Positions 1-64,000 of a stretch of 64,000 nucleotides of DNA are shown here, piece by piece. Source of the DNA: an uncultured Ectothiorhodospiraceae bacterium (GTDB taxonomy: Bacteria; Pseudomonadota; Gammaproteobacteria; UBA9214); the NCBI GenBank assembly GCA_947258515.1, contig CAMYIO010000001.1:9373-73372 (forward strand). The letters are read 5' to 3'. The first letter of the stretch is position 1, and each line of letters begins with the position of its first letter. The notes under the pieces are model-generated. The model did not search any database. It had not been told where the DNA came from and worked only from the letters and a program-made list of their open reading frames with translations. Position numbers and translations under genes: made by a program.

Positions 1-130
1 GTCGATGTTTTGTTTTTTCCGAAACCTAGCATGAAAATGATTGTCTCTGAGAGATTAGGTAATACCGGGGGCGATATCCTATCATCCCCTACCCATCCGG
101 GTTAACTACCCGAAGTACAGGAGTAGATGA

Positions 131-1498
131 ATGCGAAGATTACTTGCGGCAGGCCTGTTGCTGGCCAGCCAGCTGCTGCCGGCAGCCGGAGTTGTCCATG
201 AATATCAACTGGATAACGGGCTGAAACTGATTGTCAAGGAGGACCACCGTGCCCCGGTGGTGATCTCACAGGTGTGGTACAAGGTCGGCGCCAGCTACGA
301 GCATGATGGTATCACCGGTGTCTCGCACGTGCTGGAGCACATGATGTTCAAGGGTACGGATGCGCATCCCGCGGGTCAGTTCTCGCGCATCATTTCTGAA
401 AATGGCGGCAGCGAGAATGCCTTCACCAGCAAGGATTACACTGCCTATTTCCAGAAGCTTGAAAAAAGCCGGCTGCCCATCAGCTTCGAACTGGAAGCTG
501 ACCGGATGCGCAACCTGAACTTGCAGGATGAGGAGTTCCAGAAGGAAATCAAGGTGGTGATGGAGGAACGGCGCTTGCGTACCGAAGACAAACCGACGGC
601 GCTGACCTATGAACAGTTCGGTGCAACGGCTTTTATCAGCAGTTCGGTACGTATTCCGACGATCGGCTGGATGAATGACCTGGAGAACATGCAGCTGGAT
701 GATCTGCAGCGCTGGTACGAACGGTGGTATGCCCCCAATAACGCCATCGTCGTGGTTGTCGGCGACGTTGAACCGGATGAGGTATTCAAACTGGCGAAGA
801 AATATTTTGTTTCGCTGAAGCCGGAAGTGATCATGCCGCCCAAACCCCGCATCGAGCCGCCCCAGAAAGGCAGGCGCGACATCACCGTGCGCGCCCCGGC
901 CGAGGTGCCATACACCATAATGGGTTACAAGGCGCCGGTACTGGCCACCGCAGGGGAACGCTGGGAGCCCTATGCACTGGAAGTGCTGGCCAATATCATG
1001 GACGGTGGTGACAGCTCCCGCTTCACCCGTGACCTGGTGCGTGGCAGCCAGGTTGCCAGCAGTGCCGGTGCCGGCTATGACCTGTACGATCGCCAGGCGG
1101 GACTGTTCCTGCTGGACGGCACGCCGGCGGGATCACACAGCGTTGCCGAGCTGCAGGAGGCGCTCTTCAGGCAGGTCCGGCAACTGCAGGATGAGCCGGT
1201 GACCGAAGCGGAACTGTCGCGGGTTAAAACCACGGTGGTGGCGAATGCTGTCTATGAACTGGACTCTGCCTTCTACCAGGCGATGAAGATCGGGCAACTG
1301 GAAGCCGTCGGGCTGGACTGGCGGCTGGCAGATGAATACGTGGAACGCATCAATGCAGTCACGGCCGCACAGGTGCAGGCGGTCGCGAAAAAATACCTGG
1401 TAGAAGAGGCCCTCACCGTGGCCCGGCTTGACCCCTTGCCCATGGAGACAGGACGCCAGCCGAGTGCGAACAGCAGCGGAGGTGCTCATGGTCACTAG
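131..1498 (+). CDS. M16-family zinc metallopeptidase (pitrilysin/PqqL-like), active subunit
   Basis: The inverted zinc-binding motif HxxEH is present (SHVLEHMMFKG). It is followed by the typical M16 core (NAFTSKDYTAYF, EExRL), and the N-terminus looks like a signal peptide. AGGAG lies 8 nt upstream of the ATG at 131. Confidence 0.85.
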   Translation: MRRLLAAGLLLASQLLPAAGVVHEYQLDNGLKLIVKEDHRAPVVISQVWYKVGASYEHDGITGVSHVLEHMMFKGTDAHPAGQFSRIISENGGSENAFTSKDYTAYFQKLEKSRLPISFELEADRMRNLNLQDEEFQKEIKVVMEERRLRTEDKPTALTYEQFGATAFISSSVRIPTIGWMNDLENMQLDDLQRWYERWYAPNNAIVVVVGDVEPDEVFKLAKKYFVSLKPEVIMPPKPRIEPPQKGRRDITVRAPAEVPYTIMGYKAPVLATAGERWEPYALEVLANIMDGGDSSRFTRDLVRGSQVASSAGAGYDLYDRQAGLFLLDGTPAGSHSVAELQEALFRQVRQLQDEPVTEAELSRVKTTVVANAVYELDSAFYQAMKIGQLEAVGLDWRLADEYVERINAVTAAQVQAVAKKYLVEEALTVARLDPLPMETGRQPSANSSGGAHGH

Positions 1499-2816
1499 CA
1501 TCACAAAAAGCCTGCAGGGGCTGACTGCTGCCGTGCTTTTATCATGGCTGTTTGTCGTGCCGGCGGCATCCGCCATGCCGGCGATACAGCACTGGGTAAC
1601 GGACAACGGTGTGCGCGTCTATTTCGTGGCGGCACCGGAACTACCCATGGTGAATATCAATGTCACCTTTGCCGCCGGCAGCGCGCGTGATGACGGCCAT
1701 GCCGGTCTGGCGAACATGACCAGTACCTTGCTGGATATGGGAGCCGCCGGTCTCAGTGCGGATGAAATCGCCAGTCGCGCGGAATCGCTGGGTGCCGAGC
1801 TGGCAACCGGATCTGCGCGCGACATGGCCTGGATAACGTTGCGCAGCCTGAGCGATGCCGCCTACCTGCAACCGGCACTGAAACTGCTTGCGGATGTCAT
1901 CAACCGCCCGGACTTCAACGAGAAAGACTTCGCGCGTGAACGTGAGCGTACGCTGGTCGCCATTCGACGCAGCGAACAGTCACCCGCCACGGTCGCTGAA
2001 TACACCTTCTTCAGCTCGGTCTATGGTGATCATCCCTATGCACCACGTCCCGGCGGTACGATAGAAAGTGTCAGTGCACTGCAGCTTGACCGTATCAAGG
2101 CATTCTACAAGCGCTACTACGTTGCCAATAACGCCGTGTTCTCCATTATCGGCGATCTTGATCGCAAGGCGGCCGGGCAACTGGTAGAGCAGGTGATTGC
2201 ACAGTTGCCCGCCGGCAAGCGTGCTGCCGCGCTGCAGTCAGTGCCGGTGCTGACGAAGGCACAAGAGCAGCGTGTTTATCATCCATCCACGCAGACACAT
2301 GTGCGCATGGGTGCGCCGGGTATGCACCGCGGTGACCCTGACTACTTTGCATTGTATGTGGGAAATCATGTGCTCGGCGGCGGTGGTCTGGTCTCCCGGT
2401 TATTTGAAGAAGTGCGTGAGAAGCGCGGCCTGTCCTATAGTGTCAACAGCTATTTCTCACCGATGGAACAAAATGGTCCCTATTTGTTCTCCTTGCAGAC
2501 CCGTAATGACCAGCTCGATGAATCGCTGCTTGTGATGCGAGAGACACTGCAGGACTTCGTTGAAAAGGGCCCCACGAAAAAAGAACTGATTGCATCGAAG
2601 AAAAATATCACCGGTGGTTTCCCCCTGCGGATCGCGAGCAATTCCAGTATTCTGGATTACCTGACCGTGATCGGCTTTTACGATTTGCCGCTCGATTATC
2701 TCGAGGTATTCAACGACCGGGTAATGGCCGTCACGCGGCAGCAGATCATCGATGCCTTCCAGCGCCGCGTATCACCGGACACCATGGCAACCATCATCGT
2801 CGGTGGTGATAGTTAG
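1488..2816 (+). CDS. M16-family peptidase-like protein without HxxEH (probable non-catalytic partner subunit)
   Basis: M16 fold signatures are present (FAAGSARD..., YYVANNAVFSIIGD, GGGxSRLFEEVREKRGLSYSV) but there is no HxxEH. The track ORF opens with TTG at 1428. The first ATG with an RBS is at 1488 (GGAGG 8 nt upstream). It overlaps the upstream peptidase by 11 nt, so the two look like an operon pair. Confidence 0.8.
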   Translation: MVTSITKSLQGLTAAVLLSWLFVVPAASAMPAIQHWVTDNGVRVYFVAAPELPMVNINVTFAAGSARDDGHAGLANMTSTLLDMGAAGLSADEIASRAESLGAELATGSARDMAWITLRSLSDAAYLQPALKLLADVINRPDFNEKDFARERERTLVAIRRSEQSPATVAEYTFFSSVYGDHPYAPRPGGTIESVSALQLDRIKAFYKRYYVANNAVFSIIGDLDRKAAGQLVEQVIAQLPAGKRAAALQSVPVLTKAQEQRVYHPSTQTHVRMGAPGMHRGDPDYFALYVGNHVLGGGGLVSRLFEEVREKRGLSYSVNSYFSPMEQNGPYLFSLQTRNDQLDESLLVMRETLQDFVEKGPTKKELIASKKNITGGFPLRIASNSSILDYLTVIGFYDLPLDYLEVFNDRVMAVTRQQIIDAFQRRVSPDTMATIIVGGDS

Positions 2817-2906
2817 TCCAAAAAAAACGTCCTGATCTGATCCCGGTCATTCCCGCCCTTGCGGGAGTGACCGCATTATCCCGTTACGCAAATCTCCCTT
2901 CCCGTA

Positions 2907-2938
2907 CACGGCCCGTCAGTTCTGACTGACGGGCCGTG
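2907..2938. repeat. Perfect 13-bp inverted repeat (CACGGCCCGTCAG / CTGACGGGCCGTG) with a 6-nt loop, no U-run
   Basis: Read directly from the sequence. It is preceded by a second imperfect hairpin (GGTCA-T-TCCCGC-CCTT-GCGGGA-G-TGACC, about 2846-2874). It lies in the 242-bp spacer between the peptidase pair and the LTD gene. Confidence 0.6.
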
Positions 2939-3058
2939 CTGCATTCTGCCGACTGATACCCCCCTGCCTGCTCTGTAAGGTAGCGCACTGGACACCCGGA
3001 GACGGGCCCGGGCAAGGACGCCTGCTTTTATTCATCCAACAGACCCATGGAGGGAGCT

Positions 3059-3733
3059 ATGTTTTATACAGGGAAGTCGAGGTTGCGTTTTACACAAGGT
3101 GTTTGTGTCGGTGCTGCGCTGCTGTCAATATCGTCCGCGCAGGCGCAAACGGTTATATCGGAACTGCTTTATGACGCGAGCAGTGCAGATAATGGCAATG
3201 TATTTGTCGAATTGTACGGTACGCCTGGAACGGTACTCGATGGCCTGTTGCTGGAAGGCATCAACGGCACCGACGGCAGTGTTTACCGTAGCGTCATTCT
3301 CGCCGGTGTTATTCCATCGGATGGCGTGTTTCTCATTGGCGATGACACGGGTGACGGCAGCACGTTTATCGGTAATGCCGATCTGGTACGTGAAATCGAT
3401 TTCCAGAACGGACCCGACTCCGTCGTCCTGCGTAATGGCGAAACACTGCTGGATGCACTCGGCTATGGCGATTTTACCGGCCTGCCCTTCAGCGGTGAGG
3501 GCAATGCGGCGCCGGATGCATCGGCCGGCCAGAGCCTGGCGCGCCATCATCCAGGGCTCGACAGCAATGACAATTTCGATGACTTCATGGTGCTGGACTT
3601 GCCGACACCGGGTGCCGTACCGGTGAGTGCGGTACCCGTGCCGCCTGCCATAGCGCTGTTCCTGTCCGGCCTTGTTGGTCTTGCCGGGGTGGCACGCAAG
3701 CGCAAGGAGTCAGCCTGCGGGCACAGGCATTGA
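3059..3733 (+). CDS. Secreted lamin-tail-domain (LTD) protein with C-terminal PEP-CTERM-like sorting signal
   Basis: There is a signal peptide (MFYTGKSRLRFTQGVCVGAALLSISSAQA). The LTD-like core is ISELLYDASSADNGNVFVELYGTPGTVLDGLLLEG. The C-terminus is VPVPPAIALFLSGLVGLAGVARKRK, meaning a Pro-rich motif, a hydrophobic helix and a basic cluster. A GGAGGGAG RBS precedes the ATG at 3059. The track ORF starts at 3047. Confidence 0.6.
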   Translation: MFYTGKSRLRFTQGVCVGAALLSISSAQAQTVISELLYDASSADNGNVFVELYGTPGTVLDGLLLEGINGTDGSVYRSVILAGVIPSDGVFLIGDDTGDGSTFIGNADLVREIDFQNGPDSVVLRNGETLLDALGYGDFTGLPFSGEGNAAPDASAGQSLARHHPGLDSNDNFDDFMVLDLPTPGAVPVSAVPVPPAIALFLSGLVGLAGVARKRKESACGHRH

Positions 3734-3767
3734 CGACTGACTGACGAGGCCTGATGATGCTGCTCAT

Positions 3768-4331
3768 ATGAAGGCAAACCAGGCAGCCAATCAGGTACGC
3801 ATCATTGGCGGCTGCTGGCGCGGACGCAAACTGTCTTTTGCGCCAGTGGCCGGTGTGCGTCCAACGCCTGACCGGGTACGCGAAACACTGTTTAACTGGC
3901 TCAGTCCCGTGATCAGGGATGCGCGTTGTCTTGATCTGTATGCCGGTAGCGGCGCGTTGGGAATAGAGGCCGCATCACGTGGTGCGTCCAGCGTGGTGCT
4001 GGTCGACAGTGATCCGCAGGTTGTGGCCAGCCTGCGTGAGCAGTTGCTGCTGCTGGGTGCAACGCAGACCGGGGTTGTGCAAGCAGCTGTTGAAGGCTGG
4101 CTCTCTGCACCGGGCAGTCCCTTTGATATCGTGTTTCTGGACCCGCCTTTCCGGAAAGACCTGCTGCCTGCCTGTATGCAGGCACTGGAGAGTGGTGGCT
4201 GGCTGGCTGAGAACGCCCGTGTCTATATTGAGGCTGAAAGTGATCTTGAACTGCAGATACCGGGAAACTGGGAGCTGACGCACAGCAAGCGCGCGGGCCA
4301 GGTGGGCTACCATCTTGCGAGGCGCATTTGA
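3768..4331 (+). CDS. rsmD: 16S rRNA (guanine966-N2)-methyltransferase RsmD
   Basis: RIIGGxWRGRKL, a SAM-binding motif (LDLYAGSGALGIEAASRGA) and the DPPF catalytic motif are present. The length is about 187 aa. Confidence 0.85.
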   Translation: MKANQAANQVRIIGGCWRGRKLSFAPVAGVRPTPDRVRETLFNWLSPVIRDARCLDLYAGSGALGIEAASRGASSVVLVDSDPQVVASLREQLLLLGATQTGVVQAAVEGWLSAPGSPFDIVFLDPPFRKDLLPACMQALESGGWLAENARVYIEAESDLELQIPGNWELTHSKRAGQVGYHLARRI

Positions 4332-4423
4332 AGGTGGGGTGCCGACACGAAATGCCACCAGGGTGCGTGACAGACATTCCACAGACAGGGTGAATGTAGC
4401 TGTCAGGTGATCCAGGCGTATGA

Positions 4424-6960
<2,537 letters not shown>

Positions 6961-7055
6961 CCCGCGATGTACAATTGCCGGGTAACTGTGAATGTTTTAC
7001 AAAGTGCGCAACAATCCATGACCGGCAACGCCGGCTTCATTGACGTAGCGGCTAT

Positions 7056-7188
7056 CCTTTTACGCCAGGTCGATAATCTTGTAAACGGTGAATAGCAGTA
7101 CCACACCAATCAGCAGGTAGGTTTCCATTGTGCCAATGCCGAGCGTGTGTGAGATTGTCAAAACCGTTTTGCCAAGTATCGAGTCCAT
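7056..7188 (-). CDS. Putative 43-aa small membrane protein (not in the ORF track, which has a 60-aa cutoff)
   Basis: My own translation of the minus strand gives MDSILGKTVLTISHTLGIGTMETYLLIGVVLLFTVYKIIDLA*. A strong RBS GAGAGGTAAGAG sits immediately 5' of the ATG at 7188. There is one predicted TM helix. The frame differs from track ORF 7052..7234. Confidence 0.35.
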
Positions 7189-7407
7189 CTCTTACCTCTC
7201 GCGAAAAGTTTGGGCCTGCAGTGTAAGGCGACAACTCACACGCATGTTGCCTTGTCGTAGATAAACGCCGCGATTCATTATTAGTATGCAGCGCATCTTG
7301 TGTCTCACCAGATAAAAAATGGAGCCTGTCTTCATAGCTGATGCTGCGCAGTTTAACAGCACCTTGTACGGTATTTAATACTAGTATATATCCGCAGGAA
7401 AGATAGA

Positions 7408-7427
7408 TATTGATTAAGTAATCAATA
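7408..7427. promoter_or_regulatory. 20-bp perfect palindrome TATTGATTA-AG-TAATCAATA (candidate dimeric regulator operator)
   Basis: The 9-bp arms are exact reverse complements separated by 2 nt. It lies in a roughly 600-bp low-GC non-coding stretch, about 220 bp upstream of the small ORF at 7188. Confidence 0.4.
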
Positions 7428-7790
7428 ATAAGCTTACATATCTCGTTTATAGCGTCGCTTTACAGTGCAGGGGAGTCAGGGCTACGTCAGGCAGGTTTAG
7501 ACGTCGATTCGTTTAGTCAGATAATTGGCATAGTGGTCACCTGCTGTTCGTGTGTGTCAGGTTGTTGACCATCAATGCCGTCCTCTGATAAATCCATGCC
7601 GATGCTGTCCGCTGGTCTCATCTGGCCGTGTTCGGATTTCCCGGAAAGAACGGCGGAACACCGGGCTGCCGTTTGGCGTGCGAAAATAATACAAGCCATG
7701 CCAGGCAAGACCGGCAGCGGATCATTAAAAACAGCTTGTCGTAGTGATGTGACTTAAGCCTTTGGTACCCGCAGTATCGTTTTACCTGTC

Positions 7791-8051
7791 CTAATGCTTT
7801 TTGCCGGATTTGTCAGACTGGTCTTTTTTTGTTTCCTTATTTTTGTTCATGTCCTTGTTCTTTTGCTTCTTTTTCTTGCCCTGCTTGTCTTTGTTGTTTT
7901 CATCACGTTTGAAGCTGGCGTTGTCGCTGGCATTTTCCCAGGCCTGATCATCGGGCCCCTTGTCACCGCCGGGGGCAGCGTAGCTGTGTAGTGGCGTAAT
8001 CAGTAGTGATAGCGCAGCGAGCATTAAAAATCGTATAACAGACTTCATTGG
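7791..8051 (-). CDS. Small secreted, extremely lysine-rich low-complexity protein
   Basis: The signal peptide is MKSVIRFLMLAALSLLITPLHSYA. The predicted mature chain of about 62 aa is roughly 35% Lys (QGKKKKQKNKDMNKNKETKKDQSDKSGKKH). The start is taken at the internal Met of the track ORF. Confidence 0.55.
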   Translation of the reverse strand, partial: PMKSVIRFLMLAALSLLITPLHSYAAPGGDKGPDDQAWENASDNASFKRDENNKDKQGKKKKQKNKDMNKNKETKKDQSDKSGKKH

Positions 8052-8114
8052 CATCTCCATGGAAAGGATTGATTTACCCGTAAACAACGCTTGCGAGCGG
8101 TGTGATTATAGCTG

Positions 8115-8927
8115 TTAGCGCTGGCACTTCGGGCAGTAAAAAGTCGATCGCTGGCCCTGGCGTATCTCCCTGATGGGTCTACGACAGCTGATGCAGGGTT
8201 CGCCGGCTTTGCCGTAGACGTTCAAATGCTGGCCGAAATACCCCGGTTTGCCATCGCCATTGACAAAGTCCCGCAGCGTGGTGCCACCCTGATCGATGGC
8301 GTCGTTGAGTACCTCCTGTATGACCTCGGCCAGCAGCCGGTATTTATTCCGGCTGACCTTGCCGGCGGCACGTTTTGGGTGAATGCCGGCCATGTACAGG
8401 GCCTCGCTGGCGTAGATATTGCCGATGCCAACCACGATGTGGCTGTTCATGATGAATTGCTTGACGGCGACGGTGCGATTGCGCGAGCGCAGGTACAGGT
8501 AATCGCCGTTAAACGCCTCGCCGAGTGGTTCGTAACCCAGCGGCTTGATGAGGCGGTGTTGCATGGCCGGCCGGCGCGTCCAGTGCAGGCTGCCGAAGCG
8601 CCGCGGGTCGGTAAAGCGCAACGCTTTATCACCGAAGACGATATCGACATGGTCATGCTTGCGCGGCGGTTCGGCAGGCGCAATGATTCTCAGGCTGCCG
8701 GACATGCCAAGGTGCAGGATGGCGGTACCGGCATCCGTATCCAGTAACAGGTACTTGGCACGACGCCTGACGCTGTGGATGATCTGGCCGGTCAGTTCTT
8801 TTTCCAGCCGTTTTGATACCGGCCAGCGCAGGTTCGGATTGCGCACAATGACACGGCTGACACGCTGTCCGCTGATGTAGGGGGCAATGCCGCGGCGGGT
8901 GGTCTCTACTTCAGGGAGTTCAGGCAT
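8115..8927 (-). CDS. mutM: Formamidopyrimidine-DNA glycosylase
   Basis: The N-terminus is MPELPEVE with the catalytic Pro2. The C-terminus carries a zinc finger (CxxC...CPxCQR). The size is 270 aa. Confidence 0.92.
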   Translation of the reverse strand: MPELPEVETTRRGIAPYISGQRVSRVIVRNPNLRWPVSKRLEKELTGQIIHSVRRRAKYLLLDTDAGTAILHLGMSGSLRIIAPAEPPRKHDHVDIVFGDKALRFTDPRRFGSLHWTRRPAMQHRLIKPLGYEPLGEAFNGDYLYLRSRNRTVAVKQFIMNSHIVVGIGNIYASEALYMAGIHPKRAAGKVSRNKYRLLAEVIQEVLNDAIDQGGTTLRDFVNGDGKPGYFGQHLNVYGKAGEPCISCRRPIREIRQGQRSTFYCPKCQR

Positions 8928-8956
8928 ACAATCGCACCGCAGGGGGGGGCTCGTCG

Positions 8957-9865
8957 TCAGGGTGCGGGCGTGGCAGAACCGTCCAGCAGCAACGGCTCAG
9001 TGTCGGTTTCGATGGCTGTTTCCGGCGTTGCCAGGCCGAGCAGTGTATTTCTCATGTTCGCGGGTAAATGGTACTGCAGTCCCCAGTCGGGCCTGGCTAG
9101 CACAAGTTCGGCTTGCTGCTCGTTTATGAAGAGGGTCACGGCGTCCGTGTCATCGGAAAATGTCAGCGTAATCGAGGCGGGTGTTGCCGTGCCGTCATAA
9201 CGACGTATATAGGTTGCGTTGGCGGCTTGCCACTGCGCAACAAGGGCCTGAATGGCTGTGGCATTTTCGTCAGACTCTGCCGGTGACAGCTGCCATTGAC
9301 GGTCGTCACTCAATGTCAGGTTCAGGCCAGGTAGCTCAATGCCTTGCAACGCGGCATTCTCCGGCAGCAGTCGACGCTCGATAAAGTTTGTCCAGTCGGC
9401 ATTGATCAGGTGCTGGTAGATATCATTGACCAGGTAAACGGTGTCGTCGAGGCGGATATAGCGTTTGCGTTCCAGTGGTTCGGTATTACCGATGGTGATG
9501 AGGGTGTCATCCAGCAACAGTGTTGCCTGTGGCGGCTCCAGGCCGGCGCTGCCGAGGTCCAGGGCGCTGACCGGATAGCTGCGCGCGGGCCGGGTACCCG
9601 GTATGCCGAGCAGCGAGCGTAATTGAAACTCGCTGGCGGGGAGTGCCTGTTCCTGCAGCAGCTGCCAGCCGCTTGCGGTTTTCGAGAACGTCAGTGGCAT
9701 GCGTTCTTTTCTGGTTACCCGGATACTGCTGATGCTGTCCGCGGACAGGTCGCTGATGGGCGGTGCGACCGGCCCCTCTTCAAGACCGGGCAGGTAAAAA
9801 ACAACCAGCCCGAGGAGCAGTGCGACACAGACCAGTATCAGGTTAAGCCACGTTCTGCTACTCAT
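8957..9865 (-). CDS. DUF4340-like membrane-anchored protein (usual partner of GldG-type ABC auxiliary proteins)
   Basis: It has an N-terminal TM helix, then an extracytoplasmic domain. It lies immediately downstream of, and co-oriented with, the ABC ATPase/permease/GldG triad. The family assignment is by context and from memory. Confidence 0.55.
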   Translation of the reverse strand: MSSRTWLNLILVCVALLLGLVVFYLPGLEEGPVAPPISDLSADSISSIRVTRKERMPLTFSKTASGWQLLQEQALPASEFQLRSLLGIPGTRPARSYPVSALDLGSAGLEPPQATLLLDDTLITIGNTEPLERKRYIRLDDTVYLVNDIYQHLINADWTNFIERRLLPENAALQGIELPGLNLTLSDDRQWQLSPAESDENATAIQALVAQWQAANATYIRRYDGTATPASITLTFSDDTDAVTLFINEQQAELVLARPDWGLQYHLPANMRNTLLGLATPETAIETDTEPLLLDGSATPAP

Positions 9866-11235
9866 CAGCGGCGCCGGCGCCGTAACCAGATGCCAATTCC
9901 GAACAGCAGCAGTAACAGCGGTATGCCGATCAGAAAGCCGATGGCAATGACGCCCTGCGCGACCCTGCCCAGTACCAGTGAGGTATCGGGTGCGGACTTG
10001 ACGCGTATCTCGATGGTCGCATCGTCGTGGCTCAGCCAGCGGACAACGTTTAATCCAAGATCGAAATTGCCGGGGTTACCCAGGTAGGTGTTGGAAAGAA
10101 AATCCCCGTCACCGATGACGACAATACGTTGCTCCGGGACACGGGTGTTATCCGCATTGTCCTCGCTGGCAACCGGGCGTGTCAGCGCGACACCGATATC
10201 GAGTGGCCCGGCACGCTCATCATTGCCGCTGTCAAAGCTTATGTCGCCCTCGATTTCACCAATCTCTGTCCACGAGTGTTCCAGCGTGGTAAGCAGCGGC
10301 ATGACGCTCCAGGCGGCGCTGTCATTGATTTCCAGTGCGGCGGCCTCGGGGAACACCGTGACGGTGGTCATTTCCATGCTGATGTCATGACGTGGATAGC
10401 CGGTTATCACCACGAATGTCGGGTTCTCGATACCGAACATCTGGGTCGTCGCATCGACCACGGTGCCCGGCAGGAAATGAATACCGAGCTGTTCGGACAG
10501 CGGTTCCAGTCCGCGCGGTGAATCCGGCTCGGCCAGCCATAACAGGTTACCACCTGTTTCGATATAGGACTGCAGCTTGTGCATCTCGCCTGGAAGCAGG
10601 GCGGATCGCGGGCTTGCCAGTACCAGCAGGTTGGTGTTGGACGGGATTTCCGACTCCACCAGATTGATGGACTGCACATTCAGGCCCTTGCGTTCAAGTT
10701 CCTGGCTGAATTCGCCCATGCCATGATTGGTTTCCCCGCTGGAGCTGCGCTCGCCATGGCCGCTGAGGAAAACAATCCAGCGCTCATCCTGTCGCGTCAG
10801 TCGCAACAGGGCGTTGGTCAGGTGCTGCTCGCTGAGGGTCTGAATCTTTTCGCTGCGCTCCCGGTAGCGAATGACGATCTCACCGCCGCTGGCGATACCG
10901 AGTTCACGAATGCGTTCCGGTGCCAGGTCCGGGTTGATGAACTCCAGCGTGATGTCTTCCTTGAAGCGCTGGTAGGTACCGATCAGGTCCCTGATCTGGC
11001 TGCGGGTAAGCTCATCCTCGCGCACAAAGGCAGTGATCTGGACCGGTTGCTCCATCCCCTCCAGCAGTCTGCGGCTGCCATCGGATATGGTGTTGCGTGA
11101 TCCGCTGGTCCAGTCTGCCTGGTAGACGTATTGCGTGCTCAGCCATGCCAGCATGCCGGTAATGGCGATGAACAAGACTGAAAAGATCAGGCTTTGCAGG
11201 CGCAGCAGCAGGCGGGAACGGCGGGTGACTTTCAT
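9865..11235 (-). CDS. GldG-like ABC-transporter auxiliary component (COG3225-type)
   Basis: It has an N-terminal TM helix, a large periplasmic domain and a C-terminal TM helix plus an RRRRR tail. It sits between the ABC-2 permease and the DUF4340 protein. Confidence 0.7.
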   Translation of the reverse strand: MKVTRRSRLLLRLQSLIFSVLFIAITGMLAWLSTQYVYQADWTSGSRNTISDGSRRLLEGMEQPVQITAFVREDELTRSQIRDLIGTYQRFKEDITLEFINPDLAPERIRELGIASGGEIVIRYRERSEKIQTLSEQHLTNALLRLTRQDERWIVFLSGHGERSSSGETNHGMGEFSQELERKGLNVQSINLVESEIPSNTNLLVLASPRSALLPGEMHKLQSYIETGGNLLWLAEPDSPRGLEPLSEQLGIHFLPGTVVDATTQMFGIENPTFVVITGYPRHDISMEMTTVTVFPEAAALEINDSAAWSVMPLLTTLEHSWTEIGEIEGDISFDSGNDERAGPLDIGVALTRPVASEDNADNTRVPEQRIVVIGDGDFLSNTYLGNPGNFDLGLNVVRWLSHDDATIEIRVKSAPDTSLVLGRVAQGVIAIGFLIGIPLLLLLFGIGIWLRRRRR

Positions 11236-11241
11236 AAAGAC

Positions 11242-11994
11242 TCAGGGTTGCAGCCGGGTCGCATCCAGACGTCGGATGCTGAAACCGATAAAAAGCACGA
11301 TTAGCAGCAGGTAATAGGCAACATCCGTGCTGTTAAACAGTCCCTTCAACAGCGGTTCGTAATGGCGCAGCATCGACAGGTAGGCAAGAGCATTGGCGCC
11401 ATCCATCTGGCCATTACCCGCCCAGTCAATGATCCACAACAGCAACAGCAGGCCAAAGGTGGTGACGGCCGCAACGGTGGGTTGTTCGGTTAGTGATGAC
11501 ATGTACACGCCGATGGCCGCGAAGGACGCGACCACCAGGATCAGGCCGAGCATGCCGGCGGCCAGCTTGCCGAGGTCCAGCTCGGTGCCGGCCAGCAGCG
11601 ACAGTGGCATCAGTGCCAGCAGTGCCAGCAGGATGATGAAGAAGGACAGCACCCCGAGGTATTTGCCGACCACGATTTCAGTCATCGAAACCGGTGCCGA
11701 GAGCAGCAGGCTGAGGGTGCGGCTGCGGCGTTCCTCGCTGAGGACACGCATGGTCACCAGCGGTGTGATCAGCAGCAGTACTACCGCGGCATCGGCGAAC
11801 AGCGGTGCCACCACGATATCCGCGACACCCGGTGCGCCATCCAGGGCGGCCAGCCGCGGTTGCAGGTTAATGTAGGCCTCGATCTGCGACAGGAACAGGT
11901 AAGCGAGGATGAACAGGGTCACCGCCAGGATGCTCCAGGCGAGAGGCGACAGGAACAGGCTGCGTAGTTCGCGTGCAGCGATGGTAAATATCAT
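11242..11994 (-). CDS. ABC-2 family permease (GldF-like)
   Basis: About six predicted TM helices. It is coupled to the upstream ATPase; the stop of the ATPase at 11994 is also the first base of this gene. Confidence 0.7.
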   Translation of the reverse strand: MIFTIAARELRSLFLSPLAWSILAVTLFILAYLFLSQIEAYINLQPRLAALDGAPGVADIVVAPLFADAAVVLLLITPLVTMRVLSEERRSRTLSLLLSAPVSMTEIVVGKYLGVLSFFIILLALLALMPLSLLAGTELDLGKLAAGMLGLILVVASFAAIGVYMSSLTEQPTVAAVTTFGLLLLLWIIDWAGNGQMDGANALAYLSMLRHYEPLLKGLFNSTDVAYYLLLIVLFIGFSIRRLDATRLQP

Positions 11995-12941
11995 CAGGCA
12001 GCGTCCTCGTGCGGGTGCGTGTCGCTGCAGGTGAGTTCAATGAATATCTGTTCCAGCGTGCGCCGCTCGGGTGCCAGTTCATGCAGGCGCCAGTGATGCG
12101 TGACCGATTGCTCGGCCAGCGCCTCCGCCGGATCCGTGTCGCTGTAGTGGATGCGTATGCGGCCATCAGCGAGTTGCTCGGCGTTGTCCACGCCGTTTAC
12201 CTGCAGCAGGCTGCCGATGTCCGGCGGGTTGTTGAATGCCACGAGCAGTGAGTTTGTGTTCAGGTGTTGCTCCATCCCGGCGGTGGAGTCCGTGAACACC
12301 AGTTTTCCATGATGAATGATTTGCACGCGGTTACAGGTGGCCTGTACTTCCGGCAGGATGTGTGTCGACAGGATAATACCGTGATCCCTGCCGAGCTCGC
12401 AGATCAGCGCCCGTATCTCGCGGATCTGAATCGGGTCGAGGCCAACCGTCGGTTCATCGAGGATGACCACTGCCGGGTTGTGAATGATGGCTTGTGCAAT
12501 ACCGACACGCTGTTGATAACCCTTGGACAGGTTACCGATCAGGCGCCGCCCGACATCGCCCAGGCCGCAGCGATCTTTCGCAGTGTCCAGCGCAACAGCG
12601 ATGTTACCGCGGGGGATACGATTCAGCCTGGCGCAATAGTGCAGGTATTCATCTACGGTCAGTTCCCGGTATACCGGCGGTTGCTCGGGCAGATAGCCGA
12701 TCGCCTGCTTGGCCTGCCTCGGCTGGTCGAGCAGGTCGATACCGGCGATGCAGATCTGACCTGCATTCGGGGCAAGATTGCCGGTGATCAACTGCATGGT
12801 GCTGGTTTTGCCCGCGCCATTGGGACCCAGGAAGCCCAGTACCTCACCCTTGGCCAGATCAAAGCTGACATCGCTGACGGCACAGGTCAGGCTGTAATAG
12901 CGCGTCAGGTGCTCGATATGAACCAGGGCTTGAGTCGACAT
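11994..12941 (-). CDS. ABC transporter ATP-binding protein (GldA-like)
   Basis: Walker A (GPNGAGKTST), the ABC signature (LSKGYQQRV) and Walker B (ILDEPTVGLD) are present. The start is taken at MSTQALVHIE; the track ORF extends further upstream. Confidence 0.85.
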   Translation of the reverse strand: MSTQALVHIEHLTRYYSLTCAVSDVSFDLAKGEVLGFLGPNGAGKTSTMQLITGNLAPNAGQICIAGIDLLDQPRQAKQAIGYLPEQPPVYRELTVDEYLHYCARLNRIPRGNIAVALDTAKDRCGLGDVGRRLIGNLSKGYQQRVGIAQAIIHNPAVVILDEPTVGLDPIQIREIRALICELGRDHGIILSTHILPEVQATCNRVQIIHHGKLVFTDSTAGMEQHLNTNSLLVAFNNPPDIGSLLQVNGVDNAEQLADGRIRIHYSDTDPAEALAEQSVTHHWRLHELAPERRTLEQIFIELTCSDTHPHEDAA

Positions 12942-13021
12942 GGTGCGTATTATTGCGTTTGCGTCCGTGATTACAAGCCGACAGGGGGATATGATAGTAC
13001 GGCAGCACGCTGCACTAAACA

Positions 13022-15010
13022 ATGAACATTCCTGATAGCACACAAGCGCGGGCGTGGCTCGGCATCGATACCGGCGGTACCTTTACCGACTTCGTGTTTT
13101 TCGACGGCCAGCGCTTGCGTATCCACAAGGTGCTGTCGACACCACAGGCACCCGAGCAGGCCATCCTGCAGGGCATCCGGGAGCTGGGCGTGTCCATGGC
13201 CGGTTTGCAGGTCGTGCATGGCTCGACCGTGGCGACCAATGCGGTACTGGAGCGCAAGGGTGTGCGCACGCTGTATGTCACCAACCGCGGTCTCGGTGAT
13301 GTGTTGACAATAGGCCGGCAGGCACGCCGGGAACTCTATAACCTGCAGCCGCAACCCCGGCCTCCACCGGTGCCGCGCGACTGTTGCATCGAGGTCGCTG
13401 CGCGCATCGCTGCCGACGGGCAGCGCATCAGCGAGTTAACCGCAGCTGACCGGGAGGCGCTGCTGCAGGCAATACGGGAACTTCAACCCGATGCCGTTGC
13501 CATCAACCTGCTGTTCTCTTTCATCGATGACAGTGATGAGCGTGCCATTGAGCGCTGGCTGCCGGAAGAACTGTTCGTATCAAGGTCTTCACAGGTATTG
13601 CCGGAATACAGGGAATATGAACGCGGCATTGCCACCTGGCTGAATGCCTGGATTGGACCGCTGGTTGCCGGCTACCTGGCGCGCCTGAATAACGCACTGG
13701 CACCGGCACCGGTCGCCGTCATGCAGAGTTCGGGTGGCACCGTGAGTGCGGCAAGGGCCGGCGAGAAGGCGGTGCAGCTGCTGCTGTCCGGTCCGGCAGG
13801 CGGCTTGATGGGCGCGCGCTTCATCGGCGAGCAGACACAGCAGTCGCAGTTTTTGACCTTCGATATGGGCGGAACCTCAACGGATGTTGCGCTGATTGAT
13901 GGCGCCATTACCCTGACCTCGGAAGGCCATATTGGCCCCTGGCCCGTGGCGGTACCGATGGTGGATATGCATACCATCGGTGCGGGCGGCGGCTCTATTG
14001 CCAGCATCGACAGCGGTGGATTGCTGCAGGTCGGTCCTGAATCTGCAGGTGCGATGCCGGGTCCGGCCTGTTACGGATATGGTGGCGCTGCAGCGACGGT
14101 CACCGATGCCAATCTGGTGCTGGGACGCTTGCAGCCGCAGGCCTTCCTGGGTGGCGCCATGTCGCTGGACGTGGCGGCCGCAACAGCGGCAGTGATGGCC
14201 ATTGCAGAGCAGCTGCACATCAGTCTCGAGGCAGCTGCGCAGGGTATTATCACGCTCGCCAACGAACACATGGCACAGGCGCTGCGCGTCATTTCAGTAC
14301 AGCGTGGCATCGATCCGCGCCCCTACAGGCTGGTGTCGTTTGGCGGTGCCGGTGGCCTGCATGTCTGTGCGCTGGCCGATGCACTGGGTATGCGCAGGGC
14401 GCTGGTACCGATCCATGCCGGTGTGCTGTCGGCGCTGGGTATGCTGGCCGCGCCGCGCAGCCGGCAATTATCGCGAACGCTTACCGGTGTACTGGCCGGT
14501 TTTGCCGGGGACGCATTAACCGGGAAATTACAGCGACTGGCTGCAGGCGGCACACAGGAATTAATCGCCGAGGGGATTGCGGCGGCCGACATCGAAACGG
14601 ATTTCAGCCTGGACCTGCGCTACCAGGGACAGTCCTATACACTGAACCTGCCCTGGCAGGGGGTGACGGCTACGTCGTCCGCCTTTCATGCGGCCCATGA
14701 AAAACGCTACGGCCATCGTCTTGCCGCGGCCGTTGAACTGGTCAACCTGCGTTGCGGCCTGCGGGCCAGTCCGCCGCCGCTGCATTTGCCGCTACTTGTC
14801 GAGCGTGCCGCTGAGGGGCAGGAGCCGCCGCGGGCCAGTCTGGCCGGTGTCAGTGAGGCCGTGCCGGTGTGGTCGCGAAGTGCCCTGTGCGCCGGCCAGG
14901 AATTTGCGGGCCCGGCACTGGTGACGGAAACGGTGGCGACGACCTGGTTGCCGGCTGGCTGGCACTGTCGCGTCGATCCGCTCGGGAATCTATTGCTTGA
15001 GCGTTGCTAG
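13022..15010 (+). CDS. Hydantoinase/oxoprolinase A-family protein (HyuA-like), no B subunit adjacent
   Basis: It has the N-terminal hydantoinase fold motif GIDTGGTFTDFV, followed by actin-like ATPase motifs (FDMGGTSTD, GAGGGS). The size is 662 aa. Confidence 0.8.
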   Translation: MNIPDSTQARAWLGIDTGGTFTDFVFFDGQRLRIHKVLSTPQAPEQAILQGIRELGVSMAGLQVVHGSTVATNAVLERKGVRTLYVTNRGLGDVLTIGRQARRELYNLQPQPRPPPVPRDCCIEVAARIAADGQRISELTAADREALLQAIRELQPDAVAINLLFSFIDDSDERAIERWLPEELFVSRSSQVLPEYREYERGIATWLNAWIGPLVAGYLARLNNALAPAPVAVMQSSGGTVSAARAGEKAVQLLLSGPAGGLMGARFIGEQTQQSQFLTFDMGGTSTDVALIDGAITLTSEGHIGPWPVAVPMVDMHTIGAGGGSIASIDSGGLLQVGPESAGAMPGPACYGYGGAAATVTDANLVLGRLQPQAFLGGAMSLDVAAATAAVMAIAEQLHISLEAAAQGIITLANEHMAQALRVISVQRGIDPRPYRLVSFGGAGGLHVCALADALGMRRALVPIHAGVLSALGMLAAPRSRQLSRTLTGVLAGFAGDALTGKLQRLAAGGTQELIAEGIAAADIETDFSLDLRYQGQSYTLNLPWQGVTATSSAFHAAHEKRYGHRLAAAVELVNLRCGLRASPPPLHLPLLVERAAEGQEPPRASLAGVSEAVPVWSRSALCAGQEFAGPALVTETVATTWLPAGWHCRVDPLGNLLLERC

Positions 15011-15051
15011 TACAATTCGCGGATGCGATCCGCTCTACACTATTCAGCCAA

Positions 15052-15077
15052 CAAAAAACCCGGCATGGCCGGGTTTC
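15052..15077. terminator. Bidirectional intrinsic terminator (A6-CCCGGC-atg-GCCGGG-TTT)
   Basis: A GC hairpin is flanked by A6 on one side and T-rich sequence on the other. It sits between the convergent hydantoinase (+) and rpmG (-). Confidence 0.6.
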
Positions 15078-15091
15078 TTCTGGCGGCTGTT

Positions 15092-15258
15092 GACTATCAG
15101 CCTATTTGATCTTTGCTTCCTTGTAGGGCACGTGCTTGCGCACCACCGGATCGAATTTCTTGATTTCCATTTTTTCCGGCATGTTCCGCTTGTTCTTGGT
15201 AGTCGTGTAATAGTGACCGGTGCCGGCGCTGGAGACGAGTTTGATTTTGTCACGCATG
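15092..15258 (-). CDS. rpmG: 50S ribosomal protein L33
   Basis: My own translation gives [51 protein letters not shown]. The track ORF at this locus is in a different, spurious frame. Confidence 0.92.
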
Positions 15259-15268
15259 ATGTCAGCTC

Positions 15269-15505
15269 CTAGACCTTTTCGCCGCGCGCACGCAGGTCGG
15301 TGAGTACGTTCTCAATGCCCAGCTTGTCGATAATGCGCATGCCCTTGGCAGATACACGCAGTTTCACGAAGCGCTTTTCCGCGGCCACCCAGAAGCGGTG
15401 TTCATGCAGGTTGGGCAGGAAGCGACGACGGGTTCTGTTTTTGGCGTGGGACACGTTATTGCCGCTTTGCGGACGTTTACCCGTGACCTGACATACTCTG
15501 GACAT
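15269..15505 (-). CDS. rpmB: 50S ribosomal protein L28
   Basis: The protein reads [33 protein letters not shown]... (78 aa). An AGG-containing RBS is present. The start is internal to the track ORF. Confidence 0.92.
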
Positions 15506-15520
15506 TGCTTTAAACCTCGT

Positions 15521-15549
15521 AAAAAAAGCCCGCCAACAGCGGGAAGGGC
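15521..15549 (-). terminator. Terminator-like hairpin plus U7 abutting the rpmB RBS (minus strand: GCCCTTCCCGC-tgttg-GCGGGC-TTTTTTT)
   Basis: Read from the sequence. It could be the radC terminator or an rpmB leader/attenuator. Confidence 0.45.
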
Positions 15550-15668
15550 GCACTTTATACCAGAAACAGGCACGTCTGACAAGGCGGGCGGGTATCTGCT
15601 TATGCCGCAACCGCGATTAAAATCAATGACATGCGAGAATGGCGCTGATGAATCTGTCATCCTGTGGC

Positions 15669-16343
15669 TCAGATCAGTCCCCGTTCGGCAAATGAGACGC
15701 CGCAGCCATCACCCACGACGACATGGTCAAGCACCCGTACGTCAACCAGTGTCAGTGCGTCCACCAGCCGGCGAGTCAGCTGCACATCGGCGCGGCTCGG
15801 CTCGGCGATGCCGGAGGGGTGATTGTGTGCGAGTATAATGGCCGCTGCATTGTGATGCAGGGCGCGTCGTACCACTTCACGGGGATGCACACTGGCGCCA
15901 TCTATGGTGCCGCGGAACAGTTCCTCAAAATCGATCACCCGGTGGCGGTTGTCCAGAAACAGGCAGGCGAACACCTCGTAAGGCAGGTGTCGCAAGCGGC
16001 TGGAAAGGAATTGGCGGGTCACGTCCGGATTTTCCAGTATGTCTCCACGCTGCATCTGTTCCTGCAGGTGGCGCCGTGCCATCTCCATGACTGCCTGCAG
16101 TTGCGCGTACTTGGCTTCCCCGAGACCGTGGTGGCTGCAAAAGTGTTGCCGGCTTGCCTCCAGTAACGGCCGCAGGCCGCCAAAATCAGTCAGCAAGTCG
16201 CGCGCCAGATCAACGGCCGTTTTACCCGCTACCCCGGTGCGCAGGAAGATGGCAAGTAACTCGGCATCCGACAAGACAGTCGCGCCCCGGCTGAGCAGTT
16301 TCTCACGTGGCCGTTCAGCGGCGGGCCAGTCCCGTATGCTGTG
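15669..16343 (-). CDS. radC: RadC-family JAB-domain protein (UPF0758)
   Basis: It has the JAMM motif region HNHPSG and an N-terminal helix-hairpin-helix ([14 protein letters not shown]). The start is taken at MHSIRDW. Confidence 0.85.
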
Positions 16344-16500
16344 CATGGTTTCTATATATGCCACAGAAAACAGGGCGTACACAGAGGGAGAATGCGCTGC
16401 TGTATGTAGGCCGTGGCGGACTGCCAGGACACAATCCGACAGGCGGCGCGCTTGTCACCACTACCCCCGCCACAAACAATCATCTGCTAAACTGCTGCGC

Positions 16501-17784
16501 ATGAACGGGCTATCCGGAAAACACATTCTGCTCGGCGTCACCGGCGGTATTGCCGCCTACAAGAGCGCTGAGCTGGTGCGGCAACTGCGCCAGCAGGGGG
16601 CCGAGGTGCGCGTGGTCATGACGGCGGCGGCCATGGAGTTTGTGACTCCGCTGACTTTCCAGGCCTTGTCCGGGCATCCGGTGCACCTCGATCTGCTGGA
16701 TACCGGGGCGGAAGCGGCCATGGGGCATATCGAGCTGGCGCGCTGGGCGGATACGCTGCTGATAGCGCCTGCCACAGCGGATTTTATTGCCCGCATAGTG
16801 TCGGGGCGCGCCGATGATTTGTTGACGGCCGTGTGTCTGGCCTGTGATGCCGCCGTTGCCGTTGCGCCGGCCATGAACAGTGTCATGTGGGGCAATCCGG
16901 CCACAGCGAATAATATCCTGACCCTGGAAAAACGCGGTGTGCGGATTCTGGGCCCTGCCGAGGGAAGCCTGGCCTGCGGTGAAAGCGGCCCCGGCAGGAT
17001 GCTGGAGCCTGCGCAACTGGTGAGCGCGGTAACAGCCTTGTTCAATACAGGCCTGCTTGCCGGCCGGCGGGTGCTGGTAACCGCCGGACCGACCCGCGAG
17101 GCCATCGACCCGGTACGCTACATCAGTAACCGCAGTTCCGGACGCATGGGTTTTGCCGTGGCGACTGCTGCGGCCGAGGCAGGTGCGAACGTCGTGCTGG
17201 TCAGCGGCCCGGTGAGCCTGACGACACCGGCGCGGGTACGGCGTATCGATGTCGAGAGTGCCGCCGAGATGCATGCGGCCGTCATGAATGACATCGCGTA
17301 CTGTGACATATTTATCAGTGTCGCGGCCGTCGCCGATTACCGGCCGGCAATCACTGCACAGCAGAAGCTGAAGAAAACCGCAGCGACATTGTCGCTGGAA
17401 TTGACGCGTAACCCGGACATTCTCGCGGCTGTGGCGGCTTTGCCCGATGCGCCATTTTGCGTCGGCTTTGCGGCGGAAACGCAAGCCATTGATAGCAATG
17501 CCCGGGAGAAGATGCGGGCAAAAAATCTCGACATGATTGCCGCCAATGCTGTCGGGCAGCAGCAGGGTTTTGACCAGGAAGACAATGCACTGCATGTGCT
17601 GTGGGCGCAGGGTGAGCAGCAGCTGGCCCTGACGGGCAAGGCCAAACTGGCACGGCAGCTGGTTGCGATCATTGCCGAACGCCTCGAAAATACAACCCGC
17701 AGTGAAACGAAAACCCGCCAGCAAAAGGTAGTCAGGATTCATGCAAAAGATTCAACTCAAGATTCTCGATCAACGCCTCGGTAA
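16501..17784 (+). CDS. coaBC: Bifunctional phosphopantothenoylcysteine decarboxylase/synthetase
   Basis: The N-terminal flavoprotein domain has [13 protein letters not shown]. The C-terminal CoaB domain has [10 protein letters not shown]. The start is at MNGLSGK; the track ORF has a long spurious upstream extension. Confidence 0.88.
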
Positions 17785-18196
17785 CGAATTTCCCCTGCCG
17801 CATTATGCAACGGATGGCTCCGCCGGCATGGATATGCGTGCCTGCCTGGATGCGCCACTGGCAATGGCAGCGGGTGACACGCAGCTGATCCCCACCGGGC
17901 TGGCGATTCATGTGGCCGACGCCGGACTTGCGGCGGTACTGTTACCGCGCTCGGGTTTGGGACACAAGCATGGCATAGTCCTTGGCAACCTGGTGGGACT
18001 GATCGATTCCGACTACCAGGGCCAGGTGTTTGTTTCCTGCTGGAATCGTGGGACAGAAACCTTCACTATCCAGCCGGGCGAGCGAATCGCGCAGATGGTG
18101 ATCGTGCCGGTGGTGCATGCAGACTTTGAAATTGTCGAGGATTTTATTGTCAGTGATCGCGGCGCGGGCGGTTTCGGACATTCGGGGCGTCATTAG
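17741..18196 (+). CDS. dut: dUTP diphosphatase
   Basis: It is near-identical in pattern to the enteric Dut: ...KILDxRxGxEFPLPxYAT.GSAGxD...[24 protein letters not shown]...GGFGHSGR. It overlaps the coaBC 3' end by 44 nt. Confidence 0.93.
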
Positions 18197-18293
18197 TGTC
18201 AACTAACCACCCCGCCTTGCCGATACCATGCTACTGGTAGTCTTCCCGGTTTCTTAAAGTAAACACAAGGACTTAGAGTCTGTTTTCATTGAC

Positions 18294-20933
18294 ATGAAGT
18301 TATCACTTCCCGGTTTTTTACGTCGCGACAAATCAGCAAATGATCAGCCGGTTTCGAAGCCGATGCCGCAGCTTGCGGGTGACATCAAACCCGCGAGCGT
18401 GGGCAAGGTACGCTTCCAGTTACTGCTTGCGGGCGTGGTGTTACTCGGGGTGCTGGCGGCTTTTATTTTCCAGCTGATGTCCGGCCACATATTGCGTGCC
18501 ACGGCGCAGCAATCAAAAATCACCACGCAACAGGTCGCGCTGCGAGTAGCGGCGATGGCAGATTACTATGGCTCAACAGCTGCCTTGCTGGCCAGGGATC
18601 CGGATCTTGCCTATCTGTTAATGGTCGGTAACGAGTCAGCCCTGCAGTCCCGGGAGGAATCCCTGCGCTACGTGTTTCCGAAGGCGATTAATGTCCAGCT
18701 GCTGCCCCCCGGCATTACCGCAGTGGACAAGAATGCCTCGCCACCGTTGCGTCATGCTGCCCTGGCACAGATGCGCGCAGCGGAAGCCGCTGAAGGTGAG
18801 CCACCCATAGAGGTGCACCTGTTCAACACGCCGCAGCAGCATATCAATATCGCTCACCGTGTCGTGGATCCGGCCGGTAGCGTTGTGGTCGGACACTTGA
18901 TGGTGTCCCTGTCGGCCGATGTGTTGCAGAACATCCTGGATGAAATACGGGAGCTGGATGGCTATATCGAAGTGCAACAGGATGGTGGCAAGGGCGCCCC
19001 GGTGGTCATTGCCCGCTTTGGCGAACAGTCGCTAAAGCGGGGTGACGCAGACCGGGTGGTACATATAGAGGGCAGTCGCTGGCAAGTGGCCTATTGGCCG
19101 GCCGTCACTGGCCTGGTGGCGCTGGGTGGCATCAGCATGTGGGTGCTGGGCGCTTTTATAGTGTCTGCCGCTGTCCTGGTGGCTTTGATCATCGTCCTGA
19201 TGGGCAGGATCAACAAGGCATTACGCGTCGATCAGGTCAGCATGGTGACCATTATGAAGGATTGCCGCGATGGCCGACCGCGACGTGTGTATCCTTCGGG
19301 GCTGGCGGAATTGCATGAAAGCATCGAGTTCATGATACAGCTGGCAGCTGGCAGCCAGGCCGGGGAGCAATTCACGCCCGCATCACGCGAACAGGATGCA
19401 TCGGATCATGCTGCAGTCGTTGATTCGGGTGATGACAAGGCTGCTCCTGGCAAGGGGGGTGTCGATGAAGGTGTAGCAGCCGATTTCGGTTCTGCGATAC
19501 GCAGTGACAATCTGATACTCGAGGAGGATACACTGTTCATGGAAGCCGATGATGAAATCGTCGATATCGATCCCTCGATATTCAGGGCGTATGATATTCG
19601 TGGTGTTGTTGACCAGTCACTGACCACAACCGCAGTCAGACTGATCGGACGCGCCATCGGCAGTGAGGCGTTGCAGCGCGGACGTGACACCGTCGTTGTC
19701 GGTCGTGACGGCCGCCTGTCAGGCCCGTCGCTGTCAGAGGCCCTGATTTCCGGAATCATATCAACCGGATGTAATGTGAAGGATATAGGCGTCGTACCGA
19801 CGCCGGTACTGTATTTTGCCACCTACTATCTCGATTCCCAGAGCGGTGTGGTGGTGACGGGCAGCCATAATCCTCCGGACTATAACGGCCTGAAGATAGT
19901 GATTGACGGTGAAACCCTGTCTGGTGAATCGATACAGTCACTGCACGAGCGTATCAAGGCGGGAAAATTCATCTTCGGTGAAGGCAGTGTCGAGGAGATC
20001 AATGTCATTCCGGACTACATCGAAAGAATCCGCGGTGACGTCACCGTTGCGCGGCCGCTAAAAGTGGTCGTCGATTGTGGTAACGGCGTTGCCGGTGGCG
20101 TTATACCCCGGTTACTGAAAGGTCTGGGTTGTGAGGTCACCGAGCTGTTCTGCGAGGTCGATGGGAACTTTCCGAATCATCATCCTGATCCAAGCAAGGC
20201 CGAGAACATGCAGGATCTTATCGCCACTGTCGGGGCAGAACAGGCTGATATCGGCCTGGCATTTGATGGCGACGGTGACCGCCTCGGCGTTGTCACGGCT
20301 GATGGCAGGATTATATGGCCGGACCGGGTGTTGATGCTGTACGCCATAGATATCCTGGCACGCAATCCGGGTGGCCAGATTATCTATGATGTAAAGTGCA
20401 CCCGTTACCTGGATGCGATTATTCGTGAACATGGCGGTGAGCCGCTGATGTGGAAGACAGGACATTCATTTATCAAGGCAAAGATCAGGGAAACCGGTGC
20501 ACTGCTGGCCGGTGAAATGAGTGGCCATATTTTTATCAAGGAGCGCTGGTTCGGGTTTGATGATGCCCTCTATGCGGCTGCCCGCCTGCTTGAGATTCTT
20601 GCCAGGGATGAGCGCAGCAGTACCGAGGTGTTCGCCGCGCTGCCTGACAGTGTGAATACTCCTGAGATCAATGTCACCATGCGGGAGGGAGAGCCGCCCG
20701 TATTCATTGAGCAGTTGCTGGACAGCGCCCACTTCGAGGGTGCGACGGTCTCCACCATCGACGGTCTGCGGGCCGACTTCGAGGATGGTTGGGGGCTGGT
20801 GCGTGCATCGAATACCACACCGGTACTGGTATTGCGATTCGAGGCGGATAATGAGGAAGCGCTGGCGCGCATCATGGGTGATTTTCGACGTGTGATGCTG
20901 CAGGTCAACATGCACCTGTCGTTGCCGTTCTGA
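18294..20933 (+). CDS. algC: Phosphomannomutase/phosphoglucomutase (AlgC-type) with ~420-aa N-terminal membrane extension
   Basis: The C-terminal ~460 aa is the alpha-D-phosphohexomutase domain: the active-site Ser loop TGSHNPPDYNG, the metal loop FDGDGDR, and GEMSGH. The N-terminal part has two hydrophobic segments (aa ~44-62 and ~270-300) that flank a ~200-aa domain. Confidence 0.85.
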   Translation: MKLSLPGFLRRDKSANDQPVSKPMPQLAGDIKPASVGKVRFQLLLAGVVLLGVLAAFIFQLMSGHILRATAQQSKITTQQVALRVAAMADYYGSTAALLARDPDLAYLLMVGNESALQSREESLRYVFPKAINVQLLPPGITAVDKNASPPLRHAALAQMRAAEAAEGEPPIEVHLFNTPQQHINIAHRVVDPAGSVVVGHLMVSLSADVLQNILDEIRELDGYIEVQQDGGKGAPVVIARFGEQSLKRGDADRVVHIEGSRWQVAYWPAVTGLVALGGISMWVLGAFIVSAAVLVALIIVLMGRINKALRVDQVSMVTIMKDCRDGRPRRVYPSGLAELHESIEFMIQLAAGSQAGEQFTPASREQDASDHAAVVDSGDDKAAPGKGGVDEGVAADFGSAIRSDNLILEEDTLFMEADDEIVDIDPSIFRAYDIRGVVDQSLTTTAVRLIGRAIGSEALQRGRDTVVVGRDGRLSGPSLSEALISGIISTGCNVKDIGVVPTPVLYFATYYLDSQSGVVVTGSHNPPDYNGLKIVIDGETLSGESIQSLHERIKAGKFIFGEGSVEEINVIPDYIERIRGDVTVARPLKVVVDCGNGVAGGVIPRLLKGLGCEVTELFCEVDGNFPNHHPDPSKAENMQDLIATVGAEQADIGLAFDGDGDRLGVVTADGRIIWPDRVLMLYAIDILARNPGGQIIYDVKCTRYLDAIIREHGGEPLMWKTGHSFIKAKIRETGALLAGEMSGHIFIKERWFGFDDALYAAARLLEILARDERSSTEVFAALPDSVNTPEINVTMREGEPPVFIEQLLDSAHFEGATVSTIDGLRADFEDGWGLVRASNTTPVLVLRFEADNEEALARIMGDFRRVMLQVNMHLSLPF

Positions 20934-20990
20934 TACTTGACTTGTTTGTTTGCCTTTTCACCGCGTACACTCGTGTATCCATTACACTGA

Positions 20991-22948
<1,958 letters not shown>

Positions 22949-23030
22949 GTGTGACGGCTGTCCCGGTGTCATACCCTGTATTGTATCGGCTGATTTTCCT
23001 ATTATAACGTTTCTGCGCAAATCGGGAGTA

Positions 23031-23789
23031 GTGGTGGACATCCTGGATCAAGTCATCCTGTTTGTCGTGTCCCTGGTAGCCAATCTGTTCTCGGCCTTTT
23101 CAGGTGGCGGCGCCGGACTGATCCAGCTACCAGTCCTGATCTTCATGGGTCTGCCGTTTGCTATAGCACTGGCGACACATAAAGTCGCCAGCGTCGCTCT
23201 GGGTATCGGCGCGACCGTGAGGCACTTGAGGGAGCAGCCACTGGAGCGCCAGTTGACGTTTTATATCCTCGCGTTCGGTCTGCCGGGTGTCATTACCGGG
23301 GCCAATATCATTCTCGATGTACCGGAGCGATCAGCCAGGGTGGCGCTGGGGATCCTGACGGCTGCTCTGGGGATCTATTCCTGGCTGAACCCCGGTCTGG
23401 GGCAGCAGGTGCAAGCGACACACCGGGACCGGCACGGTCATGTCGTTGGTGGCATGGTGTTGTTTGCGATCGGGGTATTGAACGGCTCGTTGACATCAGG
23501 CACCGGGTTGTTCGTAACGCTGTGGCTGGTACGCTGGTTCGGCCTGGATTACCGCCGTGCGATCGCCTACACGCTGATACTGGTCGGGGTATTCTGGAAT
23601 GCGACCGGTGCCGTGACACTGGGGCTGTTAGCCGAAATCCGCTGGTCATGGTTGCCGGCACTGCTGTTAGGATCGCTGCTGGGTGGCTATCTCGGCGCAC
23701 ACCTGGCCATCAAGTCCGGTAATCGCTGGATCAAGCGTGTTTTTGAGGTGGTGACCTTGCTGGTCGGCATCAAGTTGATTTTCGGATAA
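23031..23789 (+). CDS. TSUP (TauE/SafE) family membrane transporter
   Basis: It has an N-terminal GGGAGLIQLP motif and a second half-repeat (GTGLFVTLWLV), with about 8 TM helices. A GTG start at 23031 has a GGGAG RBS. The track ORF extends upstream. Confidence 0.7.
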   Translation: MVDILDQVILFVVSLVANLFSAFSGGGAGLIQLPVLIFMGLPFAIALATHKVASVALGIGATVRHLREQPLERQLTFYILAFGLPGVITGANIILDVPERSARVALGILTAALGIYSWLNPGLGQQVQATHRDRHGHVVGGMVLFAIGVLNGSLTSGTGLFVTLWLVRWFGLDYRRAIAYTLILVGVFWNATGAVTLGLLAEIRWSWLPALLLGSLLGGYLGAHLAIKSGNRWIKRVFEVVTLLVGIKLIFG

Positions 23790-23840
23790 TGTGCGTTTGC
23801 TGTTCACCTTGTGGAATAGACGTTTAAGCGCAGCGTCGCT

Positions 23841-24482
23841 TCATATTCCGTATTGCAGACGATAGGCCTCAATTTTCTCTACATCCGCACTGCACTCGGG
23901 TTTGCTGCGCAAATATTCAAGCAGGTGTGCCAGTGTCACGATACTGGTCACCGTGATCCCGAGTGTTTCCTCGACCTCCTGTATCGCGGAGCGTTCATCT
24001 CGACCGCGTTCCTGACGGTCCAGCGCAATGACCACGCCGGCGAGGGTGGCCCCTGCAGACTCGATGATGTCCACCGATTCACGAATGGCCGTGCCGGCAG
24101 TGATGACATCATCAATAACCAGTATCTTTCCGGATAACCCGGCGCCGACGAGGTAGCCACCCTCGCCATGGTCCTTGGCTTCCTTGCGATTGAAACACCA
24201 GGGGATGTTGCGCTGATGATGGTCGGCCAGCGCAATACTGGTCGCTGCCGCGAGCGGGATGCCCTTGTAAGCGGGGCCGAACAGGACATCAAAGTCAATG
24301 TGGCTGTCGGTGATGGCCTGTGCATAACAGCGGCCAAGTCGGGCCAGCTGTTCGCCGGTATTGAACAGGCCGGCATTGAAGAAGTAGGGACTGGTTCTGC
24401 CGGATTTCAGAGTAAAGTCACCAAAGCGCAGTACGCCGGCACTGATGGCAAAGTCGATAAAGTCATGCTGGTAGTTTTTCAT
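23841..24482 (-). CDS. pyrE: Orotate phosphoribosyltransferase
   Basis: The N-terminus is [29 protein letters not shown]. The PRPP-binding motif is [11 protein letters not shown]. The size is 213 aa. Confidence 0.92.
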
Positions 24483-24551
24483 GGGCAGTTACGGGTCGTC
24501 ATTGCTGGCAGGGGTCGCTATCATACACGCAGGATCCAGTCGGTGAGAACC

Positions 24552-25325
24552 ATGCGGATCATTACGATCAATGTGAACGGCATTCGTGCGGCTGCCCGGA
24601 AGGGTTTTTTTCAGTGGATGACCCGGCAGCAGGCGGATGTTGTCTGTATCCAGGAAACCAAGGCACAGGTGCAGCAGTTACAGGACAAGGTGTTTTACCC
24701 GCGCGGCTGGCATGTGAGTTTCCATGATGCCGAAAAGAGGGGTTATAGCGGTGTGGCCATCTACAGCAAGCGCAAGCCCGACAAGGTCATTACGGGTCTG
24801 GGTTGGCCGGACATGGATGCTGAAGGGCGTTATATCGAGGCCCGTTATGGTGCATTGAGTATCATCTCTGTCTATTTGCCATCAGGCTCGTCCAGCGAGG
24901 AGCGACAGGCCGTCAAGTTCAGTTTTCTGGACCGCTTCATGCCCTGGTTGCGCGCGCTGAAGATGAAGCGGCGTGAGTACATTTTCTGTGGCGACTGGAA
25001 TATTGCCCATAAGGAGATTGATCTGAAGAACTGGCGTGGCAATAAAAAGAACTCCGGTTTTTTACCCGAAGAGCGTGCCTGGTTGGATGAACTGTTTGGG
25101 CCGGCGGGTTATGTGGATGCGTTTCGTGAGGTGAACCAGGAACCGGATCAATATACCTGGTGGTCAAACCGCGGGCAGGCCTGGGCCAAAAACGTCGGTT
25201 GGCGTATTGATTACCAGATTGCCACCCCCGGTATTGCAAAGACAGCCCGGGCGGCACGGATCTACAAGGCGAAACGCTTTTCCGATCATGCGCCACTGAT
25301 TATGGATTACGACCACGAACTGTAG
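24552..25325 (+). CDS. xthA: Exodeoxyribonuclease III
   Basis: The protein reads MRIITINVNGIRAA...QETK..., with a C-terminal SDHAP catalytic motif. The track ORF has a spurious upstream extension. Confidence 0.9.
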   Translation: MRIITINVNGIRAAARKGFFQWMTRQQADVVCIQETKAQVQQLQDKVFYPRGWHVSFHDAEKRGYSGVAIYSKRKPDKVITGLGWPDMDAEGRYIEARYGALSIISVYLPSGSSSEERQAVKFSFLDRFMPWLRALKMKRREYIFCGDWNIAHKEIDLKNWRGNKKNSGFLPEERAWLDELFGPAGYVDAFREVNQEPDQYTWWSNRGQAWAKNVGWRIDYQIATPGIAKTARAARIYKAKRFSDHAPLIMDYDHEL

Positions 25326-25733
25326 TGGCCAGACATGTCATTGCGGTATCTCTGCCTGATTGCCTGCTAGTCCGGGTCTCGCTGTGGCAGTCCCGAGAAC
25401 ATCAGCAGTCGTTCCTCGAAGCTGGTGTTGCAAAGCCGTCGATCACTCGTCCTGCGTCGTTCGGTCACCACAATAAGACCACTGGAGTCCCTGAGCGGGA
25501 ACTCGGTAAGCAATCCCCAGCGGCGTTGGCCTTTTGAGCGTTTATCGGTTGTTATGCACTCTTTCATTCTAAGAGCGTAGCCGATAATGGCTCAAATGCC
25601 TATAAAACAACGCGTATGGCCAAGCGGTCTCAATGCTCCGGAAGTCACGCAGAAAAATACCAAGGGGAGCGCGCACATCGAATTGTTATATATATTCTAA
25701 TTATTTATCAATGTGTTATTGGCTGGTCGTTGA

Positions 25734-27074
25734 TCAGGCCGGGCTGTGCTTCATAAGTAAAATAACCAGCAGGATGGCCGGTACACCAAGCAGGCCGGCA
25801 TACAGGAAGAAAGTTGCGTAACCGCTTGCATCCACCATTACACCGGCAAATCCGCCGATGAACTTGGCGGGTAATGTCATCAGTGAACTGAACAGGGCAT
25901 ACTGCGTGGCCGTGTAACTGGTGTTTGTCAGGCTGGACAGCCAGGCGATAAACGCCGATGTCGCCAGCCCGCCACTGAGGTTGTCAGCGCTGATAATGAC
26001 GGCCAGGTGAATCAGGGAGGGCTCACTGACTGCCAGCCAGACGAACAGCAGGTTAGTGCTTGCCACAAGTATGGCGCCCGCCAACAATGGCCGCAGAATG
26101 CCGAATCGTACCACCAGCACGCCACCGAGCCCGGCGCCGACGATGGTCATGAAGAAACCGAAAATCTTGGTCACGTTGGCAATGTCTGCCTTGGTGAAGC
26201 CGAGGTCGAGATAGAACGGATTTGCCATAACCCCCATGGTGATGTCGCTGAGTTTGTAGCAGCCAACCAGCAACAGGATCATCACCGCCAGCCGGCCGCT
26301 GCGTTCGAAGAATTCCACGAAAGGGCCGATCACGGCGTCCGCGAACCAGGCGGCGATACGCGCTGTGATTCCCTGCCGGCCGGTAACGCCGATGCTGGAT
26401 TCAAGCCGGGATTCCAGCACCTGTGTACGTGGATTAATGGGGTGTGAGGGTTCCGGAATACTTAATGTCGTCAGCATGCCGACGCCCATCAGTCCGGCCA
26501 TGATGATGTATGTCAGCGACCAGTTGGTCATTTCTGCGAGGTGCAGTGCGCCGGCGCCCGCGGTCAGCAGGGCCAGCCGGTAGCCGAGCACATAGGTCGC
26601 TGCCATGGCGCCCTGCAGGTCTTGCTCGACAGCTTCGATACGCCATGCATCGATGGTGATGTCCTGGGTGGCGGAGCCGAAGGCGACCAGCAGGGCGAAT
26701 AATGCCAGCTGTGTCAGGTGGCTGCCCGGATCGGTCAATGCCATGCCGGCCAGGCCGCTGGCAATGGTGACCTGGGCGGCCAGCATCCATCCACGGCGCT
26801 TGCCGAATACGCGGGTCAGCAGGGGGAAGGGCAGGCGGTCAATGACCGGTGCCCAGAAAACCTTGATTGAGTAGGTGATGCCGACCCAGCTGAAAAAACC
26901 GATTGTGGATCGCGAGATGCTGGCCTCCGTCAACCAGGCGGAAAGCGTGGTAAAGACAAGCAGGAATGGCAAGCCGGCCGCGAAGCCGAGAAACACCATG
27001 CCGACGACCCGTGGACGCGTGTAGACCGACAGGGCTGCATGCCACTTGCCTCTCTGGGATTCGGCCGGACTCAT
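25734..27074 (-). CDS. ampG: AmpG-family MFS muropeptide permease
   Basis: 12-14 TM helices. The N-terminal AmpG signature is (R)VVGMVFLGFAAGLPFLLVFTTLSAWL. The size is 446 aa. Confidence 0.85.
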   Translation of the reverse strand: MSPAESQRGKWHAALSVYTRPRVVGMVFLGFAAGLPFLLVFTTLSAWLTEASISRSTIGFFSWVGITYSIKVFWAPVIDRLPFPLLTRVFGKRRGWMLAAQVTIASGLAGMALTDPGSHLTQLALFALLVAFGSATQDITIDAWRIEAVEQDLQGAMAATYVLGYRLALLTAGAGALHLAEMTNWSLTYIIMAGLMGVGMLTTLSIPEPSHPINPRTQVLESRLESSIGVTGRQGITARIAAWFADAVIGPFVEFFERSGRLAVMILLLVGCYKLSDITMGVMANPFYLDLGFTKADIANVTKIFGFFMTIVGAGLGGVLVVRFGILRPLLAGAILVASTNLLFVWLAVSEPSLIHLAVIISADNLSGGLATSAFIAWLSSLTNTSYTATQYALFSSLMTLPAKFIGGFAGVMVDASGYATFFLYAGLLGVPAILLVILLMKHSPA

Positions 27075-27241
27075 CCGGCCATGTGTATCCAGTTAATCAG
27101 GATAAATCCTATATAGTGATAGTGTTAGAAACCGCTAGCGGCATTACAGGAACAGCAGGATGCGATTTATTGTTTGTTTTTCATTCGGATATCGTCGAGC
27201 ATGAGGCATTCAGGTCGACAATCGCGGAAAATCGCACGCGA

Positions 27242-27691
27242 TCATTGCGTGTAGAAATCCTGGCTGAAGCTGACCTCGACAGATTCCAGTGATCCCTGCG
27301 GGCGCGCCCGTACATCGAAGTTCAGAGTCTCCTCGTTGGCGACACCGAACTCGCCTATATAATAAATTGCATTGCCTTCGCGAATCTCGCGCATGCGGAT
27401 AGACCGTCCCTGGCCGGCCAGGTTGCGGGCATTGACCTCGACGCGGGCATGTACCGGCTGGCCGGGACTGCTGAGTACCTTCTTCAGTACCGTAATATTG
27501 ATCATGCCGCGGTTCTGACTGCGTGTAATACGGTGTTTGCGCGCGACTTCAGGCGGCACCATGTCGGTAGCCATGGCATTGTAGTGGATGACGAAATCAC
27601 CGAAGTCCCTGGAATTTTCGGCGCTGGCCGTGATCGGAAGCAGCAGTGCCAGTCCCACTAACCATGAAAATAGTTGTTTTTCTACGCTCAT
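27242..27691 (-). CDS. Hypothetical exported protein (possibly DUF4426 family, the usual neighbour of yggT in pseudomonads)
   Basis: It has a signal peptide (LFSWLVGLALLLPITASA) and a beta-rich mature domain. The family name is from memory of the gene context and is not verified. Confidence 0.5.
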   Translation of the reverse strand: MSVEKQLFSWLVGLALLLPITASAENSRDFGDFVIHYNAMATDMVPPEVARKHRITRSQNRGMINITVLKKVLSSPGQPVHARVEVNARNLAGQGRSIRMREIREGNAIYYIGEFGVANEETLNFDVRARPQGSLESVEVSFSQDFYTQ

Positions 27692-27839
27692 ACCATTCAC
27701 TCCATTATCTTATCTGTTAACTATAGGACGAATACAGCATACATTATGTAGCGGTAACGATTAATTCGATAGTACTCGAGATGCCCGGTCAGATATCCCG
27801 GCAGCCTGTGTCAGGACATCCATCTCCAGACACCTGCCT

Positions 27840-28394
27840 TCAACCCAGCAGCGGCATGATCAGCATTCGCAATACCTGTAGCCCGATTATTGCAACCAGT
27901 GGCGAGAGGTCAATACCCGAGACCGGCGGAATGACGCGTTGTATCGGGCGCATTACCGGGCTGGTTATGCTGTAGAGCATTGCAGTTACAGGATTATAGT
28001 TACCCGGATTGATCCAGCTGAGAATGACCTGGATAATGATAGAAAACATGAAAACATTGATTGCCAGCATCACGAGTTCACCGACTGCAACTGACAGCAG
28101 GGTCACGATAGATACGCTGACACCACGTAACAGGACGACCAGGCCGAGTGAGATTAATTGCAGCAGCAGCATTAACAGCAATGCCGAGGTGTCATACTTG
28201 CCGAGACTGGGGACGACCTTGCGCATTGGTAACAGCAGGGGATTGGTAATGCGTACCAGGAACTGGCTTACCGGGTTGTAGAAATCCGCACGCACTGCAC
28301 CGAGCAGGAAGCGCAGCATGACAGCCAGTATGTAGAGACTGAAAAGTGTGGTCACCAGGAATTCCAGTGGATTGGCCAAATAGCTGCTGTTCAC
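27840..28394 (-). CDS. yggT: YggT-family inner-membrane protein
   Basis: It has duplicated YGGT-type TM modules and overlaps the proC stop by 4 nt. Confidence 0.85.
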   Translation of the reverse strand: MNSSYLANPLEFLVTTLFSLYILAVMLRFLLGAVRADFYNPVSQFLVRITNPLLLPMRKVVPSLGKYDTSALLLMLLLQLISLGLVVLLRGVSVSIVTLLSVAVGELVMLAINVFMFSIIIQVILSWINPGNYNPVTAMLYSITSPVMRPIQRVIPPVSGIDLSPLVAIIGLQVLRMLIMPLLG

Positions 28395-29221
28395 CGGGTG
28401 CTTCCGTATTCTTTTGACAGTTCACGCGAGCGCTCTGCAGCGGCATGCAGTGCCTTGCTTACCAGTTCCTCGAAGCCGCCCTCCTGTAAGGTGTTGATGG
28501 CGCGTTCCGTGGTACCGCCCGGTGAAGTCACCCGTTGCCGCAGCAGCTTTGCATCTTCGGTGCTCTCCAGTGCCATCTTTACTGCACCAAAAGCAGTTTG
28601 CAAAGCGAGCAGATACGCTGTTTCCTCCGAAAAGCCCAGTTCGCGGCCGGCGGCCTGCAGGGCCTCAATAAACAGGAACATATAGGCGGGACCGCTGCCG
28701 GAGAGTGCGGTTGCCGCATCCATCATGGACTCGTCATCGATCCAGATAACGATACCGACAGCACGCAGAATCGATTCTGCAACACTGCGTTGTTCATCGC
28801 TTACATACGGGTTAGCGTACATTGCGGTGGCACCGCTCTGTACCATGGCCGGGGTGTTGGGCATGCTGCGAACAACAGCGGTTTTTTCACCGAGCCAGTG
28901 ACGCAGTGCGGATTCGGGAATGCCGGCGGCGATGGAAATCACCAGGGGCTGTTGTTTCGATACACTGCCGGCAAGCGCTTGCGCAACGCTTTCCATGACT
29001 TGCGGTTTTACCGCCAGGACAACAACGTCGGCGCCTGCCACGGCAGCTTCATTATCGTTTGTCGTCATGATCGGGAAGCGCTGTGAGAGCCGCTCCAGTT
29101 GTCGGCTATCCGTGTCGGAAACCCGGATACTGGACGGGTTCCAGCCGTCGGCAATCAGGCCGCCTATCAGGCTGCCCGCCATGTTGCCTCCACCAATGAA
29201 ACTCAGGGTCGTATTATTCAT
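28391..29221 (-). CDS. proC: Pyrroline-5-carboxylate reductase
   Basis: It has a Rossmann N-terminus (LSFIGGGNMAGSLIGGL) and the P5CR C-terminal dimerisation domain. The size is 276 aa. Confidence 0.9.
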   Translation of the reverse strand: MNNTTLSFIGGGNMAGSLIGGLIADGWNPSSIRVSDTDSRQLERLSQRFPIMTTNDNEAAVAGADVVVLAVKPQVMESVAQALAGSVSKQQPLVISIAAGIPESALRHWLGEKTAVVRSMPNTPAMVQSGATAMYANPYVSDEQRSVAESILRAVGIVIWIDDESMMDAATALSGSGPAYMFLFIEALQAAGRELGFSEETAYLLALQTAFGAVKMALESTEDAKLLRQRVTSPGGTTERAINTLQEGGFEELVSKALHAAAERSRELSKEYGSTR

Positions 29222-29577
29222 GCGATTGACGATACAGGATCAAACCGGCGTGCGACAAGCCGTCCCGTGCGGATCGTCGACGTTCGTTCACTGTCAACAG
29301 AATCATACCGCGCCTGCTGCCGGCGGTATAGTTTATGTGACTGATTAATGACGGGTTATGCGTAGAGTAAACTTGCGACAGGGGCATAATGAGGCATACT
29401 TCGGTTGTTGAGAGCCTCGTTGTTAAATGCTGCGCCTGCTGTGTAGGGTTTGTTGCCGGTGAAAAGCCTGTTCGCGGCTTGCTGGACCGGACAAGTTGCC
29501 GATATAGAACGCTTTTTCAAGTATCCGCTGCCATTGACGATATCAGGGTGACATGAAATTTTAGCGTGGGAGTTGGC

Positions 29578-30615
29578 ATGGATATAGCTGAGTTACTGAC
29601 CTTTAGTGTTAAAAACGGCGCATCTGATTTGCACCTGTCAGCCGGGCTGCCGCCGATGATTCGGGTGGACGGTGACATGCGCAAGGTCAACGTGCCTGCG
29701 CTGGATCATAAAACGGTCCACGGGCTTGTCTATGACATTATGAATGACAAGCAACGCAAGGACTATGAAGAGTTCCTTGAAACCGATTTCTCGTTTGAAA
29801 TCCCCGACCTTGCCCGTTTCCGTGTCAACGCGTTTAACCACAACCGTGGTGCCGGTGCTGTTTTTCGTACCATTCCTTCTGACATACTGAGCCTTGAAGA
29901 CCTGGGTACACCGCAGATCTTCAAAGACATTTCCGATACGCCTCGCGGACTGGTGCTGGTGACGGGGCCGACCGGTTCCGGCAAGTCCACCACGCTGGCG
30001 GCAATGATTGACTATATCAATAGTCTGCAATATGCACATATCCTGACCATTGAAGACCCCATCGAGTTTGTGCATCAAAGTAAAAAATGTCTGCTCAACC
30101 AGCGTGAGGTCCATCGGGATACCCTTGGTTTTAACGAAGCCCTGCGTTCTGCGTTGCGCGAGGACCCGGATATCATCCTGGTAGGCGAGATGCGTGACCT
30201 TGAAACGATTCGTCTGGCATTAACAGCTGCCGAGACCGGTCACCTGGTTTTCGGTACCCTGCACACCACATCAGCAGCGAAAACCATTGACCGGGTTATC
30301 GATGTATTCCCCGCAGCAGAAAAAACCATGGTGCGCTCCATGCTGTCCGAGTCACTGCGTGCCGTGATCGCGCAGACCCTGATGAAGAAGGTCGGCGGCG
30401 GTCGTATTGCCGCCTGGGAAATCATGATTGGTACCCCGGCGATTCGCAACCTGATACGCGAGGACAAGGTTGCGCAAATGTATTCGGCTATCCAGACCGG
30501 TAACGCGATGGGTATGACTACACTGGATCAATATCTGCAGGATATTCTGTCGAAGGGGCTTATTACAAAACAGGATGCACGCGCGAAGGCCGTCAACAAG
30601 GAAACTTTCCGCTAA
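29578..30615 (+). CDS. pilT: Twitching-motility retraction ATPase PilT
   Basis: MDIAELLxFSVKxxASDLHLSAG, Walker A (GPTGSGKST) and the AIRNLIRE motif are present. Confidence 0.92.
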   Translation: MDIAELLTFSVKNGASDLHLSAGLPPMIRVDGDMRKVNVPALDHKTVHGLVYDIMNDKQRKDYEEFLETDFSFEIPDLARFRVNAFNHNRGAGAVFRTIPSDILSLEDLGTPQIFKDISDTPRGLVLVTGPTGSGKSTTLAAMIDYINSLQYAHILTIEDPIEFVHQSKKCLLNQREVHRDTLGFNEALRSALREDPDIILVGEMRDLETIRLALTAAETGHLVFGTLHTTSAAKTIDRVIDVFPAAEKTMVRSMLSESLRAVIAQTLMKKVGGGRIAAWEIMIGTPAIRNLIREDKVAQMYSAIQTGNAMGMTTLDQYLQDILSKGLITKQDARAKAVNKETFR

Positions 30616-30630
30616 TCATCTGCCGGGAGA

Positions 30631-31755
30631 ATGGCTATGGACTTATCAACACTTTTGAAGCAAATGGGTGAGAAAGGCGCCTCCGACCTGTTCCTGACGG
30701 CCGGCGTTCCACCTACCATGAAAGTAGACGGCAAGACGATAGCTGTCTCGCGTGAGGCACTTGAACCTGAAACTTCAATGGCAATCGTGACCAGCATGAT
30801 GTCACCGGCACAGCGTGACGAGTTCGAGGCGACGCACGAATGTAATTTTGCCGTCAGTGAACAAGGCGTTGGCCGCTTTCGTGCCAGTGCTTTTATACAG
30901 CGTGGCCAGGCCGGTGCGGTTTTGCGTCGTATTGAAACCTATATACCGACCCTGGAGGAGTTGAACATGCCGCCTATCCTGAGGAATCTGGCCATGACGA
31001 AACGCGGCCTGATTATCTTCATTGGTGCGACCGGTACCGGTAAGTCGACCTCACTTGCTGCCATGCTTGGCTATCGAAACAAGAATGGCACAGGTCATAT
31101 TATTACCATCGAGGACCCGATTGAGTTCGTTCATCAGCATGCCGGGTGCATCGTGACCCAGCGTGAAGTGGGTATCGATACCGAGTCCTATGAAACAGCG
31201 CTGAAAAATACCCTGCGCCAGGCGCCGGATGTGATCCTGATTGGCGAGGTCCGCGACCGTGAAACAATGAACCACGCCATCGCCTTCGCCGAGACCGGTC
31301 ACCTCTGCATGGCAACCCTGCATGCCAACAATGCCAACCAGGCGATGGATCGCATCATCAACTTCTTCCCCGAGGACCGGCGGCCGCAGTTGTTTATGGA
31401 TCTGTCCATGAATCTAAAGGCCTTCCTTGCACAGCAATTGATTCCACGTGCTGACGGTAATGGTCGTCGGGTGTGCGTTGAGATCCTGCTGGGTACCCCG
31501 CTGGTGCAGGACGTTATTCGCAAGGGTGAAATACACAAGCTGAAGGAATTAATGAAGCAGTCATCGCAGCAAGGCATGATTACTTTCGACCAGGCCTTGT
31601 TCGAGTTGTACAAGTCCGGTGAAATCAGCTATGACGATGCATTGCACTATGCTGATTCCGCCAACGAGGTACGCCTGATGGTCAAGCTGGACAAGGGTGA
31701 TGTGAACCAGTACGCGGCTGCAATGGACGACGTTTTTCTGGTGGAAGAGGACTAG
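30631..31755 (+). CDS. pilU: Twitching-motility ATPase PilU
   Basis: It is a PilT paralog with Walker A (GATGTGKST) and a longer C-terminus. It lies 15 nt downstream of pilT. Confidence 0.9.
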   Translation: MAMDLSTLLKQMGEKGASDLFLTAGVPPTMKVDGKTIAVSREALEPETSMAIVTSMMSPAQRDEFEATHECNFAVSEQGVGRFRASAFIQRGQAGAVLRRIETYIPTLEELNMPPILRNLAMTKRGLIIFIGATGTGKSTSLAAMLGYRNKNGTGHIITIEDPIEFVHQHAGCIVTQREVGIDTESYETALKNTLRQAPDVILIGEVRDRETMNHAIAFAETGHLCMATLHANNANQAMDRIINFFPEDRRPQLFMDLSMNLKAFLAQQLIPRADGNGRRVCVEILLGTPLVQDVIRKGEIHKLKELMKQSSQQGMITFDQALFELYKSGEISYDDALHYADSANEVRLMVKLDKGDVNQYAAAMDDVFLVEED

Positions 31756-31762
31756 CCTTCAG

Positions 31763-32650
31763 TCAAGTCCAGCTGACAGTCTGTGCGTCAAATACCGGGC
31801 CGTCAACGCAGACACGTTTCATCGCCGGACCCTCGGCTGTGTTGATCTCCACGACACAGCCCGCACAACCACCGACCGCGCACGCCATGTACTCCTCCAG
31901 TGAGACCTGGCAGGGCAGGCTGTATTCATCTGCCAGCGCCGCAACAGCGGCCAGCATCGGATGCGGTCCGCAGGCGAATACACCGACCTCGCTATGCAGT
32001 GAATCATCCAGTGCATCCAGCCAGTGCCGTGCAAGAGCGGTAATGTAACCTTCATAACACCCCGGGTATCCCTGCAGGCTCGCCAGGCGGCTGGGAATTC
32101 CCCAGTCTTCCAGCAGCGGCATGCAGGCAATGGCGGCATCCGGCATGCCCGGCAGCAAAAAATGCGAGGGCCTTGTGGTAAAGGGGAAGGGGATCTCCGA
32201 GCCCATGAATACCACCGGTTGCCAGTGTTTATCAGATCGCAAGCTGTCGGCAAGAAAAACCATGGGTGGAATACCGACGCCGCCACCGAGCAGCAGGGTG
32301 CGGGGCCGCGTCCGGTCTGCCTTGAACGGCTTGCCGATAGGCCCCAGCAGATTAATGAACTCACCGGGTAAGCGCCTGCTCAATGCGTGTGTGCCGGTAC
32401 CCACTGCCTTGTAGAGAAACTCCACCCAGCCTGCCCCGGCATCGGTGCGCATAATGGACAGTGGCCGGCGCATAAGGAGTACAGGGTCGCACTGCAAGTG
32501 TGCGAAACTTCCCGGCAACGCGTGCGAAGCGCATTCGGGTGCATGCAGGCGCAGCACATGCTGGTCGCCTGGAAAACTGTCGTGAAGCAGGATCTCGGCA
32601 TTCTCGACAAAGATCGTGTCGCGATGTGACTGTCGCCTGGTATCCGTCAT
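31763..32650 (-). CDS. PyrK-type flavin/NAD-binding [2Fe-2S] electron-transfer protein
   Basis: It has an FAD motif (RPLSI), an NAD GGxGxxP motif (LLGGGVGIPP) and a C-terminal Cys cluster (CAVGGCAGC...C). It lies immediately downstream of pyrC', with a 2-nt gap. Confidence 0.7.
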   Translation of the reverse strand: MTDTRRQSHRDTIFVENAEILLHDSFPGDQHVLRLHAPECASHALPGSFAHLQCDPVLLMRRPLSIMRTDAGAGWVEFLYKAVGTGTHALSRRLPGEFINLLGPIGKPFKADRTRPRTLLLGGGVGIPPMVFLADSLRSDKHWQPVVFMGSEIPFPFTTRPSHFLLPGMPDAAIACMPLLEDWGIPSRLASLQGYPGCYEGYITALARHWLDALDDSLHSEVGVFACGPHPMLAAVAALADEYSLPCQVSLEEYMACAVGGCAGCVVEINTAEGPAMKRVCVDGPVFDAQTVSWT

Positions 32651-32652
32651 GA

Positions 32653-33951
32653 TTAGTTCAGGGCGTACACCAGCTGTCCTGCTAGCAATGTATGGGTGAC
32701 ACGTCCCTTCATTTCCCAACCCATAAAGGGTGTGTTGAGACCGTTACTCCGGACGGTGCTGCTATCAAGCTGCCAGCTGGCTGACGGGTCAAATATGCAG
32801 ACATCAGCTGTTGCATCAACAGACAGCGAGCCGTAAGGAAGTCCGAGAATCTTTGCCGGCCCCGCGGTCAGGCGGTGTATCAGGTCCGCGAGTTCGATTG
32901 AGTGTTCATCAACCAGCCGCAGGGCCAGGGGCAGTAGTGTATCCAGCCCTGAAATACCGGGTTCGGTGGCCGGAAACGGTCCCAGTTTCGCGTCGGGTTC
33001 GTGTGGCTGATGATCTGAACAGACGGCCGATACGCTACCTTGCTGCAAGGCATCCCGCAATTGCTGGCGGTCTTCAACAGTACGCAGCGGGGGCATCAGG
33101 TGGCACTGGCTGTCAAAGTCACTGATATCAATCTCTGACAAATACAGATACGGAATGGCAACATCCGCCGTTACCGGTGCACCATCGTACTGTGCACGCG
33201 CGACCATTCTGGCGGCTCGACCGGATGTCAGCCTGCAGAAGTGTGCGCGCACCCCGGTTTGTTCAATCAGCGCAAGATCTCGCGCCACGGCGGCTGTCTC
33301 AGCCGCTTCAGGGATACCCCGCAATCCCAGGCGGGTTGCAACCCGGCCCTCGTGCGCACAACCCTCGTTGGCCAGCCAGTGGTCATTGGGATGCAGGAAT
33401 ACAGTGAGTTCAAAGGTGGCGGCATACTCCATCGCGCGACGCAGTATCAACGGATTGAGTAGCGGCTGCAATGCATTGCTGACGCCGACGCAACCGGCAC
33501 TGCGCAACGCAGCCATTTCGCTCAATTGCTCCCCTCCAAGCGACTGGGTGAGTGCACCCAGCGTAACTATCCGGGCATTACCGGCGGCTTCTGCGCGCAG
33601 CCGAATGAACTCGGTAACGGCCGGGGTATCAATGACCGGGTAGGTATCCGGCGGACAACACAGCGTGGTAATGCCGCCGCTGGCAGCGGCCAGTGATTCC
33701 GTGGCGATAGTCGCCTTTTGTTCCTGACCAGGTTCCCTGAGGCGGGCGCTGATATCTATCAGCCCGGGACAGACGACGCGATGACTGGCGTCGATTTCCA
33801 TGTCGGCCGTGAAACCCTGCGGCGTATTGCCTGATGCAATCACCCTGCCGTCAGCAATGTATATATCCTGGACGGTATCAACATTATTTGCCGGATCTAT
33901 TACCCGGCCACCATGGATCAGGATCCTTGTTGCTGTCTCGATTGCGGGCAT
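32653..33951 (-). CDS. Dihydroorotase-like protein (PyrC'-type partner of ATCase)
   Basis: It has an amidohydrolase fold (GGRVIDPANN..., DISARLREPG). It lies 4 nt downstream of pyrB, as in the Pseudomonas pyrB-pyrC' arrangement. Confidence 0.8.
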   Translation of the reverse strand: MPAIETATRILIHGGRVIDPANNVDTVQDIYIADGRVIASGNTPQGFTADMEIDASHRVVCPGLIDISARLREPGQEQKATIATESLAAASGGITTLCCPPDTYPVIDTPAVTEFIRLRAEAAGNARIVTLGALTQSLGGEQLSEMAALRSAGCVGVSNALQPLLNPLILRRAMEYAATFELTVFLHPNDHWLANEGCAHEGRVATRLGLRGIPEAAETAAVARDLALIEQTGVRAHFCRLTSGRAARMVARAQYDGAPVTADVAIPYLYLSEIDISDFDSQCHLMPPLRTVEDRQQLRDALQQGSVSAVCSDHQPHEPDAKLGPFPATEPGISGLDTLLPLALRLVDEHSIELADLIHRLTAGPAKILGLPYGSLSVDATADVCIFDPSASWQLDSSTVRSNGLNTPFMGWEMKGRVTHTLLAGQLVYALN

Positions 33952-33955
33952 AAAG

Positions 33956-34930
33956 CTAGCCTGTGTCACCTTCTTTTCGCGACATGGCCATCGACATGAC
34001 GGCCATGCGTACGGCAATGCCGTGGGTGACCTGTTCAAGGATTACGGATCGCGGGCCATCGGCTACTTCGGAGTCCATTTCCACACCACGGTTAATGGGG
34101 CCTGGATGCATAACGGTAACGTCCGGACTGGCATGCATGAGTTTTTCTTCAGTTAAGCCGAACAATTCAAAGTACTCGTGTGCACTGGGCAAAAATGCGC
34201 CTTGCATGCGCTCACGTTGCAATCGCAGCATGATAATAACATCCACGTCCTTTATGCCGGTCTGCAGGTCATGGTGTACCTGTGCGCCCAGTGACTCCGC
34301 GTGTGCAGGAATCAGCGATTGCGGTGCGACAATGCGTACTTCGCCGGTATTCAGCAGGTTCAGCGCATGAATCTGGGAGCGCGCAACGCGTGAGTGCAAT
34401 ATGTCACCGACGATGGCAACGCGCAGTGCACCGAAGTCTGCCCCCTTGACGCGACGGATGGTAAACATGTCCAGCATTGCCTGTGTCGGGTGTGAATGCC
34501 AGCCGTCACCGGCATTGATGACACTGATGTGCGGTGCAGCATTGGCGGCAATGAAATGCGCGGCACCACTGTCTGCATGCCGTACAACAAACATGTCAAC
34601 ATGCATGGCTTCAAGGTTGCGCAGGGTATCAAGCAGGGTTTCACCCTTGACGGTGCTGGACTGTGTAATATTGATGTTCAGAACATCGGCAGACAGCCTT
34701 TTCGCAGCCAGTTCAAATGTTGTACGGGTACGCGTACTGGCTTCGAAGAACAGGTTGACAATGGTTTTGCCGCGCAACAGCGGTACTTTTTTTACGGACT
34801 GCTGGGTTACGCCGGCAAAGGACTCCGCTGTATCAAGTATTTCTGTAATCAACTGACGATTCAGTCCACTGATGCACAGGAAATGGCGCAAGCGGCCGTT
34901 CTTGTCTATTTGCAGGCTGTGCCGGGTCAT
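33956..34930 (-). CDS. pyrB: Aspartate carbamoyltransferase catalytic subunit
   Basis: The STRTR motif ([19 protein letters not shown]) and the HPxQ and HPGP motifs are present. Confidence 0.93.
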
Positions 34931-35433
34931 GCCGTCTTTTGAATTTCCAGTGCCAGTGGATCCGGTCCCGACAGCTTGATGTGTTCGCCGGGGCTCAGTT
35001 CAACATGCCGGCCGACAACATTTGCCTGAATGGGCAATTCGCGTCCGCCGCGCTCAATCAGCGTTGCCAGCATGATGGATGCAGGACGCCCGTAATCGAA
35101 TAGTTCATTCAGCGCAGCACGGATGGTTCGTCCGGTATGGAGTACGTCATCAACCAGGATGATATGGCGTTCATCGATGCTGAAAGGCAGTTGTGACGGT
35201 TGCACCACAGGGTTCATGCCGATGCGTGTGAAATCATCCCGGTAAAAGGAAATATCCAGACTGCCAAGGGGTTCCTCAATATTCAGTTGCCGGTGCAGGT
35301 GTTTGGCAATCCATACACCGCCGGTGTGTATGCCGACCATGGCCGGGTGGCTGATACCGACCCGGGCAAGTTGCTCTCCCAGTTGTGCAGCCATGCCCGC
35401 TATGATTTCAGAAATATTCCCAAGGTCATTCAT
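34927..35433 (-). CDS. pyrR: Bifunctional pyrimidine regulatory protein/uracil phosphoribosyltransferase PyrR
   Basis: It has a PRTase fold ([17 protein letters not shown]) and is 168 aa. It overlaps pyrB by 4 nt. Confidence 0.9.
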
Positions 35434-35830
35434 GTGCTTGTATTTCCAGCCAGTTCTGCAGGATGATCATGGCAGCCACGGCGTCAACTTCCTGCTTGCC
35501 GGCCGTTCGTTTCATGTGTTGCCTGGCAGCGTGTGAACTGAGTCTTTCGTCCGTGAGGTGTACCGGGAGGCGATAGCGCCCTTCCAGTTGTTGCGCAAAT
35601 TTTCTTGCGGCCTTGCTGATATCCGAATAACTGCCATCGTCGTGTAATGGTAGCCCGACGACCAGTGCGTCGGGTTGCCAGTGCTCGATTAATTCGGTAA
35701 TCCTGTCCCAGTCCGGCTTGCCATGGCTGGAGTTGATTGTACACAGAGCCGTTGCTGTCCCGGTAATACTTTGTCCAACGGCGATGCCGATGCGCTGTGT
35801 GCCAAAATCGAAACCCAGCAAGGTTTGCAA
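35426..35830 (-). CDS. ruvX: Holliday-junction-resolvase-like RNase YqgF/RuvX
   Basis: The N-terminus is LLGFDFGTQRIGIAVG. The size is 134 aa. Confidence 0.88.
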   Translation of the reverse strand: MQTLLGFDFGTQRIGIAVGQSITGTATALCTINSSHGKPDWDRITELIEHWQPDALVVGLPLHDDGSYSDISKAARKFAQQLEGRYRLPVHLTDERLSSHAARQHMKRTAGKQEVDAVAAMIILQNWLEIQAHE

Positions 35831-35880
35831 AATTACCGGGTCTGCCCGATGATGGCGGGTGGATGGCAGTTGTTATCCAT

Positions 35881-36444
35881 TCATGCATGTCCCATATCGC
35901 TGGATAACAGGTTGAGATCGACGCCGAGCAGTGCCGCCGCCGCCATCCAGCGCTCCTCGCTGGGGGTATCAAATACGATATTTGAACTTGCAGGGCCGCT
36001 TAACCAGGTATTGGCTGCGAGTTCCTGTTCCAGCTGGCCTGCTCCCCAGCCGGCATAACCCAGGGTGACTATCGCTTTCTCCGGCCCCTCGCCTGCAGCC
36101 ATCGCCTGGAGAATGTCCCGGGAAGAGGTTATGCCGATTTTGTCCGTGACCTTGAGTGTGGCTTCCCAGTCACCCGCTGGCTCGTGTAACACGAAACCCC
36201 GGTCACTCTGAACCGGTCCACCCATGTAAACGGGCCGCGATGAAATTTCATCACTGCCGGGTTCAATATCCATATACCTCAAAATGTCTATTAACCGCAT
36301 ATTCAGCGGGCGATTGATGACTACCCCCAGTGCGCCGTCCTCATCATGCTCGCAGATGTAGGTGGTGGTGTGGTGAAAATTAGGGTCGTCAAGTGCCGGC
36401 ATGGCAATGAGAAAATGATTGCTTAGTGATTGGCTAATGCTCAT
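35881..36444 (-). CDS. yqgE: YqgE/AlgH-family protein (UPF0301)
   Basis: NHFLIAMPALDDPNFHHTTTYICEHDEDGALGVVINRP is close to enteric YqgE. Confidence 0.85.
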   Translation of the reverse strand: MSISQSLSNHFLIAMPALDDPNFHHTTTYICEHDEDGALGVVINRPLNMRLIDILRYMDIEPGSDEISSRPVYMGGPVQSDRGFVLHEPAGDWEATLKVTDKIGITSSRDILQAMAAGEGPEKAIVTLGYAGWGAGQLEQELAANTWLSGPASSNIVFDTPSEERWMAAAALLGVDLNLLSSDMGHA

Positions 36445-36519
36445 GACAATAGTATCAGGCAGATAGCCGGTCACCTTCAAGCCCCTCCAGGGATATAGTC
36501 AGCCCGTTAGAAAGGCGGA

Positions 36520-37377
36520 TTAGTGGCTTTTCAGCTGGTGGGTCGTGGAGAATTCCCATGTGCGCGTGATGTGCAGGATATCCGCGTCCTTCAGGATTTC
36601 AGACGGAAATGGCGCGAAGGGTGCTGCCAGATTGACGATGCGGATGGCTGCTTCATCAATAACAGCATGCCCGGAAGGGCGCAAAATACTGATATTGCGT
36701 ACTGTTCCATCGGAATTCATGGTGACATCCATTATCAGCTTGCCGGACAGACCTTCGCGGCGCGCATCATCCGGGTAATTCAGATTGCCAACGCGTTCAA
36801 CCTTTTTAACCCATTCACTCATGTAATTGGCGTATTTGAATTCCTGGGTGCGTGCTGATACGTAGATATGCCGGGGTCGCTGTGCATAGGCCTGCATTGA
36901 TTCACTGAGCTGTTCGTTGAGGTTGACCATTTCCATGCTGCGCTCGATCAGGTCGGTGGCCTTGATATCAGGCTTGCTGGTATCAGGAATGACATTTTTC
37001 TTTTGATGGTGCCGGGTTTCAGCCGCATCCGTGGTAATAACCTGGGCGGGTGAGGGCGCGGCCTGTTGTGGCCTGACGGCGGGTGCCTGCTCGGGGATTG
37101 CCTGGGTAGGCCTGACCTTTTCAGTGGTATTGCCACCGCCCTCCTGGCTGGTTTGTGCCAGGTAGTCTGCCTCGTCCGGCGGCGGCGTGCGGCGGTTGGA
37201 GACGGTGATATCCAGTGTTGGCAGGATATTTTCAGGTGCAGGGTCGTCATGCAGGCCGAAAGTGATGCCGAGGATAATCATGGCATGCAGGACGAGTGCA
37301 AAAAACAGTGTCAGGGCCATGCGGTCGACGGCCGTGACGGGAGACGTGTCGAGAATGGGGGCATCTATGTTTTGCAT
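36520..37377 (-). CDS. TonB-family energy transducer (positional equivalent of Pseudomonas tonB3)
   Basis: It has an N-terminal TM helix, a Pro/Gln-rich spacer and a C-terminal TonB domain (SGKLIMDVTMNSDGTVRNISILRPSGHAVIDEAAIR). Confidence 0.75.
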   Translation of the reverse strand: MQNIDAPILDTSPVTAVDRMALTLFFALVLHAMIILGITFGLHDDPAPENILPTLDITVSNRRTPPPDEADYLAQTSQEGGGNTTEKVRPTQAIPEQAPAVRPQQAAPSPAQVITTDAAETRHHQKKNVIPDTSKPDIKATDLIERSMEMVNLNEQLSESMQAYAQRPRHIYVSARTQEFKYANYMSEWVKKVERVGNLNYPDDARREGLSGKLIMDVTMNSDGTVRNISILRPSGHAVIDEAAIRIVNLAAPFAPFPSEILKDADILHITRTWEFSTTHQLKSH

Positions 37378-37919
37378 GGGGCATCTTCACTGCACATTGT
37401 GCGGGCAATTATACCGCTGGCGATACCAAACAATAGTGCTGCGCTTAACAGCACTGGAAACAAATGCCAGATAGCCGCATGCGGAATAAATACCAGCCAG
37501 GCAAGCATGAACTGCCCGCTCATGTGGGCCAGCGCCGCGAGCACGCTATAGCCAATTGCTCCAAAGCCCTTGCCTGGAAGGCGGCAGGCGAACCACAGAA
37601 CTGACACGCTGCATACAGCCCCGCCCATACTGAGTATAAAGGTGGGTGACAGGAAGGTCCCAAGCAACAGACTGCCGCAGACTACGCGAAGCAGGCTTAC
37701 CCAGGCTGCCGAGTGCCAGCCGAACTGCAGCAGGACAGCAATGGTGATGACGTTTGCGAGCCCGGGTTTCAGACCCGGCAGAGGAGATGGAATGGCACTC
37801 TCCAGGATATGTATACAGATGGCCAGGGCAGTGAGCCATGCAATTCGATGGTCTTCAGGTGTTGTCTGTATCTGCATGCAAGCAATGGCATTCCGGGAGT
37901 TTGGTCCTATATTAACCAT
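37365..37919 (-). CDS. Gx-transporter / Hpre_diP_synt_I-like polytopic membrane protein
   Basis: There are about 5 TM helices with small-residue-rich helices. Its ATG overlaps the stop of the upstream DUF4124 gene as TAATG, and its 3' end overlaps tonB by 13 nt. The family call is from memory of the motif pattern. Confidence 0.5.
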   Translation of the reverse strand: MVNIGPNSRNAIACMQIQTTPEDHRIAWLTALAICIHILESAIPSPLPGLKPGLANVITIAVLLQFGWHSAAWVSLLRVVCGSLLLGTFLSPTFILSMGGAVCSVSVLWFACRLPGKGFGAIGYSVLAALAHMSGQFMLAWLVFIPHAAIWHLFPVLLSAALLFGIASGIIARTMCSEDAPCKT

Positions 37920-38320
37920 TACCAGCAGTTGTTTCGCAGATACCTTGCATGTTTTTTGAAGTTTTCATTTCCTCTCGATTTTTTGAACATTTCCCTGTTT
38001 TCGGCACAACGTGAGCGCCTGGCTGCCTGCTGGCGGTTACTGCGGGTTCTTGTCACTTGATCTCGCTGCTGTTGTTGCCGCTGACGCTGTTCCATTTTCT
38101 GCAGTCGGGCGTGTTCACTCTGGCGTAATCCGGATTGGCTGTCCATGCCGGTCATCTTCCGCTGCAGGGTGATTGTCCTGGGCTGGTTGCTTACGGGCGG
38201 CTTGTCACCATAGTGTATCTGCCCCTGCATGTCCGTCCATTGATAGGCGCTGTCTTTGGCGCAGACGCTGCACGGCAGCGTGAAATACAGGATAAATATA
38301 GCGGCCACTTCCAGTTTCAT
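37919..38320 (-). CDS. Secreted DUF4124-like protein with Gln/Arg-rich tail
   Basis: It has a signal peptide (MKLEVAAIFILYFTLPCSVCA), the motif YQWTDMQGQIHYGD, and then RQRQQQQRDQ low-complexity sequence. An AAAGG RBS is present. Confidence 0.55.
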   Translation of the reverse strand: MKLEVAAIFILYFTLPCSVCAKDSAYQWTDMQGQIHYGDKPPVSNQPRTITLQRKMTGMDSQSGLRQSEHARLQKMEQRQRQQQQRDQVTRTRSNRQQAARRSRCAENREMFKKSRGNENFKKHARYLRNNCW

Positions 38321-38615
38321 GGGCAATACCTTTGTAATTGATTTGAATATGAATTCCTGTTGCTTGCAGCTGCGCAAGAAGTTCTCGGGAGTAGCCTACG
38401 TTACCTGTAGTACTGATCACCGGACTATGGGCGGCGGTCGCTGCCATCGGTAGGATTTCTCCCGGATATGCAGTTAAAGCGTGATGGTATGGCGCCGATA
38501 ATTGCATCTATCAGCGGGTTATCAAGGTGCATTGGAAATGGCCGGGGATGTGGGAAGGACAAACACCCTGTTAACCGGCAGGGTGAATGCGTCGTTTCAG
38601 ATCAGGTAAGAAAAT

Positions 38616-39020
38616 ATGCTTCAAATACATGCAGATACAGCACGCCTGGGTGGTCCGTTGCTGGGATTGATGCTCTGGCTAAACCCCTTTGCTGCTGTGC
38701 AGGCTGAAGATGATTACCTCAGTATTCTCGAAGCAGAGGCGCAAGACACGGGTACAAGCAGTATTCCTGCAGTTAATCCAGACAAGACCAGTAAACGTAC
38801 TGACGGGTTCAGGAAGGTAAAGGCCGGAAAACTTATTGAACCAGGGCTGGATTTCGAGGCGTTCGAAGAAGCGCTGAGTATGCGTTACTCCGGCAGTAAT
38901 TCACTGTATTTGAGGTTGTCTGATGGCAAACGCAAAGGTGTCTACAGGTTTTATCAGGGCGATAACCGGATCTCATCTATACGTGAAGAGATTGTGCGTC
39001 TCCTGATATCCGGTTCATGA
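38616..39020 (+). CDS. Small secreted hypothetical protein (mature chain ~100 aa)
   Basis: It has a signal peptide (LLGLMLWLNPFAAVQA). An AGGTAAG RBS is present. It is co-oriented with, and 38 nt upstream of, the rhodanese gene. Confidence 0.5.
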   Translation: MLQIHADTARLGGPLLGLMLWLNPFAAVQAEDDYLSILEAEAQDTGTSSIPAVNPDKTSKRTDGFRKVKAGKLIEPGLDFEAFEEALSMRYSGSNSLYLRLSDGKRKGVYRFYQGDNRISSIREEIVRLLISGS

Positions 39021-39058
39021 CTGTAAATCATTATTTTTTGAAAAAAAGGAAATTTTTT

Positions 39059-39808
39059 ATGAAACAGTTTATCGCTACATCATCCACGCTCGCATTGCTT
39101 GTATCGGCTGTGTTTCTCGTCAATTCAAATGCCATGGCTGTCGAAGTAAAACTAACCGATTATCTTGCTTATATCGATGTTGAACATGATGGTGACCGGG
39201 TACGTGTAGAGCGTATTCAGGACGTGGGACACATGCTGGATGACGGCTTTGCCAAGACATCGCGCAAATGCCCTCCTTTCTGTATCCAGCCCATGAAGGT
39301 GGCACCCGGTGTAACCACGGTTGGCGAGGCTGAAATTTTTCGATTCATGGAGCGTGAACTCGCCTCTGGAAGTGGGCTTATTGTCGATGCACGAACCCCT
39401 GCCTGGTACAAAAAGGGTACTATCCCGGGCTCCATCAACATACCTTTCACCGAATTTGTTGCCGGTGTGGATGCCCCGGAAACGATCAAGGTACTGGAAA
39501 CGCTCGGTGCTGTACGTCGCGATGAAGCAGGCTGGCTGTCACGTAGCATAGAGAAACTGTTGGCCAGGCTCGGCCTGTTTGGTGCGGACCAGAAAACGGA
39601 CAAGTGGGATTTTACGAATGCCAGGAAAGTGGTGTTCTGGTGTAACGGTCCATGGTGTGGTCAGTCACCACGAGCAATCAAGGGGCTGCTTGAGTATGGC
39701 TTTCCACCTGAAAAAATAGCCTATTACCGTGGCGGTATGCAGATGTGGAAAGTGCTGGGTTTGACCGTGGTTGTACCCGACAGTGAGGAAGCTGTTGCTC
39801 TGAAGTAG
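39059..39808 (+). CDS. Periplasmic rhodanese-domain sulfurtransferase with N-terminal CPPFC-containing domain
   Basis: It has a signal peptide (LALLVSAVFLVNSNAMA), a rhodanese fold (LIVDARTPAWYKKGTIPGSINIP) and an active-site loop (VFWCNGPWCGQS). The start is at MKQFIAT after an AAAGGAAA RBS. Confidence 0.7.
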   Translation: MKQFIATSSTLALLVSAVFLVNSNAMAVEVKLTDYLAYIDVEHDGDRVRVERIQDVGHMLDDGFAKTSRKCPPFCIQPMKVAPGVTTVGEAEIFRFMERELASGSGLIVDARTPAWYKKGTIPGSINIPFTEFVAGVDAPETIKVLETLGAVRRDEAGWLSRSIEKLLARLGLFGADQKTDKWDFTNARKVVFWCNGPWCGQSPRAIKGLLEYGFPPEKIAYYRGGMQMWKVLGLTVVVPDSEEAVALK

Positions 39809-39832
39809 AGCTGTCGCCGCTGCTATTATACA

Positions 39833-39859
39833 AAGGGACGCTGGTTGCGTCCCTTTTTT
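39833..39859 (+). terminator. Intrinsic terminator (AAGGGACGC-tggtt-GCGTCCCTT-TTTT)
   Basis: A 9-bp GC stem plus a T-run sits 25 nt after the rhodanese stop. Confidence 0.6.
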
Positions 39860-39897
39860 GGTCCTTGCAGGTGGCCAATGCCATGATGTCAGTCTGG

Positions 39898-40257
39898 CTA
39901 AAAGTTTATTGCATCAAAGCGTGGGTCCTGGCCCACGAGAGCCAGACTGATACGGTTGGGCAAACAGGCGGCAAATTCCCCGGCGCTTGTTAACCAGCCG
40001 CTCTGTACACAGACCTTTGTTGTACACGGTGATCTGACAAACCGTGCACGGCCATTCCTGACTTCGATAATACTCTCACCAAGCGCTCCGGCGACACGCA
40101 GCATCCGGTCCGGTTGCAGTGGTTCAGTTACCGGGGCGCTGCTGCCATTGAGTATTTGTACGAAAGTAGCCGGCCCATTGCCAAACCAGAGATGCAGGTA
40201 CAGAAACGGCATGGCACACACTACCAGGAGTATCAGGATGCGATCGGCACGGGTCAT
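39898..40257 (-). CDS. NusG-domain-II-like (DUF1312-type) single-pass membrane protein
   Basis: It has an N-terminal TM helix (ILILLVVCAMPFLYLHLWF), then a beta domain of about 90 aa. It overlaps the apbE stop by 4 nt. Confidence 0.5.
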   Translation of the reverse strand: MTRADRILILLVVCAMPFLYLHLWFGNGPATFVQILNGSSAPVTEPLQPDRMLRVAGALGESIIEVRNGRARFVRSPCTTKVCVQSGWLTSAGEFAACLPNRISLALVGQDPRFDAINF

Positions 40258-41303
40258 TGTAGAGGGGTACTCAGTCTGATTTCTGCATTTATTCCAGGTT
40301 CAAGGTGGATGCGTGACTGCATTGCCGGATTCATATGGATGATCCCTTGATTGTCTATCAACATGACATAGCTTATGCCCATTTTCAATGCTATAGACAG
40401 CCATTCGTCCGGTCCGGCAACAAATAATGCGGTAGTGGCCGCATCTGCGGTTGCGGCATTACTGTGAATAACGGTGACAGATGTCGTGTTTATTGCCGGG
40501 TAACCTGTGCGCGGGTCGATTATATGATGGTAACGCTTGCCATCCACCTCGAAAAAACGTTCATAGTCTCCCGAGGTAAAGACACTGTTGTCACCGGATA
40601 TTTCGATGCTGGCAATGATGCTGCTTTCCCGCGGGTGACGTATGCCAATGCGCCACGGCCGCTCGCCGTGTTGCCCGATAGCGCGTAAATCACCACCGGC
40701 ATTGACGATAGCATTGTGGATGCCCGATTCGCGCAAGCGGTCTATCGCACGATCGATTGCGTAGCCCTTGGCGAAGCCCCCCAGATCGTAGGCAACTGTC
40801 GGGTTGCGGCTGCTTATGAGTGTGCCATCAATGTGTATATCATTAACGGAAGGGGCCTGAACGAGCAGATCCCTGATTGCAGTGCTGTCGGGTAATGTAC
40901 CGACCGGCAGGGCATTGTCATGAAAGCCCCAGAGCGCAATGAGGTTCCCCAGCACCGGATTGAACAGGCCTTCACTCAGCAGGGACAGCCCGTTCGCCTC
41001 ATCGAGCAATGGCAGGAATGACGGCTCGACCGTGCCAGCTCCGGCTCCGGACAGCTGGCTGTTCAGGGATGAAAGCTGGCCGGGCTGCCACGCATGCCAG
41101 CTGGCGTGCATGTTCACGAAATCCTGTTCTATTTGTTTGCAGACGGATTCGGCTAAAGGTAGCTCAGCGCCGTACAGCGTTATATCTATGAGGGTGCCGA
41201 ATGCAAAGAACTGGTCATGAAATACAGGGTCTTTCTGTGTGCTACATCCGCCGGCACCGAGTATCAGCAGCAGGTAGCCCAGTCGAGTGAGTTGTTCGAT
41301 CAT
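40254..41303 (-). CDS. apbE: FAD:protein FMN transferase ApbE (lipoprotein)
   Basis: It has a lipobox (LLILGAGGC) and ApbE core motifs (AFGTLIDITL, DLGGFAKGYAID, TSGDYERFFEVDGKRYHHIIDPRTG). Confidence 0.85.
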   Translation of the reverse strand: MIEQLTRLGYLLLILGAGGCSTQKDPVFHDQFFAFGTLIDITLYGAELPLAESVCKQIEQDFVNMHASWHAWQPGQLSSLNSQLSGAGAGTVEPSFLPLLDEANGLSLLSEGLFNPVLGNLIALWGFHDNALPVGTLPDSTAIRDLLVQAPSVNDIHIDGTLISSRNPTVAYDLGGFAKGYAIDRAIDRLRESGIHNAIVNAGGDLRAIGQHGERPWRIGIRHPRESSIIASIEISGDNSVFTSGDYERFFEVDGKRYHHIIDPRTGYPAINTTSVTVIHSNAATADAATTALFVAGPDEWLSIALKMGISYVMLIDNQGIIHMNPAMQSRIHLEPGINAEIRLSTPLQ

Positions 41304-42250
41304 TTGCCCAGGCGGTTAGCGACCGTATCCAGAAACCAGCCCGCAATATCCGCGTTATACAACGAGTCGAGTTCGCGTATGCAGGTAGGACTGGTGACAT
41401 TTATTTCGGTCATGTAGTCGCCGATGACATCCAGTCCGACAAACATCAGTCCCTGCTCGCGCAATGCAGGTCCAACCTGCTCGCATATCCAGAGGTCTCT
41501 CTTGCTGAGATCTACCCCTTCGCCGCTACCCCCGGCAGCGAGGTTGCCTCGAGTTTCACCGCGTGCAGGTATCCGCGCCAGTGCATGAGGGAAGGGTTCT
41601 CCGTTAACCATCAGGATGCGCTTGTCACCGGCTGTTATTTCCGGGATATAGCGTTGCGCCATTGCGCTTGTCGCACCGTTCGCGGTGATGGTTTCAAGAA
41701 TGACGTTAAGGTTCGGATCATTTTTCCGGACGCGAAAAACCGATGCGCCGCCCATGCCGTCAAGTGGCTTTACGATTATGTCGTTATGCACGTCAAGGAA
41801 TTCCTTGATTCGCCCCATGTCACGGCTTACTCGTGTTGGCGGACAGCATTGGGAAAACCAGGCGGTATAGAGTTTCTCACTGGCATTCCGTATCGCAGCG
41901 GGACTATTTACGACAAGTGCACCATGTGCCTCGGCTCGTTGCAGCAGGAAGGTTGTATATATGAACTCCATATCTATGGGCGGGTCCTTGCGCATCAGGA
42001 CGACATCAAGCTTATCAAGGGGGGCAGTACGCTTGTCCGACAACGTGTACCAGTCGTTCTCGTCATCCCTGACCTCCACGCGGGTTTGTAAGGCATGGCA
42101 GCGGCTGTCCTCCAGAAACAGGTCTCCCTGCTCCATGTAATACAGTTCCCAGCCGCGTTTCTGGGCCGCCAGCAACATGGCCAGTGAACTGTCCTTGCAA
42201 GGTTTGATTGAACCGATCGGGTCCATGACGATGCCTAGTTTTATGTTCAT
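41300..42250 (-). CDS. gshB: Glutathione synthetase
   Basis: It has the N-terminal MKLGIVMDPI...DSS motif and an ATP-grasp domain. The size is 316 aa. Confidence 0.92.
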   Translation of the reverse strand: MNIKLGIVMDPIGSIKPCKDSSLAMLLAAQKRGWELYYMEQGDLFLEDSRCHALQTRVEVRDDENDWYTLSDKRTAPLDKLDVVLMRKDPPIDMEFIYTTFLLQRAEAHGALVVNSPAAIRNASEKLYTAWFSQCCPPTRVSRDMGRIKEFLDVHNDIIVKPLDGMGGASVFRVRKNDPNLNVILETITANGATSAMAQRYIPEITAGDKRILMVNGEPFPHALARIPARGETRGNLAAGGSGEGVDLSKRDLWICEQVGPALREQGLMFVGLDVIGDYMTEINVTSPTCIRELDSLYNADIAGWFLDTVANRLGK

Positions 42251-42471
42251 AAATTAACTGTTTCCGATATCGGGTGGTGGCTCGCTATCTCTATGACTGG
42301 CCAAGATAAAGTTTGCTACTCGATTGACGATAAACCGGTGTAGCAGAAAGCCAATACTAAATTAATTCTCCTGCCGGGGTATGGATAGTGACACGGGTGT
42401 CCGGGCAGAGGCTCCGCGGGAGATTGAGTGATTGGCTTAAGTTCAAAAAAATCAAATGGATAGAGGTCATC

Positions 42472-42927
42472 ATGCAGAGTACTTTACCGACAGCCGAAGT
42501 GAATGAATCCGTCAGTGACGGTGATGCGCTGGTCGCCGATGGGGTGGCTGGGAGGCGTGTCAAGGTCATGGTGATCGATGACAGTAAAACGATTCGCCGT
42601 ACTGCGGAGACGCTTCTGAAGAAAGAAGGATTTGATGTGATCGCGGCAACCGACGGATTCGAAGCCCTCAGCATGATTGCCGATCATCAACCCGATCTCA
42701 TCCTGCTGGATATCATGATGCCACGTCTGGACGGTTATCAGACGTGTGCATTGATCAAGCATCACCGGGTTTTCCGCCATACACCCGTCATCATGCTCTC
42801 CAGCAAGGATGGCTTGTTCGACCGGGCCAGGGGGCGAGTGGTTGGTTCAGATAACTACATAACCAAGCCATTTACCCGCGAAGAATTACTCAAAGTAATC
42901 GAACAGCATACTGAAAACACTGACTAG
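42472..42927 (+). CDS. pilG: CheY-like response regulator PilG
   Basis: It has the receiver-domain residues DD...D(LILLDIMMP)...K. It is the first gene of the Chp cluster, divergent from gshB. A GAGG RBS is present. Confidence 0.88.
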   Translation: MQSTLPTAEVNESVSDGDALVADGVAGRRVKVMVIDDSKTIRRTAETLLKKEGFDVIAATDGFEALSMIADHQPDLILLDIMMPRLDGYQTCALIKHHRVFRHTPVIMLSSKDGLFDRARGRVVGSDNYITKPFTREELLKVIEQHTENTD

Positions 42928-42964
42928 AAACGCCAGACGCTTGATCTGAATACGAGGCACTACG

Positions 42965-43330
42965 ATGACACAGATAATGATTGTTGATGACTCCCCTACG
43001 GATATTCACTTGTTGAAAAAGATCCTCGAAAAGAATGGTTTCAATACGCTGATTGCTTCGGATGCCGGTGAGGGTATTCAGGTTGCAAAGCGTGAAAGGC
43101 CGGATCTGATTCTCATGGATGTTGTGATGCCGGGGTTGAACGGATTTCAGGCAACCCGTGAGCTGTCGTCAGATCCGGAAACATGCTCCATTCCGGTCAT
43201 CATTGTGACCAGAAAAGACCAGCAGGTTGACCGTATGTGGGGTTTGCGCCAGGGCGCCCGTGACTATATTACGAAACCGGTGAAGGAGAGCGCGTTAATG
43301 AATCTTATCAAAGAGGCGCTGGCTGCGTAA
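42965..43330 (+). CDS. pilH: CheY-like response regulator PilH
   Basis: It is a 121-aa single receiver domain (MIVDDSPTD...DLILMDVVMPGLNGF). Confidence 0.88.
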   Translation: MTQIMIVDDSPTDIHLLKKILEKNGFNTLIASDAGEGIQVAKRERPDLILMDVVMPGLNGFQATRELSSDPETCSIPVIIVTRKDQQVDRMWGLRQGARDYITKPVKESALMNLIKEALAA

Positions 43331-43336
43331 TTGAAA

Positions 43337-43882
43337 ATGTCGGAACAGAAACTGATAAATCCGGTTGCGGTTCTAAGGGAGATTGAAGAGTGCTGCCGTG
43401 GTTCTGAAGCCGGTTTTCCACGCAAGGTCGAAGCGTCGAACGAATGGCCGGGTATTGCATTTCATTTGGGGCAGAATAACCTGATTGCCGCAATGGATGA
43501 TGTTGTCGAGATTCTTGATTACCCGCAACTTTCGGCTGTACCGCTTACCCAGCCATGGGTGCGTGGTATTGCAAACGTGCGCGGTAATCTGCTACCGGTT
43601 ATAGATCTCAGTGGTTATCTGGGTAACGAGATACCCCGGGTGACCAGCAAGACACGGGTGCTGGTTATCGATTTTAACGGTATCTATTCCGGGCTTGTGG
43701 TGGATGAGGTTCTGGGTCTCAAGCATTTTCATGAGGACGAGCTTACAGACGAGGTTGCCGGTGTTGATGAGAAGTTTTATCCGTATCTACGAAATGGATT
43801 CCGCAGGGGTGAACAGGTATGGGGTGTGTTCAGCCTGCTATCACTGGTTGAGTCGCCATTATTCCTGCAGGTGGCTGTGTAA
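43337..43882 (+). CDS. pilI: CheW-like coupling protein PilI
   Basis: It has a CheW fold (VRGIANVRGNLLPVIDLSGYLG). Confidence 0.8.
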   Translation: MSEQKLINPVAVLREIEECCRGSEAGFPRKVEASNEWPGIAFHLGQNNLIAAMDDVVEILDYPQLSAVPLTQPWVRGIANVRGNLLPVIDLSGYLGNEIPRVTSKTRVLVIDFNGIYSGLVVDEVLGLKHFHEDELTDEVAGVDEKFYPYLRNGFRRGEQVWGVFSLLSLVESPLFLQVAV

Positions 43883-43956
43883 CTGGCAGATTAAATGGAT
43901 GATGCCAATAGTTAACTATTCTATGCAATGTGGACATATGGGGCAGGAGACAGGTA

Positions 43957-45969
43957 ATGAAAACGATGTTTGATGTGAAAAAGTTTGGTGCGAGCAACAA
44001 GATGAAGGCACTTGTGTTCTTCATGATATGTGCAATATGGGCCATGGCATGGACCTTCATAAAGGTTGGGCATCAGGTAGAGACAGACCAGCAAAGGCTT
44101 GCAGACGTCGCTGAGCAACTTGTCTTGTCGCAACGTATAGCAAAGTATGCGCTTTCGTCTTCGACAGGTGACACGGACTCATTTGCCAGGCTGAAATCAT
44201 CAAAAAACAGGTTCTCGGGGATAATTGATACACAAATGTCTGATTATGGTGATGGCGCCGGTGTGAACGAGACAGCGGAGAGCCTGGCCCTGATCAACCT
44301 TGATAATCGCTGGAGCGGTTTCCGCAACAACATCGATGAGGTTCTGGAGGGCCAGTTCCTGATTATGGCCATGTCAGAGGCGACAAGTCTTATGAATGAG
44401 GTCATGCCCCAGTTGATGGAGCATACCAGCGGGATTGTCGATGAACTGATGAAAAATGGAGCCAGTGCCGCTCAGGTACGCCTGGCTACAGAACAGGCGG
44501 TACTCGGACAGCGTATCGTAAATAGTTTGAATGCAGTGATGACTGGCCAGGTTACCGAGTCGGCAACTGTCGCATTTGCCGAGGATACCCGTGAGTTTGG
44601 TCGCGTACTGGACGGGTTCATGCGAGGTACCGGTGGTATCGAGCAGCTGAAGGGCAAGACATTACAGTCCAGGATCCAGGAAATAGCGCTGTTGTTCAGT
44701 CGTATCAGCGACAACGTCGGTTCCATCGTTGAAAATGCAGAAGAGCTGGTGGGTATTCAGAAGGCAGCAACTGAAATTACTGCACAGAGCGAGGCGCTGT
44801 TCGAAGCGGTAGAGGAACTCAAGTCCGTGCTTCTTGCGGCACCTCAAGGCCGCATCGTTTCGACTGAGCTGGCATATTTTATGGGTGCAATTGCACTATT
44901 TATTCTGTTCTGGATGGCCTATGAAACACTGGTAAGCCAGCGTCGGCGCAGTCAGCAGATAGAGGAAGAGAATACGCGTAACCAGGAAGCTATTATGCGG
45001 CTACTGGATGAGATCGGTGACCTGGCTGCAGGTGACCTGACAGTTAAAACGACTGTTAGTGAAGACTTCACGGGTGCTATCGCCGACTCAATTAATGTGA
45101 CGGTAGAATCGTTGCGCGGCCTGGTTAAGACAATTAATGATACGTCTACACAGCTGTCTTCGTCTGTTCATGAAACCGAGCAGATAGCCAGTCAGCTGTC
45201 TGAGGCCAGTAAGCAGCAGTCCCGGGATATATCAGTCGCAGGTTCTTCAATTAGCGAAATGTCCGTATCAATGGATGGTGTTTCCAAAGAAGCCAGTGAG
45301 TCTTCAAAGGTGGCCATGCGTTCTGTTGAAATCGCGAAAAAGGGTGGTGAAGCAGTGAAACGTACCATGAATGGTATGGACAATATACGCGAACATATAC
45401 AGGAAACATCGAAGCGTATTAAACGACTGGGTGAGAGTTCGCAGGAAATCGGCGACATTGTTGAACTGATTAACGATATCGCCGAGCAAACCAATATTCT
45501 TGCCCTGAATGCATCTATCCAGGCTGCCATGGCAGGCGAGGCTGGCCGGGGATTTGCGGTTGTTGCCGACGAAGTGCAACGTCTGGCCGAACGTTCAGCA
45601 AATGCCACCAAGCAGATTGAAGCGCTGGTCAAGACGATTCAGGCCGATACTCATGAAGCCGTGATCTCGATGGAGAAGAGTACATCCGGTGTGGTTAGTG
45701 GAGCGCAGATTGCCGAGGATGCAGGCAGTGCTCTGGAAGAAATTGAATCAGTCTCAACCCAGCTTGCAGGTTTGATCCAGAATATTTCCGGTTCTGCCCG
45801 TGAACAGGCCAATGTTGCGACAGAGCTTACCACCAGCATGAACAGTATTCAGGAGATGACTACACAGGCAAGCACGGGTACTGAACAGACAGCCCGTTCC
45901 ATTGGCAACCTTTCTCGACTGGCACAGGATCTGGATACCTCGGTTACCGGATTCAAATTGCCGCATTAA
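43957..45969 (+). CDS. pilJ: Methyl-accepting chemotaxis protein PilJ
   Basis: It has the highly conserved MCP signalling hairpin (ETNILALNASIQAAMAGEAGRGFAVVADEVQRLAERS), an N-terminal TM helix and a periplasmic domain. The ATG at 43957 has an AGGAGACAGG RBS. Confidence 0.88.
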   Translation: MKTMFDVKKFGASNKMKALVFFMICAIWAMAWTFIKVGHQVETDQQRLADVAEQLVLSQRIAKYALSSSTGDTDSFARLKSSKNRFSGIIDTQMSDYGDGAGVNETAESLALINLDNRWSGFRNNIDEVLEGQFLIMAMSEATSLMNEVMPQLMEHTSGIVDELMKNGASAAQVRLATEQAVLGQRIVNSLNAVMTGQVTESATVAFAEDTREFGRVLDGFMRGTGGIEQLKGKTLQSRIQEIALLFSRISDNVGSIVENAEELVGIQKAATEITAQSEALFEAVEELKSVLLAAPQGRIVSTELAYFMGAIALFILFWMAYETLVSQRRRSQQIEEENTRNQEAIMRLLDEIGDLAAGDLTVKTTVSEDFTGAIADSINVTVESLRGLVKTINDTSTQLSSSVHETEQIASQLSEASKQQSRDISVAGSSISEMSVSMDGVSKEASESSKVAMRSVEIAKKGGEAVKRTMNGMDNIREHIQETSKRIKRLGESSQEIGDIVELINDIAEQTNILALNASIQAAMAGEAGRGFAVVADEVQRLAERSANATKQIEALVKTIQADTHEAVISMEKSTSGVVSGAQIAEDAGSALEEIESVSTQLAGLIQNISGSAREQANVATELTTSMNSIQEMTTQASTGTEQTARSIGNLSRLAQDLDTSVTGFKLPH

Positions 45970-46080
45970 TTTCGATAGATGCTTGATCACCTGAGGCATC
46001 GCTGGCAGATCATGGGTGGTTTATAGCGTGCATCTGCGCCATAAGTTGCCAGTCGGTCTAGTTTGCAAGGAAACGTTATT

Positions 46081-49000
46081 ATGCATGAAGCCATAGATTA
46101 CAATGCGCTTGGCTGGGTTCGCAAGGAGCTGGGTGAAACACTTAACCAGGCGCGGTTGCAGCTGGAAGAGTATGCGGTAGATACTGCGAACGAGGTGCCG
46201 TTGCGTCGTTGTGCAACGCTGTTGCACGAGGCGCTCGGACCGTTGCAAATGGTTAACATCAGAGGCGCGGTACTGCTGACGACCGAGATGGAAGGTGTGG
46301 TTGCAGACCTGCAACAGGGTGCAATTGAAGAATCAGAAACCGCACTGGAATTATTGATGCTGTCTTTTCTGCAGTTGCCGGATTATCTGTCAAGTATTCG
46401 TTCCGGTCGTGAGGAAAAGCCGGAAGTACTTCTGCGCCTCGTTAACAGTCTTCGTGCTACACGTGGTGAACAACCCCTGCTGCAATCAGATATCTTCTCG
46501 CCAAATCTGCGCATACGCGTACCAGTTTCTGTCTTTGATGTTCGTGCAGAGCCGGTGTCTCAGGATGTGCCGTCGATGGCACGTGCAGCGCGTGTTCGGT
46601 TCCAGAGCGGGCTGCTGGAGTGGTACAGGAATGCAGAGGGTAATGGTGGCCTGGAAGCACTGGTAGAAGTGCTGGAACATTTGCAGCAGTATGCCGGTAG
46701 TGAGCCGGTGGCCCGGATCTGGTGGGTGGGGTCCGCTGTGGCTGAGGCGCTGCGAGATGGTTTGTTGGAGACCACTGTCGAGACGAAACAGCTGTTTGGC
46801 CAGCTTGATCGTCAGATCAAGCGCTTGCTTGACTCGGGAGAAGCAGTATTTGATGACGTGTTGTCAGATGATCTCATGAAGAACCTGTTGTTCCGACTGG
46901 CGCAGGTTAACGCGGGGTCGGAGAGAATCACGCTGATCAGGGAAACCTACGGTATTACACAACTGACAGTCGATCCCGGGTCGACTGGCTCTGAAATTGA
47001 CACCGGGATAGCGTGCAGTGATGAACTGATGCAGACGGTTGCTGTAACCATGCACTGCGACATAAACCGCATCAAGGAAAGCCTTGATGCCTATAAAACA
47101 AGCGATGAGCACGATGCACAGATATTTGTTTCGATGGCGAATGATTTGCATGTATTGGCAAACACGCTGGGCATGATTGGTCTGGTAAAACATTCTGAAG
47201 CAGTTGCACTCCAGGAGAAAGCGATCCAGGACATGGCATCGAGTGATGCCTTGCCGGATGATTCCGGATTTGCTGCACTGGCAAATACGCTGGTAATTGT
47301 TGAGGATGCCCTGGTTGATATTGCGGATGATAATGGAGAAGGCGCTGCATTCAGACAGGGCCTGGATGCGGTTACGCGTGAAGTGGTTGCCAGCATGGGG
47401 ATGGCGAAGGAAGCCATCAGTGAGTACATAAGGTCTTCCGACGACTTCGAGTCATTGTCAGTTGTTCCAGAGTTGCTCAACCAGATAAGTGGTGGAATGA
47501 GGTTGGCTAACCAGGAGCGGGTGGCCATTACCGTTGATCAGGTTAAAAAGTTCATAGCACATGAATTAGTTGAACGGCATCAGTCACTTTATGAGGATCA
47601 GCTCGATTCACTGGCGGATGCGATTTGCAGTATCGAATTCTATATTGAGGAAATATCGGAGAATCGCTCTCAAACCGGCACAGCGCTGGACGTGGCAGAG
47701 AAAAGTATGGCGAAGCTCGGGTATCCGTGTCCCCGGGTAGATGAGTCGGCATTCTCGCCGGATGGGGACGACGGGCACAGGCGACATGCCGGAGAATCGG
47801 GTTTTACTGAACAGCTTGGTAAGCAAACTGTTGATGTTGAAGAAATGGAAGATATCACCGGACTGCAGGTTATTGCATCCGATGTGGATGAGGAAATCCT
47901 TGAAATCTTCATTGAAGAAGCTGATGAAGAATTGCAGAAACTCTCGGCCTTCATACCCATGTGGACCGCTACAACCGAGGCCAGAGACTATCTGGTCGAT
48001 GTGCAGCGTTCTTTACATACTCTGAAAGGCAGTGGTCGCATGGTGGGTGCGCTTGCTGTCGGTGAGTTCGCGTGGGCTATTGAAAATCTGGTAAACAGCA
48101 TCATTGATGATACCGTGGTACCGAATGACGTTACCAAATCAATCCTGTCCGACTCGGTAGGCGGGCTTGCCCAGTTGCTCGCAGAGGTTAAAGGTGAAGC
48201 AGTCGACCATGTGATCGATGTTAACAGTATTGCCAGGAAGGCCATCATATACAGTGATCCCGCAGTAATTCCCGACGCAATTGCGGAGGAAGAGGTCTCC
48301 GGGGGATTGCCTGAACAGAGTGGAGAATTTACGGAAGAGAGTGGGGCTGAGGAGCCGGTACTCGTCCTGGATAATGAGACTGCCGGGCCTGAGGTATGTG
48401 AACAGTCATTATCTACCGAGCTTCCGGTACTGTCAGCTGATGCAGATGCCGAGATCGTTGAGATCTTCCTGGAAGAGGCAGCAGAAGAAATTAGTGTTGT
48501 TGCAGCGGTTATACCCGAATGGATAAGTCAGTCGGATAGTGAAGATGCGCTTGCTACCTTGCGTCGCAGTTTTCATACCCTGAAAGGCAGTGGCCGGATG
48601 GCAGGGGCAATGTTGATTGGCGAGTTTTCCTGGTGTATGGAAAATCTCTTGAACAGGGTCATCGAGGAAGCCATAGACGTAACCGGGGACTTGCACTCTT
48701 TGATGGGTAATGTTCCTGACGCGCTGTCTCAACTGGTCGACCAGATACAAGGCGGTGTAATCCCGACGATCGATGTGGCAAGCATGATGCAGCAAGCAGA
48801 GGCATTGAGCCGTGGCGAGCTGCGCGTGCCGGAAGCCATTGTGTCGGTTGTTGACGATCAGGAAGTTATTGAAGAACCTGTTGATCTGGATGGGGAGCAG
48901 CACGCAGACAGATCAGCCGGGGATGCTGCCGCTGAAGATGAGTCATCGCTGCTGGATATATTCATTACAGAGTGCAGCGATCATCTGCTGGCTATTGAAG

Positions 49001-51927
49001 GTTTTCTTGAGGCCGGGGATGAGCCGCGCCTTGTCAGTGAAGCACTGTACCGTGCACTGCATACGCTCTCAGGTATTTCAGAGTCAGCTGATGTAGTCTC
49101 TATCAAGTCTCTGGCAGGCGACTTGAACGATTATTTTTATGAGTTTTACCAGTCTAATCAGCAGATTGGACAGGATGCAATCAGTGTGTTGTGCTCGGCA
49201 GTTACGGAAATTACCGGTGCTGTAGAACGTTTGCCGGATCTCTCATTCGATGAGTCGCTGCAGAAATCAATACGCGACCGCATCGCTGACCTTGCCCGTG
49301 CCGAGGGGCCGTCTGAAGAGGATGACATTGACTCTGGCGCCGTGGCTAGCGGCGGACCAGAGGTCGCTCTTGCTGCGGCAAGTGATGTCCCTGTTGCAGT
49401 AGAGTCCGATCCCTTCTCGGATATGGACCAGGAACTTTACGAGATTTTTGTCGAAGAAGCCTCGGAGATCATTGATAGCAGCGAGGTGGTACTGCGTGCG
49501 TGGGTGACGCAGCCGGAAAACAGTGAACACATGAATGAATTCCAGCGTCAGCTGCATACCATCAAGGGTGGCGCGCGCATGATGGACATTCAGGCAATAG
49601 GGGATTTGAGCCATGTGCTGGAATCCTTGATGACGCGCATAGCAGACGGGGTTATTGCAACGTCTGATGAATTGTTTGCGCTAATGCAGGAATCACATGA
49701 CCGTCTGTCCGAGATGCTGGAGCAGGTCAAGTCACGACAAATGCCGGCAGTTGCGGAGCAACTGCAGGTTCGCCTTGATGCGTTCTGGCAGACTGGGTGT
49801 GAATCAGTCGTCAGTGACGAGGCGGTCAGCGTGACTGAGTCAAATGATGAGGCCGGTAATGACTCCGCTTCCGATGCAGTAGAGTCGACCGTGCAAGAGC
49901 GTGTCTGCCTGGAAGAACCGGATAACGTCGATGAAGCTGCGTCAGACGACAATGATGTATCCGAATTGCCGTCTGCAGAAAACGATGCAGCATGCTGTGA
50001 CAGGGAAACTTCACCCGAAGCAAATGTGGATCCTGAACTGCCCGGGCGTGCAAATATTGCTTTCCCGCAGAAGGTGGAACCAAGTACGCAGGTGAAGGCT
50101 CATGGTGAGCAGGTCAGGATCCAGTCAGATTTACTTGATGACATGGTGAACTATGCCGGTGAGATTAATATCTACCGTTCACGTATGGAACAGCAAGTGA
50201 CTGACTACCGTTTTAATCTTGCCGAACTGGAACAGACAATTACCCGCTTGCGCGATCAGTTACGCCAGCTGGAGATGGAAACCGAGGCGCAGATTCTTTA
50301 CCGCTATGAGCAGGAAACGGACATAATCAACCAGGGCTTCGATCCCCTTGAAATGGATCGCTACTCAAACCTGCAGCAGTTGTCCAGGTCCCTGATGGAA
50401 AGTATCAGTGATTTACGCAGCCTTCAGGAGTTGATGGAGAGTACTACGCGTGAATCAGAAACCCTGCTGTTACAGCAATCACGAGTCAGTACTGATCTGC
50501 AGGAAGGGCTGATGCGTACCCGTATGATCCCTTTTTCGGGGCTTTCATCGCGTCTGCGGCGTATCGTGCGGCAATCAGCCCGACAGCTGGGAAAGAAAGT
50601 GGATCTGGAACTTGTTGGTGCCGACGGCGAAATGGACCGCACGGTGATTGACCGGATTATTGCACCACTGGAGCACATGCTGCGCAATGCTGTAGCGCAT
50701 GGCATCGAACTGCCGCAACAGCGAAACGCCACGGGCAAGCAGGAAACCGGGTTAATTACGATTGCGTTCGACCGCGAAGGACCTGAAATTGTATTGCGTA
50801 TCGAGGATGACGGTGCGGGTATCAATGCCGGGGCCATTCGCGCGCGCGCCATAGAACGCGGGCTGATGCTGGAAGATTCATTACTGAGCGACAACGATGT
50901 TATGCAGTTTATTCTGCAGACGGGATTCAGTACGGCTGCAGAGGTGACGCAGATATCCGGTCGTGGTGTAGGGCTGGATGTTGTTAACAGTGAAGTAAAG
51001 CAGTTGGGTGGTTCACTGCATATAGAGTCAACTGCCGGTACGGGTACCCTGTTCACGGTACGCCTTCCCTATACGCTGGCAATCAACCAGGCATTGCTGG
51101 TAATGGCCGGAAAGGAAACATTCTGTGTGCCTCTGGGTAGTGTCGAAGGTGTTGTGCGTGCCAATTGTGAGGAACTGGCTGTCTGCTACCGTTCTGATGA
51201 GTGTATTTACGGGTATGCCGGTAATGAGTACCAGCTCAAACACCTGGGGACCTTGCTGAATACCTCGGCAGTCGATTTGTCTGGAGCCCAGGGACAGGTG
51301 CCGGTGTTGCTGGTGCGCATTGGTGAAAAACGAATTGCCCTGCAGGTAGAATCGCTAATGGGAAGTCGTGAAATCGTAATAAAGCCTGTCGGTGCGCAAC
51401 TCAGTACCGTGGATTGTATCTCGGGCGCGACCATACTGGGAGATGGCAGCGTCGTCATGATGCTTGATATGGCCGCAGTGGCGCGCATGAATGCGCGTGC
51501 CCGGCTACCGGAAGTGCCGGTTGTTACTGAACAGGAGTCCCGCCTGGTAATTATGGTTGTGGACGATTCAATCACTGTCCGCAAGGTCACCTCGCGCTTG
51601 CTCGAGCGTAACGGCTACAAGGTATTGACAGCAAAGGATGGTGTCGATGCCATGGGGCAGCTACAGGAAGTGGTGCCGGATATGATGTTGCTGGATATCG
51701 AGATGCCAAGAATGGACGGTTTTGAACTGGCCACACACATGCGCAACGACGAACGCCTGAAACACATGCCAATCATCATGATAACGTCACGAACCGGTGA
51801 CAAGCATCGGGAACGTGCGCAGCAAATCGGTGTGAACAATTATCTGGGCAAGCCCTACCAGGAGAATGATCTGCTGAATTCCATTCATCACATTATCGGG
51901 GTGTCAGCAGCGGAAGACGTAGCATGA
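46081..51927 (+). CDS. chpA: ChpA-type multi-Hpt hybrid histidine kinase (CheA-like) with C-terminal receiver
   Basis: There are repeated Hpt motifs (LHTLKGSGRM twice, LHTIKGGARMM, LHTLSGISE). A CheA dimerisation/HATPase core follows (GRGVGLDVV, GTGTLFTVRLP). It has a CheW-like domain and a final receiver (VVDDSITVRK...LLDIEMPRMDGFEL). The size is about 1949 aa. Confidence 0.9.
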   Translation: MHEAIDYNALGWVRKELGETLNQARLQLEEYAVDTANEVPLRRCATLLHEALGPLQMVNIRGAVLLTTEMEGVVADLQQGAIEESETALELLMLSFLQLPDYLSSIRSGREEKPEVLLRLVNSLRATRGEQPLLQSDIFSPNLRIRVPVSVFDVRAEPVSQDVPSMARAARVRFQSGLLEWYRNAEGNGGLEALVEVLEHLQQYAGSEPVARIWWVGSAVAEALRDGLLETTVETKQLFGQLDRQIKRLLDSGEAVFDDVLSDDLMKNLLFRLAQVNAGSERITLIRETYGITQLTVDPGSTGSEIDTGIACSDELMQTVAVTMHCDINRIKESLDAYKTSDEHDAQIFVSMANDLHVLANTLGMIGLVKHSEAVALQEKAIQDMASSDALPDDSGFAALANTLVIVEDALVDIADDNGEGAAFRQGLDAVTREVVASMGMAKEAISEYIRSSDDFESLSVVPELLNQISGGMRLANQERVAITVDQVKKFIAHELVERHQSLYEDQLDSLADAICSIEFYIEEISENRSQTGTALDVAEKSMAKLGYPCPRVDESAFSPDGDDGHRRHAGESGFTEQLGKQTVDVEEMEDITGLQVIASDVDEEILEIFIEEADEELQKLSAFIPMWTATTEARDYLVDVQRSLHTLKGSGRMVGALAVGEFAWAIENLVNSIIDDTVVPNDVTKSILSDSVGGLAQLLAEVKGEAVDHVIDVNSIARKAIIYSDPAVIPDAIAEEEVSGGLPEQSGEFTEESGAEEPVLVLDNETAGPEVCEQSLSTELPVLSADADAEIVEIFLEEAAEEISVVAAVIPEWISQSDSEDALATLRRSFHTLKGSGRMAGAMLIGEFSWCMENLLNRVIEEAIDVTGDLHSLMGNVPDALSQLVDQIQGGVIPTIDVASMMQQAEALSRGELRVPEAIVSVVDDQEVIEEPVDLDGEQHADRSAGDAAAEDESSLLDIFITECSDHLLAIEGFLEAGDEPRLVSEALYRALHTLSGISESADVVSIKSLAGDLNDYFYEFYQSNQQIGQDAISVLCSAVTEITGAVERLPDLSFDESLQKSIRDRIADLARAEGPSEEDDIDSGAVASGGPEVALAAASDVPVAVESDPFSDMDQELYEIFVEEASEIIDSSEVVLRAWVTQPENSEHMNEFQRQLHTIKGGARMMDIQAIGDLSHVLESLMTRIADGVIATSDELFALMQESHDRLSEMLEQVKSRQMPAVAEQLQVRLDAFWQTGCESVVSDEAVSVTESNDEAGNDSASDAVESTVQERVCLEEPDNVDEAASDDNDVSELPSAENDAACCDRETSPEANVDPELPGRANIAFPQKVEPSTQVKAHGEQVRIQSDLLDDMVNYAGEINIYRSRMEQQVTDYRFNLAELEQTITRLRDQLRQLEMETEAQILYRYEQETDIINQGFDPLEMDRYSNLQQLSRSLMESISDLRSLQELMESTTRESETLLLQQSRVSTDLQEGLMRTRMIPFSGLSSRLRRIVRQSARQLGKKVDLELVGADGEMDRTVIDRIIAPLEHMLRNAVAHGIELPQQRNATGKQETGLITIAFDREGPEIVLRIEDDGAGINAGAIRARAIERGLMLEDSLLSDNDVMQFILQTGFSTAAEVTQISGRGVGLDVVNSEVKQLGGSLHIESTAGTGTLFTVRLPYTLAINQALLVMAGKETFCVPLGSVEGVVRANCEELAVCYRSDECIYGYAGNEYQLKHLGTLLNTSAVDLSGAQGQVPVLLVRIGEKRIALQVESLMGSREIVIKPVGAQLSTVDCISGATILGDGSVVMMLDMAAVARMNARARLPEVPVVTEQESRLVIMVVDDSITVRKVTSRLLERNGYKVLTAKDGVDAMGQLQEVVPDMMLLDIEMPRMDGFELATHMRNDERLKHMPIIMITSRTGDKHRERAQQIGVNNYLGKPYQENDLLNSIHHIIGVSAAEDVA

Positions 51928-52406
51928 GCGAGGTAACCAACATGGATGACACACAGGAAAAGGTACGTAGTTTATGGGTACCTCTGCGGCAGATGAATCT
52001 GTTATTACCTAATATCGCAGTTGCCGAGATCAGCAGTTACCGTGCGCCAAGCCTTTGCGAAGGCATGCCCGAATGGTTTCTAGGTATGGTAACGTGGCGT
52101 GAACGTGACATCCCCGTCATTTCACTGGAAGCGGTATGCGGGCTGTCTGTGCCCTCGAATCCGGTTTTTTCCCGGCTGATGATTGTCAATTCTGTCAATC
52201 CGGACAGCGCGCTTAAACATTTTGCAATCGTTACTGCCGGGCTACCCGGGCTGATTCAGTTCGGGAATGATACGGCAGACGAGGTGGTCGATGGTGCCTA
52301 TGATGGTCTGAAATGCATAGTCCGCATCGGCAGCGAAGAAGCTGTCATTCCCGATCTGCCCTATTTGCAGGATCTTCTGGAAGCATGCCTTTCTGAAGCG
52401 GCCTAG
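51924..52406 (+). CDS. chpC: CheW-like protein ChpC
   Basis: It is a CheW-like single domain. It overlaps the chpA stop by 4 nt. Confidence 0.75.
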   Translation: MSEVTNMDDTQEKVRSLWVPLRQMNLLLPNIAVAEISSYRAPSLCEGMPEWFLGMVTWRERDIPVISLEAVCGLSVPSNPVFSRLMIVNSVNPDSALKHFAIVTAGLPGLIQFGNDTADEVVDGAYDGLKCIVRIGSEEAVIPDLPYLQDLLEACLSEAA

Positions 52407-53157
52407 CACGGGCAGTAACGGCCTGGGTAAAATCGCCCCACAGCGTTTGCATGCCGGCCAGTGCCGCAAGTGACGCGGTTTCAGTACGCAGAATACGTGC
52501 TCCGAGTCGAACCCCGATGAAACCGGCTGATTTGGCCAGTGTTTGTTCATCGGCGTTAAATCCACCTTCCGGTCCAGCCAGTACCTGGATTTTATCTTCT
52601 GGCGGTTGCAGTGCATCCAGGGTGGTATCGCTTTCCGGTTGCAGCAGGAAACGCAGGCCAGTGCTGTTTTGTTGAACCATCCAGTCTGAATAATTCATGG
52701 CAATTCCCAGTTGCGGCAGGGTGGCCCGGCCACATTGTTCGCACGCACTGATGATTACCCCTTGCCAGTGGTTGCGGCGCTTGTCGAGACGGCTCCCCTT
52801 CAGGCGTGCCTGGCTGCGTTGCATCCAGAGTGGCTGGATGGTTGTGACGCCCAATTCGACTGCCTTCTGCAGTATAAAATCCATGCGGTCGTTACGCGCA
52901 ATACCCTGCAGGAGGGTGATATCCAGTGACGGCTCTTGCAGGGTTGCGATGGCCTCGGCAATCTCGAGGATGATTTCGGAACGCTTGATCGTCCTGACAA
53001 CAGCGCGGTGCTCGGAACCCTTGCCATCGAAAACTGCAAGTGCTGCACCGCTGCGCAGGCGCAGTACATTCGCGACGTGGTGTGCCGTCTGGCCGGTCAC
53101 GGACAAATCCTTGCCGGGTATGAACATTTGCGGTGTATACAGACGGGGTATGCGCAT
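52345..53157 (-). CDS. rsmE: 16S rRNA (uracil1498-N3)-methyltransferase RsmE
   Basis: It has an N-terminal PUA-like domain (MRIPRLYTPQ...) and a C-terminal SPOUT domain. It is convergent with chpC, with a 62-nt 3' overlap. Confidence 0.85.
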   Translation of the reverse strand: MRIPRLYTPQMFIPGKDLSVTGQTAHHVANVLRLRSGAALAVFDGKGSEHRAVVRTIKRSEIILEIAEAIATLQEPSLDITLLQGIARNDRMDFILQKAVELGVTTIQPLWMQRSQARLKGSRLDKRRNHWQGVIISACEQCGRATLPQLGIAMNYSDWMVQQNSTGLRFLLQPESDTTLDALQPPEDKIQVLAGPEGGFNADEQTLAKSAGFIGVRLGARILRTETASLAALAGMQTLWGDFTQAVTARARPLQKGMLPEDPANRADRE

Positions 53158-53232
53158 TGGACGCGTTGCTACAGTGTATCTGTAAAGGCGTGCGCTGCTG
53201 CCGGCGCGACGACGGCAGGGTTGCCCGGGAAA

Positions 53233-54090
53233 TCAATTCTGCTGTGATGTTGCAAGCCCGAGGTTGTTCCAGATGGCGAGCACCGGTTCGGCGCGATTGA
53301 GGGTATAGAAGTGCAGCCCAGGAGCGCCCTTATCGAGTAATTCCTTACACAGGCTGGTGACCACCTCTTCGCCAAAGGCGCGTATGGATTCCAGGTTTTC
53401 ACCATAGGCTTCAAGACGTTTACGTATCCAGCGTGGAATTTCTGCACCACAGGCATCCGAGAAGCGGGCCAGTTGAAAGTAGTTGGTGATCGGCATGATG
53501 CCCGGGACAATGTCGATATCGATGTTGACACTCATACAACGATCTATGAATCGGAAGTAGGCGTCCGGGTTATAGAAATACTGGGTGATAGCGCTGCTGG
53601 CGCCGGCGTCCACCTTGCGTTTGAAGTTCTCAAGGTCCTTGTCCGGGCTGGTCGCCTGCGGATGGTATTCCGGATAGGCGGCGACCTCGATATGAAAGTG
53701 CTCACCGGTCTCCTCGCGTATGAATGTGACAAGTTCATTCGCATAGCGAAACTCCCCGGCTTCTCCCATGCCTGATGGCATATCGCCGCGCAATGCCACG
53801 ATATGGTTGATACCCTTGTCCCGGTAGCCGTGCAGCATTTCGCGGATATTTTCGCGGGTGGAACTGATGCAGGACAGGTGTGGAGCGGTAATGATGCCGG
53901 AACTCTTCTGCAGCTCGATGACTGTCCCGAAGGTAAGGTCGCGTGTTGAGCCACCGGCACCGAAGGTGACGGAGAAGAAACGCGGCTTTACGGCAGCCAG
54001 TGCCCTGCTGGTTGCTGTCAGCTTGCTGATACCCTCTTCTGTTTTTGGCGGAAAAAACTCGAAGCTGTAGGCCGGGCTTGCTTGTCTCAT
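53233..54090 (-). CDS. metF: 5,10-methylenetetrahydrofolate reductase
   Basis: SFEFFPPKTEEG and a TIM-barrel FAD-binding pattern are present. The start is taken at the internal Met (MRQASPAYSFEFFPP). Confidence 0.88.
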   Translation of the reverse strand: MRQASPAYSFEFFPPKTEEGISKLTATSRALAAVKPRFFSVTFGAGGSTRDLTFGTVIELQKSSGIITAPHLSCISSTRENIREMLHGYRDKGINHIVALRGDMPSGMGEAGEFRYANELVTFIREETGEHFHIEVAAYPEYHPQATSPDKDLENFKRKVDAGASSAITQYFYNPDAYFRFIDRCMSVNIDIDIVPGIMPITNYFQLARFSDACGAEIPRWIRKRLEAYGENLESIRAFGEEVVTSLCKELLDKGAPGLHFYTLNRAEPVLAIWNNLGLATSQQN

Positions 54091-54127
54091 ATGATGGATT
54101 GAATCGGCGCGTGTACGTCCGGGCAAC

Positions 54128-55546
54128 TCAGTAACGGTAACGTTCCGGTTTGTAGGGTCCGTCTACGGGTACACCAATATAGTCAGCCTGCTCTTGCGTG
54201 AGCGTCGTGAGGCTGACACCAATCTTGCCAAGATGCAGCCGCGCAACTTCCTCGTCCAGTTTCTTGGGCAGGGTGTAAACGTGGTTTTCATACCGATCGC
54301 CATGGTTCCACAGCTCCATCTGGGCCAGCGTCTGGTTGGTGAAGCTGTTGGACATAACAAAACTGGGATGGCCTGTGGCACATCCCAGATTTACCAACCG
54401 TCCTTCCGCCAGCAAGAGTATGCGATTGCCGCTTGGCAGGATGATATGGTCGACCTGGGGCTTGATGTTGTCCCACTCATATTTCTTCATGCTGGCAATA
54501 TCGATTTCATTGTCGAAGTGACCGATGTTGCAGACAATGGCCTGGTCCTTCATGGCCAGCATGTGGTCATGGTTGATCACGTTATAGTTCCCGGTTGCGG
54601 TAACGAAGATATTGGCCTTGCCGGCGGCCTCTTCCATGGTGACAACGCGATAACCTTCCATGGCAGCCTGCAGCGCGCAAATGGGGTCTATTTCAGTGAC
54701 CCATACCGTACAACCCAGGCCCTTCAATGACTGGGCGCAGCCCTTGCCGACATCACCGTAACCGATGACCACGGCAATCTTGCCGGCAATCATGACATCG
54801 GTGGCACGCTTGATGCCGTCTACCAGCGATTCACGACAGCCATAGAGGTTGTCAAACTTGCTCTTGGTAACCGAGTCGTTGACGTTGATGGCCGGGAAGG
54901 GCAGCTCGCCGCTTTCCTGCATTTGGTAGAGACGGTGTACACCGGTGGTCGTTTCCTCGGTTACACCCTGAATGTTTTTCAGAATATTCGAGTACCAGCC
55001 GGGATGCGTGACCAGGCGCTTCCTGATGCTGTTGTACAGGGCGATCTCTTCCTCGCTACCCGGGTTGTCCAGCACCGACGGATCCTGTTCAGCCTTGCTG
55101 CCGAGTATGATGAGCATGGTGGCATCACCGCCATCATCGAGGATCATGTTCGGTGTTCCACCATCATGCCACTCCATGATCCGGTGTGTGTACTGCCAGT
55201 ACTCATCCAGCGATTCGCCTTTCCAGGCAAACACGGGTATGCCGCGTGCGGCAATGGCTGCTGCGGCATGGTCCTGGGTTGAGAAGATGTTACAGGAGGC
55301 CCAGCGAACCTCGGCGCCGAGTTCCACCAGTGTTTCGATCAGTGCCGCGGTCTGGATAGTCATGTGCAAGCTGCCGGCAATTCGCGCACCCTTGAGCGGT
55401 TTTTCAGTTCCGTACTGTTCGCGCAGTGCCATCAGGCCGGGCATCTCAGTCTCGGCAATGGCAAGTTCCTTGCGGCCCCAGTCGGCCAGCCCGGGGTCGG
55501 CGACCTTGAAATCGGGTGATATGTTCTCAGCAGTTTGTGTTGTCAT
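54128..55546 (-). CDS. ahcY: Adenosylhomocysteinase
   Basis: It has an NAD-binding [10 protein letters not shown] motif, a long-form AhcY insertion and a C-terminal YRY. The size is 472 aa. Confidence 0.93.
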
Positions 55547-55564
55547 TCTATGTCTCGCAGGTGA

Positions 55565-56752
55565 TTAATCGGCTTTGTCAGTGTTGTGCAGGCCGGCGGC
55601 TTCTCGCAGGATGTCGGCCTTGTCGGTTTTTTCCCAGCTGAAGTCGCAATCCTCGCGACCGAAGTGGCCGTAGGCCGCCGTGGCTTTATATCCGGGTTTT
55701 AACAGGTCCAGCATCGCGACCAGGCCTCGCGGGCGCAGATCGAAATGCTCGCGTATCAGTTCGACGAGGCGGTCTTCCTCAATCAGTCCGGTGCCGAAGG
55801 TTTCCACGCTGATAGAGGTTGGCTCGGCGACACCAATGGCATAGGACACCTGGATTTCGCAGCGTTCCGCGAGGCCGCCCGCAACGATGTTTTTTGCCAC
55901 GTAGCGCGATGCATAGGCGGCAGAGCGGTCAACCTTGCTCGGATCCTTGCCGGAGAAAGCACCGCCACCGTGGCGCGCCATACCGCCGTAGGTGTCGACA
56001 ATAATCTTGCGGCCGGTAAGGCCGCAATCGCCGACCGGGCCACCGATCACAAAGCGACCGGTCGGATTGATGTGAATATGCTCGTCGGGGCACTGGTCGA
56101 GCCATTCCGCCGGCAGCACCGGCTTGATGATCTCGTCCATGACCGCCTCGCGCAAGGCGGCCAGTGAGATTTCAGGATCATGCTGGGTCGACAGCACCAC
56201 GGCATCAATGCCCACTGGCCGGTTGTTCTCGTAGCGAAAGGTTATCTGGCTCTTCGCGTCCGGGCGCAGCCAGGGCAGGGTACCATTCTTGCGTACCACC
56301 GACTGGCGCTTCACCAGGCGATGGGAATAGGTGATGGGTGCGGGCATCAGTACATCGGTTTCACTGGAAGCGTAGCCGAACATCAGGCCCTGGTCGCCGG
56401 CACCCTGTTCATGGTCATCGCTTTCATCGACACCCATGGCGATGTCCGGGGATTGCTTGCCGATGGCGTTCAGTACCGCGCAGGAAGCCCAGTCAAACCC
56501 TATCTCTGAACTGTTGTAGCCGATCTCGCGCAGCGTCTGGCGGACGATTTCCTCCAGATCGACCCATGCCGAGGTGGTGACTTCACCGGCGATGATAACC
56601 ATGCCGGTTTTGACCAGGGATTCGACGGCGACGCGGGCACGTGAATCTTTTTCAAGCATGGCGTCAAGCACGGCGTCGGATATCTGATCGGCAACCTTGT
56701 CAGGATGACCCTCGGAAACGGACTCGGATGTAAATATATGATTGCTGGACAT
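55565..56752 (-). CDS. metK: S-adenosylmethionine synthetase
   Basis: The MetK signatures [17 protein letters not shown] and GGGAFSGKD are present. Confidence 0.95.
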
Positions 56753-56868
56753 AAATAATTATATTCGTATAAATTAAACCCGGTAGTTTAGCTTACGAAG
56801 GTTATGTTTTCACCCTATATCTAATCCCTGCTAGTATGTTGAGCCATCTGTCACCCGGAAGTTCAATT

Positions 56869-57423
56869 ATGGTCAGTCTTGAAACCCCGGTATGCGAATT
56901 TGGTAAAGCAGCTATCGACTTTTCGTTACCCGGCATCGACAACAGGGAGTGGACGCTTGAGGACTGCCGTGGCTCGCGTGGCCTGCTGGTGATGTTTATC
57001 TGTAACCACTGCCCATATGTGAAAGCGATCATCGAACGCCTGGTGCGGGACACGCGCGAGCTGCATGAGTTGGGCATCAACAGCGTCGCCATCATGTCCA
57101 ACGATCCAACCCTGTATGAGGAAGACAGCTTCGAGAACATGCAGGTGGTGGCTGCGAAATATGATTTTCCGTTTCCCTATCTGATGGATCACTCGCAGGC
57201 GATTGCAAAGGCCTATGGCGCCGTTTGTACGCCGGACTTCTTTGGCTATAACAGTGACCTGCAGTTGCAGTACCGCGGGCGACTGGATGCGAGTAACCAG
57301 CTGACTGCCGCGCCTGATACGCCCCGGGAACTCTACAATGCCATGCGTGAGGTGGCTGATACGGGGCATGGTCCCGTGCACCAGGTGCCTGCAATCGGCT
57401 GTTCTATAAAGTGGCGGGAATAA
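56869..57423 (+). CDS. Thioredoxin-fold thiol-disulfide oxidoreductase (AhpC/TSA-redoxin family)
   Basis: It has a redox motif CNHCPYV. The size is about 184 aa from the ATG at 56869. Confidence 0.75.
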   Translation: MVSLETPVCEFGKAAIDFSLPGIDNREWTLEDCRGSRGLLVMFICNHCPYVKAIIERLVRDTRELHELGINSVAIMSNDPTLYEEDSFENMQVVAAKYDFPFPYLMDHSQAIAKAYGAVCTPDFFGYNSDLQLQYRGRLDASNQLTAAPDTPRELYNAMREVADTGHGPVHQVPAIGCSIKWRE

Positions 57424-57729
57424 CGGGCGTAATATTTTCGGCTCGCCTATAAGTTATTGTTATGCGGCAATAAAGCGTTGAATTCTTGACGTGTACCCAC
57501 CCCCATCCGTGCTATTGCCGTATGAGGCAAACTAGTGGAAAATAGCGCGCCTTATTAAGAGGGACGAAGGCCAGATTGGCAACACCAGTAATTTGCCCGG
57601 CCTGACTGGCTAATTCCGATATGGTGGATGCCTCAGTGCTTGCAAGTCGGCGCTGGAGGCTTTTTTTGTCGCCATAACAGCGGTTGTTTTTGGTGGCGCC
57701 ACTGCAGACGGTTCCAGTGGTATCCCGTT

Positions 57730-57748
57730 ATCGCCACGACGTGGCGAT
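57730..57748. promoter_or_regulatory. Perfect 9-bp inverted repeat ATCGCCACG-A-CGTGGCGAT, 40 nt upstream of tkt
   Basis: Read from the sequence. Its position fits an operator or 5'-UTR hairpin for the tkt-gap-pgk-pyk-fba cluster. Confidence 0.4.
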
Positions 57749-57788
57749 GTAATTTTTACAGAATTCAAAATCAGAACAGGAGAACAAC

Positions 57789-59777
57789 ATGGCTCAGCGG
57801 AAAGAACTCGCCAATGCCATCCGTGCGCTCAGCATGGATGCCGTGCAGAAGGCAAATTCCGGCCACCCGGGTGCCCCCATGGGCATGGCGGACATAGCCG
57901 AGGTCTTGTGGAACGATCACCTGAAACATAACCCGACCAATCCGCACTGGTCAGACCGGGACCGATTTATTCTGTCCAATGGCCATGGTTCCATGCTGAT
58001 CTACTCGCTGCTGCACCTGACCGGCTACGAGCTGACTATTGACGACTTGAAGAACTTTCGTCAGTTGCATTCGAAGACGCCGGGCCACCCCGAATACGGG
58101 TATGCGCCGGGTATAGAGACAACGACCGGACCCCTGGGTCAGGGTATTACCAATGCCGTTGGCATGGCGATCGCCGAGCGTTCACTGGCAGCTGAATTCA
58201 ATCATGACGGTCACGACATCGTGGACCACAACACCTATGTATTTCTCGGTGATGGTTGCCTGATGGAAGGTATCTCCCACGAGGCCTGCTCGCTGGCCGG
58301 TACCCTCGGTCTGGGCAAGCTGATTGCCTTCTGGGATGACAATGGCATCTCCATAGATGGTCATGTTGAAGGCTGGTTTACGGATGATACCCCCGCACGG
58401 TTCGAAGCCTATGGCTGGCATGTGATCGCCGGTGTTGATGGACATGATGCGGCAGCGCTGGACAAGGCCATTGTTGAGGCAAAAGGAGTCACCGACAAAC
58501 CCACCATGATTTGTTGCAAGACAACCATTGGTTACGGTTCGCCCAACAAGGCCGGCACCCATGGCTGTCACGGTGCCCCCCTCGGCGAAGACGAGGTTGC
58601 GCTGACTCGCAAGGAACTGGGATGGGAGCATGCGCCGTTTGTGGTGCCCCAGGACATCTACGATGGCTGGGATGCAAAAAACAAGGGGCTGCGTGAGGAA
58701 TCGGAATGGAATGATAAATTTGCCGCCTACAAGGCGAAATTCCCGGAGCTGGCGACTGAATACGCGCGTCGCATGGCCGGTGACCTGCCGTCAGACTGGG
58801 CTGCCAAGGCGGCAGCTTTCGTCGAGTCCGTGGATAAAAAGGGTGAATCACTGGCAACACGTCAGGCCTCGCTGAAGTCGATTGAAGGCTATGCGCCGTT
58901 GTTGCCGGAGATCTTCGGCGGCTCGGCTGACCTCGGTTGCTCCAACCTGACCGAGTGGTCGGGTCACAAGCCGATGCGTGCCGAAACCCCTGACAGCAAC
59001 TATGTGAACTACGGGGTGCGTGAATTTGGTATGTCGGCCATCATCAACGGCATCGCGCTGCATGGCGGTTTTATCCCCTTCGGTGCCACCTTCCTGATGT
59101 TTTCCGAGTATGCGCGAAATGCATTGCGCATGGCGGCGTTGATGAAGGTACAGAGTATCTTCGTCTACACTCATGACTCCATTGGCCTGGGTGAAGACGG
59201 TCCCACGCACCAGGCCATCGAACAGATTCCTACCCTGCGCATGATTCCGGGTATGAGCGTCTGGCGGCCATGCGACACGGTGGAGAGTGCCGTTGCGTGG
59301 CAGGCAGCGATTGAGCGTCAGGACGGGCCTTCCTGCCTGATCTTTTCCCGCCAGGGGCTGCCGCACCAGGAGCGTAGTGCAGAACAGATCGCCGATATCC
59401 GCAAGGGCGGTTACATCCTCAGGGACTGTGCCGGCACACCGGACGTCATCATCATCGCGACCGGTTCCGAAGTGGCACTGGCAATGGGTGCTGCTGAAAA
59501 GCTTGGCGGCAAGAAGGTTCGCGTGGTGTCCATGCCGTCTACAACCGTGTTCGATGCACAGGACGAGGACTACCGGGAACTTGTGTTGCCGGGTAATGTG
59601 ACAGCGCGTGTTGCCGTCGAGGCCGCGGTCACCGGTGGCTGGTACAAGTATGTCGGCCTGAACGGTGCCGTGGTCGGTATCGACCGCTTCGGCGAGTCTG
59701 CGCCGGCGGGTCAGCTGTTCGAACTGTTCGGTTTCACGGTTGATAATGTCGTCAAGGCAGTGAACAGCGTTGCCTGA
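57789..59777 (+). CDS. tkt: Transketolase
   Basis: It has a TPP-binding N-terminus ([12 protein letters not shown]), GDGCLMEG, and a C-terminal domain. The size is 662 aa. Confidence 0.95.
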
Positions 59778-59803
59778 GGTATAGCCGTCTGAAAATTCAT
59801 GCC

Positions 59804-59836
59804 TCCCCGGTTACGGGGCGGGTTGGTTATTTTTTA
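59804..59836 (+). terminator. Weak terminator-like hairpin (CCCCG-gtta-CGGGG) followed after 11 nt by T6
   Basis: Read from the sequence. The U-run is displaced from the stem, so efficiency is uncertain. Confidence 0.35.
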
Positions 59837-59840
59837 ATAA

Positions 59841-60857
<1,017 letters not shown>

Positions 60858-60962
60858 GCCGGATTCTCTCCGGGCGGCAGTAAGCTGAAGGCTGTCGCCC
60901 GGGGAAACACATTGTGAACCACCCATAGCCTGATTGTACCTAACAAAATTTTGGAGTCGTCA

Positions 60963-62141
60963 ATGCCCGTACTCAAGATGACCGATCTCGACCTGTCCGG
61001 TAAACGCGTCCTGGTCCGACAGGATCTGAATGTTCCAATCAAGGACGGCAAGGTTGCCAGTGATAAACGCATCCGTGCCAGTTTGCCTACCATTGAATTT
61101 GCAGTAAAAGCCGGCGCAAGGGTGATGCTGATGTCGCACCTGGGTCGCCCGACCGAAGGCGAGTATGCCGATGAATTCTCGCTGCGCCCGGTTGCCGAAC
61201 ATTTATCGGCGCTGCTGGGTAAAGAGGTAGAGCTCGTCGCCAACTACCTGGAACAGGCCCCTGAGCTGAACGACGGTGACGTTGTCCTGCTGGAGAATGT
61301 CCGTTTCAACAAGGGTGAGAAGCAGAACGACGAGAGCCTCGCCCGACAGTATGCTTCCTTGTGTGATATTTATGTGATGGATGCCTTCGGTACAGCGCAC
61401 CGTGCGCAGGCCTCGACTCACGGCGCAGGTCAATATGCGCCCGCGGCCTGTGCCGGACCGCTGCTGGCCGGGGAGCTTGATGCGCTTGGCAAGGCGCTGG
61501 GTGATCCTGCCAGACCGATGGCGGCCATCGTGGGTGGCTCCAAGGTTTCTACAAAACTGACGGTGCTTGAATCCCTGTCCGGCGTGGTCGACCAACTGAT
61601 CCCGGGTGGTGGTATCGCCAATACCTTTATTGCCGCCAGTGGCTACAATGTCGGTAAATCGCTGGTTGAAGAGGACCTGATTCCCGAGGCGAAACGCCTG
61701 ATGGAGGCCGCGCGGGCAAAAGGCGGTGAAATTCCGGTGCCGACGGATGTTGTCGTTGGCAAGGAATTTTCCGAGTCTGCCGAGGCGATTGTCAAAAAGG
61801 TCGAGGATGTTGCGGATGACGACATGATCTTCGATATCGGTCCGGAAACGGCGGCCAGATTTGCCGGGATGATGAAGAGCGCTGGAACCATTGTCTGGAA
61901 TGGACCGGTCGGAGTGTTCGAATTCGATCAGTTCGGCGAAGGTACCAGGGTCCTTGGCCTGGCGATCGCGGAATCTGATGCGTTCTCGATTGCCGGTGGC
62001 GGTGATACGCTGGCAGCCGTGGACAAGTACGGCATTGCGGACAGGGTGTCCTATATCTCAACTGGTGGTGGCGCCTTCCTCGAATTTCTGGAAGGCAAGA
62101 AACTTCCGGCAGTGGCGATGCTGGAAGAACGGGCGAAATAG
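60963..62141 (+). CDS. pgk: Phosphoglycerate kinase
   Basis: (M)TDLDLxGKRVLVRxDLNVP, GGGAxL and a GGGDT-type motif are present. The ATG at 60963 has a GGAG RBS. Confidence 0.95.
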
Positions 62142-62187
62142 TGCGCCCATTCAGTTAGCACATTCAAGAATAATATCAACAGGCCTT

Positions 62188-63633
62188 ATGCCAAGACGAA
62201 CAAAGATTGTTGCTACCCTTGGCCCGGCCACGGATGCCAGGCATGTCCTGGATGAAATGATCCAGGCCGGTATGGATGTTGTCCGTGTGAATTTCTCGCA
62301 CGGTACCCATGACGACCATATCAATCGCGCAGAGAGTGTGCGTAACCGGGCACGCGCACATGGACACCAGGTTGGCGTGCTGGCTGATCTGCAGGGCCCC
62401 AAGATTCGCATCGAGTGTTTCAAGGAGGGCATGATCCAGCTGGAGGAAAACGATAACTTTATCCTTGATTCGGCACTGGCTGCGGATGCCGGTAACCGGG
62501 AAAGGGTGGGCGTTACCTACAAGGGCCTGCAAGATGATGTTTCCCGTGGTGATACCCTGCTGCTTGATGACGGCTTGCTGGTGCTCTGGGTCGAGGAGGT
62601 AGAGGGTACCGAGGTTCGTTGCCGGGTCGTTGTCGGCGGGCGGCTGACCAACAGCAAGGGAATCAACCGCCTCGGTGGCGGACTGTCCGCTGCATCGCTA
62701 ACAGAGAAAGACCGTGAAGATATCAAGGTCGCCGCTGCCATGGGAGCAGACTATGTGGCGATCTCCTTTCCTCGATGTGCGGATGATATTCACGAGGCGC
62801 GTGAACTGTTGCGCGCCGCAGGGGGACACGGTGGTATTATCGCCAAGATAGAACGTGCAGAGGCCCTTGATGCACTAGAGGAAATCATAGAAGCAGCAGA
62901 TGCCGTCATGATTGCACGCGGTGACCTCGGTGTTGAGATTGGTGATGCTGAATTACCGGCCGTGCAGAAGAGAATCATACGCGTGGCCCGTTCGCATGAT
63001 CGTGTGGTAATAACAGCGACCCAGATGATGCAGTCCATGGTTGAAAACCCGATCCCCACGCGTGCCGAAGTGTTTGACGTGGCCAATGCGGTTATTGACG
63101 GTACTGACGCAGTGATGTTGTCAGCGGAAACGGCGGCGGGCCGTTATCCGGCCAAGGTGATTGAAGCGATGGACCGGATTTGTGCCGGTGCAGAACGTCA
63201 GCGCAGTACCTCGGCGACAGAGCGGCGCATCAATATACGTTTCGATCGGGCCGATGAGGCCATTGCAAAGGCGGCAATATATACTGCTAACAGCCTCGGT
63301 GTGAAGGCCATTGCTGCCTTGACCGAGTCAGGTGCAACCGCATTGTGGATGTCCCGCATCAGCTCCGGCATCCCGATCTTTGCGATGACGCGCCTGGTCG
63401 AAACACGCAGAAAAGTGACCCTGTATCGCGGCGTGTATCCGGTCAGTTTTGATGTAACAACACCGGACCATGCGACAGTCAACAAGGAAGCGATTGATGA
63501 ACTGATGCGGCGTGGTGCGGTACGTGACGGAGATCTGGTAATTATCACCAAGGGTGATTTGATGGGAGTGCACGGTGGCACCAATGCCATGAAGATCATA
63601 CGCGTTGGTGAACACGAAATTATGGAGCAATAG
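62188..63633 (+). CDS. pyk: Pyruvate kinase
   Basis: RRTKIVATLGPA is present, and the MIARGDLGVEI and SAETAxGxYP motifs. The track ORF has a long spurious N-terminal extension from 61891. Confidence 0.93.
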   Translation: MPRRTKIVATLGPATDARHVLDEMIQAGMDVVRVNFSHGTHDDHINRAESVRNRARAHGHQVGVLADLQGPKIRIECFKEGMIQLEENDNFILDSALAADAGNRERVGVTYKGLQDDVSRGDTLLLDDGLLVLWVEEVEGTEVRCRVVVGGRLTNSKGINRLGGGLSAASLTEKDREDIKVAAAMGADYVAISFPRCADDIHEARELLRAAGGHGGIIAKIERAEALDALEEIIEAADAVMIARGDLGVEIGDAELPAVQKRIIRVARSHDRVVITATQMMQSMVENPIPTRAEVFDVANAVIDGTDAVMLSAETAAGRYPAKVIEAMDRICAGAERQRSTSATERRINIRFDRADEAIAKAAIYTANSLGVKAIAALTESGATALWMSRISSGIPIFAMTRLVETRRKVTLYRGVYPVSFDVTTPDHATVNKEAIDELMRRGAVRDGDLVIITKGDLMGVHGGTNAMKIIRVGEHEIMEQ

Positions 63634-63750
63634 TTTTATACCGGGTGACTGCCCTGAATGGCGGCGCTCAAAATGGCTCCTGGAGCCTGAACATCTGTAA
63701 CATTCAAGTGAACGACTAACCTGTAACCTGTAGAATTTTAGGAGAAGACA

Positions 63751-64000
63751 ATGGCCATTATATCCTTACGCCAACTGCTGGACCACGCTGCCGAACACGG
63801 TTACGGTGTCCCGGCCTATAACGTCAACAACATGGAACAGATGCATGCCATCATGGAGGCGGCCGACGAAACTGACAGCCCGGTTATCTGCCAGGCATCA
63901 GCCGGAGCACGTTCCTATGCGGGGGCTCCGTTCCTGCGTCACCTCATCCAGGCGGCTGTTGAACAGTGGCCGCACATTCCTGTCTGCGTGCACCAGGATC
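63751..64000 (+). CDS. fba: Class II fructose-bisphosphate aldolase (5' partial, continues beyond window)
   Basis: The N-terminus is [27 protein letters not shown]...PVICQAS. It is truncated by the window end. Confidence 0.85.

Follow-up and report, generated by a model that had tools for sequence, protein, structure and literature searches.

Small disordered proteins that are exported have been poorly catalogued, and the mechanism is known for only a few, Asr being one. A passage of PMC10746267 that cites Ren et al. 2022 describes Asr as a periplasmic, intrinsically disordered chaperone/aggregase, whose action depends on charge and not on a folded domain; the same paper places asr beside ydgU, a tiny membrane sORF. 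The protein considered here is encoded on the minus strand of the window, by which we mean the whole 64,000-nucleotide stretch of DNA that was analysed. Like this window protein, Asr (NF033636) is small (a precursor of ~100 aa), Sec-exported, basic, Lys-rich and disordered, and its ydgU neighbour is reminiscent of the 42-aa ORF found downstream of the window gene. The shared build (signal peptide, pI 9.6 and a tail with AlphaFold pLDDT of 51–62 in the window protein) is a matter of analogy and not of membership. The window protein gave no match to model NF033636 at E ≤ 1, and full-length scores of distant members of its family stayed below threshold at 17–21 bits; membership was rejected because the best of these (P0176) reached 20.9 bits where the cutoff is 50, and the resemblance is compositional only. 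Asr is a K/H/A/Q repeat protein that is not known to carry the motif KGPS..AYE.A.DNA.FKR or the acidic residues by which the window family becomes mixed-charge.

Garay-Arroyo and colleagues (2000) are reported to have defined hydrophilins operationally by a Gly content above 6% and a mean hydrophilicity index above 1, and the mature window protein (61 aa, 6.9 kDa, pI 9.6, net charge ~+6, GRAVY −2.5, Gly 8.2%) falls within these bounds. The likeness to hydrophilins and LEA-type proteins extends to extreme hydrophilicity, disorder and selection on composition rather than on sequence, and the charged segments of plant dehydrins, in which an Asp/Glu block is followed by a Lys block, resemble many tails of the family. 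Hydrophilins are a physicochemical class and not a homologous family, and the known bacterial examples (YciG, YjbJ and RMF) are cytoplasmic. The window family differs in being exported, as predicted from its signal peptides, and in having a specific conserved N-terminal motif.

Two further systems were considered. SilE and PcoE are likewise small, Sec-exported and disordered when free, with a proposed action as periplasmic sponges, and they bind metal through His/Met motifs. A sponge of this type was rejected for the window protein, which has 1 His and 1 Met in its mature form and matches no Pfam or NCBIfam family; metal-resistance genes were absent from the vicinity of the window gene. CigR (NF040487) is similar in being small, with a hydrophobic N terminus and then a basic Gly/Lys-rich stretch, and was rejected at 13.7 bits (E = 0.06) against a cutoff of 78.

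Gene call and reading frame

The features of the gene and its product were assigned as follows.

7791..8048, minus strand: coding sequence of an 85-aa preprotein, with ATG at 8048..8046 and stop codon TAG at 7793..7791
8055..8058, minus strand: Shine–Dalgarno-like GGAG, 6 nt 5′ of the ATG, read from the sequence
7977..8048, minus strand: predicted signal peptide, residues 1–24 (MKSVIRFLMLAALSLLITPLHSYA), with n-, h- and c-region layout and a predicted signal peptidase I cut after SYA
7902..7964, minus strand: family motif, residues 29–49 (DKGPDDQAWENASDNASFKRD), from the invariant or near-invariant columns of alignments A1, A2, A3 and A6
7794..7901, minus strand: low-complexity charged tail, residues 50–85 (ENNKDKQGKKKKQKNKDMNKNKETKKDQSDKSGKKH), 42% K, net charge +9, GRAVY −3.1

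The ORF list gave a minus-strand ORF at 7791..8087, within which the ATG that matches all homologues is that at 8048..8046. An earlier note on this DNA had placed the gene at 7791–8051; the ORF and its strand stood, and the upper boundary had to be moved, since 8051 takes in a CCA Pro codon and the ATG is at 8048. The resulting 85-aa protein is identical to database protein P0001. The GGAG box is also kept in the homologous 5′ regions of two related loci, L007 and L003.

The BLAST/HMM search that had been proposed for this protein did return homologues. A search with the single sequence gave 18 matches, and a profile of the N-terminal 55 residues gave 135 homologues and scored P0001 at 103 bits (E = 3.4e-24). 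When 1.84 billion cluster representatives were searched exhaustively with HMMER, 201 clusters matched at E ≤ 1e-3, 60 of them at E ≤ 1e-10.

Openness of the ORF was not accepted as evidence for the gene, because DNA that codes for K and D with AAR and GAY codons keeps shifted and antisense frames open; a hydrophobic antisense ORF at 7794..7991 (plus strand) was rejected as a mirror artefact of these codons. The frame was instead assigned from the signal peptide and motif region of eight loci, among which third codon positions hold most of the differences and pN/pS is 0.2–0.6 in 28 of 28 locus pairs. This pattern identifies 7791..8048 on the minus strand as the coding frame, and it speaks against a conserved frame on the opposite strand, which the earlier note had named as grounds for withdrawing the gene call. 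On such comparative sequence evidence, 7791..8048 (minus strand) is a genuine protein-coding gene.

Signal peptide and export

The signal peptide was judged by layout rules and profile matches. A basic n-region (MKSVIR) is followed by a hydrophobic core of 13 residues (FLMLAALSLLITP) and then by LHSYA, and cleavage is predicted between HSYA and AP, S-Y-A occupying −3 to −1. In the AlphaFold model a helix spans residues 2–22 of this segment. With the Sec-type n-region, core and S-Y-A all present, the description of the signal peptide as canonical in the earlier note was well founded. The signal peptide is present and aligned across all members of the family, and it ends in a small-x-small pattern. 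When the family profile was run against PDB sequences, it matched only residues 1–24/32 of Fab chains that had been expressed in the periplasm, a stretch that appears to be their leader peptide. From these features, the gene product is predicted to be exported through a Sec-type signal peptide. No lipobox Cys was found at +1 and the protein has no Cys at all, so it is not a lipoprotein.

A conserved motif follows the signal peptide

The mature protein had been described as almost entirely K/D/N/Q/E. This holds for the tail, where the run QGKKKKQKNKDMNKNKETKK is present, but not for the first ~25 mature residues, which form a conserved motif that had been overlooked and that is the only sequence-conserved part of the mature protein. 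In the window protein the motif reads KGPxxQAxxNASDNASFKRD, and the family consensus is K-G-P-S-(D/E)-x-A-Y-E-(H/R/N)-A-(N/S)-(D/E)-N-A-(S/K/R)-F-K-R. Across 208 distinct motifs, the three Ala residues at i, i+4 and i+8 and the Phe (A0, A4, A8 and F10) are invariant or nearly so. The window copy shows the pattern A-x3-A-x3-A-x-F-[KN]-R preceded by K-G-P (KGPDDQAWENASDNASFKR, residues 30–48), and its motif lies within ~10 residues of the cleavage site. Among the versions of the motif peptide other than that of the window is AKGGEKGPSDRAYERASDNASFKRD.

AlphaFold placed a short helix over residues 32–43 (PDDQAWENASDN) at moderate confidence (pLDDT ~67). The model of the whole window protein, built with a 59-sequence alignment, had a mean pLDDT of 64 and no packed fold. 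Two motif copies were detected in seven proteins, and for P0141 HMMER lists three matched stretches. The model of a two-motif member, P0132, likewise had no packed fold (mean pLDDT 66) and showed no confident pairing of the two helices. One subfamily carries an extra GDWFAT(I/V)GKSxEEK segment.

A reading of the motif as an N-glycosylation signal was also considered. PglB sequons use a D/E-x-N-x-S/T context, which the two N-A-S triplets do not have, and this reading was rejected.

Family extent and searches of named families

The family, whose hosts are uncultured sediment bacteria, comprises ~200 clusters at 50% identity, of 48–290 aa and common layout; signal peptide, motif and tail were seen in that order in every listed member shorter than 400 aa. 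If one spurious JGI label is set aside, the sole name that source databases give to members is "hypothetical protein". NCBI records of members come from Desulfobacterales, Desulfobacteraceae and Candidatus Omnitrophota metagenome-assembled genomes, and the genome matches were to Gammaproteobacteria and Arenicellales metagenome-assembled genomes. No member from a cultured organism was present among the homologues found.

Library scans covered the window protein and 59 + 20 family members. No matching family was found in Pfam, NCBIfam, PHROGs, PADLOC or PDB sequences, in agreement with the earlier note, which knew of no described family with this composition; LMP1, MAP17, PFF1_TM, CigR and Asr appeared only below threshold and were set aside as compositional noise. 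A full-text search of the accessible literature for the motif strings returned no paper that contains them, and the literature found on periplasmic disordered, Lys-rich or polyampholyte proteins contained nothing that describes a family with this motif and tail. We regard the group as a recognisable family of small, disordered, exported proteins that had not been described, and not as a new category of protein. It is newly delimited here, unnamed in every library searched and with named members from three bacterial lineages.

Composition of the charged tail

The earlier note had put lysine at ~35% of the mature form. Counting gave 17 of 61 mature residues (27.9%) and 15 of the 36 tail residues after FKRD (41.7%), so the figure fits neither. 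The tail is nevertheless an outlier in Lys density: the ORF has 15 K in 36 aa, and the runner-up among the window's 230 six-frame ORFs of 60 aa or more has 9. The tail contains 4 D, 2 E and 1 H and has no acidic block. Its charged fraction is 0.59 (family median 0.62) and its hydrophobic fraction 0.03 (family median 0.06), and its AlphaFold pLDDT of 51–62 agrees with the disorder that had been predicted for it. An amphipathic cationic antimicrobial peptide or bacteriocin was rejected, the tail being 3% hydrophobic and immunity or export genes not being adjacent.

Tails of 236 family members were compared. Their median charged fraction is 0.62 and their median net charge per residue +0.07; net charge runs from −14 to +14, with 65% of tails net positive and 25% net negative. 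Ranked by net charge per residue, the window protein falls at the 93rd percentile. Pooled, the tails consist of 26% K, 17% D, 10% E and 6% R, Lys being the commonest residue. Tail length ranges from 10 to 144 aa. Sequence and length are hypervariable while composition is kept: between near-identical motifs or genes, whole runs of D or K in the tail may be gained or missing, and some tails carry KD, DR or SPT repeats or D7–D9 blocks beside His and Lys. The family tail is a mixed-charge polyampholyte in which charge density is conserved and net charge is not, and it offers a natural example of selection on tail composition and not on sequence, with charge moving between about −14 and +14 while the motif stays fixed.

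These figures bear directly on the role suggested in the earlier note, that of a polycation, either periplasmic or secreted, that would bind DNA, polyphosphate or LPS, to which acidic exopolysaccharide may be added, and would act in the matrix or in neutralising the envelope. Taken by itself, the window copy would suit such a role, being cationic (tail +9, mature protein +6, pI 9.6), and the positive majority of tails and the prevalence of Lys point the same way. For the family as a whole we consider the role unlikely. The median tail is close to neutral and a quarter of tails are negative. Long stretches of poly-Asp or DR are present in many of them, net charge spans −1 to +13 among close relatives of the window gene, and the sole conserved segment is itself acidic/polar; genes for matrix, extracellular DNA or LPS functions are not conserved as neighbours. 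Because the window copy is a cationic extreme of a family in which net charge is unconserved, binding as a polycation is not a family property, and the function probably does not depend on it.

Another possibility is that the tail serves as a cation store of low affinity and high capacity, or as a mineral modulator, its Asp blocks, with His often beside them, binding Ca2+, Mg2+ or transition metals in the manner of SilE/PcoE or of Asp-rich biomineralisation proteins. We judge this to be improbable to a similar degree, and hold the same view of the corollary that Lys blocks keep the protein soluble. Runs of D5–D9 flanked by His and Lys do occur in many members (for example DDDDDDDHKDKKK and KHHDDD), D and E together make up 27.5% of pooled tail residues, and the motif places E/D, often with H, at i/i+4 on one face of its helix. 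The named members come from metagenome-assembled genomes, and the title of one related locus, L009, refers to a mud sample. The window tail, with its few acidic residues and single His, is nonetheless a poor candidate; His is rare across the family (median 2% of the tail), motif position 3 is H in 61 of the 208 motifs, and metal transport or resistance genes are not consistently adjacent.

A further alternative dispenses with the tail: the N-terminal ~25 residues alone would be a secreted ligand, signal or inhibitor, and the tail a disposable solubility region or pro-region, or else unconstrained sequence that grows and shrinks through slippage. Confinement of sequence conservation to the motif is what this predicts, and tails may be as short as 10–13 aa (P0015 and P0173) or vary freely in length between near-identical genes. 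The window copy itself lacks three C-terminal residues, its TAG stop replacing a Gln codon of P0019 (…KKHQDR). Against this stands the strongly non-random composition of the tail, charged and ~6% hydrophobic; since no fewer than three named lineages have maintained it, we argue that the tail is under selection. Nor is a gene for a processing protease, receptor or transporter conserved nearby, and we give this explanation slightly less weight than either of the two before it.

Gene neighbourhood

The neighbours of the window gene are mutM, a gene for a DUF4340 protein, GGT and the 42-aa ORF downstream. The earlier note had set the gene between mutM and a low-GC non-coding stretch, and both were located: mutM/Fpg was identified by Pfam at 8115..8927 (minus strand), and 7189..7790 has a GC content of 40–52% as compared with ~60% in flanking genes. 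No conserved ORF was found in 7189..7790. Rfam gave no match in 6900..8200 at E ≤ 1, nor in the whole window at gathering score, so an RNA explanation of the low-GC stretch is unsupported. Over the tail-coding part of the gene (7794..7901), the locally low GC and an AT skew of −0.5 to −0.6 are attributed to its purine-rich coding.

One gammaproteobacterial clade shares the order ABC-auxiliary, DUF4340, Fpg, variable genes, K-rich gene, sometimes the 42-aa ORF, and GGT on the opposite strand; neighbour proteins in this clade are 66–90% identical to those of the window. By eye, no convincing match to a sigma-54 or sigma-70 promoter was found in the conserved element 5′ of the 42-aa ORF. The Fpg…GGT synteny was not found outside this clade. 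Loci L013, L017, L018 and L020 have neighbourhoods unrelated to one another: a distant member lies beside an AhpC-type redoxin, a PMT glycosyltransferase and radical-SAM enzymes, and others adjoin sigma-54, a GGDEF protein, or an RND pump and hemerythrin. No homology was found among the genes downstream of distant members. Because the distant neighbourhoods are unrelated, the gene appears to be a stand-alone unit whose context gives no functional clue.

Proposed function

Far less is certain about mechanism than about the gene, its export and its architecture. The reading we prefer, and advance tentatively, is that of a periplasmic protein in which the motif docks and the disordered polyampholyte tail acts by its bulk properties. 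Once the protein has reached the periplasm, its conserved motif would serve as the specific module. Its helix would present a small-residue face built on Ala-x3-Ala-x3-Ala (A0, A4 and A8, with Y1) and, opposite to it, an acidic/polar face (E2, D/E6 and N7), and because of these two faces we suggest that it docks on a widely conserved envelope component or self-associates. The tail would be a hydrated, disordered polyampholyte or polyelectrolyte working through bulk hydration, charge and entropic exclusion, and under stress it might buffer local ions and keep envelope proteins shielded or in solution. The window copy would then be a cationic variant of the kind of action attributed to Asr, hydrophilins and LEA-like proteins.

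A more specific version, which we regard as a long shot, makes the motif a hitherto unrecognised periplasmic docking or self-association module, at times in tandem, that tethers hypervariable tails as a tunable charged brush, rapid turnover of Lys or Asp runs adapting the charge to the local chemistry. The anchor would be a universal envelope component, for example peptidoglycan, an outer-membrane protein or a protease. In sediment bacteria of several phyla, the brush might set the ionic or mineral micro-environment within the periplasm.

For the docking reading in general, the conserved motif provides a sharp handle for synthesis and pull-downs. Should it turn out to act as a general signal for docking in the periplasm, it would be of use both biologically and as a tool; otherwise the gene would be an ordinary conserved hypothetical gene.

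Chimeric 5′ end and local history of the gene

Two features flank the coding sequence.

8017..8112, minus strand: putative chimeric 5′ segment with a −10-like TATAAT (8110..8105), 5′UTR, ribosome-binding site and the first ~11 codons (tblastn and DNA alignment A7)
7680..7716, minus strand: predicted hairpin (7716..7699) and T-rich tract (7694..7680), ~75 nt past the stop codon

In relatives of the window locus, a gene for a 156/169-aa secreted protein lies just 5′ of the K-rich gene, with an intrinsic-terminator-like hairpin between the two; this gene is absent from the window. By tblastn, the 169-aa protein of L007 matched window positions 8078..7962. The TATAAT, 5′UTR, GGAG and first ~11 codons (MKSVIRFLML) of the window gene align with the 5′ end of the 156/169-aa gene, and from about codon 11 (…AALSLLITPLHSYAAPGG…) the window aligns with the K-rich gene of the relatives. 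DNA alignment A7 thus shows the homology switching inside the signal-peptide codons, where the two genes are alike (…LLPLHTMA and …LLMPLHSYA). The simplest explanation is that a deletion between the two similar signal-peptide coding stretches created a chimera. The distance from Fpg to the −10 box is 180 bp in L007 and 4 nt in the window; with so little left between them, the −35 region would have been lost, and the gene may be co-transcribed with mutM.

The chimeric N terminus is also found in P0019 and P0020, which come from independent metagenome assemblies, and it is therefore not taken for an assembly artefact. This bears on whether the ORF might be spurious or decaying, a purine-rich frame with no functional product. 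The 5′ deletion chimera and the 3′ stop that is premature relative to P0019 could be read as decay, and the AAR/GAY composition noted above would keep such a frame open in any case. We find this scarcely credible, since the chimeric gene retains an intact ribosome-binding site, ATG, signal peptide and frame, its N terminus recurs in those two assemblies, and motif and signal peptide are under purifying selection in hundreds of homologues from at least three named lineages. The local history would illustrate how similar signal-peptide coding sequences can mediate a gene fusion that yields a working chimeric gene.

At the 3′ end, a simple terminator scan missed the hairpin at 7716..7699 and flagged 7663..7651 instead. 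As the scan did not pick it up, we only infer from the predicted fold that the hairpin and its T-rich tract are a possible intrinsic terminator. The stem is shared with L007, with base changes on both arms.

Variation in the tail and around the conserved motif

The C-terminal end of the K-rich protein differs between the window and close relatives at the stop codon itself.

window 7791..7793, minus strand: stop codon (TAG) of the K-rich gene

P0019 and P0020, metagenome proteins nearly identical to that of the window, read …KKHQDR before a TAA stop and have a Gln codon where the window has this TAG; the window protein is therefore three residues shorter because of a single-base change. A conserved tail end, (I/M)T(S/A)(D/E)E(Y/H)IQNKFGIQ, was found in one clade of metagenome relatives (P0007–P0012, P0014 and P0016; L001 197..451). 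This segment is missing from the window protein, and P0015 and P0017 also stop short of it. Repeat expansion in family tails is exemplified by the homologue at locus L007 (4980..5339), in which seven tandem SPT repeats (SPTSPTSPT…) are inserted.

In one distant subfamily (P0176, P0191, P0200–P0202, P0213, P0214, P0234, P0240, P0242, P0243, P0246, P0248, P0250, P0251, P0255 and P0261), the conserved motif is immediately followed by a second conserved block, (V/I)GDWFAT(I/V)GKSxEEK…ERKA, and many other distant members retain D-W 2–4 residues past the FKR of the motif. Judged from these sequences, the ancestral conserved unit may therefore have been longer than that of the window clade. Two copies of the motif were detected in P0132, P0141, P0177, P0195, P0226, P0236 and P0256, with three matched stretches listed by HMMER for P0141. 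Some two-motif proteins (P0177, P0195, P0226 and P0236) have no obvious signal peptide and carry Pro/Thr/Ala-rich linkers, which suggests that the motif is modular and recurs in proteins of different build.

Neighboring genes and the window deletion

In relatives, the K-rich gene adjoins a gene for a 156/169-aa secreted protein, which has no Pfam family and is absent from the window, most simply through a deletion.

L003 3714..4184 and 4288..4470: secreted-protein gene and K-rich gene, adjoining
L007 4366..4875 and 4980..5339: secreted-protein gene and K-rich gene, adjoining
L013 6486..6821: 111-aa secreted protein downstream of the family member (distant low-GC locus)

The signal peptides of the two adjoining genes are unusually alike in relatives (…LLPLHTMA versus …LLMPLHSYA), and the deletion apparently arose by recombination at this stretch of similarity. 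At L013, the family member is followed by the 111-aa secreted protein, for which no Pfam match was obtained, and then by a PMT-family glycosyltransferase and two radical-SAM enzymes, a gene context not found at the other loci.

Small ORFs and a conserved non-coding element

window 7794..7991, plus strand: 65-aa very hydrophobic antisense ORF (MLFAGFVRLVFFCFLIF…), overlapping the K-rich gene
window 7060..7188, minus strand: 42-aa ORF (MDSILGKTVLTISHTLGIGTMETYLLIGVVLLFTVYKIIDLA), C-terminal half hydrophobic
window ~7350..7390, minus strand: non-coding element of ~45 nt (TATACTAGTATTAAATACCGTACAAGGTGCTGTTAAACTGCGC), upstream of the 42-aa ORF

The antisense ORF should not be annotated as a gene: it is simply the opposite strand of Lys/Asp/Asn codons. 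In homologues, too, long spans remain open in the antisense direction and in shifted frames.

The 42-aa ORF lies between the K-rich gene and GGT and is found in the same place, at 74–95% identity, in L001 and L003–L007; at more distant loci it was absent or undetected. Searches of Pfam, NCBIfam, PHROGs and PADLOC returned no family match. Its product is probably a small membrane protein, and its pairing with the K-rich gene recalls asr–ydgU of E. coli.

No Rfam match was obtained for the non-coding element, nor was a convincing σ70 or σ54 match seen. Its blocks TACTAGTATTAAA, with TACTAGTA as an internal palindrome, and TGCTGTTA.ACT show no changes between the window and L001, L003 and L007, in contrast to the spacer around them, which is not conserved. 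The element may serve as an operator or promoter, or belong to a 5′-UTR.

Follow-up and report, generated by a model that had tools for sequence, protein, structure and literature searches.

A probable proteobacterial apbE–eetA–eetB flavin-trafficking module within the gshB–tonB3 gene string

Main finding

The window analysed here, a 64 kb stretch of DNA from an uncultured Ectothiorhodospiraceae bacterium, carries an apbE gene of the fmnB type together with eetA and eetB. We assign a probability of roughly 0.78 to the reading that these genes are a proteobacterial flavin-trafficking module embedded in an old housekeeping string, gshB–apbE–eetA–eetB–tonB3–yqgE–ruvX–pyrR–pyrB. In such a module, EetB would bind cytoplasmic FAD and present or release it at the periplasmic face, and EetA, with its conserved Cys triad, would be an accessory to EetB, possibly aiding cofactor hand-over. 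The lipoprotein ApbE would then use this FAD to attach FMN covalently to Ser/Thr residues of redox proteins that lie in the membrane or outside the cytoplasm. In this scheme we infer which way transport runs, what EetA does and which protein accepts the flavin, as well as how transport is energised, no ECF-T/ATPase gene lying nearby.

An earlier note on this DNA had proposed an undescribed system. Co-localisation of apbE, eetA and eetB has in fact been published, and the same layout is listed for Alkalilimnicola ehrlichii in Data Set S1 of that study (Rivera-Lugo et al., 2023, mBio, PMC9973259).

Gene organization of the locus

The gene calls and the ApbE, NusG_II, Hpre_diP_synt_I, DUF4124, rhodanese and TonB_C assignments of the earlier note were upheld by ORF calling and Pfam searches, with each Pfam score above its curated cut-off (Table 1). 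This includes the NusG_II and Gx-transporter assignments that had been singled out for an HMM check. The genes following the tonB-like gene are yqgE, ruvX, pyrR and pyrB, and pilGHIJ is divergent from gshB.

Table 1. Features of the gshB–tonB3 interval in the window.
Feature	Position	Strand	Family match and remarks
gshB (glutathione synthetase)	41300-42250	-	NCBIfam NF003573 3.2e-134; first gene of the string; context only
apbE (fmnB-type FAD:protein FMN transferase)	40254-41303	-	Pfam PF02424 ApbE 6.8e-77
eetA (NusG_II protein)	39898-40257	-	Pfam PF07009 1.6e-17
Rhodanese ORF as called	39017-39808	+	Pfam PF00581 2.6e-11
Rhodanese, homologue-supported start	39059-39808	+	249 aa; secreted rhodanese-like; convergent with eetA
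134-aa secreted protein	38616-39020	+	Upstream partner of the rhodanese gene
DUF4124 protein ORF as called	37919-38377	-	Pfam PF13511 4.6e-7
DUF4124 secreted protein, ATG start	37919-38320	-	133 aa
eetB ORF as called (Hpre_diP_synt_I, 'Gx transporter')	37365-37919	-	Pfam PF07456 7.4e-40; 184 aa
eetB, probable start ATG 37877	37365-37877	-	170 aa
tonB3-like gene	36520-37377	-	TonB_C 3.7e-15

Most of the gene overlaps described previously were also found. A 4-nt ATGA overlap joins apbE to eetA, and the 13-nt overlap of eetB with tonB was borne out, with relatives giving the same overlap by an independent gene caller. An ATGA overlap that had gone unremarked joins gshB to apbE, and it is shared by loci L001 and L005 and by Alkalilimnicola. 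The proposed TAATG coupling of the DUF4124 gene to eetB is doubtful, since it needs an eetB start at ATG 37919. Most eetB homologues among the 120 matches listed are 170 aa long and begin at the equivalent of ATG 37877, 42 nt downstream, which is probably the start in the window as well. The rhodanese start was likewise placed according to its homologues, and the DUF4124 gene most likely starts at ATG 38320 (MKLEVAAIF..., a signal peptide) rather than at TTG 38377.

In the census of species genomes, tonB directly follows eetB in 55 of 75 assessable loci. The same tonB follows the DUF4124 gene, without eetB, in L087-L090. The tonB3-like gene, translationally coupled to eetB, is conserved syntenic context and probably has no functional part in the flavin module.

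Predicted properties of ApbE, EetA and EetB

The ApbE protein is a predicted lipoprotein (…LGAGGC20), and its match to PF02424 spans profile positions 1-257 of 266. Its relatives in the PDB include TM1553 (7.6e-43) and ApbE of V. cholerae (6nxi, 3.4e-36). The catalytic His of the latter, present in 6nxi and replaced by G in the 6nxj mutant, falls on RYHHIIDP of the window protein, in which this residue and the flavin-binding motifs are conserved.

EetA has a single N-terminal transmembrane helix followed by a periplasmic NusG-domain-II/DUF1312 beta domain with three conserved Cys (C78, C83 and C98). The EetA family profile matches PDB 4esn (8e-15), Lin0431 (7e-11) and Aquifex NusG (1.9e-5). 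The AlphaFold model (pLDDT 91.4) consists of a helix at residues 3-24 and then beta strands, and Foldseek superposes it on the DUF1312 structure 4esn with a TM score of 0.87-0.89 and an rmsd of 1.4-1.5 Å. Data Set S1 gives the family PF07009 the label EetA, and a Listeria ΔeetA mutant has no EET phenotype (PMC9973259), so that any accessory function of EetA is putative.

EetB is predicted to be a six-helix membrane protein with a fold like that of ECF S subunits. Its AlphaFold model (pLDDT 85.7) has six helices, and the best Foldseek matches in the PDB are without exception ECF S-components: S. aureus RibU (3p5n) heads the list, and T. maritima RibU (5kc0) gives a TM score of 0.70. The corresponding family, PF07456, is EetB, and Listeria EetB binds FAD and resembles an ECF substrate-binding (S) subunit (PMC9973259); the statement that no substrate had been defined is thus outdated for the transporter-like protein. 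Listeria EetB is needed to supply FAD to ApbE/FmnB and is required for flavinylation of PplA (PMC9973259). The suggested tie to extracytoplasmic flavinylation holds. By analogy, the proteobacterial proteins, which are related to those in Listeria only at the family level, may do the same job.

In Listeria, the partners of EetB are FmnA, an ECF-T subunit, and the ATPases EcfA/A' (PMC9973259). In none of the 80 proteobacterial loci did the 8 kb on either side of eetB contain such an ECF-T or ATPase gene, and the energising mechanism may therefore differ from that in Listeria. The absence of these partners near proteobacterial eetB is not discussed in the published literature.

Conservation of the gene neighbourhood

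Of the 80 species genomes in the census, 67 loci could be assessed for the order of apbE, eetA and eetB. In 41 of these the three genes form a contiguous run in which apbE immediately precedes eetA. Together with a published survey of 4,214 genomes, in which eetB adjoins eetA in 3,328 and apbE in 2,169 (PMC9973259), these loci uphold the earlier statement that ApbE, NusG_II and Hpre_diP_synt_I proteins co-occur. The arrangement recurs in dozens of species-level genomes and is therefore not due to chance. The gshB–apbE–eetA–eetB–tonB3 layout, present without insertion in L005 and L006, is a common and old arrangement in sulfur-oxidising Gammaproteobacteria. Its description as an insertion between gshB and yqgE is consequently valid relative to Pseudomonas and does not apply to this group.

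The link between eetB and apbE is not strict, and proteobacterial EetA–EetB could be a general transporter of flavins or other cofactors, serving for instance flavin uptake or the supply of cytoplasmic flavin enzymes, for which apbE adjacency is one of several contexts. Fifteen Gallionellaceae-type genomes and Azonexus have rapZ–eetA–eetB–ubiX with no apbE nearby, eetB overlapping the flavin prenyltransferase gene ubiX by 4 nt, and at 10 other loci eetB is present but both eetA and apbE are missing from the vicinity. The 15 Gallionellaceae-type loci and the 10 others indicate that EetAB is not strictly tied to apbE, and the nearest structural match to EetB is a riboflavin importer subunit, RibU. 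We nevertheless consider a general transporter unlikely, given the frequency of apbE next to eetA or eetB in both surveys and the finding that Listeria EetB cannot replace RibU in flavin uptake (PMC9973259). In addition, the three genes are jointly absent from L087-L090: eetA and eetB are both missing there, and apbE is either absent or, in L087 and L088, reduced to a 44-residue remnant after gshB. The ubiX context itself remains a flavin-related one and could be no more than a matter of housekeeping operon placement.

A different explanation is that the triad reflects inherited synteny alone, with gshB–apbE–eetA and eetB–tonB–yqgE… as two separate, unrelated transcription units that lie side by side by chance. 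Insertions have occurred repeatedly and exactly at the eetA/eetB junction, with lengths of 1.2 kb in L042, about 2 kb in L007 and the window, and 6.9 kb in L069, and L009, L013, L024, L027 and L032 keep eetB–tonB with no apbE–eetA upstream. In 54 of the 67 assessable loci eetA lies within 700 nt upstream of eetB, and three more have insertions at the junction. Against inherited synteny alone, the pair is also found in a completely different context in Betaproteobacteria, recurs across phyla and is fused into single EetA–EetB proteins in 14 genomes (PMC9973259). From gshB to tonB, all five genes of Alkalilimnicola overlap or nearly abut, and L087-L090 lack genes from both sides of the insertion. 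Two unrelated units are thus highly improbable, and the flavin-trafficking module is the preferred reading of the conserved adjacency.

The eetA/eetB insertion and the flavin acceptor

In the window and its closest relatives, an insertion of about 2 kb carrying the secreted protein, the opposite-strand rhodanese and the DUF4124 protein separates eetA from eetB. Because of this insertion, eetB must share its transcript with the DUF4124 gene and tonB, and no longer with apbE and eetA. The 134-aa secreted protein has no family match in Pfam or NCBIfam, and its gene accompanies the rhodanese gene in L001-L004, L007, L008 and L087-L090.

The earlier idea that the DUF4124 and rhodanese genes belong to the cassette is contradicted by their distribution. 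Across the 80 species genomes the census recovered the rhodanese gene in L007 and L008 only, and the DUF4124 gene is absent or not called in the contiguous apbE–eetA–eetB loci L005 and L006. Conversely, L087-L090 have the rhodanese gene in the gshB–tonB interval without eetA and eetB, and L087 and L088 have a DUF4124 homologue immediately upstream of tonB. The rhodanese pair and the DUF4124 gene are therefore a separate, later, secondary insertion unrelated to the flavin module, being confined to the closest relatives of the window, and other relatives having them at the same interval without eetA/eetB.

This distribution also bears on the possibility of a self-contained, undescribed flavinylation/redox system with a local acceptor, namely EetA, the DUF4124 protein, the 134-aa protein or the rhodanese. 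The tight coupling of apbE to eetA, the presence of several secreted proteins of unknown function within the interval and the lack of a classical acceptor nearby would fit such a system. We regard it as very improbable, because most apbE–eetA–eetB loci have neither the rhodanese pair nor the DUF4124 gene, which persist where eetA and eetB are absent and apbE is absent or a remnant, and EetA and EetB have already been published as FAD-trafficking partners. Moreover, in agreement with the earlier note, a motif scan found no [S/T]GA[S/T] in any gene neighbouring apbE–eetA–eetB. Among the ORFs scanned across the window there was neither an acceptor motif nor an FMN_bind, Rnf or Nqr gene. For the flavin-trafficking module, the acceptor is presumably encoded elsewhere in the genome, most likely as an RnfG/RnfD, NqrB/NqrC or NosR-type protein.

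Comparison with known systems

In the nqrABCDEF–apbE–nqrM operon of Vibrio, apbE is followed by the gene for a small, single-pass, Cys-containing maturation accessory, NqrM (DUF539). The likeness to apbE–eetA is positional only; NqrM and EetA (NusG_II) belong to different families, and the window, unlike that operon, has no nqr genes.

The window resembles the EET locus of Listeria monocytogenes (FmnB, EetA, EetB, FmnA), reportedly also described by Light et al. in 2018, in combining PF02424, PF07009 and PF07456. Both have a lipoprotein ApbE, an ECF-S-like six-helix EetB and a single-pass EetA with an extracytosolic DUF1312 domain. In contrast to Listeria, the window has no nearby ECF-T (FmnA) or EcfA/A' gene, its cluster lacks genes for the acceptor PplA, Ndh2 and DMK, and its genes are embedded in the housekeeping gshB–tonB3–pyr string. 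Delivery would be into the periplasm, the organism being Gram-negative. The Cys triad of proteobacterial EetA is shared with R. gnavus 4esn, whereas the first two Cys are missing in the Listeria innocua paralogue Lin0431.

The MATE-type FAD exporters Shewanella Bfe and E. coli YeeO have the same proposed role, moving FAD from cytoplasm to periplasm, but they belong to an unrelated 12-TM family. Bfe is an earlier-known Gram-negative flavin exporter (cited in PMC9973259), and an association with apbE is not typical of MATE-type exporters (PMC9973259). Clusters with eetB also include clostridial Rnf clusters (572 genomes) and NapH-like and MsrQ-like clusters (PMC9973259). There, as proposed for the window, eetB and apbE lie together as the cofactor-supply part of a flavinylated electron-transfer system; those clusters encode the acceptor complex (RnfG/RnfD etc.) alongside, and the 64 kb here contain none.

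The Alkalilimnicola ehrlichii locus (NC_008340, 389845-397750), given in the supplementary table and absent from the text discussion of that study, reads pilI-pilH-pilG / gshB–ApbE(fmnB)–EetA–EetB–TonB_C–DUF179–RuvX–PyrR–PyrB (Data Set S1, PMC9973259). It has the same gene order as the window, with junctions that overlap alike, and the window differs from it by the extra DNA between eetA and eetB.

Gene content and organization of the locus

Between gshB and a tonB-like gene, the window carries apbE (fmnB-type), eetA and eetB. On the basis of their Pfam identities and of a gene string already published for Alkalilimnicola ehrlichii, these three genes correspond to the published ApbE–EetA–EetB flavin-trafficking module (Rivera-Lugo et al., 2023, mBio; PMC9973259). 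In that study, eetB homologues were defined as Pfam PF07456 (Hpre_diP_synt_I), NusG_II (PF07009) proteins are labelled EetA in Data Set S1, and the A. ehrlichii genes appear there as pilI-pilH-pilG, then gshB–ApbE(fmnB)–EetA–EetB–TonB_C–DUF179–RuvX–PyrR–PyrB, with overlapping junctions. The layout is the same in the window and in A. ehrlichii, with extra genes present only in the window. We classified the window locus as a member of the published module carrying a lineage-specific, unrelated insertion.

The earlier note had presented this gene set as a candidate for an undescribed system tied to flavinylation. The tie to flavinylation is right. In Listeria, EetB is needed for the flavinylation of PplA by the ApbE-type FmnB (Rivera-Lugo et al., 2023). 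The system itself, including its Alkalilimnicola string, had already been described. As the re-discovery of a published module, the finding adds annotation rather than discovery: in these genomes, proteins labelled "heptaprenyl diphosphate synthase component I" and "NusG domain II" are better named EetB and EetA, which partner ApbE in flavin trafficking. The remaining value lies in the proteobacterial context. The main text of PMC9973259 takes up neither the lack of ECF-T and ATPase genes near eetB nor the settings with tonB3 and ubiX.

All ORFs named in the earlier note were found on the minus strand, with the rhodanese pair on the plus strand, and the ApbE, NusG_II, Hpre_diP_synt_I, DUF4124, Rhodanese and TonB_C domains all scored above the curated Pfam cut-offs. 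The tonB-like gene is followed by yqgE, ruvX, pyrR and pyrB, and pilGHIJ are divergent from gshB. Junction sequences bear out the reported ATGA overlap between apbE and eetA and the 13-nt overlap between eetB and the tonB-like gene; the gshB/apbE overlap is also of the ATGA type, both in the window and in its relatives. The TAATG coupling proposed for the DUF4124 gene and eetB is doubtful, because most of the 120 listed EetB homologues, 170 aa in length, begin at the ATG at 37877. For the DUF4124 gene, the probable start is the ATG at 38320; for the rhodanese gene, whose homologues are 249 aa long, it is 39059. A promoter and terminator scan of 36300-42500 returned matches no more numerous than the shuffled expectation. 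In Alkalilimnicola (NC_008340, 392368-396152), all junctions from gshB to tonB overlap or abut. For the coupling of gshB and tonB3 to flavin trafficking, shared housekeeping expression is the only explanation that we offer.

Genes called in the gshB–tonB interval of the window and the support for each call
Gene	Position	Strand	Support
gshB	41300-42250	-	ORF call
apbE	40254-41303	-	Pfam ApbE 6.8e-77
eetA (NusG_II protein, 119 aa)	39898-40257	-	Pfam NusG_II 1.6e-17
Rhodanese	39017-39808	+	Pfam Rhodanese 2.6e-11
Secreted protein, 134 aa	38616-39020	+	ORF call, no family match
DUF4124 protein	37919-38377	-	Pfam DUF4124 4.6e-7
eetB (Hpre_diP_synt_I protein)	37365-37919	-	Pfam Hpre_diP_synt_I 7.4e-40
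tonB-like gene	36520-37377	-	Pfam TonB_C 3.7e-15

Predicted ApbE, EetA and EetB proteins

The window ApbE matches PF02424 over nearly the full length of the profile (its residues 35-307 align with positions 1-257 out of 266), and solved ApbE structures match it at up to 7.6e-43, with alignment over most of its length. Structures 6nxi (wild type, RYSHIIDP) and 6nxj (mutant, RYSGIIDP) differ by an H-to-G change at the catalytic His (H257 in V. cholerae); aligned to both, the window ApbE reads RYHHIIDP and retains this His. The flavin- and Mg-binding motifs DxGGxAKG, SGDYER, HHxxDPxTG and TADA were sought, and DLGGFAKGY, TSGDYERF and ATADAATTA are present. By inspection, the lipoprotein-like N-terminus (MIEQLTRLGYLLLILGAGGC-STQ) contains a hydrophobic core followed by Cys20, and the protein is predicted to be an extracytoplasmic, putative lipoprotein. 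The Alkalilimnicola orthologue was scored LIPO(Sec/SPII) in Data Set S1 (Rivera-Lugo et al., 2023).

In the structural model of EetA (pLDDT 91.4), residues 3-24 form an N-terminal helix ahead of a beta domain, so that the protein is predicted to consist of a PF07009 domain preceded by one TM helix. A Foldseek search with this model retrieved 4esn, 4obi, 3ld7 and Aquifex NusG domain II at E-values of 1.7e-5 to 4e-4, and the model superposes on the DUF1312 structure 4esn with a TM of 0.87-0.89. The same PDB entries are found by sequence with the EetA family profile (4esn at 8e-15). Three cysteines, C78, C83 and C98 (SPCxxKxC…AACLPN), show at least 90% conservation across 110 diverse relatives; in the periplasmic domain they could form a disulfide or bind a metal. 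This triad is also found in R. gnavus 4esn, and its first two Cys are absent from the Listeria innocua paralogue Lin0431. An NqrM-like role for EetA was considered and set aside; the analogy is only positional, and NqrM belongs to a different family.

The window EetB covers profile positions 1-146 of 147 in PF07456. Its AlphaFold model, built from EetB alignment A3, has a pLDDT of 85.7 and six helices. The top nine Foldseek matches in the PDB are exclusively ECF S-components (RibU, ThiT, PanT and others), with S. aureus RibU first by E-value and T. maritima RibU showing the best TM (0.70-0.71); the E-values are weak (4e-3 and above), at a reported probability of 1.00. The model thus predicts a six-helix ECF S-component fold for EetB. 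S-components docking onto ECF-T characteristically carry an AxxxA motif, and helix 1/TM1 of EetB has one (A13, A17) with at least 90% conservation in 86 sequences. EetB has this motif although no ECF-T gene is near. Other marked positions in EetB (37365-37877) are A19, beside A13 and A17, the nearly invariant loop PSPLPGxKPGLAN after helix 1, and LFIPH.

Gene contexts of eetB

In the published survey, eetB was present in 4,214 of 31,910 genomes, adjoining eetA in 3,328 and apbE in 2,169, and was fused to eetA in 14 (Rivera-Lugo et al., 2023). The contexts of eetB were compared here by a census with one genome per species. Neither of the EetA alignments, A1 (110 sequences) and A2 (19 sequences), contained a stretch conserved enough for a DNA-pattern scan. 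EetB alignment A3 was used in their place, so that eetB is the anchor of the 80 loci retrieved and the window's relatives are favoured among them. These loci, which were annotated by phmmer with the window proteins as queries, belong to Gallionellaceae and to uncultured Gammaproteobacteria, the latter under the labels Thiohalophilus, Chromatiaceae, Ectothiorhodospiraceae, Thioploca/Thiomargarita and others.

Among the 67 loci with enough upstream sequence, eetA lies within 700 nt of eetB in 54, and apbE is directly upstream of eetA in 41, giving a contiguous apbE–eetA–eetB. The flavin genes of the cassette proposed earlier recur in this way; among the species genomes, its rhodanese pair is present only in L007 and L008, the nearest relatives of the window. 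In the window, eetA is about 2 kb upstream of eetB with the insertion in between, and an insertion also sits at this junction in three further loci of the 67: L007 (2.0 kb), L042 (1.2 kb) and L069 (6.9 kb). The tonB gene directly follows eetB in 55 of 75 assessable loci. Neither eetA nor apbE is near eetB in ten loci, and the eetB neighbourhoods of the giant sulfur bacteria (L051, L058) are scrambled.

A different arrangement, hprK–rapZ–eetA–eetB–ubiX, was found in the Gallionellaceae-type genomes (n=15), where apbE is missing within 8 kb. The longer string rpoN–hpf–ptsN–hprK–rapZ–eetA–eetB–ubiX is seen in L083 (7556-9121), L064 and L070-L086, and immediately before rpoN there is an ORF for an LptB-like ABC ATPase. 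In these Gallionellaceae loci, eetB overlaps by 4 nt a gene for a 199-aa UbiX-like flavin prenyltransferase (PF02441). Azonexus shows the same rapZ–eetA–eetB–ubiX-type arrangement in the published table (Rivera-Lugo et al., 2023), and the arrangement is a second flavin-related context of eetB. Among Gamma- and Betaproteobacteria that oxidise sulfur or iron, the module is widespread and is built into housekeeping operons, either gshB–…–tonB3–pyr or rapZ–…–ubiX.

The insertion between eetA and eetB

Besides L007 and L008 among species genomes, the secreted-protein/rhodanese pair is found in the near-identical metagenome contigs L001-L004. In L005, L006 and many other more distant relatives, apbE–eetA–eetB–tonB are contiguous. 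The loci L087-L090 (TonB identity about 72-76%) contain gshB–(patatin or XkdW-like gene)–rhodanese pair–tonB, and a profile search detected neither eetA nor eetB in them; in L087 and L088, a DUF4124 homologue is directly upstream of tonB. Because of this pattern and of the contiguous relatives, the rhodanese pair and DUF4124 are regarded as a unit independent of the flavin genes, and DUF4124 is not an eetB partner.

In L087 (7983-8111) and L088 (7982-8110), gshB is directly followed by 44 residues of ApbE, corresponding to residues 178-221 of the window ApbE at 48% identity, which look like a decayed apbE. This suggests that apbE, eetA and eetB were lost as a set. The module can be absent as a whole. 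Since the three genes are absent together from L087-L090 although their places are on either side of the insertion, and an apbE remnant persists in L087 and L088, we argue that they depend on one another.

The search for mobile-element signatures found no terminal repeats around the insertion, only trivial repeats. The GC content drops to 0.44-0.49 over 38500-39500, which is compatible with a foreign origin but not decisive. One of the near-identical metagenome contigs, L003, carries a DDE transposase fragment (5467-5931) between eetA and the rhodanese gene, suggesting that the eetA–eetB junction tolerates insertions. In several lineages, the plus-strand pair (38616-39808 in the window) is located between gshB and tonB irrespective of the presence of the flavin genes. 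The rhodanese-like protein, which is periplasmic, has the loop CNGPWCGQSPR and a weak NCBIfam match to the PQQ-associated CXXCW rhodanese subfamily.

Flavin acceptors and other genes of the window

Pfam scans of about 45 ORFs in the 64 kb window detected no FMN_bind, Rnf, Nqr, NosR-type, NqrB/RnfD or DUF2271 acceptor domain. A six-frame scan found no [S/T]GA[S/T] motif in the neighbouring proteins, in agreement with the earlier reading; SGA[ST] strings occur in the window only in unrelated genes or non-coding frames. A local flavin acceptor was rejected on these grounds. As none was found among the genes scanned, the acceptors are most likely complexes encoded elsewhere in the genome. In the published survey, Rnf is the commonest eetB partner (Rivera-Lugo et al., 2023). 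The window cluster differs in this respect from the flavinylation gene clusters with their own acceptor (ten systems; Méheust et al., 2021), and neither Alkalilimnicola nor related families are entered in the supplements of the latter study.

Elsewhere the window has housekeeping content: M16 peptidases, coaD, ggt, fpg, an ABC-2 system, dfp, dut, a gene of the phosphoglucomutase/phosphomannomutase (PGM/PMM) family, argB, pilT/pilU, pyr genes, the pilG–chpA cluster, metF, ahcY, metK, tkt, gap, pgk and pyk. The PGM/PMM ORF (18294-20933, plus strand; 879 aa) has Pfam domains from residue 429 and an N-terminal 428 aa free of Pfam matches; the call is probably over-extended, and a fusion is possible. 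The minus strand at 21923-23041 encodes another DUF4124-containing protein, which at 372 aa is larger than the first. A 228-aa ORF at 3047-3733 on the plus strand has only weak, sub-threshold matches, to a Lamin Tail Domain and a C-terminal PEP-CTERM sorting motif.

Proposed function and comparison with known systems

The most likely mechanism, by analogy with Listeria, has three steps: EetB would move or present FAD at the periplasmic face, EetA would assist EetB, and the ApbE lipoprotein would transfer FMN to acceptor proteins. For the proteobacterial genes, the present analysis shows to which families the proteins belong, their predicted folds, their catalytic residues, the linkage of the genes and the joint absence of apbE, eetA and eetB. 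FAD binding and the requirement for flavinylation are carried over from Listeria, whose EetB binds FAD, has an ECF S subunit fold, and is the only EetB for which FAD binding has been demonstrated, on expression in E. coli (Rivera-Lugo et al., 2023). We infer the same function in Proteobacteria, together with the direction of transport, the role of EetA and the energy source.

A scan for Walker A and signature motifs within ±8 kb of eetB revealed no ABC-ATPase-like ORF in any gammaproteobacterial locus; such ORFs were found only in betaproteobacterial loci, just upstream of rpoN, and are read as LptB from this position. No ECF-T was detected in Pfam scans of the window and L083 (in full) and of L009, L051 and L058 (in part), or in the precomputed Pfam tables for L001-L006. 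In the published survey, eetB is co-localised with ECF-T in only 291 and with ECF-A in 796 of 4,214 genomes (Rivera-Lugo et al., 2023), so that ECF-T and ATPase neighbours mark the Listeria mechanism and not the family. A tentative reading, which we consider rather unlikely, is that proteobacterial EetA–EetB is a stand-alone FAD exporter working without an ECF module, as a solitary S-component with a single-pass partner, and feeding periplasmic ApbE. More speculatively, the conserved translational coupling of eetB with tonB3, and with ubiX in Betaproteobacteria, may reflect a functional tie. If EetAB does work without an ECF module, this would bear on the Gram-negative periplasmic FAD supply for Rnf and Nqr maturation, and a stand-alone exporter would serve many Gram-negative lineages whose FAD route into the periplasm is undefined. 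The lack of ECF-T and ATPase genes close by is the chief departure from the Listeria mechanism, in which EetB, FmnA (an ECF-T paralogue) and the ATPases EcfA/A' act together in FAD export (Rivera-Lugo et al., 2023).
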